Shown here one piece after another: positions 1-64,000 of a stretch of DNA of 64,000 nt. A program made the position numbers and the translations under genes. How positions within the stretch are numbered: position 1 is the first letter of the stretch; each line of letters starts with the position of its first letter. The stretch spans positions 37,076,001 through 37,140,000 of the forward strand of contig NC_042998.1 of NCBI RefSeq assembly GCF_006345805.1, written 5' to 3'. The notes under the pieces are model-generated. The model saw only the letters and a program-made list of their open reading frames with translations, ran no database searches and was not told the DNA's origin. Source of the stretch: Octopus sinensis (taxonomy: Eukaryota).

Positions 1-1121
1 CCTACATCCCTTCATTACTTGACCACTAGCCTATCATTGACATCGATCGAATCCATCAAAACACTTTGTTTATATCACATAACTCCCCTTTCTCAGTCTT
101 GCTTCCTAAATATCATCTCTTTCGCATGGTACTCACAGTTTTTCAAAAAAATATTTCTTCACACTTACGATCCACTCTCCAACAACACACATTCAATTCA
201 TATATTATTTCTCCGGTAAGTTTGCTACGACCGTTATACCATTCTTTCTCTTGTCACATGATAGACATCTCTTTGAGTCTAACTCAATACTCTTAAGATT
301 TCTAAATCTTATCCTAAATCATTTCATCTCAAATGTCAACAACATTCTCTTCATTAGCATTTATATTTGAGATCGATCGATGTGTAATATGCAGGGTTAT
401 ATATTATTTCTTGGATAATGACCAATTATTTTCTTTATTCAGTTATATCTCAATTGTGGAGATTTGTATGAATTTTACAAATACTTAGCAAGAAAGTTTA
501 TTCGCTACTTGTAAACACCAATAAAACATATCATAAATCTTTAATAAGAACAATGTGTAATAAAAACTAAGTTGTTCACCAAAATAGATTTTTACGATAT
601 ATCTAATTGCTTTTATGAGTTGTCATGATAAATCAGCAAAAATGTTTTTGTTCATCTTGGTACATCAGCAAAATCTTATTTCACCTCATACAAATTACTG
701 CTTTCATAATATTCAGTCAGCAGGTGTAAAAATCAAATTTCTATATTTGTTCGTAAATAATTCCATATATTTCCCAAATTTATCACGAATAACAAACATG
801 ATTGCATTGCATAAATTGCAGGTAAGACTTCTATTTTTTTAAAAACTATAACTTTCTCACAATCTATAATTTGTGAAGCACACAAATAGCTATATCCGAA
901 TTAGGGATTGTATGAAAATCTCTTCAAGCGAGTGCAAATATTCCAGATCGGAATTGTCAGAGTACTTGTTGCCTAATATTATTTTTTCATTTACACTGAT
1001 GCGTTAAACGGGCTAAATTTCTAGATAAAAGACAGGATGAAGAACCAAAGAACGAATAGAGAGGAACTATAATAAATAAAGCATGATTATTTCGTGCAGA
1101 AAAGCGAAATGCGGTTCGATG

Positions 1122-1122
<1 letters not shown>

Positions 1123-1174
<52 letters not shown>
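1123..1174. repeat. (TA)n microsatellite
   Basis: Uninterrupted TA run; one of many such tracts in the window. Confidence 0.95.
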
Positions 1175-1177
<3 letters not shown>

Positions 1178-1479
1178 TATTAGCTCTGAAATATATGGCA
1201 TAGCTATCGGAAAATACAAGTTGTAGTGTTAAAAATGTTGTCCGGCAAATATTAATCAGACATAGAGCTTCATGAATTTTCTACTTATAACCAAAATATT
1301 TTCCAGTAAATAACCCTGTAAGCTGAAACATGAGGATTATTAAAGTGTTATTGCGGGTTAAACCTGAAATTTCCACTTCAAAATTGATTACCAGACCTAA
1401 TTCAGGAATAGAAACATATGTCCAAGGTATACAGGTAATTTCAGACGACCAAAATAATACAACGGTATCAGTGATAGAA

Positions 1480-1790
1480 AATATATACTGGCTTAAACTA
1501 CAATGTTTTCGCTTCCGCCCTCACCCTTATTCGCCAGATTTAGCACCCTCGTCCCAAATATGGATATACTGCTCAAAGGTCACCGCTTCAACACCGTTGT
1601 CCAGTTCCAGAGCGTATCACTGAAGTTCTTCGACTCGCTTAAAAACACAACTTCTCGGTTGGATTTCAAAAGTAGCAGGAATGCTGCGACAGGTATATTA
1701 CTGCGCAACGTGATTATTTTGAAATTTTAGGTAAATAAGATACGTCGCTATTAAGCACAACTAGCCCAGGAACTTTTTGATACCACCTCG
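1480..1790 (+). mobile_element. Mariner transposon 3' remnant
   Basis: Translation contains PHPYSPDLAPS (mariner YSPDLAP motif); ends GAACTTTTTGATACCACCTCG|TA, a mariner-type terminal repeat followed by TA; frameshifted. Confidence 0.8.
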
Positions 1791-3690
1791 TACGTGTACG
1801 ATTGATGGATGCCTAGGAATTAATGAACGGGACTGTAGTCTTCAACGCGTCAGTGTCATTTAATGTTTTATAGTAAGAGATGCATTGAAGTCTTTAAAGC
1901 CACGTCATTTGTTTGTAATTGCTACCAACCTTCTGTGTTATGCTGTGCAATGTAAATCAATTTCTTGCAGATGAGGCAAAGAATAAGTGTGACACAGTAA
2001 TATGAAGCCATGCTTTTCCTGAGAAGTCCCAGGAAGAGTGCGTTTACGTGTATCATCGCAAACCAAATTGGATGCATTAATCAAGAAACACACGTGCATA
2101 TAGGTGCAAATTAAATTGATCGCAATTTGGATACTACTCGTATTTACAAAAATGTGTGTCTGTAATGTGGATTATTAAAGTCGAATATATATTTATAATT
2201 ACTGTGGTGTATCATAGAATGGTGTGTGTGTGTTTATGAGAAAGAGAAAGAGAGAGAGTATGTGTTTCAGTTCATGGTTCAGAAGGCAAAAGTCGAAGAC
2301 TAACGTAGTGACTTCATTTTAGTACTTGAGTGTATTGTATCCTATACTGGATAGAAAGAAAGCTGATCTAATGAAAATTATTACGTAGCTCCTGTCATTT
2401 TGACATTCGTAAGTTGATATTTTAGTCTCTACTTACCAGATACTGTAGTGTAAATCATGAGGAGAAGCGACCTCACAAAACCCTATGAAACACTCAGTTC
2501 GCCATTATTCTGACAAACACCATCTCGCAGTTCCTAATTCACCAACTCGGCCAAACATTGTGAAACAACAATGTTGTTTTAACCTCAATCAGTAGAAACT
2601 GCGACTTGCTTGCATTTTAGTGAATCACTATTTTACACCGTGTGATGGAATAAAATCTCAACAGAAAAAAATTATAAGTATATACAGAATAAACACAACG
2701 ATGAATACGATACACACCTTAGAGAAACATCTATTCGCTTGTTTCAGGTGCATAACAGTAAAATGTAATGTCTATAAGATTGTCAGACCTCTTGTGCAGT
2801 GAACTAACTTACCATAAAATTCTATTTACGGCAAAGAGAAATCGATAAATGATTCGTGTTCATATTGGTTTTTTTCTAGAGTAATATATTGATATGAGTT
2901 ATTGAACGATTAGAACGTGTTCAATGTTTTAGCCGTGAGTACACCTCCAATACACCATCATGCCTTCTTTGGAATCTTATATCTAATGCATGATCAACCC
3001 TGTACGCACATTAATCTCATACAGAACATTCAAGTAAAAAGCTTAAGATATTTTACTTTACACGCGTAGAAATAAATATTGTTATTTTAATTTAATCCAT
3101 CAAATCGCAAATGTTTTTGAATGATATACCAGAAGATATTCAGTTATAATTATATCTTTCTCTAAAACATTCAAAATAGGAAACAGTTGCTTTCAAGCAA
3201 CATTTCAGAATTAACTCTTTTAAATTGGACCATTATATAGGCACAATCTTTTGGTTTCTACATTTATTTTTATATCATATATATTCTATAAATCACGCAT
3301 ATTATATTTACACAAACACACAGATGCATAACACACACACACAAACACACGCATACACACACACACAGACACACACACAAACCTATGTATATATCACAAC
3401 AGATGGATAATGTATCAGTTCACTACAGCTGTTTCCAACGAATTTTGAATTTATTATTGGAGACATTTCATCATTAGAAAAAAAACATTTCTTCAGATAA
3501 GTACATGAACCACAACATTCAGAAACTTTCAGCACTCTGGGAAACTGCTCCTCGCGTGATACGAAGGATATTATGGACCGTATATTTAATACAATGTGTG
3601 TTTTCATTTTCCCCGAGAGTGAAACTAATACAGGTGCTTGTAGTTCATAGACCTGTCTCCGTCTTTTATTTTTCTATAAATTTCAACTAC

Positions 3691-3757
<67 letters not shown>

Positions 3758-6700
3758 ATATATATAATGTCTGTGTGTATGTGCGTGGCGTGTGTGTACG
3801 ACTGTGCATGTCTACGCACATTAACGGCTCATCTGTTTCTGGTCATTTTCTGTTTTCTTTTCTATTACAATTTATACTTATTGAATCCAGAAAACCCCGA
3901 GCAATCATTCGAGATAGTGGTATACATAACTTTTTTAATTGTTGCTTAGCCTACTTTATACGTATGCAATATTTATGGTTACCTCCTTGCTTTCCCTTAT
4001 TAGGGGACTGTTCTAACCTCGACCCAAGTAGTTGAACACAGTGACTACACGAATTAAATTTCAATATTCGAACCACTTCATGCTATATTATCTTATTCCT
4101 ATAAGCCGCATAGCAATGTATAAATTGGGCGATGTTGGTTATGTCATAGCAAAGTGTCATATATTTGAAAGAATTACAGAAATCTAGTTATTGATATTTC
4201 GAGTCCATTATTGCTATCGTTTCATGGAAGAAGGCAGCTCATCATATGAAGTTGTCGAAATATAAAGCAGGTTGAATATATTACACTCCTCAGCCATAGA
4301 ATCATGGCGAAATACATTGTAAGTAACTACACAGTTAATAGGTATTGATATAATACTTAGAGGAGGAGTTCAAATAGCGACACGATGAAAGAATGTACAA
4401 ATAGAAATACAAAAGACTAGTAATCACAAATGAAAACAGAAATGAACAAATACAAATGAACAGCAGTAGAGATCAGCAGCGGATAAGGAAATCAACATTT
4501 CATAAGATAATATACAGTCAAAAGATAAAGGATAAAAAAAAATACAATAATAAGCAGAAGCAATAAAATGAAGGAATAATACATACATTTAAATCCCAAA
4601 AATGTTGCGAAAAATGAAAACGAGATAAAAGTGTTTAATTTAGAGTAATTTATTTGCCTCCAATTATGTCATGCTGACGATTCTAAATGAAGATGAAATG
4701 GCGCTATACAAGGGTATCACCGACTGGAAACAACGTTAAGATTTTTATAACGTAAAGCGGAAGGATATATTAAATGTGTTTATTTTGTGCTCTGTCTCCT
4801 TTACTCTAATTTAAATTCAAACTTCTAAACACCCAACTTAAATTAATCTACAAGAAATTATGCCGACGATTGCTGACTACCAGAAGTCCAGCAAAATGAA
4901 CACGAAGAAACTATCTTGGATCTCATAGCGGGGGACAAAACGCGATGCAATTCCAGGTTGATACCTTTGTCTCTATCCGCCAAGAAGATACGAAAAACGG
5001 CTCGTGAAATTCCTTTTAATGAAAGCAATAATTGTAACTACAAGAAAAAACATTTTCAAACAGACATCTCTGGAAATATTAATATCTATACTATTGAAAA
5101 ATTGTTAATTGTGATAAATGACAAAGAACAATAAATATCTTATGAATCCCTCTTAAACTGTAAATTATAATCTCTCTATAAGAATTCTACAGCTTCATAT
5201 TTCACTCTGGTTATGTCGAGCTGATGTCTGTAAAAATACGGATGAAATGGCACCGAACAAATCAACGAAAGACGGGAGATTTTAAGCTGCCTATTATGTA
5301 CAGGAAAAAGAAATATTGAATATGCATATTCTGCGCAATTTACTTCCGCTTTGATTTATAATTTCATCTTCCCGCCTTAATTTAATCTAGAAGGAATTAT
5401 CTTCCTCAAGATAAACGACCATCAGGGCCGCACCAAGTTGTCTCCCTTGTAAAATAGAATGTTTCTGAACTCTCCTGTATTTTAGAAACTGTCTATCAAT
5501 TGTGATGATAACAAAACAACTGTCTCCTATTCAATTATTTCTTACTACTAAGCGGATACTTCTAAGTTATCGACCACAACACGTTTAAATTAATAACTAT
5601 GCATTCTCTCAGTTTATTTCTGCTAGCATCATGCATTTCTTATTTTATTTGTTCTATTTGCGTTTTTGAATGCATGAAATAATTAAACATCATGCTTTAC
5701 TTTTAGAAAAAAACTGTAGACTAAATGATTGCTAACTGATACGTAATGATCCATTTGCATGTGTTTAAAGGGACCGTATTTTAAAAGCTTTACTTCTGAT
5801 TTGCTATATACTACTTCACTTTTATTTGAGACAAACAGAAACTAAATAACAACAAGAATATTACACTAAACAGTTTTCTTCCAAACTATATGTCATTGAT
5901 CTCAACAAAGAAATTTCGAGATATTTTTTTTTTTAACAATACGGTTTATTTTGTAACAGGGTAACATATTAGTATTCATATGTTTTCATATTTTAGTCAT
6001 GTAAAAGATATATATAAATATCTTACATTTTAATGTTTGATGTAACAGATTGAACACAAATCTTAAACAATTACATTCAATGAAACAAGAAAGGATTCGA
6101 AGTTTACAATCAGATTTATCAAATTAAATTCTGAAACGGAAAGGATTATGTTCTGAACTAATGATGAGAGCGATGCGTGTGATTATTATGCACCAACATT
6201 AGATCAGTATAAGTGTCTTACCTTCCTGCCGACAGAAGAAATTAAGATGTTAAATTTAAATGTATTTGCTGAACAAATTCTTGGCATAATAAAGAAGAAT
6301 TATGAATCAATATCGATTAATCAAATTAAGTGGAAATATTATGATAATTCCAAACGATCCTCAGCTCTAGATGAAACAATTAAAATCAGATTGATAGAAC
6401 GAAAGAAAACAAGATAAAATTCCTACATAAGCGTATATATGAACGTATATTTATTACTTTGTCCAATTGTTATTTATAATAAATTGATCAACTTCAAAAT
6501 AGTATTTCTGTTGACCGGACGATTAAGAGCATTTTTTCTCTGCTTGATTCAGTCTCCAATTCTCCCGCATCATTACATTGGATTCTCTTTCAATTAGAAC
6601 TATACGAGTATGAATGTTTATCCACGAATTAGATAAATAATAGACAAAAAGTATGTATGTGTATATATATGTATGTGTGTGTGTGTGCCTGTGTGTTTGT

Positions 6701-6859
6701 TTGCGTATGCAGTAAATATTCATATATTATTTACTTGATGTATAGCAATGCCGTTTATTTTTCGGTGCTTCCTCAAGTTAATTCATTATATTTAATAGCG
6801 ACATAGTTTGGAATAGAATAATAGATCACAAGTTTTAGATCATATCAATCTACGTATGT

Positions 6860-6895
6860 ATTATGTATGCATGTGTATCTATGTATCTCTCTCTC

Positions 6896-6958
<63 letters not shown>

Positions 6959-6965
6959 AGATATG

Positions 6966-7036
<71 letters not shown>

Positions 7037-7090
7037 ATGTATATATATATATACATATATATGTATACGTATATATATATATATGTATAC
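6860..7090. repeat. Compound (TA)n/(TG)n microsatellite
   Basis: Direct inspection; source of several spurious YIYI/VCVC ORFs. Confidence 0.95.
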
Positions 7091-7125
7091 TTTATTATTG
7101 AAGCTGCAAAAATCATCACAAAAAC

Positions 7126-7167
7126 CTGCTACTCAGAGTTTCATGTTCCTGTTCGTCGATGGACAGT
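7126..7167 (-). ncRNA. Degenerate hammerhead-like motif
   Basis: Minus strand: TCGACGA acaggaacat GAAA CTCTGAG TA gcag. Stem III ACTC/GAGT and the GTA site are good, but the CUGANGA box is corrupted and stem II is weak. Confidence 0.3.
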
Positions 7168-7249
7168 TTTGATTCTCCCTCCAAACTCTCCAATACTCTA
7201 CCTCCAGTATTCAGTTGCTATTTCTTCCCACCTAGTTTTACATTTGTGT

Positions 7250-7400
7250 GCTTTTTCAGTCATTCGACTTGAAAACTTATTTTGGGTAAGCCTAGTACTT
7301 ATATCGATCTATTTTGGCGAACAGCTACGTTTGGGGTCATAGATACACCATTATCAGATTTCAAGCGATGGTGCAGGTCAAACACATACACAAAGATACA
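7250..7400 (-). mobile_element. Degenerate SINE 3' tail fragment
   Basis: Similar to the reverse complement of the tail at 17170-17362 (TAAGCCTAGTACTTAT, CAGTCATT motifs). Confidence 0.55.
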
Positions 7401-7477
7401 CACAAATAAATGTATATGTATATATATATGTATATATAAATATGTATATGTAATATGTATATATTATATATATATAT

Positions 7478-7526
<49 letters not shown>

Positions 7527-7556
7527 TATGCATATGTATGTGTGAGTGTGTATGTG

Positions 7557-7587
<31 letters not shown>

Positions 7588-7589
7588 AT

Positions 7590-9768
7590 AATAAATATTA
7601 GGGAATATATCCAAATTTACAGGGAAAAAAAATCAGATTTAGGATTAAATCCAATTTTATAGTAAAATATTATAAAATATTATTTGAGACAAAACCACTA
7701 TTTTGCAAACAAACAAGGAAAGACTAATCAATACATAAATTAATAAATAGTCAAAAAAACCGCCACTACATCGTTTCTTGTCTTGATCGACAATCTTCAG
7801 GTGGACTTCCAATCTAAAAAATCAAAATTTTAAAATATAAAAATAATACTTTTAAATAATTAAAGTATAAATGAAAAAAATATAAGTATATAATCCATAT
7901 ATAACCTAATATAATCCTATCGAAACATATAGACTAATTACCACGAATTCCTAAAAAAAACCATGATAAAACAAAACTCTTAAAAACATATATAACGATA
8001 AAATCTCCCTTTGCTAAACTCTATAACAAACCTATAAAGTAAACCCCCTAACCTAAACATTCACACACAAATACACACACGTAAACCACAGACTCACGAC
8101 TTATACACATACCTATACTACTTATAAACCTCAATATACACCAAAACCCACTCCCTCCCCACACAGACAAATTAACACATACATCCCAAAACCTAAATAA
8201 CAAACCCATATACACATTCACACACAAAACACACACTCACACGCAAAACACTCACACACAAAAGATACATATACTCCCTCACATATACGCCTTACATACT
8301 CACTAAACTCGACATTACAACAATACTTACACACCCACAAAAAACATTATATACATTTATGAGCTTTAACTCACCTTAGCAACTCTAACAAACAACTTGC
8401 AGTAACCCAATCCCATTCTCTATGCCTACCTCACTACTACACTATCCATTCACATTCCAAGCAACGCTAGTCCACCACCCGGTTATTCACGTGGCAAAAC
8501 GAACACCACTCAAAAATTATGAATGAAACAATGTAAAAAAAAACCAACACCTAAAATAGACAAAATACCACAAATTACCTAAAAAAACCATGATAAACCA
8601 AAACTCATAAAAGCATATAACGATAAAATCTCCCTTTGCTAAACCCTATAACAAACTTATATAGCAATCCCCCTAACCTAAACATTCACACACAAAAAAC
8701 CCACACGTAAACCACAGACCAAGACTTATACACAAACCTATACTAACTTATAAACCTCAATATACACCAAAAACCACTCCCTCCCCACACAGACAAATTA
8801 ACACATACATCCCAAATCCTAAATAACAAACCCAAATACACATTCACACACAAACAACACACACACGCAAAACACACACACACAACAGATACATATGCTC
8901 CCTCACATATACGCATATACATACTCACTAAAACTCGATATATACAACAATATTTACACCCACACTCATACAGATAAATAATTAATTATACAATTAAAAA
9001 CTCACAACCAATCTCATATACATAAACACTCTTATGAAAACAACAATAAATACATCGTAATTAACCAGAATATCAAAAATAACATTATGACATAAGGATA
9101 AATCAAATACATACTTACAATTCAGTTACAAATTATGAAGTGAAATTAGATTCTTAGCCGTTAAAAAACCAAACAAAATTACGTTACCATGGAAATAACT
9201 AATGTAAAAAAAGAATACGCGCCATAGAAAGTAAACGTCATTCATAGTATGAATGGAGAAATATAATAAATGGAACTAAAAACTATTCCACGTAGCAAAC
9301 CAACGCTACTTAAAAAAAATTATTATGAATGGATTCTTAAAAACTATCATGAAAAATCAATTATATACATATGAGCTTTAGCTCACGCTAGTAACTCTAA
9401 CAAACAACTTACAGTAACCCATACTCAATGCCTACCTCATTACCACCCTATTCATTCACAATTCCAAGCAACACTAGTCCACCACCCGGTTACAATTCCC
9501 AACTCTACCCATTCATTCACAATTTCAACGACGTTCCCTTCAACAACTCTACATATAAGCCTCAACATATACACCGGAGATACACTTACACATCCGTGCG
9601 GATGGGTGAGAGTATACATTAAGTGTAGTGATGGGGCTCCCATTTCTAAACACATTTGTACCTGTGTGGTAGTCTCCATGTGTATATTCACGCACGGGTA
9701 TTATGTATTGATTAATTTTTCCTTGTTTGTTTTGCAAAATAGTGGTTTTGTCTCAAATAATATTTTAT

Positions 9769-9775
<7 letters not shown>
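7590..9775 (-). mobile_element. Penelope-like terminal-repeat composite with internal duplications
   Basis: HHR at 7763-7804. About 7670-7730 is the inverted repeat of about 9705-9775. 7590-7705 matches the reverse complement of 30421-30530. About 7950-8340 is duplicated at about 8580-8965, and about 8370-8480 at about 9365-9490. Plus strand is strongly A/C-rich. Confidence 0.6.
7763..7804 (-). ncRNA. Type I hammerhead ribozyme (intact core)
   Basis: Minus strand: ccac CTGAAGA ttgtc-gatcaa-gacaa GAAA C-GAT-G TA gtgg. Stem I ccac/gtgg, stem II ttgtc/gacaa, stem III AC/GT, cleavage triplet GUA. Confidence 0.8.
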
Positions 9776-9808
<33 letters not shown>

Positions 9809-9869
9809 GTACACATACATACATTACATACATATATAATATATATATAATATATATATATATTTATAC

Positions 9870-10043
9870 TAAGGGCATTTATACACATGAATGCCTCATG
9901 CTATGAGGGACGTTAAAGTCAAAACCACCATAATAGATACCACTCTTGCATTCCCTCGCGTTCGGTACACTGTATTTATTATGGCACTTTTGACTTTCAG
10001 AGTCCTTTATAGCGTGAGGCATTTATGCTTATTAATGCCTTTA
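9870..10043. mobile_element. Foldback MITE-like element
   Basis: Imperfect inverted arms of about 70 bp (TAAGGGCATT..TGCCTCATGCTAT..AAAGTCAAAA..CCATAATA versus TATTATGG..TTTTGACTTT..ATAGCGTGAGGCA..AATGCCTTTA) with TA at both ends. Confidence 0.7.
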
Positions 10044-10332
10044 ATATAAACAACTCTATTCAAAAGCAATAATTATAATTTTTCCCTTATGAGATTTTTC
10101 AAATTGATTAATTGATAAATTCTTATAAAGATTTTATCCTAGTTTAAAATTTTATAAATATATTCGTTTTGCAAGTGTGTTGAAAGACGTTTCCTATGGC
10201 CGGATAACTGAAAAGATGGCGGCGTGTATTTCCACCCCGGCATTCGAACTCGGAGTTTTATCATGGCTACCGAAAAATTGTCACATATTACATTTACAGA
10301 TATATATATATTATATATATATTATATATATA

Positions 10333-10383
<51 letters not shown>

Positions 10384-10464
10384 TATATATATATATAAAC
10401 ATACAGTAAACTGACACTTACATATGTATATATATAATTATTCCTATATGCACATAGGTACTGG

Positions 10465-10580
10465 CGTGCTTCCATGGTAAGAAGTTTGCTTTCCCAACTC
10501 ATGATCGTGGGGTCATTTCTCACGCATGGTATTTGGTGCAAGTGTCTCGTACTATGTCCCCGGTTCGGTCAAAGCCTCGT
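10465..10580 (+). mobile_element. Degenerate tRNA/CORE-type SINE
   Basis: Aligns by eye with the head of the SINE at 16966 (TGGTAAGAAGTTTGCT..GCAAGTGTCT..ACTAT..CAAAGCC). Confidence 0.55.
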
Positions 10581-13500
10581 GTTTGTTATAAATTTGTTCT
10601 AGGCTGAAAACGATTGTACCGGCTTCGATTGCTTCAAATCGATTCTCCAACAACGCCGCAGTCAGCTGATTGGTTAAAAAGTGAAATGATGTGTGTGTGT
10701 GTGTGTGTGCGTGTTTGTCTGTGTGTGTGTGAGAGAGAGAGAGAGAGTGTGTGTGTGTCAGTGTTTGTCTTTGTCTGCGAATGCTTTTGATGAACAATTT
10801 CTATTTATGTATGTAAATAATTAAGAGTCATTGAATTACCGTTCAATGATCCAAGTATATGTAGAAGATCTTTGTTTTCTGAATGGTCCTACTCTCATTG
10901 AAATATGATGACACATCTTAAATTCCAATCTGACAAACGGCTTGATATATTGAGTGCTATGCTGAATTGGAATTCCTCAACAAGATATTAGTTGCTTTTC
11001 CATGCCGTGGTTGAGGTATTCCCCCAGTCTATTCACAACCGAACGCGGAATCAATCACAACGTTAAGAATGTGACAAAACCGTCCATTCCGTAGTGTCGC
11101 TGGAGAGGATCAGTGCAGTACAGCCAAGAATAGTATAAGGAAACCATATACAAAGATATGTCGTTAGCTACAACGACAGTGTAACTAAGGGGAGAGAAAA
11201 TATAGGTGGCACTATCACATCTAAGCCAAAGATCATGGCTTACTGATATTTAGCACCTAGCTGAGAGGTGTTACTTTCAAATGATGGAGGGGGCAAGGAC
11301 AATGAGACATAGTATATCGAGTCGGAAGTTTTAGCCGGTCAGATGCTGAAGCCCAGGAAGTGGGTGAATGGACAGCGCAGAACACCTTGTTGCAGTGCAA
11401 GTATAAGTTCACGAATAGCATACAGTATAACTACTTTATAATTACTTACGTCTGATTCCTGATTCCAGCCTAACTGCATGCGAAGTGAACCTCAGCTAGG
11501 ATGCACATTCATGGCAACAGTGAAACTTTCGTGTCCACTTTGTTCAAGAAGAGGATTTTTAGGATATCGCAGTAGTTTCCCAAACGCCACTTGAAAAGAC
11601 CAGCATTGTCGTCTGCATGACAAGGATAACAACACAGTTGCACAACGCATAACTACACACACCATCATAGGTAATTATTTTTCATTTTATAAGACAGAAG
11701 CTTACAATTATGTGTGCTTCTGGCTCACTTGCAGACTTAAAAATCCAACTACAACGATAGATGTTCCATGTTACAGCTGAAACTTGCAAATCCAATGGCA
11801 AGTGAACGGAATACAAACATGCACTGAAATCTATATTTTGTAAAATCCCCATCTACATATTTTGATAATGATAAAACAAAATTGGTCTCTAGGCAAATTA
11901 ATACCAATTTCCAACTCTTTCTTGTCATGTAAAAGGAATGTAACAACAGTTTATTCAGGTGCTGCAAGTCACAGAGCCAGATATCTACGAAACAAGAGAT
12001 GAGTGTAAATAATCGTTGTAAGTAACAGAAAAAGCTAAGGGGAAGGAGACAATTTGTCAATGTAAATATTTTTATAGTTTAGTGAAATGTATGTCATTCT
12101 GACATTTTGAGAGCGCTGTGAAGAATAAATATTTCTAGAAATAAAATACGTTCTTTACATAAGATGTATTTTCTGTCTACAAATGAATGTGGACAAAGCT
12201 TTGTTGAATATTGTCATCACTGCTACTACAAAACTACGAAGTCCAAGTTTCTGTTAAGATGGAGAGATGTAGGTACGATGAGAGATAAAAGGCCGTTTTG
12301 GTGGCTACACATTCTAAAGATGCTGAAATGTCTAATGCAATATCCAGTCAAACTAGATGTAGTGGAATTATTATAAAAAATTCAAACAATACTCTTCGGT
12401 ATATCTTCTTGCTCTTCTCTTTTCACGCATGTCTTTCATGATCTAAAGCGATAGATGTAATATGAGCTCAAACCTATTGCGTATCGTTCAGAATAAAGCG
12501 GTTTTTGTGAATATTTCATTTTAAGGTGTAAAAAGGTGAGTAAGTTATATGCAAATATATTTGGAGTTTTGCATGCAAATAGTGTCCTTTACATTTTCAA
12601 CGATTACTTTATTGGCATACTACACCGATACGTGGAAAATATATCTCTCGGTATCCGCCTTCTCTGGTTAGAACACATGGCACTTAGGAAGCTGCTAGTG
12701 AGTATTTGGACTAGCAAAAAGTTTTGTGAAAAGAAATCTGTTGATTTGAAGCAAGTTAAACATTGTAGGTCGAAATTGCCTCGGTGACACACGCTGAAAT
12801 CGAAAAGTCTGACAAGAACTTTCGATTAAAGAATCAGGAAAAAATGCATAGGCTTTTGCACAAGAAACCTTCATAGGATGAGAAGTGAAATGTTTTACTG
12901 GGAGAAAATTGAAGAAATACCTGGGAAAAGAGAGCATTCATTATGTAATTACAAACAGTTGGATGAGCGTTGGGGGAGCCTGGAAAAATGAGGAGAAATC
13001 GGAATGCAACAAAGGTGAATTTCGTAGAAACGTTTGGAAATACTAAAAGATCACAGCGTTTATGTTTAATTGAAATTCCCAGCATCCAGCCATTACATTT
13101 GTGTGCTGAATATATATGACCGGATATGCAATGGAGTCATTAAGCAGACTTATAAATAAATAATGTTTTTTTTAAGGTGTTTCATTCAGTTACTAATGTG
13201 ATTGAATTACTTAAGGTCAGAAGGAGAACGTTTTGCGAGTAACGAATTATAAGTATAAAATGTTCTGTAAGAGTTCTATAAGTCTTATTGGGAAGAGATC
13301 TCAAAACTCAGTTGCAAAATGTGACAGGATATATCATTCATCAAATAGTTTCTTTCTACTCTGATATTCATCCTGTGGCCATTACGATAGTTTAAAGTCA
13401 CTTATTCGATTAAAGCAGGTTATTGCCTCCAAACATTGCAGACATTTTTCTTTTATATAACATATATAACAAGTGTGAAGCTTGTGTCATTTGCTTATTT

Positions 13501-14183
13501 GACAGAAGAAGGAATAAGAATTGGAGAATATAAATAACATATTTAGCAGTTAGAGTCTGACTCAGTTAAATAACATTTAGTATGAGCATTAGTCATAGCA
13601 TTTCGCATGAAAAACCGAAATACAACAGACGTTATCTGTCGCAAAAATCCAAACGAAAATTATATGCAAAAGATTAATGAAATCCGAGAACAATGATATA
13701 TGATAATAACATTAATAGTGAAAGGTATAAGAGAGACAGGTGAAGTTATACGAACACAGTTGCAATGGTGTGTCAGTTTGGAATCCAAGTATGTAAAGTT
13801 AATAACTGGCGAAAACATTGCAATCTTGAAATCAATAATAATGTCAATACGATGGAGATATAGGGAGAAATAGTAGTCATCAATGCAACGCATAACATAA
13901 TCGAATGGCAGTTGTTGTTCAGTGAAGTTTGATTGAATTGATAAGAATCAGAAGTGAAATGAACGAAGAGGGACAATTATCCCCAGGAGTGTCATTTACA
14001 AATGGTTGTAAAATAAAAAATAAATTTAACCATTTGCATCGACATCACTTTTTAACCCTGATGAAAGGTGAAGTTATGCAGAATATCAAGAATAAAAATA
14101 TACACGAATGTGAATAACAGACTTCAAAAAAGAAATTAGAAGATGTTTTGCCATAGCAGGTTTCCAAAATGTCTTCCCTGTAT

Positions 14184-15240
14184 GAGGGTAAAACGGAACG
14201 CAATGCAAAAGTGGTTATGACATTTTTAAAGTTTACATGTGACGTTCCAAGTGCATGTGTAGCAGAAATAAATCTCCTTGTGTAAAAAATTATGTCCAAG
14301 ATATTTCGCGAGATAGTATTATTCATCACAAGCTGTGCAACCGGATGACGTGCATTCTCAAATATTTAAAAAATAATCTCGAGGATTAATCGTTTCATCC
14401 ATTTATTCACACACTTTCTCGCCGTCTTTGTCAAGAAATCCATGTCCTTAACACTGCCTTTCATAGGTTCGACCTGCTGGATGTCATAGCGTGCAGAATC
14501 CGGGCTGTAAGACAGGTAAGAAACCGCTGGTCAGTCTAATTTTCTGACTGCTTGATTTTGTCCCCAACATGTATTCGCATATTATCATGGGGAATATTTT
14601 GGGATGCTTGTCCAGTCTTCTTCCACTGAATAGCTTCTCTAATCTGTTTTCCAGACTCAATGTACCACTCGCCGTTCACGGTACAAATTCTGGTTCACGA
14701 TACTAGAAAATCAAGCAGAGTGAGACCTTTGAAATCCCAATAAATAGTCACCACGACTTTCGACGCAAATCGCTGACGTATGAATTTGTTAGGCATTGGA
14801 GACAACTGGATCTATTCCCTGAACTGATCGTTCGTTCCCAGATCATAAATGCATATCGACGTTATCTCTCCCCCCACTAGATCGAGAAAAACCGTGTTTT
14901 CTTTAGGTTGAAACACTTTCAGAATAGCAGAGTTGACATCTTCCAGCTTTATCTTCATATCGAACCTGCTGAGGTAACTAATTTGTATATACTTCCCAAT
15001 GCATGAAGCCGTCCACAAATGAATTGTTTCAGGCACGCAAATCACTTTGCTCTCTCGTGGTCGAATCTTGTGATTGACCGAAGTCGTTGTCTCCCACTTC
15101 GTGGTTTGTATTCGATACAAGTTACTCCTTCTCTAAACACCTTCAGCCACGCGACCTGATCCTCTGATCAACTGCGTCATCTCAATGAACAACCTAAACC
15201 CGACCATGCATTTAGGACCTCCTTTTCTTTCTATTATCAA
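14184..15240 (-). mobile_element. Degenerate mariner transposon
   Basis: Minus-strand fragments WLKVFREGVTCIEYKPRSGR and RQRFASKVVVTIYWDFKGLTLLDFL; mariner-like end TATGAGGGTAAAACGG at about 14182; many stops and frameshifts. Confidence 0.7.
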
Positions 15241-15839
15241 TAAAGTAATGATGCAAACTTACTTTTGTTTGGAACTCTGCAATGAAGAAATCCAAGAAGA
15301 CGTCTTATAAAAGGAAGCGTTAGTCCGTCAGCCGAATAGTTTGAATGGACCATGTCATTAATAAAATAACAAGAAAAGTACTCGGAGAGCGCAGACCTCC
15401 GCCAAGCAGCTCATTTCCATCCATATACACGCAGGCTGAAAATCGCCCAATTTTCCAAACCAACGCTGGCAAAAACATAACCTCCTCCCATACTTATCTC
15501 GACCATCGTCATCATCAACACTGTCTCTGGATTCACCACAATCCGTTTCTTTATACAGTTGAAAATCCATTATCCGATACTCATGGGACCGAGATTGTTG
15601 CAGATTTTTGATTTTTCTAATTTCGGAGTGCTGTATTAAAAAAACTGCATCTACAAGACGGAACAGTTTGAGGATAGAAACCAGGTCTAAACACAATATC
15701 TTATAGACATACTCTGAATGTAGTTCTATATAAATCTTTAATATTTTTTTTTATACTTAAGACCATCAAAAATGTTAAGATATCAGCCTCTACCCACGTT
15801 GTCATGCTTTGATTAAAAGGTTACAACATAGATTAGATT

Positions 15840-16350
15840 ACTTAGATACGTTTCGGCCGAAGTTGACTCAGGCCATGTCTAATTTAATAGCACGACCTGG
15901 AAGAGATACACAGTCAGCTCTGGGGAACCGTAGCCCATTCAAGCAGAGGGCTATTGTTTTCAGAGACATATCTGGGTGTGGGTGGTGTATCTGGTATTTG
16001 TTGGGGGTAATCATCTAGGGATCGTTTGAATGCCGTGAAGTTACTGTCCTCCTTTATGTGTGTCTGGCACAATGTTGAAGAGAGCAGGGCCAATTGAGGT
16101 GAAACAGTTCTGTCATAGTGTTGTGATACGACATGGGTATTTCTGTAGTGGACAGATGGCACGGGGGCCAAGCCTCGGACGAATTTTAAAGATGGGCAAT
16201 GTTGATGGAATATTTCCACATCATACAGATGATATAGAGCCCACAGCGGCGGTGGAAGGAGCAAAGCCTGAGCTTTTTGAGTCGATCCCAATAGTCAAGG
16301 CTTGTCATGTCATCCTCCGCAGACTTCTGCCAAGCAGCTCATATTAAGAT
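15840..16350 (-). mobile_element. CR1-like LINE 3' remnant
   Basis: Minus translation YWDRLKKLRLCSLHRRCGLYIICMMWKY resembles the C-terminus of the RT ORF at 41253-42317; shares its 3' end (AGGCCATGTCTAA..AATAGCAC.ACCTGG) with 41190-41240. Confidence 0.75.
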
Positions 16351-16965
16351 AGATACGCGAGTAAAATTACTAATAGAGAAACGAAAATAAACTTTGGAAA
16401 CGGCAACGCCACCATAGGTTATGTGGAAATGATGAATGTGTTTTCAAGGGAGATAATCAAAGAACGTAACATTGTAATACTTCATGTAAAGTAAATATAA
16501 CAAATGAAAAATCCTTCAAGAATCCATAAAAATTCCCGGATCACTATCACAATTTCATCATCTATTTCTTGTGTCATTGTCAACTTTTCCTGCAAGTCTT
16601 ATCAAATACCGGTGAAGACTATTTGAGTTATCTTGCACAGAGACGGACAAGCCAACGCCGATGAAAACATAACCTCCTTCCTTGGCGAAGGTAATTATCT
16701 CCACTTTTAACTTACTTTTAATACAACGGCAAAATTAAGAGGCAGTAGATCAAATATTGATATTTTTTACATGCGGGATGTATAAAAGTTGTTAGTGGAT
16801 GTAAATGTGAGGGTTTTTAGTTGCACATTCCCAAATTCGTAAATTGAGATTATTCTCAAGAAGTATATCGTTTCATTTATGAGTTTGCTATCAATTATGT
16901 GACTGTCACAGCCTAAGAATTAATCTGTTAACGTGCGCAATGTGTACTTGTGAGAAGAAGTTATG

Positions 16966-17362
16966 TAGGCGTCGGAGTGGCTGTGTGGTAAGTAGCTTGT
17001 CTACCAACCGCACGGTTCTGGATTCAGTCCCACTGCGTGGAACCTTGGGCAAGTGTCTTCTACTATAGCCTCGGGCCGACCAAAGCCTTGTGAGTGGATT
17101 TGGTAGACGGAAACTGAAAGAAGCCCGTCGTATATATATATATATATATATGCGTGTATGTGTTTGTTCCCTAGCATTGCTTGACAACCGATGCTGGTGT
17201 GTTTATGTCGCCGTCACTTAGCGATTCGGCAAAAGAGACCGATAGAATAAGTACTCGGCTTACAAAAGAATAAGTCCCGGGGTCGAGTTGCTCGATTAAA
17301 GGCGGTGCTCCAGCATGGCCGCAGTCAAATGACTGAAACAAGTAAAAGAGTAAAAGAGTAAA
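16966..17362 (+). mobile_element. tRNA-derived SINE with CORE-like domain, internal (TA)n and (GTAAAAGA)n tail
   Basis: A-box TGGCTGTGTGG, B-box-like GATTCAGTCCC, CORE-like CCTTGGGCAAGTGTCTTCTAC; tail GGCGGTGCTCCAGCATGGCCGCAGTC..GTAAAAGAGTAAAAGAG recurs at 34560, 56670 and 58250. Confidence 0.8.
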
Positions 17363-18206
17363 GTTTTAGTTTTAAAACTCAGTCTCTCGAATGATACTAA
17401 ATATTTCTTTGTGAAATATTTAATTTGAAGACACTAGGGAACCTCATAAGTCCAAAACGAATTCATCCATTTGAGAGCTATGTGGAAAATATTTGCTTAT
17501 AGAATCGATGGCCATTTTTATTATTTTTCAACAAGTTTTTAAGATAGACTCTCCAGGTGCATCTGGGGGAAATATCAAAAAAAAAAAAAAAAAAAAAACT
17601 AAGCCACGACTAATGGAAATTATTGCATAAAATTTCCAATAAATTCAGAAAGTGCTTAGCCATGTGCATAGCATTCATTTTCGTTTCATCACATACATCA
17701 TCGATGAAACTAATTCATTCAGATTAAGAGGAAAGTAGATAAAGAACTGTGGCAAATCATTTACATATCGTTCTTCCTTGCTGCAAGCATGACCATTCTC
17801 TGATCACCTTTCACCTTCATCAGCATATTTATTCCCAAGTCGGCAGTTAAAACCTTATTAATTTGTTTGTAGATGGATATTATCATTTGGGGTAAGTATC
17901 GGCATCTAAAATATATCTCACATATGCTTATGTGGAGAGAAGATTAATTTATATTCATACCCATTAAAAGTGCATTATCACGAAATGTAAAGCAATTCTG
18001 AAAAGATTAGCAGTTAAAAGCCGCTTATGACATAGCTTGTCGTAAGATTATAATTCACACTTGCAGATACACATACACACACACACACACACAAGCCAGC
18101 AGTGCAGCGTATGAAGTTTTGTTTCTCCCAATAACTCAGCGTATTCGTATTTTCGTAGTCCACCGAATGGGTCCAGTAACATTTTCAAACGGCAAACAGA
18201 TGCACA

Positions 18207-18248
<42 letters not shown>

Positions 18249-18434
18249 CATACACACACACACACATGTACAGTAGAACCTCGATTTTCGAACAACTCTG
18301 ATACTCTGATCTCGAATAAATCGTAATTTATCTCCTGTCTTTCTCATATTCATTTCATACAATTGTACCTCGGTTTACGAACGCCTCTGATCACGAATAA
18401 ATCGTACTTTATCTCTCTCTCTCTCTCTCTCTCC

Positions 18435-18485
<51 letters not shown>

Positions 18486-19429
18486 TATATATTTTTTTTC
18501 TCCGTTCAATATCAATGTGTTAACCTTCATCAACTTTGTATATGTTCAGCAAGAACATATATAAACACAAATATATACAACACAAAAATCCATCTGCTCT
18601 CCACAAAATCCAGCACTCTACGTTATCAAAACATTTTGCTGCATAACATTTTGAACTAGATTTTTTCCACGTGAGCACCACGAATTATTATTCTCCGTTA
18701 TTTATATTGTATTCTTCCAGACTTTGATCCCTTGAGCATAAGATGCTTGCGACTGTTATGTCTTACTCGGGGAAACAACTCAAAATGGCATTATAATCAC
18801 TTTGAACATTAATTTTGCTGTGAGATATCAAAATTAAATCATATCGCGCCATCAGCAGTACAACCGTCTATGTTCTTTATAATCTCGCAACTATTTTCTT
18901 TCTCTTACATTTAGAAAAAATACCTCTTTTCCTTAAAGACATTTTACTGAAATTTAACTACTGTGTCTCTTTTCTTTTATAGATGATTATTGTAATACAA
19001 CATTTTGTACTTTTGTATCCTGATTTCTGAATATTTATCTGTTTGTTAGCGTATCCCCGTGTTGATGTGTCTATAATACTGAAACCTCTGATTTGACTGA
19101 GTTTTCTCACTTTTTATAATTACGAAGCAAATTCATATTTAATTGTCTACCGCTCTGACTATGTATCCATCAAACGCAATGTTTCTCTGTATGTATCTAA
19201 GTACGTTGGCAGGTTTGGCTGTACAAACAAGGGAAACATGCACCTTAAAAACACCAATCGTGTACATTTATAGATGAAAAGCATGACCAAGGTATGAAGC
19301 TGAAAAGTCACAGAAATATTGCCGGTTAATATGGGCGACTTTGAATATTGAAATATAATTGTAGATAAGTATAAGTCTGATAACGAAAGTGAAAGCATGT
19401 GTACCCTTATGAATTTGTGTATGCATGTA

Positions 19430-19593
19430 TTTATAAACACACACACAGACACACACACACACAAAGACACACAGACAACAGACACACACTCACACACACA
19501 GAAACACACACATATATATGTATGTCTGTATGTGTATAATATATATATATATATATTATAATATATATATATATATGTATATATATATGAATG

Positions 19594-19625
<32 letters not shown>

Positions 19626-19671
19626 CATATTATATATACATATATATATATATATATATAGATATATATAT

Positions 19672-19716
<45 letters not shown>

Positions 19717-19790
19717 ACATAGTATATATATATATATATATTATATATATTATATATATATATATATATAATATATATATATTGTATACC
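19430..19790. repeat. Compound (CA)n/(TA)n microsatellite
   Basis: Direct inspection. Confidence 0.95.
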
Positions 19791-20782
19791 TATGTACATA
19801 TAGAGTATATACATCTATAATCCTCTTTTCAAATCGTATTTACTATTTAACATCGTTTATCGTTCCGGATACTGATCGCAGAAACGTGCGTTACAGACGA
19901 AATAAAGAAACACTCATTCCGAGTTTCATGTTCTTCCCTTGATGCGCTCTTTATAATTCTGAATAGGCCACCGATGGAGTGACTGAGAGAGCCGCAATCG
20001 TCAAAACGTGACGTGCATGTAAGAATTATGACAGTAAAACTGATTTCGGCTGGCAGCAGGCATGTAAAGAAGGTGCAGAAAGTGTAACGCGACAGAATAG
20101 ATCTTGTAGTCGTTTTCGTGTAAATGTAATATAAACGGTGACACTATTGCCAAGGCAGGCATTACACTAAGACTTGATGCGTGAAAATAGATTAGAAGAA
20201 AGCAGGCAGTGTGGCAGCAAATGATCAGTCTAAACTCTTATGGGACTTAACTTTACGGAATAAACATGGTATTTAAGTAAGAAAATCGGCTATTATCATT
20301 CTACAAAAGGTTTGATGGAATGCAATATCATATATATGTATGTTAATGCTGATATGAATATACCTGTTAACGATTTAGCAGAGAAAATACGCAGGATGAA
20401 CAATGTTGATCCAAGCGCTGAAATATCTGGTAAAGTGTACATGTATATATATAATATATATAAAATTATAAGTTAGAGCTTATAAAACTGTCTAATGGAT
20501 AAATGTACCCGTAGGCACAATTTGTGTATTACCTAACCATGTTAAGGCTTTGTAATGAGGTTAACAGCATTTGGAGACTTAAATGGTAAACCGTGGTTTA
20601 ATATATTCAGATGAGAAAATCAATGGAGAAATAATTAACAATTAGAAGTTGATCATTGGTATTAAACAATGACCATTTAATACCAATCATCAACTAATTG
20701 TTAATTTTTGCCTCCATATCTTTTCTTATCTGTATATGTGTGTGTGTGTGTGTGAGTGAGTGTGTGCGCATATATATATGTG

Positions 20783-20838
<56 letters not shown>

Positions 20839-21477
20839 ATGTATATATGCATGTATGTATGTGTGTATGTATATATGTAAGTATGGGTGTATGGATGAAT
20901 AGAATGAATGGATGGAAGTATGTGTAAGCGTTAGGCCGCGGCAAATGGCCTCGCTGATTCGGACCTTGTCCATTTGGCGGAAGTTAATGCCAAGAGTCTG
21001 CTTTTATTATATATCAACATGAACGTATAACATTTAGCAGAGCGTTTCTCATAATTGCCATATGAAGGATTAAATAGAGTTGTAGTTTCGATGAAGAGTT
21101 GCAATAATTTCTGTTATTATTAATAATGGTCGGTTGCTCTGTATTTGTGCCATAAAAATGGAGATATCTATTCTATCTATTTCACTTTATTGTCGTGTTT
21201 CTTTATCTTTGTTTATGTTATGCGTTCGATGTCCGCAGAGATAAAACGCCCCTCAGTCAATCGGGTGCACTTTCAATACAGCCAATGTTTCTCTCTCTCG
21301 CTTTCTATCTCTTTATCTCTGTCTCTGTCTCTCGCTCTCTATCTTTATCTCTCGCACACACTTTTCTCTGTTTCATTTTCTCTCTGTGTACGTATGTATA
21401 AGTGAATGCGAGCGCCTCTCGTCAAAACAACCGAAAAATCGACGTCCATTCATCACTTCGATTCTGTCTCTCTCTTC

Positions 21478-21560
21478 ATGTATGTATGTATGTAGTATGT
21501 ATGTATGTATGTATGTATGTATGTATGCATGCATGCATGTATGTATGTATGTATGTATCT
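21478..21560. repeat. (TATG)n microsatellite
   Basis: Direct inspection. Confidence 0.9.
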
Positions 21561-23211
21561 ATGTGTGTATGTAACTATTTACCTACCTATCTAATAACTT
21601 ATTACATACACATAAATAGTTATTATATATTTATGTGTGTGTGTGTGTGTGTGTGTGCGTGTATTAATGTTTGTGTGAATATAGAGAGTACGAGAGAAGG
21701 ACCGTAGAAATGTTGGGAGACAGAGGCTGCCATTGGGTTTATAAGGCGGATAAATACGTTTCTGTAAATATACGCAAGTGCAGAGGAAGCAAATAATATA
21801 AATAATCTAAATTTATTACTTGATAATGCAGATAAATTGATTAATTGAACCTGTATTGTGTCACCTGATGGTTGCAGTGCTGAATAGATTAGCAATAGGG
21901 GAGTATTATAGCCTTTTCTATTCAACCTAATATTGAGAAATTAATATTCTCTTTCGTTTCTGACTACAAACGGGATTAACTTGATTCAAAGTGCTGTAGC
22001 TCAATATCTAGTTAATGTATTGTTGTATAGGGGACTTGACGTCGTTGTTTCTTCTTCTCATTTGCACAGCATCTCTTTTAAATTCATTCTGTGTGTTAGA
22101 AGAGCATGTATGTTTTATCGGACACTTTAATAATGAGATATTTAGTAGATTACAGATTCTTATGGGATTAAGGTTTCCACTAATTGGAAACGTGTATTGC
22201 TTTTATAAGATACATATATTTGTTTCTGCGCCTTGATATTTTTTTTATTTTTATGAGTTTCCCCACTAATTCTACAACAGATTGTCACAGAGAGTACTTC
22301 ACATAATTCGAAAGAATTATAATCAATTTCAGTTACAGGCATTATTCGAATGCTTGCCAATGGCATAACTAAATCACAGTGCAGTTTCCAGAAATCAAAA
22401 TGCCTGAAACAACATTTTGACTTTGAACTAGTATTTACCAATTAAATCTTCATTACTATTAAAATAGCTAATATGAAGTCTTCCAGAAATGCGTTAATCG
22501 AAATATGATATTTTAACGTTATCTGAATGTCATGTGAATTACAGAATATGTAGAATTAGCAGCCCACTCCAAGTGTTGTTGAGTCTCTATGCAACTAACA
22601 TATCTTCTCTGTCAGATCGTAAGGCAATTAGTTCTCAGTGTTGGGGCTGCATATCAGCAAAAATTCGGTGACAAGCACTAAAGCTTCACAAGTCCACACA
22701 AGCATACACATATTGTCCAGTTGATTTGTACATATTTAACGAAGAGATGTAATGTATTCGGGACTAGCAGATTTAACATATTAATGAACCTTGTTAATGA
22801 TACATGGATTCCGATGACAGTGGGAAGGCTGCATTGCATGCGTGAGACCATGCTTGAAATTAATTAGAGGCAATCTCTAAATAAGTTATGGATTAGGAAT
22901 TCATAATTCCAGTAGTATTAAATTCAGGAATAACTGAAGATCATATAGTACAGCACACTTCTCTTAATAATATATTTTAAGCAATGAAAACAAAGGTTTT
23001 CTTTCTATATATTTGAAATGGTACCGGTTCAAATTTCCTCTCTCCCTACTATGTGCTTTATCAAGGACAGTTATAATTTTATTATTAAAATAGCTGCAGA
23101 AAATTACACTAAAACGACCGAGTTCATAAACGTAGACCACGGAGTAAACGATATAAGTAAAACTATTGAAAAAGTGGATATGTAACTGAACTTCTCAACA
23201 CGGTGGTCCAT

Positions 23212-23625
23212 TTAAGAAATAATTGATCGTCATATATGTCGGTAAAACTGTGGAAATATCAGATAACAATGGCAATAAATATAAAGGCATACGTGTTAGA
23301 TAGAATAATGAGTCATTAGCTACAGAGTTGTATTTGGTTGCAACATAAGTTTTTCGAATGAATTTTTTGAATATTTATGTTAGGTATATAAATATTCATT
23401 CATACACATAGACACACACACACATATATATATATATACACATACATATGTAAATGACATATACGTATATGTAAGTATGAATATGCATACATATATGTAC
23501 GTATATGTGTGCGTATTATCATATATATGAATCTAAACACTTGTATACATATGTGCATATCCATCTATCAATCAATCTATCTACCTATCATTCTATCTAT
23601 CTATCTATCTATTTATCTATCTATA

Positions 23626-23665
<40 letters not shown>

Positions 23666-24091
23666 TATATATTATATATATATAGGTAGATAGATAGATA
23701 ATAGATAGATAGATAGATAGAATGATAGGTAGATAGATTGATTGATAGATGGATATGCACATATGTATACAAGTGTTAGATTCATAATGATAATACGCAC
23801 ACATATACGTAAATATGTATGCATATTCATACTTCATATACGTATATGTCATTTACATATGTATGTGTATATATATATATATGTGTGGTGTGTCTATGTG
23901 TATGAATGAATATTTATATACCTAACATAAATATTCAAAAAATTCATTCGAAAAACTTATGTTGCAACCAAATACAACTCTGTAGCTAATGACTCATTAT
24001 TCTATCTAACACGTATGCCTTTATATTTATTGCCATGTTATCTGATATTTCCACAGTTTTACCGACATATATGACGATCAATTATTTTTAA
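23212..24091. repeat. Large inverted duplication (palindrome) centred on (TA)n
   Basis: The sequence from 23217 (AAATAATTGATCGTCATATATGTCGG..) is the reverse complement of the sequence ending at 24087 (..CCGACATATATGACGATCAATTATTT); symmetry continues inward to the TA tract at about 23625-23685. Confidence 0.95.
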
Positions 24092-25329
24092 TATATATAT
24101 ATATGTATGTATATATATATATAATAGAATATATATATATATATATTATATGTATGTATGTATGTATGTATGTATATGTATCGTTTCTGTTACGTGAAAT
24201 GTCGTATGTCCCAATCGTTGCAGTTTCAGAAAACGAAAAAATAGTTTCACCATTCCGTTGCAAAACCGTTGTAATACATTTAGAAAAGTTTTTGGTATTT
24301 TGGCATCTGAAGCAGCCGGAGATACGATTGTTTGGCGAAAATAACCGGCTATTGCAAACAAAAATATATATTAAAAAAAAAACGCATTTGGCCAAAGTTG
24401 GACATACCACAGCATGTCCAAGTTTGGACATTCATTACAGGAGAAACCAGCACCCTCTTATGACGATAGTGGATTGAAAACACTCTCAACACTTCAGTGC
24501 ACGGAGTTCTGTCCACCCTCTCTTTCGATAAGACGTGATTCGTCAGGCAGAAGCATGTATCCGTTCGGCTAAAACAAGCGGCTGGTTTGTTTATGATTTC
24601 AGAGAATGAAACAGTTTGCTTCAGTGTTTGTAGATGTCAAAAACGATAAAAGACAAAATATTAATGGCACCGAGTGCATCTAAAACAAAGACAATGTCGC
24701 CTTCAATATTTATCCTTAATGAGTTCCGGAAGATCTAAATGAAACTTGGTCATTCCTTCATACATTTGTGTGTTTGTATGTGTGTGTGTGTGTGTGTTTG
24801 TGTGCGTGCACGCGCATTATATATACAATTCTTTATTTGTCTGTGTGTTTCTCTATCGTGGGATGTGTGCGAGTCTGTGTGTTTGTGTGTTTGTGCATGT
24901 GTGTGTGCGGGTTTGAGTGTGTGTGTGTGATATATATTCTCAAAAATATTAGGATAAAAAAATTTAACTATTCTCAGTGCATTTTCAACTTGTATTTTAC
25001 CTATATTTTTACCCGTATGGAATAAAATAAATTTCTTTTCTACGTACACACACACACAGTAACATTTTCTCCGTCTTCTCGCTTTTTTTTGTCTGTGTTT
25101 TCGCACATAATCGCCTGCTTTCTTCCCCAAATTTAATGCTCTTAGCTTAGATGTTTGGGGTCTAACAATTTTGAACAGTCTCAAGTGTAACAGACCGAAA
25201 CTGTAGTGATAATTGGAATCTTGACTGATGAATAGTAAGCCACAAATGTTCCTTCCTGGTTTTCCTGTCCGTTCATATCTCGGTTTGTTTTTACTGTTGT
25301 CCATTACGTTTTGTTCCGAATTTTGGATT

Positions 25330-25363
<34 letters not shown>

Positions 25364-25451
25364 ATATATATAAGGTTGAAACGGAACACACGAGATGATA
25401 TATATAGAAAAAAGTCAAGATAGAAAATGCTAAAATAATAAAAAAAAAAGT

Positions 25452-25486
25452 CAGTACCGTTTCAGTCATTGAGACGTTTTCAACTG
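25452..25486 (-). ncRNA. Degenerate hammerhead motif (copy A)
   Basis: Minus: cag TTGAAAA c-gtc-tcaat-gac-t GAAA CGG TA ctg. Stems I and II pair, but the CUGANGA box has two substitutions. Confidence 0.4.
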
Positions 25487-25902
25487 TAAGTATGGAAGAC
25501 AATTAAATTTTGGAAAAATTAAAAGAAAGGGTTTTTAAAAGAATATTTGCATAGTACTGAAATGCAAGTGGCATTTTCCTTGTTTCTGCTTCTTTCTGTC
25601 TCTCTTGTTTACTCTTGTGGGTTATGTTTATATATTTCTTTGTTCAACTGATGATGGGACTATATTTAAATTGATGTTTAGTTAAATGGAGCCGCATGAA
25701 ACGGTTGTACTTCATCATTATTTCATATCCTATTGCTTATTTTGATTTTATTCACCTTACGTCAAGTTGTGCAGATAATACCGGTCTCACTTGGTGCTAC
25801 ATCCTGAGTACCTAATTGAACTGAATCTCAATTGTTTTCTATATATAACATACATACATACATACACACACACATATATATGTGTATGTATATATATATA
25901 TT

Positions 25903-25936
<34 letters not shown>

Positions 25937-26014
25937 AGGTTGAAACGGAACACACGAGATGATATATATAAAAAAAGTCAAGATAGAAAATGCTAAAATA
26001 ATAAAAAAAAAAGT

Positions 26015-26050
26015 CAGTACCGGTTTCAGTCATTGAGACGTTTTCAACTG
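26015..26050 (-). ncRNA. Degenerate hammerhead motif (copy B)
   Basis: Minus: cag TTGAAAA c-gtc-tcaat-gac-t GAAA CCGG TA ctg. Palindromic stem III ACCGGT; same core substitutions as copy A. Confidence 0.45.
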
Positions 26051-26451
26051 TAAGTATGGAAGACAATTAAATTTTGGAAAAATTAAAAGAAAGGGTTTTT
26101 TAAAAGAATATTTGCATATACTACTGAAATGCAAGTGGCATTTTCCTTGTTTCTTCTGCTTCTTTCTGTCTCTCTTGTTTACTCTTGTGGGTTATGTTTA
26201 TATATTTCTTTGTTCAACTGATGATGGGACTATATTTAAATTGATGTTTAGTTAAATGGAGCCGCATGAAACGGTTGTACTTCATCATTATTTCATATCC
26301 TATTTTATTTTGATTTTATTCACCTTACGTCAAGTTGTGCAGATAATACCGGTCTCACTTGGTGCTACATCCTGAGTACCTAATTGAACTGAATCTCAAT
26401 TGTTTCTTATATATACATACATACATACATACACACACACATATATATGTG

Positions 26452-26488
<37 letters not shown>

Positions 26489-26491
<3 letters not shown>

Positions 26492-27019
26492 AGCCTGTTT
26501 CTTTTGTCTAATAGCCTTGTCAACAATATTGTTCCACCACCACGTTATTTTGGGTTTTGAGGGGACTTTGCACCAACCACAGATCTGGTCAGTGGCTCTC
26601 AGCAGGTTGTCCCTTAGAGACCTCCAGTTGTCTTCTACCCCATGTGAAGCTATATCCCCTTCTATTTCGTCAAAGGGTTCAAGTAATATGTCCTTAAATC
26701 TCTGTCCATTCGCAGGATCTTTAAGCTTCCAGATCCTTCTTCTTTCCATGTTGGTCGTCTTCTAGTCGTCCTCTTAGTCCTGATCCTAAAGTCACTAACT
26801 ACCAGTCTATGTTGTGGGGTACATACTTCGCCTGGGAAAATTTTGGCATTTATAAGCAGCCATCTTTCCATTTTTCTGGTAAGGATGTAGTCGATTTGGC
26901 TAGTATGTCGGCCCGATCGGTAGGTGACTAGGTGGCTGGTAGGTTTCCTGAAGTTAGTGTTGCAAACCATAAGGCTATTCGCATCGCAGAACTCCAGCAG
27001 CCTGGTTCCCTCCTCGTTG
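26489..27019 (-). mobile_element. RTE-clade LINE fragment (endonuclease C-terminus and linker)
   Basis: NEEGTRLLEFCDANSLMVCNTNFRKPTSHLVTYRSG..SQIDYIL..QHRLVVSDF, then a frameshift to RIWKLKD..TWWWNNIVDKAI; these are typical RTE AP-endonuclease motifs. Confidence 0.9.
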
Positions 27020-27510
27020 TATATATGTGTATGTTAGGATTTTCTAAAGCAAAGCAAATCTGTTACATTTAGTTTGTTTATCTGCATAAATGCATATATG
27101 TTCACGTACTACAAGAATATTTGAGCAAGATCCATGAGTATGACTGTTAATAAGACATTTATTACAAAAAAAACTCTAGATGTGTATCTGCTACGAATGT
27201 ATCTTGACAAGATATTTAGTATATATATATATCGTGTGTAGCTTGGATCTTTGCCTAAACAATGTCAGCACAATTTTGTATAACGACTGCTTTAACGAAA
27301 TCGCGTCTTGTCCCTACGTTCGAAACACGGAGTAGATAAAATAGCGGACAACAGATGAAGTGAATGTTCTTTGTGTTGCCTGCCTCCTTTCTCTATTTGT
27401 TTCTTTCGTTGTTTAAAAAAAGTTCGTTTTTCATGTTTTAGTATTTATATTCTCGTTTCTCATTTTGTTCACATTTGTTTTGATGTCCTGTACATATATA
27501 TGCATGTATG

Positions 27511-27580
<70 letters not shown>

Positions 27581-27682
27581 TATTGGTATGTATGTACATA
27601 TATGTATGTATATATGCGTATATTTATATATTGTTTATATTATTATATTATGTATGCATATGTTTATACATACATACATATG

Positions 27683-27750
<68 letters not shown>

Positions 27751-28327
27751 GCACAAACACACACATATTGAATATGACCACAATATTTCATCCTAAGTTT
27801 TGTAGCACTTAGTTTAAAGTAGATATGAACGTTGGCAATTTACATTCTACTAATAAATTCTGAGAGAGATCATTTCTATTTACAGAGAGAAAATAAAAAA
27901 TGGTTTAGTGCCTAGCGATCTGTCATGGTGAGCATGTACTAAACATATCTTTCTCTCTTTATCCGAATAGCCTGAAAAGTGACAAGAAATCCTTGGCTGG
28001 ATGTGTGCCAGGCAATAATCATTGGCCTAGAGATGGAGGCCATTTTATAGGGAGAAAACTTGCATCTATATTATTATCATTACGTATGTACCTAAGGCGG
28101 TGCTTGGCAAAAATTTAGCGTTTTGGTTTCGATGAAATTGAAAGAAGTACCGATTCTGTACAAGGGTCGATGTAATGAATTCCAGTTTCAAGCCCTGTGC
28201 TATTAGTAGAATGGATTACTATGCAATTGAATTGCGTTTACCCCTGAACAAATAGGGAAACATCTAGGCAACTCAGCGATAGGGAAAGACGTAACAGCAG
28301 CAGAAACAAGTGGACGAGTGACTTGTA

Positions 28328-28374
<47 letters not shown>

Positions 28375-28481
28375 TATATATATTATATATATAATATATA
28401 TATAATATATATATTATATATATAATATATATATATATATATTTTAATTAATATATATTATATATATATATATATATTATA

Positions 28482-28710
28482 AGGCGGCGAGCTGGCAGAA
28501 ACGTTAGCGCGCCGGGCGAAATGCTTAGCCGTATTTCGTCTGTCGTTCCGTTCTGAGTTCAAATCCGCCGAGGTCGACTTTGCCTTTCATCCTCTCGGGG
28601 TCGAAAATAAAGCACCAGTTTCGCACTGGTCGATGTAATCGACTTAATCCGTTTGTCCGTCCTTGTGTATCCCCTCTATGTTTAACCCTTCTGGGTAGTA
28701 AAGAAATATT
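28482..28710 (+). mobile_element. tRNA-derived SINE (Nin/Deu-like central domain)
   Basis: GGCGGCGAGCTGGCAGAAACGTTAG head, B-box GAGTTCAAATCC, TTTCATCCTCTCGGGGTCG domain, GTAGTAAAGAAATA tail; same family at 38651, 45085, 48755, 53465 and 58680. Confidence 0.9.
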
Positions 28711-28747
28711 ATATATATATATATGGTTGTATGTATGTGTGGGTAGA

Positions 28748-28780
<33 letters not shown>

Positions 28781-29027
28781 ATATAACATATATATATAAT
28801 ATATATATCTTATAATATATATATATAATGCAGTATGTATGGGTGTATGTCTATATATGTGTGATCGTATACCTAAATGTATGCGAGTGCTTCTGTGTAC
28901 GCAAATCTGTGTTAGTCGGTATTTTTTGAGTGTGTAATATATGTACATGCATTTATATATCGACTTACTTATTCATCTATTCATGTGTTCACGTGTATAT
29001 AGTTACGGATATCAATACATCAATAAT

Positions 29028-29073
<46 letters not shown>

Positions 29074-30125
29074 CATATCCTTACACTATATTGCATATAT
29101 ATAATCAGTGATTAAACGAAAATATTTTAAATCTAAGCTACTTATCGTCTTAAATTACTAATGTTTTTTGACTCTTTGTTTTTCAATGAAGACGTCTAGG
29201 CAACAATACATCCATTTCTCCCTAGATTTTTAAATAACATTAAAACAAGAAGTTATATTCATTGCTGTGTTTTTTTCCTTTAAAATATTATCGTAACAAG
29301 TAAAACCGCCGCCAATCCCACGTCTTTTAATTCAAAATTCTTGTTTGTAAATCAGTTTAACGATAATACTTTCCTCTATTTCTTGTTCTTTTTATTTCAT
29401 ATATTTTATTTTTTGGGGAATCGTAGAGTACATTTTTTTTTTCTTTTTTGAAAGTAATTCAGATTATATTCATTGTTAATTTTCATATACGATTCTGAAT
29501 GCAAAATCGTTTTCTTTTTTAAGTATGGAGTATTAAGAACGTATGAAAAAAACAAATTCCATACAAAATATATCACTTGCTAAATGCGCAGCCATTTTGT
29601 AAGCATCTCAGCGAATGCATAAAACACATAAAAGGTAGCGCGTTCGCTTTTGCATGCTATTATATTAAGAGAAAAGCTTGCTGCGCTAAACATTGCTACT
29701 AAAAAAAAATACGTGAAAGCTATTATAACTTTGGAAATCCTGAATATCATATGTATTCAAATACGGGGACCGTAAAATACGTGTTCTTTCCTTCACAGAT
29801 ATGATGCGCACGCTCATACACGCACACACACGGACACATACACACACAATCACACAGGTATGAACAACTCTTTTGTGTTCGTCAACGCCCCCCAATATGC
29901 GTATCTAACATATCTATCTGTCTACCTATAAATGTTCGCATATTTCTATCTATCTATACATGCATAATATATATATATATATATATTATATTAAATTAGA
30001 GATAAAACCACTATTAGGCAAATCAAACAATGAAAAACATAAGCCAATACATAAAATTAATTAATTTATATTATTTTAAATATATATCAAAAGTATTAAA
30101 AGTTTAATAAAAGATAATGAGTAAA

Positions 30126-30196
30126 ACACTACGATAGTTTCATGGCTGTCCAATTCGTAATAATTCGAGTTATGGTTATAGTCAATCTTCAGGTAA
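30126..30196 (-). ncRNA. Type I hammerhead ribozyme (left arm, intact core)
   Basis: Minus: ttac CTGAAGA ttgactat..acagccat GAAA C-TATC-G TA gtg; long imperfect stem II, GUA triplet. Confidence 0.65.
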
Positions 30197-30239
30197 TTGA
30201 AGTTAACATTGTTAAACCTCGCTAAGATAAATATTTCGA

Positions 30240-30310
30240 TTACCTGAAGATTGACTGTAACCATAACTCGAATTATTACGAATTGGACAGCCATGAAACG
30301 ATCATAGTGT
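30240..30310 (+). ncRNA. Type I hammerhead ribozyme (right arm, stem III mismatch)
   Basis: ttac CTGAAGA ttgactgt..acagccat GAAA C-GATC-A TA gtg; a G>A change at position 16.2 weakens stem III. Confidence 0.55.
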
Positions 30311-31534
30311 TTTACTCATTATCTTTTATTAAACTTTTAATACTTTTGATATATATTTAAAATAATATAAATTAATTAATTTTATGTATTGGCTTATGTT
30401 TTTCATTGTTTGATTTGCCTAATAGTGGTTTTATCTCTAATTTAATATAATATAATATTTTACTATAAAATTGGATTTAATCCTAAATCTGATTTTTCCC
30501 TGTAATTTTGGATTTATTCCCTAATATTTTATTATTAATTTATATATATATATATATACGCGTTCACATACATATTTAGTACGCGTCTGTGAGTGCATGT
30601 GTGCATGTGCAGCTATTTAAATTGTATGTAGGAATTGTATGTGTGTACAAACCTCTTTATACTTTCATACATAATCAAATTTCTGTGTGAAAACTGAATA
30701 CTAGTATTTATAAGAAATACCATCCAGATAATACAAGACTTACAACTAGTTTTTCGAATTTCTCTCGAAGCTCGTCGTAAGTCATCTTCCTGTATGTCTT
30801 GTGCACGGAAACCCACTTCTTTTTATAGGATCAAAGTGTTTTGTTTTACCTATATAATGTCGATGAGAAAACTTGTAGTGCTATAAACCCATTAATTTTT
30901 CAAAGTTAACAGGCATAATCCTGTAAATATTTTCATTTAAAACTGGTGATTCAAATAGTAATTGCCAATGCATAACAAAAACACATTTTCGGTGAATAAG
31001 CGTAAAACAAGCTCGAACTTATTTTTAATTACCATATTTTTTATGACATATACATAAGTGTATTGCTTTGAAGATACTCTTCAAAGAAAGATACATAGTG
31101 TTGAATGACTCAGCAGCTAAAAAATGCAGTTATTTTAATTATGAAAAAATAGACATTTGCCTGACTCCACTGAATTTCAAAGACATAAACTTGTCTGTAC
31201 GAATTCTAGACATAACAAGCTCAGAACATTGTACTTAGTCACGCAATATATCACCCATACCCCATTAAACAATCTAATATTCATCTCTAGTGTAAAGATA
31301 TCCTTCAATTAAAATGTACTAGAGAATTACTAGAAAGTTACTATATACATACGTATACACCCACGAACTCATATAAATATATATAGTCATATATCCATGC
31401 ATACATTTTTATATATGTATATATATATATATATATATGTGAGAGAGAGAGAGAGAGAGAGAGATGGGGGGAGTAGACCGAGTGAGAGTTTACAGGACAG
31501 TCAAAAAGGAAAAAATAATAAAGGATGGGGAAAG

Positions 31535-31611
31535 GCTAGATAGATAGACAGATAGATAGATAGATAGATAGACAGATAGATAGATAGACAGATAGATAGA
31601 TAGACAGACAT

Positions 31612-31653
<42 letters not shown>

Positions 31654-31654
31654 G

Positions 31655-31690
<36 letters not shown>

Positions 31691-31710
31691 CACAGATTGA
31701 AAGATAGATG

Positions 31711-31783
<73 letters not shown>

Positions 31784-31790
31784 AAGGAGA
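31535..31790. repeat. (GATA)n/(TA)n/(GA)n compound microsatellite
   Basis: Direct inspection. Confidence 0.95.
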
Positions 31791-32271
31791 GAGAGAAGTT
31801 TCTTTTCAATTTGATGTGGACAGTTCATTGAAATTTCATTACAAAGCATTTTTCATTTCTCCTTTCTTTCATTTTTTCTTCCCATTGCCTACCAATCAAC
31901 TGGTGACTTTTGAAGATGTCAATTTTACGAAGCAGGACGGGAAAGTGAGGAAAAAACTGGAGAGAGCAGTCATTACTAGAAAATAAAAAAAAGAGTTGAA
32001 AGTTGAAAATCGTATGTGTCTTCTTTTACACTTGAATAGTCAAGACCCATGTTCCGTAAAGGAAGCTTTACCAACACTGAGGGATAACAATTCAAATATC
32101 CTAAAAGAAGTCGATAAAGGAGGGGCGATGGTAATCATAGACAAAATCTACTGTAAAGATAATATATTGGAAATTCTAACAGGCCAAACCTACTACAAGG
32201 AAGAACCTAGATATCCGGAAAAAGCAATGATAATTAAAATCAAGACACTAATTAATGAATACTAATATTCA

Positions 32272-32510
32272 CATTATTTACATTATTTACATTTGATAGA
32301 TATTTGTCCTCATCTTGTTTGTTGTCAGCACAACGTTTCGGCTGATATATCCTCCAGCCTTCATCAGGTGTCTTGGGGAAATTTCGAAGATATTTTTTGA
32401 TGTTGTTGCTGTTATTATTATTATTATTGTTTTTCAGTTCACTGCCTAGAATCGAAATGGGAATCTTGGGGTTAAAAGCCCGCGCTCTTAACCACTACCC
32501 CATATGCCCA
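32272..32510 (-). mobile_element. tRNA-headed, hammerhead-tailed SINE-like element (copy 1)
   Basis: Minus: GGGCATATGGGGTAGTGGTTAAGAGCGCGGGC..TTTCGATTCTAGGCAGTGA (A/B-box-like tRNA head), short (AAT)n, HHR, then a TAAATAATG-repeat tail. Confidence 0.75.
32327..32372 (-). ncRNA. Type I minimal hammerhead ribozyme (intact core)
   Basis: Minus: gacac CTGATGA a ggctg-gaggatatat-cagcc GAAACGTT gtgct; stem II ggctg/cagcc, palindromic AACGTT stem III. Confidence 0.8.
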
Positions 32511-32531
32511 CGTGCATATTCCAGGCAGTGA

Positions 32532-32592
<61 letters not shown>

Positions 32593-32605
32593 TAATAATA
32601 ATAAC

Positions 32606-32646
<41 letters not shown>

Positions 32647-32846
32647 TAATAATAATAATAATAACATTGAAAAATACATTAGGAATGAGAACCCAGGTTC
32701 GAAATTTCCTCAAGACACCTGATGAAGGCTGGAGGGTATATCAGCCGAATCGTTGTGTTAACAACAAACAAGAGGAGGACAAATATCCGTCAAATGTAAA
32801 TAATGTAAATATTGCTCATAATTCTTCATCTCTTAAATATAGAACT
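32511..32846 (+). mobile_element. tRNA-headed, hammerhead-tailed SINE-like element (copy 2, head internally deleted)
   Basis: GTGCATA|TTCCAGGCAGTGACCTG, about 130 bp of (AAT)n, GAAAAATACATTAGGAATGAGAACCCAGGTTCGAAATTTCC, HHR, and the same tail as copy 1. Confidence 0.75.
32714..32759 (+). ncRNA. Type I minimal hammerhead ribozyme (core point mutation)
   Basis: gacac CTGATGA a ggctg-gagggtatat-cagcc GAAT CGTT gtgtt; stems I and II are full, but GAAA is changed to GAAT. Confidence 0.65.
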
Positions 32847-33967
32847 ATACAAATATTCATCCACGGGCAAAGGGAAAGATTATTTATGCAACTGTAAAAT
32901 CCTGCTACATACGGGATGGAATAGATTTCCTCCAGCACATTCCACCCACTATCCCAGGCTGTACTATATTTACAAGCTGTGACTAACCTATCTTTATACC
33001 GATATATCTCGCACTTTGGTCCTGGAAGCAGTCAAACTCTGGGTAGAGAAACATAGAGAATGGATAAATGAACCCTTCAAAACTGACTTCGTCACCAAAG
33101 ACACACGCCTGGTACTAAGAGAGAGTACCTTTCAATTCGATAATAGAAAATATCGACAGTAAAGGACACGGCAATGGGGACGCAGTTTCCACCCTCATAT
33201 GTTAAATTAGTCATGGGATACTTGGAAGAAAAGCTTTACGAGGAAGTAGAGAAAATTTTTAATCAGGATTCTAAGAAAAACGTCATTAAGAAGTGGAAAT
33301 GTTTCCTCGAAGACTGCTTCATCTTTTGTAATTCAAGAAAATAATCTATTTTGGATTATCTTATCCAAGTAAGAAAATGAAAAAAAGAAATAAATGCTAC
33401 AATAGGATGGTACTAAAAATATATTTAAGCGGTCCCTGTTTTATTATATAAGTTATATACAGCTTGTATATATAGCTTCCAGCTATATATACAATATATC
33501 ATTACATATTAATACAAAGCTCATTTATGATGTTTGATTAATTGTAAATAGAGAATAGATTGAATTATAAATATTACAAAGTTATTTTTTATATTCTGCG
33601 TTTATTTTCCAGATTTATGAATATTGAACTAATATTTAATGTTTGTTCATGCAAAACATAAAATTACACAGAATATGGGATTTGACTAAACAAGTGTAAA
33701 GGAATATACGTATTCATAGGATTTTGAACTTTGAACTCTTTTTCATTTTTTTGTGATGACCACACACTACCTTCTTTTCTTATCCTTCCCATTTTACTTC
33801 TTAAAGTTGACATTTTGAACGCTCACCAGCCCTGGTGAGGGAACGTGTTTACTTACAAGTATGTTGATAGGTATAAAATGGGAAGGAAAAAAGGAAAAAA
33901 GGAAATGCTTTGTAATGAAATTTCGATGAATTAGCCACATCAAATTGGAACGAAACCTCTCTAGTTA

Positions 33968-34026
<59 letters not shown>

Positions 34027-34488
34027 AACTATCTATCTGTCTATCTGTCTATCTGTCGTTCTGTCTGCCTGTGTGTCTTCCTATCTACCTATCTATCATT
34101 TCCACGGACTTTATTATTAATTTCCTCTTCTATGATTGTCCTGAAAGCTCTATTTATTTTTATTTCATCCCTCTTTGTTTTTGTTTCTCTCTGACCCTCC
34201 TTTAAAAAAAAACATTTTCTCTAAACAAAGCCAAAACGCATCCGATTCACATAAATGAACAATAACTCGTCCTGCTTTTACCATTTCCTTTTGATTATGT
34301 CATGACGAGCTTGATAAACCAACGAAAGCGCTGTTAAAGAATTATCTAAAATTTTGACTGCCTCCTTTTATTCAATACACACACACACACATCTAAATAT
34401 ATATATATTTATACAAACACCCCCCATATTTATATATATGTATATATCTATATCTATCTATCTATCTATCTATATCTATCTATCTATC

Positions 34489-34550
<62 letters not shown>

Positions 34551-34559
34551 ATATGTATA

Positions 34560-34650
34560 TCTTTTCTCTTTTTACTCTTTTACTGTTTTCAGTCATATGA
34601 CTGCGGCCATGCTGGACACACCATCATCGGTTGTCAAGCGATGTTGGACG
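34560..34650 (-). mobile_element. SINE 3' tail fragment, internally deleted
   Basis: Reverse complement of CCAGCATGGCCGCAGTCATATGACTGAAAACAGTAAAAGAG joined directly to GACAACCGATGATGGTGTG. Confidence 0.7.
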
Positions 34651-34956
34651 GACAAACAATGACACACAAACACTCACACACAAATATATATATATGCAAT
34701 TGCGGCCAAAATGTTCAGAACGGCATTGTTTTCGTCAGAAAAGTAAGTATAAGTTTTTATCAAAGTAGTTTTATATACTATAATTTTCACAGACAATAAA
34801 TACAATAGTAATTGTTATTGTTTGATGTAATTTGAGAGGATAATACAAAAGTTATGGATGATTTAGTGATTTACTGCAAAACCCATGGCGGCCAAAATGA
34901 TCAGAACGGTTGAAAAAATAACAAAATAATCAAAAATGACAGAATACTGGAATTAT

Positions 34957-35292
34957 TTAATATTTAGTGTGAAGCGCTTTAGCTTCAATCACACTCTGAC
35001 ATCTTCGACTGCATGAGAAAATTAAATTTTCAATTTCTTGCTGGGTGATCTTATTCCATTCTTCCTGAAGGGCATTCCATAATTGCTCAGTTGTTTTAGG
35101 ATTTCTGGCTTTCGAACGTTCTCCTAGAATATTCCATACATTTTCAATAGGATTGAGATCTGGGCTTTGAGCAGGCCAATCCATAACCATAACCTTTTCA
35201 GCCTTGAGGAAGTTCATGACCACCTTAGCCTTGTGACATGGGGCATTGTCCTGCATGTATATGGGTGGTCGCTTAGTTGAATTTCTCAGCAC
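34957..35292 (-). pseudogene. Tc1 transposase C-terminal fragment
   Basis: YMQDNAPCHKAK..DWPAQSPDLNPIENVW..EALHTKY-like C-terminus. Confidence 0.9.
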
Positions 35293-35325
35293 AGCAAGAC
35301 ATGATCTTTTACAAGTTGTTTATAA

Positions 35326-35669
35326 AAGGGTAAAGACCCCCTTCGGTCATGAATGACCATGGGATTGCACCTAGAAAGTTACCCTCCTAGACACAAGTCC
35401 GGGCAAGGTTGTTTATGGAAGACCAGCAGTCGCCCATGCATACCAGCCTCCTCTTTCCACGCCACCAGTGTTATCCAAGGGAAAAACAAAGGTCGATACA
35501 GCTTGGCACCAGTGACGTCGCAACTCATTTCTACAGCTGAGTGAACTGGAGCAACGTGAAATAAAGTGCCTTGCTCAAGAACACAACACGCAGCCCGGTC
35601 CGGGATTCGAGCTCACAACCTCACGATCGTAAGCTCGACGCTCTAACCACTGATCCATGCGCCTTCACA
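35326..35669 (-). mobile_element. tRNA/CORE SINE with RTE-like tail inserted in the Tc1 transposase
   Basis: Minus head GGCGCATGGATCAGTGGTTAGAGCG..GCTCGAATCCCGG; CORE-like GTGTTCTTGAGCAAGGCACTTTA; 16-bp TSD TACAAGTTGTTTATAA at 35310-35325 and 35707-35722. Confidence 0.9.
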
Positions 35670-35914
35670 TACAAGTTGTTTTGGTGCGATTACATGGAAA
35701 GGTAAATACAAGTTGTTTATAAACTCCTGCATTTACCTTTCCATGTAATCGCACCAAAGGGCCCACACCATCTCCAGATGTCATCCCCCAAACCATGACA
35801 CTTCCTCCACCGAATTTAACACTAGCCTTAAGGCATTTAGGCGACAATTTTTCACCTACTTTTCTACGAACTTACCTTTTCCAATCTGAGCCAAATAACA
35901 TAAACTTAGATTCA

Positions 35915-36388
35915 TCACTGAAATGCACCGTTTGCCATTTTTCTTGAGACCACAACGCATGTTCGGTTGCAAAGGTAAGACAACACTTTTTTATTCTTGG
36001 AGCTGATCAGTGGCTTCACTGCAGGTGCTCTTGCTTGTAGGTCATGTTCAACTAAACGACGAGACACAGTTTTTCGAGATAAAGTTTTCTTCAATACAAT
36101 GCTCATTTCCCGAGAAACAGCAACAGCAGTTTTAAATCTGTCCTTTTTAACCAACTTTACCATAGCACGATCTTCTCTCTTGGTCGTTTTTCTTGGCCTA
36201 CATGTAAACTTTCTTGCTTCACACGAACCACAATCATCGTAGACCTTAAGAATACCGTGTACAACACTTTTTGACTTGTTAAAAATCTTTGCAATAGATC
36301 CAATACTTAAATTATCCTTCCTTCGAAGCTTAATAATCTGCTGACGAATTGGTAACGGAATAAGTGGCATTATATTAACAAAGTACAC
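35915..36388 (-). pseudogene. Tc1 transposase N-terminal (HTH) fragment
   Basis: IRQQIIKLRRKDNLSIGSIAKIF..RPRKTTKREDRAMVKLVKKDRFKTA..LSRKTVSRRL..PAVKPLIS, typical of the Tc1 DNA-binding region; frameshifts downstream. Confidence 0.9.
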
Positions 36389-36969
36389 TGCAAATATTCT
36401 TACTAATGTTTAGTAAACGAACCGTCACGTAAACAAATTCAAAACATTAGAGTCCGCCGGTTAAATATACTAAAACACGGAGTAAAAGCAACCGTTCTGA
36501 TCATTATGGCCGCCATGGGTTTTGCAGTAAATCACTAAATCATCCATAAATTTTGTATTGTCCTCTCAAATTACACCAAAATCTCAGGCAACAAAAGATA
36601 ATATCTTATTTATTGTCTGTGAAAATTTAAGAATATAAAACAACTTTGATAAACAATTATATCTACTTTTCTGACGAAAACAATGCCGTTCTGAAAATTT
36701 TGGCCGCCACTGTTTATATATATATATAATTATAATTAAGGGTATCTAAAAGATACCACCTTACTAGAGGTAGCGGTCAAAACTAGACTCTAAAACCACA
36801 GCACTATGAGAAAAGACAATTAGACAATTAAACTAGCAAAAAATATTGGATAACTCCAAATCCGGATATCTGTCTTTGGTTAAAAATATACTCTGCCTTA
36901 TCATTGGGTTATACACAGATAGTACATAATTGCAATTATATATATATATATATATCTACACACACACAC

Positions 36970-37042
<73 letters not shown>

Positions 37043-37514
37043 ATAAAACAAGCGAGTACTCACATATACACACGTAAACACACACACACACAGACATATG
37101 TATGTACACGACTGGCTTAATTGCCCATCTAAACTCCACCTGCTATATGGTCAAAATACCACCGCAGTGAATATAATGACGAAGTAAATATCTAAATAAG
37201 GATCGTTATTGGAAATACTGATCATATTAAGTGGCTAGCATGGGAATAAAACCCTTATAGGTAATAATTATTATTAAAATTATAATTACGGGTTTCTAAA
37301 TGATACCACTATTCTAGAGAGAGCAGTCAAAACATGATTCTAAAACAACTTCATGTATTCATACAGCACCAGGAGAAACGATAAATATACAAATAAACTA
37401 GCAAAAAAATTATTGGATAATCCCAGATCCGGATTTCTGACTTTGCATAAAAATAAACTCTGCCTCATTAGTGGGATAAATTTGATAATAATTATTTCCC
37501 ATAAGGTTTTATTC

Positions 37515-37656
37515 CCATAAATTCTGTATTATCCTCTCAAATTACACCAAAATCTCAGGCAACAACAAATAATATCTTATTTATTGTCTGTGAAAATTTT
37601 AGAATATAAAACAACTTTGATAAAAAATAATATCTACTTTTCTGACGAAAACAATG
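37515..37656. mobile_element. Orphan partial copy of the Tc1 right TIR
   Basis: Matches about 36544-36686 closely (CCATAAATT..CTCAAATTACACCAAAATCTCAGGCAAC..CTGACGAAAACAATG) but lacks both DR motifs. Confidence 0.85.
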
Positions 37657-37682
37657 ATCAGTATTTTCGATAAAGATCTTAT

Positions 37683-37735
<53 letters not shown>

Positions 37736-38650
37736 ATATACATACACAAGTCGAGTAGGCATTTCCGCTTGGATACTCGTGAAAGAAACAGTAGTTAATG
37801 CCAGAAACTAGCTAATATTTTATATTGACCGTTTTCACTTAGCAAGAAATGCAAAATTCAGAATTAACAGGTGAATGTATTCATTCTGTTTTTTTCATTG
37901 GATATATGTATTATATCCTTAGGGCTAAATGGCACAGTCATTGTTTTAGTCACCTGTCCAGGTTTGTTCCTGTCTCATTTTGATTGCCTTTTTTTAAATT
38001 TCCTGTAATAGTTTGGCAAGATTATTACTAATGAGTTGCTGTCGTTCTGCTGTTGCCTCAGTTTTCGCTGATAGCTGCTTGCATTTATCATCAATTCATT
38101 CGTTTGTATAAATTCGAACTGATATCTGATTATTACCTCAACGATTTTCATATTAAAATGAAGACGAAGAATAAGAACAAGAAGAATAACAGCATGGCGG
38201 GAACTGTAATTCCAACCAATGCACAAAGGCAGATAAATACAGCAATTAAATGGAAGAATATACAAATAAATAATAAAGAAAACGTCACATCATTGTGGAA
38301 ATTTCTTCACAATCCGACATATGTTTCGATTGAGCACTACATATACCCTTTGCAGGATTACTACTAAATTGGGACAGCTTCAGAAATAGTATGCCTTAAG
38401 TCTATTTATTTTACAGAACATTTACCGTATGCCATCCTTGACAAGTAATCACTATACAGTAATTCTATCGAGAATAAACAGAGACTAAATATCAATAACT
38501 GAAACACATATCATTCAATCTACACTATCGCATCACTATAAAATTGTATTGTATACACATCCATCATACAACCAACAGCTTACATAACACACATTTTTTT
38601 GCAGAAGGCACCTGGCAGTATAATAAAAAAAAACATGCATCTCAAACAAC

Positions 38651-39256
38651 ATACCTATTTCTTTACTACCCACGAGGAACTAAACACAGAGGGGACGAAC
38701 AAGGACAGACAAACGGATTAAGTCGATTTTATCGATCCCAGGGCGTAACTGGTACTTATTTAATCGAACCCAAAAGGATAAAAGGCAAAGTCGACCTCGG
38801 CGGAATTTGAACTCGGAACGTAGCGGCAGACAAAATACCTATTTCTTTACTACCGACAAGGGGCTAAACACAGAGGGGACAAACAAGGACAGACAAACGG
38901 ATTAAGTCGATTATGTCGACTCCAGTGCGTAACTGGTACTTATTTAATCAACCCCGAAAGGATGAAAGGCAAAGTCGACCTCGGCGGAATTTGAACTCAG
39001 AACGTAGCGGCAGACGTAATACCTATTTCTTTACTACCGACAAGGGGCTAAACACAGAGGGGACAAACAAGGACAGACAAACGGATTAAGTCGATTATGT
39101 CGACTCCAGTGCGTAACTGGTACTTATTTAATCGACCACGAAAGGATAAAAGGCAAAGTCGACCTCGGCGGAATTTGAACTCAGAACGTAGCGGCAGACA
39201 AAATACCGCTAAGCATTTCGCCCGACGTGTTAACGATTCTGCCAGCTCGCCGCCTT
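38651..39256 (-). mobile_element. Head-to-tail trimer of the tRNA-derived SINE (184-bp period)
   Basis: Units start ATACCTATTTCTTTACTAC at 38651, 38835 and 39019; only the last unit carries the full head (..TCTGCCAGCTCGCCGCCTT). Confidence 0.95.
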
Positions 39257-40989
39257 CAAATAACATACCACGCCACAAAATGACAATATATTCTGTAAAA
39301 GTACACGAAATAATATGTTAGAACAGGAAACAGATCTCAATAATATAACAGAATTGGAGTCTCATATGAACATAAGATATACAGTTAAAATGAAAGTACT
39401 TCAAATAACTCTGAGAGTAAATGATATTAAAACACGCATAAATTTATTGGAAACTTAGAGCGCAACTGTTACAGTTATTATAAAACTAAATTTTCATTAG
39501 TACTATTTTCAACACGCCTCTGTACAAACAACTGTACAAACAACATAGACACATAACGTTAATGTGATTACATATTTCGTGTCAGCGCACGTCGCTTACC
39601 CCTGGATATTTTAAGATGAAAATCATTTCACTTCTCAAAACATAAGTAAATTGACTGTCATAAAATGAATAGTTCTTTCCCGATTCATGGATGCTCCCGT
39701 CAATACATTATATGCAAGTATTAAGATGGATTGTTATTATTCTGTAGTTTTTAATCAAGCTATTTATGTAGCAAGGCGACGAAAGAACGATGAAGATGAC
39801 GAACGTATTGTGCGCTTGACAGATATAAAGATAATTTTCATCGTAATAAAGACGTACTTGCTCGCAATCTGCCTAGGAAATGGCTTTCTCATCAATATCT
39901 ATATATAACAGGTTAATCTTGTTACTGACCGCGCAAAGTTTCCATATGAGAAAACCAGTGATCCCATCAATGCCCCAGTTATTTTATACATAGCTGACTG
40001 CCATGCAGATAATCTGTTTGCATTGATATGCGAGCACAATATTCTGATTTGAAATTCAAAGGGTAAGGTGATGGCTTTAGTACGACAGAAAAGCACTACT
40101 TGGTCAAGTCATTGAAGATAGAGAAATTGAAAATGTATGTGCAATACAGAATGATATGAATACAAATAGAGAACAATGATGGTGATGATGAAATCGTTAT
40201 TATACAAGGAAAAAGTACGTATCATATGAAATATATAGATGAAGAAGAAAATAAAAAAAACACATTGCTGCGCTTCGTCTTTGTAACATATTGCTTGTTT
40301 CTGATCACGATTCAAAAACTGTTCGATTGGTAATATGTTTGACAATAGCATATATTATAGAGACGTTGTTACACATTGCAATTATATAGTAAAGACTATA
40401 TAATATATTATAAAATGTGTGTGTATGTATGTATACATGTATGTTTAAGTGTCTATGTGAGCACCACGCATATGTTTTACACTCGCTAATTGATACTATT
40501 ACACATACAAGTTTTGGTCCATACACCCCATCAAGCAAACGCATACGCAAATACACACACATATAGAAAGAGGAAGATAAAGAAGGATAAAAAGCGAGTC
40601 AGAGAGAATGAGAAGCAAAAACAGCTGCTAAAAATTATTTCACAATTCCATTTCGACCAACTCAGTATAGATGCAATTCCAAACTCTCAATTACACAGAA
40701 TATATTTGGTTCTAAAAAAAAATTCTTTTGTTTCTTTCACATTGAATGCTCACGGGACTCCATATTTAACTGTTTGTTGTCTGCTAACTACTGCTTATAG
40801 AGCGGCTTCATGCAAAAATTTGACGAAGCTAAGGGATACGTTTCTGTAGAAACAACAAGGTGATTCATTTGTTTGAGCTATTAACCTTCGAGACCTTGGT
40901 CAATGTCCCAACTAATGTCTAATTAGTACAAAAGTATTAATTAGATAAAGATACGTCTTCAAAAGTTTGTTTGTCTAATTAGCTTTATT

Positions 40990-41160
<171 letters not shown>

Positions 41161-41179
41161 TAGATATGTATATATGCAA

Positions 41180-43556
41180 CTTTGATAGGTTTCGGCCTGT
41201 ATAGGTCCAGGCCATGTCTAAGTTAATAGCACCACCTGGTGAAGTATTTTAGTCATATAATTTTGAGTTTTATGGGATCCGTTTCCTGTTTCACGTATTT
41301 TGGTTTGGTATTAAAGAGAGCTGGACTGATTGAGGCAAAATAGTTGTGATGTGATGTTATGTGTCCCGAGTTCACTTTTTGCATTGGACGGATCGCACGA
41401 GAACCAAGTCTTGAGTGCATTTTAAAGTTGATGCTAACATCATTTGTGCAATATTGATGGAATAATTTCCACATCACAAAAATAATGTAACGCTCCCGGC
41501 GGCGTTGGAGAGAGTAGAGATTGAGTGGTTTTCGTTGATCCCAATAGTCAATGCCTATCATACCGTCTGTTTTTCTTGTTATTGACCTCTGGAATGCTTC
41601 CACTTTTATAATGAGTTGATTCGTATGGGGTGACCACAGTGGGAAACAGTATTCAAGGTGGGGTCGGACAAGTGTAGGAAGGATGATGGTGTTGGCATCT
41701 CTAAACCGGAAAGTTCTGACAATGAAAGAGCACATCTTGCCGGCCAAGTCAACCTTGCTGTTTACGTGGGAATTCCAGCTTAGATTGTTATCAACAATTA
41801 CTCCAAGGTCTATGATCTTGCATGACACAAGGGAGTCACCCGACGGAAGAGCATATGGTAATTTCAGAGTATCCTTTTTTCCAAAGTGGATCAAATTAAA
41901 CTTATCTTCATTTAGAAGTATATTGTGTTTTTCCACCCAATGGACAACAGCAAACAGATCCAACTGAAGGCATGTTCGGTCTCCCATACTGTTCACAGCT
42001 TTCTGGAGTTTGGAATCATCTGCAAATATTTTCAATGTAGAATGTTTGTCTGCTATGTCGTGGGTGTAAATAATGAAGAGGAGTGTGCCCAACACAATAC
42101 CTTGTGGGACACCACGATTTACTTTGGCTGAGCTGGATCGGATTTTCTCGAACACAAAATGTCGGGTTCTGTTCGTCAGGAAACACATGATCCACTGCAG
42201 CAGCTTTCCACGGACGCCAATGCTGGGCAGTTTCTTCATCATGATTTTGTGGTCTACTCTGTCAAAGGCCTTGCTGAAATCAATGTATATGACGTCAGTG
42301 TTGGAACCTTCTCCCAAGCTTTTAAGATGTCATCAAAACGGTGCAGAAGATGCCAGAAGCACTCACAGCCATCACGGAAACCATGCTGGTGGAGGTTTAG
42401 CAGATTGTTGTCTTCGAGGAAGTGAGTTATTCGCAATATCACCACCCTCTCAAATATTTTAATGATATGAGAGGTGAGTGAAATCGGACGGTAGTTAACT
42501 GCAAGAGATTTGTTTCACCTTTTGAAGACTGGAACGACAGACTCGGAAAGAAAATGATCAGGAATGTAGCCTGCGTAAAGTGAGTCCCTCCAGCGCTCAG
42601 CTAGAGGAGGTGCAATTTAATATCGACACATCTTCAGGACAGTGGCTGGAAACTTATCGGGACCTACTGACGAGTTGTGCTTGATCTTATTTATTTCTGT
42701 TAGGATATCAGGAACACCAAATATTATGTCAGATATAGTTAGTTGAGGGTTTACATCACTGATATGTATATAGATGAACTGCATTAGCAGTATTGAAAAC
42801 ACAGCAGTGCTGTTTCTGTCGTATCAGGCAAATGAATTTTGCATCATCAGGTAGAGTGTCGTTCTCATCAACCAGAGGACCAGCAGTGGAAACAGCGACT
42901 TTATATTTTCTCAGCTTTTTTTTATTTGCAAAAGAAAAGAACACTTTCAGATTGCGCTTTATTTCCTCAATGGCCCAATTCTCCTCAGTTATCATGCTGT
43001 TTTTGGAGGATGTGTTTTTTTTATTCGAGCGATGCAAGTGCAGTCGAATGGGTGCGTTGCTGCTGGCAGTATTTAAGTTGGGTGGTTTTCTTGTTAATTC
43101 TTTTTATTTTCCTGATAATTGCTCTTCCATTTCTAGGGATTCTGCACTTAGATTTGTATACTGATCTTAATGGAGTATGTTTGGCGCATATATTTCTTGC
43201 AGTCTGTACAAATATCTGCCATGATGTGTTTATGTTGGAGGGTGGGGTGCGTGCGTGAAGGCCCAATCAACTTGTGAAAGATCATGACTGTGAAAGATCA
43301 TAAAGCTCGAATGGACGTACTGGAGAGATGTCATTGGATTTGATCATTGGTTGGTAAATTATCAGATACCAGAGAACCATGTCATTATCTGAGAGCAGAG
43401 GAGTTTTTTCCACTGCAATGTTTTGGATTCAGTGTCCATACTGTGACACATTGTTGGTTCATGAACAAGTTGAATCGGGAAAGAATTATCCATGAAATCA
43501 AAATATAATTTGAATGCTTCCTTATGAGCTGTTGAGGTGGAAAAACTTGACTTCAA
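41180..43556 (-). mobile_element. CR1-like LINE, 5'-truncated and degenerate
   Basis: Frameshifted pieces from the endonuclease tail (QLVHEPT) through SVGPDKFP and QHGFR to the RT; 3' hairpin GGCCTG-8nt-CAGGCC at 41194-41213. Confidence 0.9.
41253..42317 (-). pseudogene. LINE reverse transcriptase domain (354-aa open fragment)
   Basis: YIDFSKAFDRVDH, GVPQGIVLGTLLF, FADDSKL, DLGVIVD, LVRPHLEYC and SLQRRRERY motifs; not an independent gene because the upstream frame is broken. Confidence 0.9.
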
Positions 43557-43559
43557 GAT

Positions 43560-43606
<47 letters not shown>

Positions 43607-43607
<1 letters not shown>

Positions 43608-43760
43608 CTGGCAGTATAGCCTGACTTTGCTCGGGAATAAGTTAGGATAATGAAGCTATTGAAGCTCTTTATTTCAAAACAAACTAAGTAACATCAACGT
43701 CAAATTTGAGCAAAATCCGTTGAAATTGGCTGAAAATGAGTTGCAGACAATTTGATTGGG
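43607..43760 (+). mobile_element. Diverged DINE/HINE-like element, 5' part
   Basis: Starts ACTGGCAGTATAGCCTGACTTTGCTCGGG, resembling the start at 48031; contains AAATTTGAGCAAAATCCG. Confidence 0.5.
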
Positions 43761-43799
43761 GAATCGGTGTATCGATTTTTTTCCACTCATCGATTGTGT

Positions 43800-43946
43800 T
43801 TTTTCAAAGAAAAATGGTGACTATGTTGAGAAATAGGGATGTGATCCACAGAGCACCCGTTTCATTTTGATGTATGACACATGTTCCTGTGCTGGTAATT
43901 ATACCTGTTCTACACAAAATGTCATTACATAATGACTCACCCTCGT
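43800..43946 (+). mobile_element. Mariner 3' end
   Basis: Encodes KNGDYVEK* (typical mariner C-terminus) and ends ATGACTCACCCTCG|TA. Confidence 0.7.
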
Positions 43947-44252
43947 ATATACTGTGTTGGATTTGGATGTTCCAGAAGTTGGTGCTTATGTAAACCACTC
44001 ACCAAGTGGTTAAAATACTTTATACTTTCATTTTTTTTGTGTTTAAGCTCTCCCTCTCCCGTTGTTGCACTCGCTATCTCTCTTTTTTTTAAAAAAAAGG
44101 AAATGTAACGTTCTGCGATTGATACTTGCATATACCCATATACCTATGTATGTCTGAGTGTCTCTTCTGAATTGTAATTGAAATTACAATAATAAATATT
44201 AATTTATTTGCTACCATTACAGCTAATGTACTCTTTGGCGCACTTTGCAGTC

Positions 44253-44308
44253 TCCACACGAATAAAATAGATTAGAATTCTCCACACGAATAAAATAGAT
44301 TAGAATTC
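44253..44308. repeat. 28-bp perfect tandem duplication
   Basis: TCCACACGAATAAAATAGATTAGAATTC occurs twice in succession. Confidence 0.95.
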
Positions 44309-45084
44309 TTTGAAATTTTAACCGAACCTTGAAATAACGTGAATAATACTTTTTATATATAATCCAGATAAACTGGAATTTCTTTCATTTATTTCCGGCT
44401 GACGAACCTCACCAGTCATGTTTCTATAAATTCTATTCATCTCCACACACAGGGGTTTATCCCGGTATGATTCCATAAATTTTATACAAATGACTAGAAG
44501 TGATTGTAAATTTAGTTATTCGACATATGATACTTATATGAAAGAAACAACTCAGTCTTGAATACTATGTGCGATTAGAAGTTTTGTAGCGACTGGAATC
44601 GGTGTTTTTTTTAATGACGAAGCACTGTGGTGGATGCGATAGAACAGCTCATAATTGGTTGTAATGGAGACTCTTACGTGGTTGTAATGAAATAGCTCAG
44701 AAATATTTTTAATGACTCACTCAACAAGAATTTACTACTTGAACGGACCATAAACAAAAATTGATTTAAACAGGATTTAGCTAAACCTATCATGTGGTGC
44801 TTTTAAGTTAGACATAGCCTGAACCAATCCTTGGTCGAAACATATCTACGATTTTTCTAAGTTTTATAGGGAAAAAGTGTTTTGATACAAGTCTGTACTA
44901 ATTCTACTGAAACAACTAACTGACACCTGTCAATACCAAACTCAGTGATAGTTGTAATAAACTAACATGATAGGCAAAACGATAACGCAGAAGTGTAGAG
45001 CTGGTAATTATTTCTGTAATTAGTAAGTGATGCAGTTCCGAGATTCGTGTTATGTAGGATTGCAGTAGTAAAAGCAATCACTGA

Positions 45085-45325
45085 GATACCTATTTCTTTA
45101 CAACCCACAAGGAGCTAAACACAGAGGGGATGAACAAGGAAAGATACACGGATTAGGTCGAGTATATCGATCCCAGTGCGTAACTGGTACTTATTTAATC
45201 GACCCCGAAACGATGACAGGCAAAGTCGACCTCGGCGGAATTAGAACTCAGAACGTAACGGCAGACGAAATACAGCTAAGCATTTCGCCCGGCGTGCTAA
45301 CGATTCTGCCAGGTCACCGCCCGAG
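45085..45325 (-). mobile_element. tRNA-derived SINE (same family as 28482)
   Basis: Reverse complement of the head, B-box and tail of the 28482 family. Confidence 0.9.
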
Positions 45326-45726
45326 ATACCTTTATCTTTAACATCTACTATATCTACTGCAGCCTGATTCGTTAGTTTTGGGATGCTTGGAACATGATAA
45401 ACAGGCTGACCGACATGGCGGATACAGATACACCGTTTTGTTTGTTTTTGTTGAAGATTACATGCGTTCATTTAGTTCATTCTTTAGGATCTATTATTAA
45501 TTGGCCTTCATTTCATTGGCTCTCGGACTTTTTATGCTAACAATGCATATTTTGTGGGTACCCCATGTTATAGTAGAAACTGTAATTGAAATCCTTTTGA
45601 AATACCATGGAGATATAAACAGACAGTTGAAACAGTATCATCTAATATGGCACACGCATTAGTGAATTCTTTTGAAACTTGTGGTAAACCTCACCAAAAT
45701 GAACACATACGTACATATTATGTATA

Positions 45727-46633
45727 TTGGGTCATCACATAAATTATGCGGTTTTTTCAATTGCATGAACTAAAAGTTGGAGTGGGACGGGATAAACTAA
45801 CTGTATTAACTTGCTATAAAATTAGGTAGCAATTTTACTTTGTACTTATTCTTAGTGCATGTCTTGAAGAATGCAATTCGATTTTAAGTCATATTTTGAA
45901 AGTGACAAAGGATCATATTCGGCATATTTTGCTTTATGAGTCCAATAAAGGCAACAAAGCAACGGAAAGTGCGAGGAATATTTAATGCAGTATATGGGGA
46001 TTGGACTGTAAGCGTAATCTAATGTCAACGGTGGTTCCAGAAATTCCGAGCCGGAAGCTACAGCCTAGAAGACGATCATCGTCCTTGAAAATCTGTCGAG
46101 CACGACCAGGACGTCTTGCAAACCTGTTGGAACAAAATCCCATCGTAACTGTTGAGGATCTAGCAGAGTATGTTGGATTTGGTCATTCAGCCATTCATCG
46201 ACACATGCATGCTTTCGAAATATCAGCAAATTGGATCAATGGGTTCCTCACAAACTTTCCGAGTGTAATGGCGCGGCCACACACAGAAAGGATGACATTC
46301 CAACGGCTGGAGCAGTTTCTTTGGGAACGATGCCTCAGTCACCATATTCGTCGGATATTGCCCCATTTGATTATCATTTATTCCGCAGTCTTCAAAATGA
46401 TTTGGTCGGAAAAACATGAATTCTGTAGATGAGGTCAGAACAGAATTGGAGGAGTATTTTCCGTCACGGTCAAGTGAGTTTTGGAAGACGGCCTTGCAGG
46501 TCTACCCGGTTGATGGAAGAACATTCCAGAAAATGAAAGATAGTATATTTTAGATTAAAAAGAGATCTTTTTATCCTAATTTAAAAAAATAAAAGAAGTA
46601 TTAAAAACTTGCATTATCTATGTGATGGCCCAA
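45727..46633 (+). mobile_element. Internally deleted mariner with TIRs and TA TSD
   Basis: TA|TTGGGTCATCACATAAATTATGC at the left and GCATTATCTATGTGATGGCCCAA|TA at the right; fragments HIRHILLYE, WVPHKLS and SPYSSDIAPFDYHLFRSLQN. Confidence 0.9.
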
Positions 46634-46651
46634 TATAAATAAATATATATA

Positions 46652-46730
<79 letters not shown>

Positions 46731-47181
46731 GTATGTATATATATATAATTACTAAAAAAAGGTGATAATTAATATATTGCATTTAGATAACATGCTCATC
46801 ACAACGATATCCAAGACGAAGGACAGATTCATTCGAGAAAACTTTAGCTACATATACAGATGGGGCTTAACTAAAAAAACAAATAAAAGTTGGATGATTT
46901 AAAGATGGAGATAGGAAAGCCATTTCATTCATTCTGTTTGGGTCAATTATCCTGTAACTTTGAAATAGGCATACATTTTATGTACACGCTAAAATAGAGA
47001 CGTAGTATTCGAATAAAATCCAGCACGGAAATGCTAAACGGGAAAGGTATACTAAAATAACTATCAATGATACCCCTGCTGCTCTGTTGTAATTAAATTT
47101 CCAGCTACATTGAAATAGCCATTATCACTATACTCACACATGAAACAAGGACACGTATACGTATATACATGCCCACGTGCT

Positions 47182-47226
<45 letters not shown>

Positions 47227-47265
47227 ACGTATGTATGTGATTGCGTGTGAGTACATACATACATA

Positions 47266-47319
<54 letters not shown>

Positions 47320-47492
47320 ATATATATATATATTTATATATACATACATACACACATACACGTATAGATGTACACATATACTTCTACGTGACATGTAATA
47401 TGTACACACACACACACACATATATATATATAATTATACGCATACTTAGATATATATGTGTGTGTGTGTATGTATGTATGTAAGTATGTATG

Positions 47493-47565
<73 letters not shown>

Positions 47566-48030
47566 AACCAGTTACCTTTAAAATAAAGTTCCATTCTTGT
47601 GCATTATTTTCAGTATACACGTTTTGCCAGAAAAAGTGAACGGAAATGCAACTGATGGAAATTACATTAAAATCGGAATTAACTCAATTCTTCAAAATTA
47701 TCATAACTAAAGCAATTATTTTTTACGTTCTACTCCATATCCATATCCATGTGACTGTTGGTTATCACATGTTAGAATTGTATTTGAATAAAAAAAAACT
47801 AGTGTAAGAAATGCATTGCTTAAAGTATAACAGCAGACACAGGAGGTCGAATTCCTTGCTCGGCATTTGGTCATTTTTTTTCTAAATTTCTTTTCTGCTT
47901 ATAATCCAAGAAAACAGTAAATTAAAACTTTATAAGTTCTACATAAAAACAGAAATGGGAGCACAAAGGATGACGCTTATAAGGAAAGAGACATTAATCC
48001 ATCTTTAAAAAATTTCTTTTTTATATCCGT

Positions 48031-48416
48031 ACTAGCAGTATCGCCCGGCGTTGCTCAGGTTTGTAAGGGAAATAACTATAAAGCATTTTTAGAGAGTTAT
48101 AGCCAAAAAATAGCAAAAAAATGGAAAAAAAATGATGGTAAATTTTTTTTGAGAGTTAAAAAAGGTGGAGTTGCGTCCCCTAGACGGTCTGTGGTTTGGG
48201 TTTCTGATTCTCGACCCCATGTCGAATTTATCGATTTTTTTCAGAACTGGGGGAACTTTTCCAAATTTTCGCTGCGTTAGTTTTGAATTATGACATTGGA
48301 CTATGTGTGTGTCAAGTTTCATCAGAATCGGTTGAAAGCCGTGGTCAGAGTGAGGGTACGAGAAAACAGACACACAGAAAACGCACAGACGAACTGCCGT
48401 TTATATAGAGAGAGAT
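48031..48416 (+). mobile_element. Non-autonomous DINE/HINE (Helentron/Helitron-associated)-like element
   Basis: A|CTAGCAGTATCGCCCGGCGTTGCTC start, AAGTTTCATCAGAATCGGTTGAA, CAGACAC repeats, TTATATAGAG..GAT end; the same architecture as DINE-1/Lep1-type elements. Confidence 0.7.
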
Positions 48417-48754
48417 AATTATTACGTTATTTATTTTACTCCATTTCTAGGAAATTTTAAGCAACATAATATTTTACCGCAAATTTACAAATATTTTCAA
48501 TATCCTTATGAATATTTTCCTTTTACTTTCCTATACACGTCACTGATCACTTACTGAAATATACTCTTTTATCTGCCCCACATGAAATTCTCCCTTCCAT
48601 GCTTTCATTTACTGCAGCTCTGCTCATTACCTTACTTTACAAATGTCGGCTTTTCAAACCAACCATAACTTACAATTCCCCACCATTTCTTCTTTCCAAA
48701 CAACTTCTCCTTCACTTAGATTCCTTTATTATTTTCTTATCCCACATTAAACTG

Positions 48755-48920
48755 GTAATATCACATTTGCTTTTTCCGTCGAGGTCGACTTTGACTTTCA
48801 TCCCTTCGAGGTCGATTAAATAAGCACCAATAACGCACTGGGGTCGTTTTAATCGACTTAATTCCTCTGTCCTTGTTTGTCGCCTCTATGTTTAACTCCC
48901 TGTGGGTAATAAAGAAATGA
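48755..48920 (+). mobile_element. 5'-truncated tRNA-derived SINE
   Basis: GAGGTCGACTTTGACTTTCATCCCTTCGAGGTCGATT..GTGGGTAATAAAGAAAT, matching the 28482 family. Confidence 0.85.
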
Positions 48921-49840
48921 ATAACACCTTCGACTTCGTTCTGTCAGACGAAGAAGAGTCATAAACTTTATTTTACCACCATCCATATAATTCGATCTTA
49001 AAAAACCTAGAAATCAGACTTCTCCTTGTACTCATAAATCCGAAGAAAAAACATTATTTACATGTGTAAAATTTTAAAATATATTCTGAATAATTCTTAA
49101 TACACTCGGGCAGATACCATGGTGAACATTTGATGGCTGTTGTTTTCACCAACGGACGACATCACTACCTTTTAGTTTATGTATTTTCATAACATTTGAC
49201 ACTTTTCGTTCACCCGTTCATCTCTGTCGGTCGTCTCCGGGACACAACATTGTTTCGACCTTGTTATATGTCTCCTCATTTCTTCCCCAATGTTACAGCA
49301 CGAAACAATATCCAGCCGCTCCATAAAATACTAACCAAAACACAAGCATTTTTAAAATTATCATTGTTTGTATATCTTTGAGATACATGGAAATACAGAC
49401 GTGAAGCAACCGTCGTGTAGGTACTCGCTGAATGAAACAATAGAAATTACTTGTCAAATATCTTACTATAGAGGCTTAAAGACTAACATTCACAATGTAA
49501 TTCTAGTTTTTTTAAGAAAGCAGGCAGATCAGGAAATGCACGACTTCGGTACAATCATTCAACACGCATATATCTTCAGATGATACTGCAATAGTACAGT
49601 CCTCTGTTCTATATTACAGCTGACTATAAAATATTCTACTATATTTTGTATCTAAAAGCTGTAGATGTAGCACAGCTTTATTTGCCGAATTCATTAGGTA
49701 TAATGGTATGTATAAGCAAATAAGCGATACGAACAGAATAATCACAATTTAAATACTGTGAAAATTGAACTGTATTAAGATATACTCCAGTTTTATTCTT
49801 AAAGTATTTAAATGAACGCGATAAGACAAATAGTACTCAC

Positions 49841-49861
49841 CTGTATCCAACTGACATCATT
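49841..49861 (-). other. Candidate 21-nt micro-exon
   Basis: cctcttctttcag|AATGATGTCAGTTGGATACAG|gtgagt: strong acceptor and consensus donor; NDVSWIQ in phase 0. Confidence 0.4.
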
Positions 49862-50584
49862 CTGAAAGAAGAGGATCATTTCAGGGGATAAGTGAAGTGC
49901 TCTTCATAATGAAATGGGTTAATGGAAGTCACTCTAGATGGATGTAAGTAAGGTCAGATGAAAATGAAATTAAGCTGCACCATTTAGCAATAAAATAAAT
50001 TAGTTCTCTTAAATTATTTTGTTAGAAAATATGAAATGAAGAGAAGTGTTCCAACCGTCGTACGCCCTACATAACTCAACTCTAGAGGAATAATAACAGT
50101 ACGAGAATTAATATTTGGATATTGACAAAATACGCTCACGTTGTACAGAAAATATATGAAGTGTTATTTAAAATCGGAATTATAATATCATTTCCTCTTT
50201 CCAAACAACCTCTCCTTCACTTCCTTGTACCGTAGAATGAAAACATGAACTTTGAAGGAAACTAAAGTTCTGCTGCATTGATTAAACATTATGTCTAAGT
50301 TGTACGCAAGTTGTCTCATTCAATTTCTCTAGTATCTTTCCACCCTGAAGAAAGTATTAACTGATGAACAGATAAACAGAAATAAAAGACCAACCGAATG
50401 TGCGGAACACATTTTAATCAATAACGTTTGCTCCTTCTAAAGAAGAATGTCACTGCAGAAATAATAACAGTGTGTCTTGATCATGTAACTGTGGGTTTGA
50501 CTTTATTTCACAATCATCAGTGCTAGAAACATTATACTGTGCAAACGTATATGATGACACAGATGCTTTTATTGGGAGACTCAC

Positions 50585-50605
50585 AAGATTTCGGACAAAG
50601 ATCCT
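50585..50605 (-). other. Candidate 21-nt micro-exon
   Basis: ttagttatgtatcag|AGGATCTTTGTCCGAAATCTT|gtgagt; RIFVRNL in phase 0; moderate acceptor. Confidence 0.3.
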
Positions 50606-50860
50606 CTGATACATAACTAAACTAAGAAGGATTTTGGTACTATGCTTTTCAAAATTCAAAAGAAATATTCAAATGTAATAATTTGTCTGTGATTATTTAG
50701 TTTAGATTAATAATTATATGTTACTTTTTATATCTTCAAGAAACTCACACGTAACGCAATTTATTTCTACCCTACCTAAAGTTTGGCACAATAATGTTTA
50801 CATCACGTAGAAAATATTGTAATTAATGACCTTCATATTTCACATTTATACATATATATA

Positions 50861-50906
<46 letters not shown>

Positions 50907-50924
50907 TATATATATTCTTTTGTT

Positions 50925-50960
50925 CTTTCTGATGAAGAGCGTAGGATGGAAATGTAAAAG
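50925..50960 (+). ncRNA. Degenerate hammerhead in PLE terminal-repeat-like sequence (copy A)
   Basis: cttt CTGATGA a gagc-gtag-gatg GAAA TG TA aaag; stem I is perfect, stems II and III are decayed relative to the 60841 motif. Confidence 0.5.
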
Positions 50961-51431
50961 ACTTTGTGGCCTTCCCGAACGTTAAACTAATACACCTGTT
51001 TGTTGTTCACAGACATGTCTTCGTCTTTTGTCTTTTTGTAAATTCCAACTATATATATATATATATACTTTGCATATTATCACGTCCCCGGGTTGTTGTA
51101 TTTTGCATTGATACTTTCATAATCTGACAGGCTTCGGCCAGCTAGCAAAGTTATTCACATCAGGAATAGGACAACATGGTTCACTCGATGAAAGTGTAAT
51201 TGCTTATGGAAATATATTCAGGTTTAAGTGGTTTATCCGGGATATTTTGAAGGAATTTGCACAACGATTTTTTGAACTTTTTATGTGGTCTGTATTGGCT
51301 TTAATGTGTTTTGGTGTAATGTCAAAGAGAGTGTGGCCAACTGAGGTGAAGTAATTGGGCGCTATATGTATATATATATATACACATACATATATATACG
51401 TGCATATGTATATATATATTTATATATGTAT

Positions 51432-51478
<47 letters not shown>

Positions 51479-51608
51479 TTATATATATATATATATGTGT
51501 ACATTTATATATTTGTTTATATATATGTATATATAAATGTATATATATGTATATATATGCATATATATATATATATTATATATATATATACACACATACA
51601 CACACACA

Positions 51609-51681
<73 letters not shown>

Positions 51682-51699
51682 TATATATATTCTTTTGTT

Positions 51700-51735
51700 C
51701 TTTCTGATGAAGAGCGTAGGATGGAAATGTAAAAG
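51700..51735 (+). ncRNA. Degenerate hammerhead (copy B)
   Basis: Identical to 50925-50960. Confidence 0.5.
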
Positions 51736-52225
51736 ACTTTGTGGCCTTCCCGAACGTTAAACTAATACACCTGTTTGTTGTTCACAGACATGTCTTCGTC
51801 TTTTGTCTTTTTGTAAATTCCAACTATATATATATATATATACTTTGCATATTATCACGTCCCCGGGTTGTTGTATTTTGCATTGATACTTTCATAATCT
51901 GACAGGCTTCGGCCAGCTAGCAAAGTTATTCACATCAGGAATAGGACAACATGGTTCACTCGATGAAAGTGTAATTGCTTATGGAAATATATTCAGGTTT
52001 AAGTGGTTTATCCGGGATATTTTGAAGGAATTTGCACAACGATTTTTTGAACTTTTTATGTGGTCTGTATTGGCTTTAATGTGTTTTGGTGTAATGTCAA
52101 AGAGAGTGTGGCCAACTGAGGTGAAGTAATTGGGCGCTATATGTATATATATATATACACATACATATATATACGTGCATATGTATATATATATTTATAT
52201 ATGTATATATATGTATATATATATT

Positions 52226-52256
<31 letters not shown>

Positions 52257-52340
52257 TTATATATATATATATATATGTGTACATTTATATATTTGTTTAT
52301 ATATATGTATATATAAATGTATATATATGTATATATATGC

Positions 52341-52376
<36 letters not shown>

Positions 52377-52388
52377 ACACACACAGAC

Positions 52389-52446
<58 letters not shown>

Positions 52447-53464
52447 GATACATATATGTATGTGCTTACGTATATTTTTTCCGTTGTAATACATTGACTT
52501 CCGAGTTTAGCTTTCTCTCGGAAATGCTCTCGATTAGGCGATTCCTAGGCGGAAACATTTTGGCCGCAAATCGTTACTAAAGCTCTATAAAATATAAATA
52601 TCTACGAGCTGATTTAACAGGAGAAAGAGAGTTACCTGAACGGAAATATGCCAATTTCAATACATCACATCATATTTTAGCACTTTCAACGTTTATGGTA
52701 TGATATGCGACTTATCTTCTACTTATATAGATTACTGTCTCTGTTGTTATGAATGCAGGTGTGTAGTTTGTGTGTGTTTTAGTGAGTCGTTCTGAGATTA
52801 AAGGTGTGAATAAACAGGGGAAGCATTGAGTGAGAGAGAAATGCAAGATATATGTATACGAAAGATTTTCCTAATTTTAATTCTTGTTCTGTATTGTAAA
52901 CGATCCAAGCAATTTAAGTGCATGGGGTGACCATGTAAAAAGTTTCAAAACTACGTTTCCGACGTCAGTCAGCGGTGCAGTTCACAGTTATCTCGTGATT
53001 ACATTGGCACCTGAAACACTAAATGATATGTGATGCGACACCATTCTGGCCAGAGATCGAGGACCATAGTTTAATAAGACTCATGTTACCATGCGTTTTT
53101 CTCTTACACACTCTTTGATTTACTTTCATTGCCGAGATGTACACTGTATTTCTTTTTCTATCCCGGTCTCTCTCACGAGCCCTTCTACCTCTATTCAATT
53201 ATCCTCATTAAAAATAAGCGATCACAACCTGTTTTCTTCGAGCTTCATAAATATTTTGAGAATATTTATGAAGATGTTTACCGGCTATCAATTTATGGAT
53301 AAAATTTGCTTAGATATATTTCACTTTCTGTTATATTTCATTCTACACAAATATGTAAGCCAATACACTTTAAATAATGAAAATCTTGCTTTATTTTCTC
53401 TGCCTTGGTCGCCTTCGCATTTAAGTTTTTGGTAATATTCTGATTCAGTTTGTCGTATTTATTT

Positions 53465-53692
53465 CTTCATTGCCCAGAAGGAGCTAAACATAGAGGGGAC
53501 AAACAAGGACAGACAAAGGGATTAAGTCGGTTACATTAATCCTAGTGCGTAACTGGTACTCATTTAATCGACCCCAAAAAGATGAAAGGCAAAGTCAACC
53601 TCAGCGGAATTTGAACTCACAGCGTAACAGCAAACGAAATGCCGCTAAGCATTACGCCCGGCGTGTTAACGATTCTGCCAGCTCGCCGCCTC
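53465..53692 (-). mobile_element. tRNA-derived SINE (same family as 28482)
   Basis: Ends GATTCTGCCAGCTCGCCGCC; B-box reverse complement GGAATTTGAACTC; a further partial copy follows at about 53770-53885. Confidence 0.9.
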
Positions 53693-53932
53693 GGTTTGTC
53701 ATATTGGTTACTCTACAATACTGGTTTCAAATTTTGGCACAAGGCCAACAATTTGGAAGGAGGAGTAGTTCGATCCCAGTAATCAATTGGTACATTTCTA
53801 TTATCGACCCCAAAAGAATGAAAGCAAAGTCGATTTCAGAGCAGTTTGAACTGAGAACGTACAGACGAACGGAATACTACTAAGCATACACATACACGTA
53901 AGCACGCACACACACACACACACACACACACA

Positions 53933-53963
<31 letters not shown>

Positions 53964-54229
53964 TACATACACGGACACACACACACACACACGAATACAT
54001 ACACGGACACACACACACACATTGACACACAGACATACAAAAACATACAGAGGAGATTTGAGTTGTTAACTAAACGTGACTAAGGGTGTCAAGACGCATA
54101 CATTGCTAGAAATAAGACCTAAAATGCTCCAATCCTGCTATAAAGCACATGGCATATATTGTAATATATATTTCTATCTTTTCTCTACTAGCGCGAGAGC
54201 TACGACAATGCTAGGAAACCGCCGTTAGC

Positions 54230-54420
54230 TTTGGGACTATGCCTTGGCGCCCCGTTCTGCTGTCAGTGTAACTTACAACGACATGGTTTGGTACTAGTTC
54301 CTCCAGAAATTTCTAGCAGTATACCACTGCATATCTTTTCCGCCTTCATTCTAGGGAGTAGATCCTGAACTTTTTCAATCTCTCCCTGTAGCAGACATGT
54401 GAGATTAAGACGATCTTCTT
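54230..54420 (-). mobile_element. CR1-like LINE RT C-terminal fragment
   Basis: Minus translation ERLKKFRIYSLE*RRKRYAVVYC*KFLEELVPN..SRTGR. Confidence 0.65.
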
Positions 54421-54516
54421 TTTGTAGCTTCACTGGATTGCTTCGATGTGTGTGTGTATCTGTGTGTGTATTCATGTGTGTCCGTGTTCACGTGTATATA
54501 CATGTGTATGTCTGTT

Positions 54517-54559
<43 letters not shown>

Positions 54560-54875
54560 TGTGTGTATACTTAGTAGTATTTCGTCTGTCTTTACGTTCT
54601 CAGTTCAAATTCCGCCAGGGTCGATTTGCCAGAAGAGGTAAACTGTGTATATATACCAATTTTTAACATTAGAAAGGGAAGATTACTTAGAATTAGTTTA
54701 ATATTCATTCCTCTACTTAATTATTTGCTTAATTAGGTGGTTTCTATAAAGATTGCTCTGGGTAATTACTTATGGAATACTGGGGCGATAAATCATGCTA
54801 TCTTTATATTAATTATAAGCTAAGAATCAGAAAATAATCGGAAAAAAATAAGTTGTGCACAGATACATACACATA

Positions 54876-56114
54876 CGAGGGGCGTTCAATAAGTAATGCC
54901 CCTGACCCACTTCCCATAGCAGTAGAGCAACGAAACTTGGCACAGTTATTAGTCTTTTTCTACATAGGAATCACCCAGAGTTACGCATTTCTCCCCTCAT
55001 TTGATGCAGCTCTGGAGACCGTTTTTGTAGAAGACCCCAGATTGGTCCTCCAACCACGACGTGACTTCAGAAATCAAGGCTGCACAATCTGGGAAACGCT
55101 TTCCTTTCAAAAACAACTTCATGGATGGACAGAGGTGAAAATCAGAGGGTGCAAGGTCAGGAGAGTAGGGGGGATGGGGGAGGAGTTCATAGCCGCAGGC
55201 CTGTGCTTCTGATCTGGCGACACGCGAGTTGTGGACCGGAGCGTTGTCCTGCAGGAGGAGGATGCCTTTGCTGAGCTTGCCCCGCCTCTTGATTTTGATA
55301 GCGTCTCTTAATTTCCTCAAAAGTGAAGCATAATAGGCTCCTGTAATTGTGGTACCCTTTGCCAGGAAATCTGTCATCACTACTCTGTCCTTCTTTGGAG
55401 GAGGTGAGTCACGGTGTTTCCACTGCATTGACTGGGCTTTGGTCTCTGGATCATAGTGATAGACCCAGGTTTCATCCTGTGTAATCAGTCTTTTGAAAAA
55501 TTTTGACTCATCTTCTTGGCACATCTCCAAATTCATCCTCGAGCAATCGACGCGTTCTTGCTTCTGGAAAGGTATGAGCAACCTGGGAATCCATCTGGCA
55601 GACGCCTTTTGCATATGCAAATGGTCATGAATGATAGTTTCTACAGACCCAGTACTAATCTTGACCTCATGGGCTATTTGGTGAATTGTTATGCGTCGAT
55701 CTTCCAAAATGGCAGCCTCAACTTGACGGACAGATGCCTCATGAATGGCAGAAGGGGGGCGACCATATCTCGGAGCTATTTCCACAGAGTTCCGACCATG
55801 TTTGAATTCACGATGCCAGCGTTTTACAAGGTCATATGATGGGGCATCCTCACCATAAGTTACTTTCATTTCATCAAAAGTCTCCCGTGCTGTGCGTCCT
55901 TTCAAATACAAAAACCGCATCACTGCTCGACACTCAACAGGCTCCATTTCACACTTGACTCAGTTCGAACACCTGTAAATCAGAAACCACAATTAGTTCA
56001 GAGCTGTAATTTGCCACTTACTCTATAGAGATATAAATAATTGCACATGCAGAATTTCAGCTAGATCAAACAACTGCAAGTGGGTCAGGGGCATTACTTA
56101 TTGAACGTCCCTCG
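54876..56114 (-). mobile_element. Mariner transposon, near full length (DD34D)
   Basis: TIRs of about 37 bp CGAGGG(G/A)CGTTCAATAAGTAATGCCCCTGACCCACTT with 1 mismatch; TA at both ends (54874-75 and 56115-16). Confidence 0.97.
54997..55947 (-). CDS. Mariner transposase (316 aa; in-frame deletion and premature stop, probably inactive)
   Basis: HTH region, RWIPRLL, TQDETW, QDNAP-34-D spacing and PPYSPDLAPSD. The segment usually found between PPPKK and DFL is missing. The TGA is followed by an in-frame GEKCVTLGDSYVEKD*. Confidence 0.9.
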   Translation of the reverse strand: MEPVECRAVMRFLYLKGRTARETFDEMKVTYGEDAPSYDLVKRWHREFKHGRNSVEIAPRYGRPPSAIHEASVRQVEAAILEDRRITIHQIAHEVKISTGSVETIIHDHLHMQKASARWIPRLLIPFQKQERVDCSRMNLEMCQEDESKFFKRLITQDETWVYHYDPETKAQSMQWKHRDSPPPKKDRVVMTDFLAKGTTITGAYYASLLRKLRDAIKIKRRGKLSKGILLLQDNAPVHNSRVARSEAQACGYELLPHPPYSPDLAPSDFHLCPSMKLFLKGKRFPDCAALISEVTSWLEDQSGVFYKNGLQSCIK

Positions 56115-56669
56115 TATTTGACTATGTGCACACATGCAAATATACACAAATATTTGTATTTGATTATGGGTATGTTATAATCAACTCTCATAGACATAAG
56201 TAACTAGAAAGTTCAAATCTGATCAAATTGACAGTATAAGCGGACATATCTAATGCAGGGAGTTGTGAGAAAGGGGAGAGTAGAAGCAGTGCAAACAAAA
56301 CTTCGTGGTGTTCATACCTTGATCTTTGATGGATCACAGATCCATTTTATCAGGGCTGAGTGGAATTAAGCATTATCAATGGCAGTTTTTTAATGCAAAT
56401 AAATCGCTAAATACTCGAACATTAACCCTTTTAAAAGGAACTCAGCTCTCAAAACATCTAACAAATCTAAATTGTTTATAGTTTCCCCGCCAAAGGTAAA
56501 TATTTAATTCCTATTTCCAACAAAATGTGCAATTTCACAATATATGTTGAGCATTCATGAATGTATCGATTTTCATTCCTCGAAACAAACATATATTTAA
56601 TGAAATCTATATAAATGATAGCCAAAAGATGGCTTGCTTCATCTTTCACATAAATTTACAGTCTTTCTC

Positions 56670-56822
56670 TTTTACTCTTTTTACTCTTTTACTTGTTTCA
56701 GTCATTTTGACTGCGGCCATACTGGAGCACCGCCTTTAGTCGAGGAAATCGACCCCCAGGACTTATTCTTTGTAAGCCTAGTACTTATTCTATCGGTCTG
56801 TTTTGCCGAACCGCTAAGTCTG
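56670..56822 (-). mobile_element. SINE 3' tail fragment
   Basis: Reverse complement of the tail at 17200-17362. Confidence 0.85.
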
Positions 56823-58072
56823 TGTAAGTTTAACGATATTAGAAACTTATTGATGCAAATGATTAAAATGTGTAAGATATTTATAAAGTTTGAATCAAGT
56901 CCTCATGACTCTCGCATTTTTGCCTTTGTGGTTTAAAAATCAAGCACGCACCTGACAATACGTTTGCATGTATAGGTGTGTATTTATTTAAACACGCGAA
57001 AATACTTCACACAAATACATTTGAAAGTATGCTAAATAGGTTCTGAATTCTTTCAACAAAAAATTTCGTTAACGTCTGTTTTTAAATTTACTTATGCTCT
57101 CATTATAAAAGTTACGGAATATTTTTATGTTATATTTAAATGAATTTATCTAGAAACATTACCATTTCGTTCAAAAAATTTCAAATCACATATTGTCAAG
57201 AATAATTCTGTTTGAAATTTGTCAAATAACACAAAGTACAAATTAAACTTAATTTTTCGGAATATACATTAACAGAAAAAATATAAAATAAACTGGAAGG
57301 CATGAATCTTATTGTTTATATATTTCAGTAATTACATTTTCATTTTCTTCAAACAAATGCAATTACGTAAGAATGATAGAAAATTATTTTCTGATATGAA
57401 AAGTGACGCAAACGAACAAGGACAATTTTCAATGTATAGAAAAAAGAAATAGGTCGGTATTTGAAATTTTTTCCCGTCATGTTCTGGCAATATCTTCCAT
57501 TCTCTGTTTTTGCTGAAAAATTAGATTTGTAGTGATCATAACTTTTATTACAAGATTAGTATATATGTCTCTGTGTGTTTCTCTGTTCTGGCTATACATA
57601 CATAAGCAAATATCTATATTATTACCATTATTACGTTCAATGTACAACTTGTGTATGTGTGTGTGTCTGTGTGTCTGTGTGTGTGTGCGTGCGTGTGTGA
57701 ATAGGAGATTGGAAAATAATACTTTGGTATTATTTATTCTCCATCACATGTGTTTCATTTCCGTGTAATAGTTTCTCGTAAGAAATTTTAAAAATTCTTC
57801 AGACACAGAATCAAATAATACTATGCAAATAATATTTGATTCTCAGAAGAATTTCCGAGACGGGATATCTTACATGTGTCTAATAAATGTAAAATTTTGC
57901 ATCGCCTATTAATAAATGAAATATGCGTATTTAAGAATATATTTTTTTCAAAACTTTTGTTATGATATATAATTACTCTTCCAAAAATATTTTCTATTAT
58001 TCTTCAACTGGTTTTCAGAACTCCCACAAATATTAACATCTGCATAGCACTTTTAAGAACTGGAATGAACAG

Positions 58073-58137
<65 letters not shown>

Positions 58138-58249
58138 CGGCGGTGCATCAGCATGGCCGCATGGTCGCAGCTCTGAGCTGAAACTAGAAAACAAAATGTG
58201 TGTGTGTATGTGTGTGTGTATTTGCGTGTGTATATGTGCTTGTGCTTGT

Positions 58250-58460
58250 CCTCCCCTGCCACCGCTTGAAAACCGATGCTCGTGTGCTTATGTCCCCATA
58301 ACTTAGCGGTTCAGCAGAAGTACCCGATACAACAATAATTACTAGGCTTACAAAGGATAAGTCCTGGGTTCGATTTCATTTACTAAAACCCTTTAAGGCG
58401 GTACTCCAGCATGGCGCAGTCAAAATGACTGAAACAAGTAAACGAGTAAAAGAATAAAGG
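58250..58460 (+). mobile_element. SINE 3' tail fragment
   Basis: AACCGATGCTCGTGTG..ACTTAGCGGTTC..AAGGCGGTACTCCAGCATGG..GACTGAAACAAGTAA. Confidence 0.8.
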
Positions 58461-58679
58461 AATCAACAGCTGTGCTGTGGCTCAGCCCAAGCTCTTCAAG
58501 GAAAACAATCGAAAATATCTGTTTATTTCTAAAAAAAACAAAAAGAAGACACAAATAACCGTTATGGAAATGCGGGATAGACAGAGCGGCAACAGCAATA
58601 CAGTATACATGTTTGGAAAGCAGAAGATAGGTTGGTTTCTTATTATGGAACCTGCTACTAAAATAGTAAAGAAATAAGA

Positions 58680-58878
58680 AGAGTTAGCACGCCGGACGAA
58701 ATTCGTAGCGGTATTTCGTCCGTCTTTACGTTCTGAGTTCAAATTCCGCCGAGATCGACTCTGCCATTCATCCTTTCGGGGTCGATAAATTAAGTACCAG
58801 CTGCGTACTGGGGTCATCTAACCGAGTCCTCGCCCACTTCGCAAAAACTTCGGGCCTTGTGCCCAGAGCAGAAAAGAA
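58680..58878 (+). mobile_element. tRNA-derived SINE, variant 3' end
   Basis: GTTAGCACGCCGGACGAAAT..GAGTTCAAATTCCGCCG..CATCCTTTCGGGGTCGATAAATTAAGTACCAG, then a tail that differs from the 28482 family. Confidence 0.85.
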
Positions 58879-60162
58879 TATCGATCAAATGGAATTGCAA
58901 GTTTTTTTTTTCGGGTGTTTTTTTTTTTTTACGGATACAAATCATGCCGGGATGAACAACGATTTTAATTGCATTATTAATACATTTAATAATGTATTAG
59001 CAGTGAAACGCTGCGGTTGATTTAATCGATCCGGAACCGATGTTAGAACATTATATTTAATCGAAAGCAAAGCTGAACCGAAGTAAAGTTAGTTTACTTA
59101 TAATCGACTTAAGTTTGCGCATTATTATTGCTAAGTACAAAGTTAAGTTAATGGAAAATCCGAATTAAATTAATTCAAATGGGCGGCTATAATATGTGTA
59201 TAAAACAGTAAAACAAAGCTTACTAAACCATAAAACTAATTTGAAGAATCTGGGTGATAAATAACTATTCCCGAATAGATTCATAATAGATTCATATAAT
59301 TAAAGTAATTAAAATGAATAGAAATCAATAAAAATAAATATACAGGCCTAATTAAATTAGCCAGCATATTAGTTTGTACTCTAAAAATATGATTAAATGT
59401 AATATAGAACTATGCATACAATTAAATCATTAAAAAGTTTAATCATAATATTTATAGGAAACTATGTAAGCAGGCACGAAGTAAAAGAAAAAAACAAAAT
59501 ACTGAATAACAAAGTAAAAGCGGAAAATAATATATACTGCCATGAAGATTAATTTGTTTAAACAAATACAGAATTATGAAGTGAAGATAAAGAATATATT
59601 TATGAAGTTAGTATATATGTGAGATTAAAAATTATATAAATTAAATGAATATATTCCCAAATATCATACGTATGTATGTGACTTGTTATATATATATGAG
59701 TATTCACACTGGCATAACGTTTCTGCATAAAGTTCAATATAATATGAATATTTCTAACACATAAATGCAGCACATTATTTTTCTCAACAATCAAGATACG
59801 ACAGCAGTTGAGCGTACGTAGGCAATGTTAATAAAAACGTCCATTTTGTAACCTTTGAAGAGTTGTGAAATTGGAGGAAATAGTGAGCAACCCGTAACAA
59901 ACTATAATTGCTATACTGTAAGCACACTGAAAACACATGCATATTCACATGCGGCCATGAACGAAGATAAGTTGTACCCCTATCAGCAGTCGACTTTGCA
60001 ATTCCATGGTTCCATTTCCCAGTTAATATATGTTGTCATGAAGGGATATACAAGAAAAGCATTAATAGTAGTGTTTACACATTTATTTCTTTTCTCGTAT
60101 GTATGTATATATATATATATGAATAAAAAATGGAGTTAACGCAGATGTAATCAAATATTTTT

Positions 60163-60248
60163 ACTTTCGACACATGTTTCGAAAATTCCACTGAAACTAT
60201 TCAAAAGAATAAATGGTATAAACAAAGTAATCTTCTCCTCAGGAAAGT
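60163..60248 (-). ncRNA. Type I hammerhead ribozyme with long stem II (intact)
   Basis: Minus: actttc CTGAGGA gaagatt..aattttc GAAA CA-TG-TG TC gaaagt. 6-bp perfect stem I, 7-bp stem II base, stem III ACA/TGT, GUC triplet. Confidence 0.85.
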
Positions 60249-60449
60249 GAAGAAAACGAAACTCGTCAATAAGACATTTTAGCAAAAAATGATGGATTTG
60301 TATAGCGATAGACGGAACGCTATTAATATTGTTTAAAAAAACATTATATGATATAACGTCATAAGTAGCTAACAGAAACAGTAGGGATATTAATAGTGAA
60401 TGTTAAATATAAAGGAAATTAAAGTTTAAATTATATATAATGATAGAAA

Positions 60450-60730
60450 CTACTTATATGCATTAAATGTATGTTTTTGCCAATGCTTACATCTGGATGC
60501 TCGCTCTATAACCGTGTTTACTAGAGTATTTTTAGAAAAAATAATGAAAAATAGCTCAGAATTGCAGAGAAGACAGAATTTCTTGCCCTTGTCATATGGT
60601 ATCGAAATTGAGAGAATCAACCATTCTAAATGAAATTGTTCATTGTGGTCTTTTAAATCCCAAATCAGTTTGCTGAGACCGGTAATATTCCGTTTATTTC
60701 TATCCCTAAATGTTGGGTAATGGATAGAAA
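60450..60730 (-). pseudogene. Penelope-like element ORF C-terminus (region after the GIY-YIG domain)
   Basis: TGLSKLIWDLKD..LEWLIL..PYDKGKKFCLLCNSE..SRCKH resembles the T.LSK.IW.LK/W.I/C.LC..E/CRH pattern of PLE ORF ends; an HHR lies about 200 bp downstream on the same strand. Confidence 0.75.
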
Positions 60731-60769
60731 TTATTTTAGATAAATGTGTATATATGTACACACACACAC

Positions 60770-60975
60770 AGTGACCGTGTGTGTAACGTTGGCGATTTTC
60801 TTTCTCCGTCTTCCCTTCCTTGGATCTTTCCTTTTCCTATGTTTCTGACGAAGAGCTCCGCTCGAAACGTTAAATCCTCCTTCTTTCTTTCCCTCTCTGA
60901 GCGTCCAATAACACTATACTTGTTCCACGTCCTCACGTTGTTTTCTCTTCGTGTTTTCATGTTTGGATTAACTAT
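60770..60975 (+). mobile_element. Solo PLE terminal-repeat-like element
   Basis: Pyrimidine-rich flanks around an intact minimal HHR; similar layout to about 50915-51050. Confidence 0.6.
60841..60875 (+). ncRNA. Type I minimal hammerhead ribozyme (intact core)
   Basis: gttt CTGACGA a gagc-tcc-gctc GAAACGTT aaat; stem II gagc/gctc, palindromic AACGTT. Confidence 0.8.
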
Positions 60976-60996
60976 ATGTATATATATATATATATA

Positions 60997-62650
60997 CTAA
61001 TGTACCCATGCCGAAAAGTATAGGGAAGATTAAATGTAAAGATTATTACAACTTTTATCTTAATAACTGTTTCATCACCACGTTTTTAGTGAAACCCTAC
61101 CACCAATGAGTTCGCCTTGTTTTGGATGTTTCTTTACCACCTTTTTAAATATCATTACTGCTTCTACTTCTACTCAATGCAAAACAAAGTTGTCTAATGG
61201 CTGAATACTGGTGATGTTAGGATGATGCCAAAATTATCGAAGCTCTGCTACTGTGAATTGTTTATGATTATTACAAATGCAAGGATAACAGGAAGCTTTC
61301 TTCTGTTTATACTAAACGGAAGGGTTGTGTCACTGGGACAGAGGCGGAAGCGTGGAATAAAGTTTGTCTCTCCTTTCTGACTCACACTAACTATTTTTCC
61401 ATGAATGAAAAAAAAACCCTTGATGGACAGCACTAAGATCCAGGCCCAACTGAGTAACATGACTATCGAATGCTTCTTTAAGGTCAGTATATGAGGTGGC
61501 ATTCTAGATAGCGTCATTGAATTTAAAAACCCTACTGGATAATGTATAACACCTTAGTTATTTCCTTCAACAATGGTGATATCGCTTCTGCAGATTGTTG
61601 CCTCACCAAGTAATAATGACATTATGTCAGTGTTTATGTGAAGAGAGTCTTTGTTTTTAGGAGTCAAAATGATTGTCGATGACATCCTTTCTACTGCCAC
61701 ATCATTGTCTAGTAATAATTCCTCCTCACAAAACTTATCTAACAATGTTATTTATAGATGTCATATTTGAGGAATTTCTATAAGGTTTTCTTCCAGCCCT
61801 TCATTATTGGACAGGATTCCATTTCCAGCCTCTAAGAGCCAATAGATGAAGTCATCTTGTCTAGCCATGCGCATATTTTCTGTGAAACCGAGTTTTGCTA
61901 CGAAATGCTAGAGAGGAGATTGCTTAATTGAGTACTCAATCACTGTTGCATTGAATCCTCTTGGGATGACAGGTGCAATTTGTCTGATGTCACCGCCAAG
62001 TAGCAGCATTTTTCCACCGAATGGTCTGGCCGAATTTATTATTTACCTCAGCAGCAGATCAATGGCTCACAGAACAGTGCATGATAACATTGACACTTCA
62101 TCAATAATTAAAAGGTTAGCCTGCTTTAATTTTTCAGATGATTCAGAAGGGATTCACATGTGAGAGGTGGAGCTAACTTGCAATGGGACGGGTAGGTTGA
62201 TTCCACTGTGAACTGTCCTTCAATCAATGAGCATATCAGCAGCTATACCTGCTTGTTTTGCGTTCTTGGAGACGCTATCAATGTATTGTACAGGTAGGAC
62301 ATTCCTGTACGTCTAGGGCCATCGAGGAAAAAGAATCTACTCTGCATTGTAACATTTTGCCTTGAATTTACTCTATTTTTATTACCAATCATACGTAGTT
62401 GTCAGCCTGGCTCTTCATATGGAAAGAACAATACATACGTCATTGGGTCAAGGTTGGGGCTAAGAATATTTAGACTGATCACAGGGACGTCATTGTTTCT
62501 TGGGTAAATCTTGAAATTTCTGTTGAATGGTGGCTCGCCGTCAGTATTGCTGAAGACCATAGCTATTTCATTAACTGTTGGTAAAGTGTATTTCTGCCTA
62601 TCAGCACAGCGATACTTTTTGAAGACTAAATTTACGACAGACATAGTCAT
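60997..62650 (-). mobile_element. Helitron remnant (N-terminal Rep-side fragment plus Pif1 helicase)
   Basis: LPTVNEIA..LDPMTYVLFFP; FFLDGP (decayed Walker A); LIIDEVSM; PFGGKMLLLGGDIRQI; MPPHILTLK; IPRFRLCPSDTTLPF..LPVILAFVIIINNSQ. Candidate 3' end GGGTACATTAG|T; large internal deletion. Confidence 0.85.
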
Positions 62651-62659
62651 CAACCCCTG

Positions 62660-63092
62660 TTGGGTATGCCGCAGGACAATGCTCCCTCCCGCACGGCCAG
62701 CGTCATTATGAACTCTCAGCGTCAGCACAAACTCAGAGGCATGCCGTAGCCTGCTCTTAGCCTGGGTCTCAACCCAATTGAACACCTATGGGAGGAAAAA
62801 ATCTAGAGACGGCTGAACCAGGTGCTACCAAGCCTGACAACTCGTGTGGAACTGGAGGCAACTTTCTCCAGGGTGTGGGTACAGGTGCCAATAACTTTTG
62901 TGAACCGCCTCAAGTACTCCATGTACCGATGGTGTATGACCATTTTGAACTTCCAGAGAAGGCATACACAGTTTTGAACATGTCACGCCCTATAATCTCG
63001 ATGTGCTGAATCTGCCCACTACGAGAACACATGACAACGGCCCAACATATTTCACAGTCACATATTTGTCGCGTTTCTTTTGCAGTTCAGTG
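62660..63092 (+). mobile_element. Tc1 transposon 3' fragment
   Basis: Plus translation QDNAPSRTA..LNPIEHLWEE..VWVQVP..RRHTQF*; ends CGTTTCTTTTGCAGTTCAGTG|TA. Confidence 0.85.
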
Positions 63093-64000
63093 TATTCTAG
63101 TAATTCAGTCACCTTATTTTTTCAGAAACTAAATGCAATATCTATAAAATCTGCAAACCAGAGAAAACGTTTCATTATTTATTGACGTTATAATGAATTG
63201 AGGGCAATTAAAACTTTCATAGTCGATAGCATGCGTGCAAGTCACATAGTCGAGTTGAAAGTACCTATGTAATATAAAACTTTGAAGACAGCTCTCATAG
63301 TTATTATATCAGATTGATCAGTAAATGTATTAAACTGAACATTAAAATTATTAGATTGAACTATTCTAATAGATGGAATATTCAAATCATACGCATTTAA
63401 GGGCATATATTAACAGAATGCTGATCAGAAAATAAAACTGTTGAAAGGATCCCAACCGAAATATAACCTTTTTGAAATGTTTCTTATTTATAATTTTTTT
63501 ATGGAATTGGGACAAACTATGATATATTTCTCAATATACCAAACATGTTATACAGAATATCTTGCAAGTTAAAACATTGGTTAAGAAAGTCATATCAATA
63601 AGGAAACATAACACGCCATAAATATACATAAAGAACGCATTTGAATAAAAACAAGTACCAACTATGTTCTAAATATCACAAGATCTTTGAAAGAAAATTT
63701 ATGTGAATGTATACAATATTCATAGTGTGCAGTTAAGGAACATGTTTCACAATATTGCTTCAGTAATCAACACATATATAAACGATAAAAATCTCTACTA
63801 AAGTAATTCTGGAATACACTCCTCCGAAAAAGCAGAATAGTATATTATTCTGAACAAAACATGATAGCGTCTTTCAATATGACACACTTCTTCATAAATA
63901 TAGTTTAAAGTGAAATCGTGAATTTATGTATGAGTGTATGTAAGTATGTATGCATGCAAGTGTGTGGTTATATATACATACATACATACATACATATATA

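What the first reader, a model, noticed from the sequence alone, without database searches (positions are those of the whole stretch)
32259..32859. tRNA-headed SINE carrying a Penelope-type hammerhead ribozyme, as a head-to-head dimer inside a Penelope RT remnant
Seen: two divergent copies of one element built as tRNA-like head (A-box TGGGGTAGTGG, B-box-like TTCGATTC) + (AAT)n + type I HHR (CTGATGA..GGCTG/CAGCC..GAAACGTT) + shared tail. They join at their 5' ends through ATATGCCCACGTGCATAT. The dimer is flanked by a 13-bp repeat with one mismatch (ATAC[T/A]AATATTCA, 32259-71 and 32847-59). Removing it restores a PLE-RT-like frame (LINEYKYSSTGKGKDYL). Established: minimal dimer-requiring HHRs mark PLE terminal repeats, and Schistosoma Sm-alpha joins a tRNA-derived Pol III promoter to an HHR. 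Inference: a Pol III, self-cleaving, non-autonomous retroelement that borrows the PLE RT/GIY-YIG machinery rather than a LINE tail. This is the best candidate for an undescribed system here; I cannot confirm it is absent from repeat libraries.
Basis: partly seen in the sequence, partly recalled or inferred. Interest (0 to 1): 0.85.

Follow-up and report, generated by a model that had tools for sequence, protein, structure and literature searches.

The report
Octopus SINE with Penelope-type hammerhead tail
A short mobile element from an octopus genome joins a tRNA-like promoter head to a minimal hammerhead ribozyme module typical of Penelope-like retrotransposons, and the way it inserted suggests it borrows the Penelope enzymes; this is a modest but real extension of known ribozyme-bearing parasitic DNA.

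Summary
At 32259-32859, two inverted copies of one ~270-nt element meet 5' end to 5' end and are flanked by a 12/13 direct repeat. A paralogous octopus contig aligns without gaps across the site only when exactly one 13-mer is kept. This shows a true insertion with a 13-bp target-site duplication inside a Penelope-like (PLE) RT remnant. Two further monomeric copies, in O. bimaculoides and O. sinensis, carry the same head-(AAT)n-hammerhead-tail order. It is therefore a dispersed family, not chance nesting and not a MITE. The hammerhead has every hallmark of PLE minimal hammerheads. My descriptor found 2 hits in the window and 0 in 300 shuffles. The copies end at two alternative 3' sites 32 nt apart, and one locus is a head-to-head dimer; both are published PLE insertion signatures. 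Weak points:
- Rfam and ARAGORN do not call the head a tRNA; only A/B boxes and loop motifs survive.
- The right copy lacks about 52 nt of head and has a dead ribozyme core.
- No matching autonomous PLE was found.
- Pol III transcription and self-cleavage are untested.
- Repbase and Dfam could not be checked.
Best reading: a PLE-mobilised tRNA-type SINE, a new variant of a known kind.

The parts
32259..32271 (.). Left copy of the 13-bp target-site duplication (ATACTAATATTCA)
   Evidence: Direct repeat D5. The empty-site paralog L001 aligns gaplessly only when one copy is kept.
32272..32511 (-). Copy L: full-length element, 240 nt, short 3' end (...GTAAATAATG); 5' end GTGGGCATATGG
   Evidence: It is 82% identical to copy C over 242 nt.
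32492..32502 (-). A box of copy L (TGGGGTAGTGG, 10/11 to TRGCNNAGTGG)
   Evidence: Sequence reading. The same position in copy C is 11/11.
32448..32458 (-). B-box-like or T-loop-like motif of copy L (ATTTCGATTCT, 8/11 to GGTTCGANNCC)
   Evidence: Sequence reading. Copy C has GAGTTCGATTCC, 10/11, 33 nt after the A box.
32412..32428 (-). Internal (AAT)5 microsatellite of copy L
32327..32372 (-). Minimal type I hammerhead of copy L: GACAC CUGAUGA A GGCUGG-loop-UCAGCC GAAA CG UU GUGCU. There is one helix I mismatch. The predicted cleavage site follows GAAACGUU.
   Evidence: Descriptor hit 32329-32370, with 0 hits in 300 shuffles. Alignment and pair counts. Fold.
32512..32846 (+). Copy R: inverted partner, 335 nt. 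It keeps the 5' terminus GTGCATAT and the last ~17 nt of the head, lacks ~52 nt of the head, and has the long 3' end.
   Evidence: It is 89.6% identical to copy C over 202 nt.
32536..32664 (+). (AAT)43.7 expansion of the internal microsatellite in copy R
   Evidence: Tandem Repeats Finder.
32714..32759 (+). Hammerhead of copy R with intact helices I and II. A15.1 is mutated (GAAT, T at 32750), so it is presumably dead.
32815..32846 (+). 32-nt 3' extension ('tail') present in copies R and C, absent from L and D
   Evidence: Alignment. It matches the optional 30-40 bp PLE tail described in PMC8557442 and PMC11167929.
32847..32859 (.). Right copy of the target-site duplication (ATACAAATATTCA)
32059..32258 (+). 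Penelope-like RT remnant, part left of the insertion
   Evidence: tblastn with PLE proteins. P0001 hit, 70% identity. DNA match to L001.
32860..33401 (+). Penelope-like RT remnant, part right of the insertion. It has an internal deletion of ~206 nt relative to L001 and frameshifts.
   Evidence: Relatives carry GIY-YIG.

Best explanation
This is a ~270-nt non-autonomous retroelement family of octopods.

Anatomy:
- The 5' ~75 nt is a degenerate tRNA-related head that keeps internal Pol III A and B boxes.
- Then come an (AAT)n microsatellite and a ~45-nt spacer.
- The 3' ~135 nt looks like the pLTR/ORF-junction module of a Penelope-like element. It holds a minimal type I hammerhead whose CUGAUGA contains an ATG opening a 25-codon ORF. 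It also has two alternative 3' termini, 60 nt and ~90 nt beyond the predicted cleavage site.

Proposed cycle (inferred):
1. Pol III starts ~9 nt upstream of the A box, at GUGGGCAUAUGG.
2. A PLE RT/GIY-YIG protein made elsewhere binds the uncleaved 3' module.
3. The endonuclease nicks an AT-rich target.
4. Reverse transcription starts at either of the two internal sites and runs to the RNA 5' end.

The window locus:
- Both strands of the target were nicked 13 bp apart.
- Each 3' end primed its own cDNA. One used the short start site and the other the long one.
- The two full-length cDNAs met 5' end to 5' end.
- This gave the inverted dimer and the 13-bp duplication.
- Later, the right arm lost ~52 nt of head, gained a core mutation, and expanded its (AAT)n.

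Role of the hammerhead: it is more likely kept as part of the RT-recognition module than for obligatory self-cleavage.
For: Shown:
- A true insertion with a 13-bp duplication.
- A family with fixed module order at three independent loci in at least two species.
- 5' ends coincide within ~3 nt in L, R and D.
- In copy C the A box is 11/11 and the B box 10/11, 33 nt apart. Such box pairs occur 3 times in 253 kb against 0.1 expected.
- Helices I and II are in the monomer's minimum-free-energy fold.
- The 3' ends are bimodal, 32 nt apart, in 2+2 copies. The short end of L is fixed by the duplication.
- The host sequence is an EN+ PLE remnant.

From the literature:
- PLE insertions often carry an adjacent inverted copy and an optional 30-40 bp tail (PMC8557442).
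- A purified PLE protein nicks and extends both strands, prefers AT-rich DNA, starts reverse transcription at two internal sites that define the tail, and uses uncleaved RNA (PMC11167929).
- In that PLE the cut site lies 26 nt after the start codon and RT starts at 111-118 nt. Here the cut site lies 33 nt after the ATG and the ends lie at 93 and 121-125 nt.
Against: - No autonomous PLE with a related hammerhead or 3' module was found in ~275 kb of octopod DNA.
- The head is not recognised as tRNA by the Rfam covariance model or by ARAGORN, even at relaxed thresholds. No acceptor stem is left.
- Rfam hammerhead models do not match.
- Only four copies are available, with no covariation.
- Monomers C and D show no detectable duplication.
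- The short 3' end sits in a tandem 9-mer (TAAATAATG)2-3. Some LINE and SINE tails look like this.
- The sampled loci were all chosen around PLE remnants.
- Transcription, cleavage and mobilisation are all untested.
Confidence: 0.6

Rival explanations
1. It is an ordinary LINE-dependent tRNA-type SINE. The 3' end is recognised by a CR1, L2 or RTE-type LINE. The hammerhead motif is an inert passenger, picked up from a PLE fragment or arisen by chance.
For: - Two of four copies end in a short tandem 9-mer, as some LINE-type tails do.
- Non-LTR RT ORFs exist in the window, for example 41253-42317.
- Another octopus tRNA-like SINE with a (CAA)n tail lies in L003 and L004.
- No PLE partner was found.
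Against: - The hammerhead carries PLE-specific hallmarks and is not expected by chance.
- Two 3' ends 32 nt apart and a blunt 5'-to-5' inverted dimer with different tail lengths are PLE signatures not described for LINE TPRT.
- No LINE tail match was seen in the sample.
Confidence: 0.15
2. It is a non-autonomous PLE derivative, a solo pLTR-like or retrozyme-like sequence. The 5' part only resembles tRNA boxes by accident or is a PLE promoter region. Transcription would then come from read-through or Pol II, not Pol III.
For: - tRNA detectors fail on all copies.
- Animal retrozymes and short non-autonomous Penelope elements are known and have no recognised promoter.
Against: - The A box, a GG-containing D-loop-like stretch, a 7-nt anticodon-like loop on a 3-bp stem, a 5-nt variable region and a TTCGATT T-loop are collinear at tRNA spacing.
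- A defined 5' end lies ~9 nt upstream of the A box in three copies.
Confidence: 0.17
3. Chance nesting: a tRNA-SINE fragment and an unrelated PLE tail fragment happen to lie side by side at this locus.
For: The window alone holds only this one locus.
Against: The same head-spacer-HHR-tail order occurs at two other loci with unrelated flanks.
Confidence: 0.02
4. It is a foldback element or MITE DNA transposon with 117-bp terminal inverted repeats and a target-site duplication.
For: Long inverted arms and a flanking direct repeat.
Against: - Copies C and D are monomers with no inverted partner.
- The arms end at different positions.
- A 13-bp duplication is atypical for DNA transposons (general knowledge).
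Confidence: 0.01

Closest known systems
Sm-alpha / Sj-alpha SINE-like retroposons of Schistosoma (Ferbeyre et al. 1998; Laha et al. 2000; summarised in PMC6765202)
   Same: A short non-coding retroposon that joins a Pol III-type promoter region to a type I hammerhead.
   Different: - Sm-alpha has a canonical hammerhead with loop-loop contacts that matches classical models, and it sits largely in tandem arrays.
- The octopus element has a PLE-type minimal hammerhead with no helix III loop and an extra nucleotide after A9.
- It is dispersed as monomers or an inverted dimer.
- It shows PLE-type 3'-end heterogeneity.
Minimal hammerheads of Penelope-like elements (Cervera and de la Pena 2014, PMC4209133; Lunse et al. 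2017)
   Same: The ribozyme architecture is the same in every listed hallmark. That paper also reports dispersed single motifs and pairs on opposite strands 100-700 bp apart.
   Different: Those motifs were assigned to pLTRs of autonomous PLEs or to presumed truncated PLEs. Here the motif is a fixed module of a ~270-nt family with a tRNA-like head.
Animal non-LTR retrozymes (Cervera and de la Pena 2020, PMC7229834; Li et al. 2026 preprint 10.64898/2026.07.22.740005)
   Same: Non-coding, hammerhead-bearing elements proposed to depend on PLEs.
   Different: - Retrozymes are direct tandem repeats, each with a classical type I hammerhead.
- They are processed to circular RNA and have no recognised promoter.
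- This element is not tandem, has a minimal hammerhead, and has internal Pol III boxes.
Penelope-like element insertion structures (Craig et al. 2021, PMC8557442; Frangieh et al. 2024, PMC11167929)
   Same: An inverted copy abutting the 5' end, an optional 30-40 bp tail at one end, an AT-rich target, and use of both nicked strands.
   Different: Those structures are described for autonomous PLEs, where the inverted copy is 5'-truncated. Here both arms reach the RNA 5' end, and the template is a SINE-sized RNA.
Cephalopod tRNA-derived SINEs (OK, OR1, OR2 of octopus, Ohshima and Okada 1994; Ceph-SINEs, Akasaki et al. 2010; cited)
   Same: The same host group and a tRNA-related head.
   Different: I could not obtain their sequences. 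No hammerhead or PLE link is mentioned for them in the papers I could search. Identity with one of them is not excluded.

Membership tests
Hammerhead ribozyme, PLE-type minimal type I | Conserved core CUGANGA ... GAAA ... UH in type I order | tested here: met
   Met in L and C. R has GAAU, and D has several core changes.
Hammerhead ribozyme, PLE-type minimal type I | Helices I and II can pair. Helix II is long (5-8 bp) and helix I short (4-5 bp). | tested here: met
   Helix II has 6 bp and helix I 5 bp. 95.5% of cells pair, against 16-50% when the partners are slid. Both helices are in the monomer's minimum-free-energy fold.
Hammerhead ribozyme, PLE-type minimal type I | Unpaired nucleotide between A9 and G10.1, a G10.1-C11.1 pair, and palindromic 15.2-16.2 with no loop 3 | tested here: met
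   CUGAUGA-A-GGCUGG...UCAGCC-GAAA-CG-UU. The criteria come from PMC4209133.
Hammerhead ribozyme, PLE-type minimal type I | Match to curated hammerhead covariance models (Rfam) | tested here: not met
   No hammerhead family hit even at E<=10 on 86-296 nt stretches. The classical models require a helix III hairpin, which minimal variants lack.
Hammerhead ribozyme, PLE-type minimal type I | Compensatory changes in the helices | tested here: inconclusive
   Four copies; no pair changes on both sides.
Hammerhead ribozyme, PLE-type minimal type I | Self-cleavage (as a dimer or with protein) | not testable with these tools
   Needs in vitro transcription.
tRNA-derived SINE (SINE2/tRNA) | Internal Pol III A and B boxes at tRNA spacing | tested here: met
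   Copy C: 11/11 and 10/11, 33 nt apart. Copy L: 10/11 and 8/11. There are 3 such pairs in 253 kb against 0.1 expected.
tRNA-derived SINE (SINE2/tRNA) | Head recognisable as tRNA (cloverleaf or covariance model) | tested here: not met
   ARAGORN gives nothing even at -ps70. Rfam tRNA is absent at E<=10. The tRNA species cannot be assigned: the loop reads CTTTTAA in L and CTACTAA in C and D.
tRNA-derived SINE (SINE2/tRNA) | Dispersed copies with a common 5' end and no coding capacity | tested here: met
   Three loci and four copies. The only ORFs are short chance frames with no protein relatives.
tRNA-derived SINE (SINE2/tRNA) | 3' tail shared with a partner LINE, or a poly(A) or simple-repeat end | tested here: inconclusive
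   There is no poly(A). The short end lies in a 9-mer tandem. No LINE partner was seen in the small sample.
PLE-dependent non-autonomous element | Optional 30-40 bp tail, meaning two alternative 3' ends | tested here: met
   A 32-nt extension in R and C, absent in L and D.
PLE-dependent non-autonomous element | Inverted copy abutting the 5' end | tested here: met
   Found at the window locus only, one of three loci.
PLE-dependent non-autonomous element | 3' module homologous to an autonomous PLE of the same genome | tested here: inconclusive
   No match in ~275 kb that included 11 PLE remnants, most of them 5'-truncated or next to assembly gaps. No similarity between the HHR-ORF peptide and 264 PLE proteins. 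A whole genome was not available.
Animal non-LTR retrozyme | Direct tandem repeats, each with a type I hammerhead | tested here: not met
   The copies are monomers or an inverted dimer.
Penelope-like element (the interrupted host sequence) | [quoted passage not shown] | tested here: met
   The remnant is 70% identical to P0001. P0001 relatives include P0041. Relatives of P0041 of 724-817 aa have RVT_1 plus GIY-YIG, in 5 of the 7 scanned.
MITE / foldback DNA transposon | Terminal inverted repeats in every copy | tested here: not met
   Copies C and D have none.

The most novel reading that the evidence does not exclude
This would be the first SINE shown to be built for Penelope-like elements rather than LINEs. 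A Pol III tRNA-type head is fused to a mimic of the PLE pLTR/ORF junction: a minimal hammerhead plus the two internal RT start sites. The window's dimer would be an in vivo footprint of the double-strand, two-template TPRT so far seen only in vitro. It would also show that the minimal hammerhead is kept as an RT-recognition structure, not as a processing ribozyme.
Probability: 0.35. Interest if true: 0.7.

Novelty: new variant of a known kind. Interest (0 to 1): 0.55.

Why it matters
- How hammerhead-bearing non-autonomous elements of animals are transcribed and mobilised is still open. Published retrozymes have no recognised promoter, and their PLE dependence is inferred from co-occurrence.
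- A family that carries its own Pol III promoter, a PLE-type minimal hammerhead and PLE-type insertion scars would give a small, tractable template. It could be used to test PLE trans-mobilisation, what the minimal hammerhead is for, and whether both nicked strands prime cDNA in vivo.
- It would also add PLEs to the list of SINE partners.
- It would help annotate an apparently abundant class of octopus repeats.

Tried and rejected
- Searched a 5.8-billion-protein collection with the 80-aa sense-frame translation of the element, hoping for spurious ORFs over other copies. Nothing was found.
- Exact-pattern scans of JGI metagenome contigs (two patterns) and prokaryote genome contigs (one pattern) gave 0 hits.
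- Rfam at gathering and permissive thresholds, on the window, on sub-regions and on copy C, gave only noise hits.
- ARAGORN at default and relaxed settings gave nothing.
- Pfam on the degenerate RT remnant itself gave nothing. The PLE identity had to be reached through P0001, P0041 and their full-length relatives.
- Looked up the window's mariner ORF to locate the source record. It is not on record.
- Searched for a target-site duplication around copies C and D. Nothing exceeded chance.
- Tested whether C and D also sit inside PLE coding remnants. They do not; they lie 3.9 and 1.7 kb away. No target preference for PLE sequence can be claimed from one case.
- Snap-back (hairpin) synthesis as the origin of the dimer is less likely than two independent primings. 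The arms end at different 3' sites and differ by a ~27-nt internal segment.
Full report
**Source and setting**

The window is AT-rich (33.6% G+C) and full of microsatellites. It holds mariner/Tc1-like and non-LTR RT ORFs. The only protein relatives of the sequence flanking the finding are octopus and other mollusc proteins. The best is LOC106883665 of Octopus bimaculoides. I treat the window as octopod genomic DNA; the exact species was not determined.

**Checking the observation**

- Two arms, 32272-32388 and 32698-32814, are 92% complementary over 117 nt.
- A 12/13 direct repeat lies at 32259-32271 and 32847-32859. It beats shuffled flanks at p~0.012.
- A paralogous, uninterrupted copy of the host sequence gives independent proof. 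O. bimaculoides contig L001 aligns to 32154-32270 and resumes to the right. A global alignment across the site scores best, with no gap at the junction, when exactly one 13-mer is retained. Scores are 164 for one copy, 156.8 for both and 144.8 for none.
- At protein level, LINEY-K-YSSTGKGKDY aligns residue for residue with LINEFQDSFTDKEKEY of P0001.
- So this is a genuine insertion with a 13-bp target-site duplication.

**The host is a Penelope-like element remnant**

- The remnant gives no Pfam hit of its own, but it is 70% identical to P0001.
- P0001 belongs to a large mollusc family that includes P0041.
- An exhaustive HMMER search with P0041 returned thousands of relatives, many of 700-800 aa.
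- Five of the seven I scanned have RVT_1 plus a C-terminal GIY-YIG domain, the canonical EN+ PLE architecture.
- tblastn with these proteins marks 32059-32262 and 32876-33401 as the only PLE-coding remnant in the window.

**Anatomy of the two copies**

Copy L (minus strand, 32272-32511, 240 nt) reads, 5' to 3':
- GTGGGCATA, then the A box TGGGGTAGTGG.
- TTAAGAGC, then a 3-bp stem with the loop CTTTTAA.
- A 5-nt spacer, then CCCAT-TTCGATT-CTAGG.
- CAGTGAACTGAA, (AAT)5 and a short spacer.
- The hammerhead GACAC-CUGAUGA-A-GGCUGG-AGGAUAUA-UCAGCC-GAAA-CG-UU-GUGCU.
- 60 nt further on it ends at ...GTAAATAATG, directly against the duplication.

Copy R (plus strand, 32512-32846, 335 nt):
- It begins with the same terminus (GTGCATAT), then jumps to the last ~17 nt of the head. 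About 52 nt, including both boxes, are missing.
- Its (AAT)n has grown to ~44 units.
- It contains a ~27-nt spacer segment that L lacks.
- Its core reads GAAU instead of GAAA.
- It runs 32 nt further at the 3' end, to ...CTCTTAAATATAGAACT.

The junction CAC|GTG at 32511|32512 is therefore 5' end against 5' end.

**Is the hammerhead more than chance?**

- I wrote a descriptor requiring: CUGANGA; an optional one-nucleotide bulge; helix II of at least 4 bp closed by G-C; GAAA; a palindromic insert of 0-6 nt; UH; and helix I of at least 3 bp.
- It hits twice in the window, at 32329-32370 (minus) and at an unrelated site, 60841-60875 (plus). It hit zero times in 300 first-order Markov shuffles.
- The motif has the four features that Cervera and de la Pena (2014) reported as emerging, non-imposed properties of PLE minimal hammerheads:
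  - the G10.1-C11.1 pair;
  - palindromic 15.2-16.2 with no loop;
  - a long helix II with a short helix I.
- In my descriptor these features were partly imposed, so they are not independent of the hit count.
- Rfam's hammerhead models do not match. This is expected for a motif with no helix III hairpin, but it remains a failed test.

**It is a family**

No other copy exists in the window. I sampled octopod DNA by fetching the loci that encode PLE-RT relatives: 11 loci, ~211 kb. Two more copies turned up.
- Copy C: L007 14630-14900, minus strand, O. bimaculoides CM046610.1. It is a 271-nt monomer with a perfect hammerhead (helix I GACAC/GUGUU). Its A box TGGCGTAGTGG is 11/11, its B box GAGTTCGATTCC is 10/11, and it has the long 3' end.
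- Copy D: L009 13397-13640, minus strand, O. sinensis CM016859.1. It is a monomer with a decayed hammerhead and the short 3' end.
- All copies share the order head-(AAT)n-spacer-hammerhead-tail. L, R and D share the same 5' terminus within ~3 nt.
- Pairwise identities are 80-90%.
- This excludes chance nesting and a MITE or foldback reading.
- Three insertion loci in ~275 kb suggest a copy number of order 10^4. This rests on three events in loci chosen around PLE remnants, so it is very rough.

**How tRNA-like is the head?**

- Against: ARAGORN finds nothing, even at a 70% threshold. The Rfam tRNA model does not appear at E<=10 on 96-296 nt stretches. No acceptor stem can be drawn.
- For: several tRNA features are collinear at tRNA spacing. 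These are the A box, a GG-containing D-loop-like stretch, a 7-nt loop with T at position 33, a 5-nt variable region and a TTCGATT T-loop.
- A scan for A plus B boxes (at most 1 mismatch each, 25-50 nt apart) found 3 pairs in 253 kb against 0.1 expected. They are copy C and two copies of a different, classical tRNA-like SINE.
- I conclude that the head has a credible type 2 Pol III promoter and probably descends from a tRNA. The tRNA species cannot be named, and transcription is unproven.

**Which machinery moved it?**

Two published PLE signatures are present.
- Craig et al. [quoted passage not shown]
- Frangieh et al. 2024 studied a purified PLE protein. They found that:
  - it nicks and extends both DNA strands and prefers AT-rich DNA;
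  - it starts reverse transcription at two internal RNA sites, and the interval between them is the tail;
  - it uses uncleaved RNA;
  - hammerhead mutants do not impair insertion.
- Here the copies end at two sites 32 nt apart: short in L and D, long in R and C.
- The two arms of the dimer use different ends, and both reach the RNA 5' terminus.
- The geometry is similar to that PLE. The hammerhead's ATG lies 33 nt before the predicted cut, and the ends lie 93 and 121-125 nt after the ATG. In the studied PLE the values are 26 nt and 111-118 nt.
- The simplest account is inferred, not shown. Staggered nicks 13 bp apart gave two 3' ends. Each primed its own cDNA on a separate SINE RNA, and the cDNAs were joined at the template 5' ends.
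- Snap-back synthesis would give arms identical in extent, which is not seen.

**What the hammerhead probably does here**

- Helix III is only ACGU, so one RNA cannot fold an active core.
- The two hammerheads of the genomic dimer lie on opposite strands, so they never share a transcript.
- Cleavage would cut the promoter head from the 3' module where reverse transcription starts, yet every genomic copy spans the cut site.
- Together with the in vitro data above, this favours retention of the motif as part of the RT-binding module. Regulated trans- or protein-assisted cleavage is a possible extra.
- With four copies there is no covariation to argue selection.

**What is missing**

- I found no autonomous PLE with a related hammerhead or 3' module. 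The sampled PLEs were mostly 5'-truncated or next to assembly gaps.
- The peptide encoded from the hammerhead ATG resembles none of 264 PLE proteins.
- C and D have no detectable duplication.
- The short end lies in a tandem 9-mer, which keeps a LINE-tail rival alive.
- The searchable literature links no cephalopod SINE to a hammerhead or a PLE.

**Comparison and verdict**

- It works most like Schistosoma Sm-alpha, which joins a Pol III promoter to a hammerhead.
- Its ribozyme and its insertion scars are those of PLEs and their non-autonomous derivatives.
- It is not a retrozyme in the defined sense, because it has no direct tandem repeats.
- I file it as a new variant of a known kind. My confidence in the PLE-mobilised SINE reading is about 0.6, and the interest is moderate.

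Noticed in passing
window 60841-60875 (+), element roughly 60775-60965; L007 17591-17623 (-): A second, unrelated minimal hammerhead: GUUU-CUGACGA-A-GAGC-UCC-GCUC-GAAA-CG-UU-AAAU. It sits in a short CT-rich repeat between microsatellites. A relative with a mutated core (CTGTTGA) lies in O. bimaculoides, also next to a (TA)n run. Octopus therefore has at least two min-HHR repeat families.
   Followed up: partly
window 38646-39207: A 184-bp unit repeated 3.1 times in tandem (93% matches), continuing into a tRNA-like sequence at about 39200-39270. Two ORFs with similar chance translations, at 53545-53883 (+) and 58482-58817 (-), suggest dispersed copies of the same repeat.
   Followed up: no
window 32860-32903 versus L001 123-373: Immediately right of the insertion, the PLE RT remnant lacks about 206 nt that are present in the paralog. 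This deletion is separate from the insertion itself.
   Followed up: partly
L009 about 13640-13650 (minus strand, 5' end of copy D): The 5' terminus TGGGC of copy D is preceded by its own reverse complement GCCCA. Together they form the palindrome GCCCATGGGC. This may be a minimal remnant of a head-to-head partner or of hairpin priming.
   Followed up: no
L003 about 19380-19770 (-) and L004 about 30-410 (+): A different tRNA-like SINE family of about 380 nt. Its A box is 11/11 and its B box 10/11, and it ends in a (CAA)n-type tail. It has no hammerhead.
   Followed up: partly
L010 18978-19311: A perfect palindrome about 330 bp long, with arms 100% complementary. It contains identical hammerhead-like motifs on both strands (19073-19115 and 19177-19219) that lack the G10.1-C11.1 pair. 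It may be an assembly artefact or a very recent foldback.
   Followed up: no
window 54997-55947 (-), 34957-35292 (-) and 35915-36388 (-): ORFs that read as mariner/Tc1-type transposases. The first is 316 aa and looks nearly intact. The exact protein is not on record in the gene-position collection.
   Followed up: partly
window 41253-42317 (-): A 354-aa ORF with non-LTR reverse-transcriptase-like motifs, judged by eye only. It could be a LINE partner for other SINEs in the region. It was not tested.
   Followed up: no
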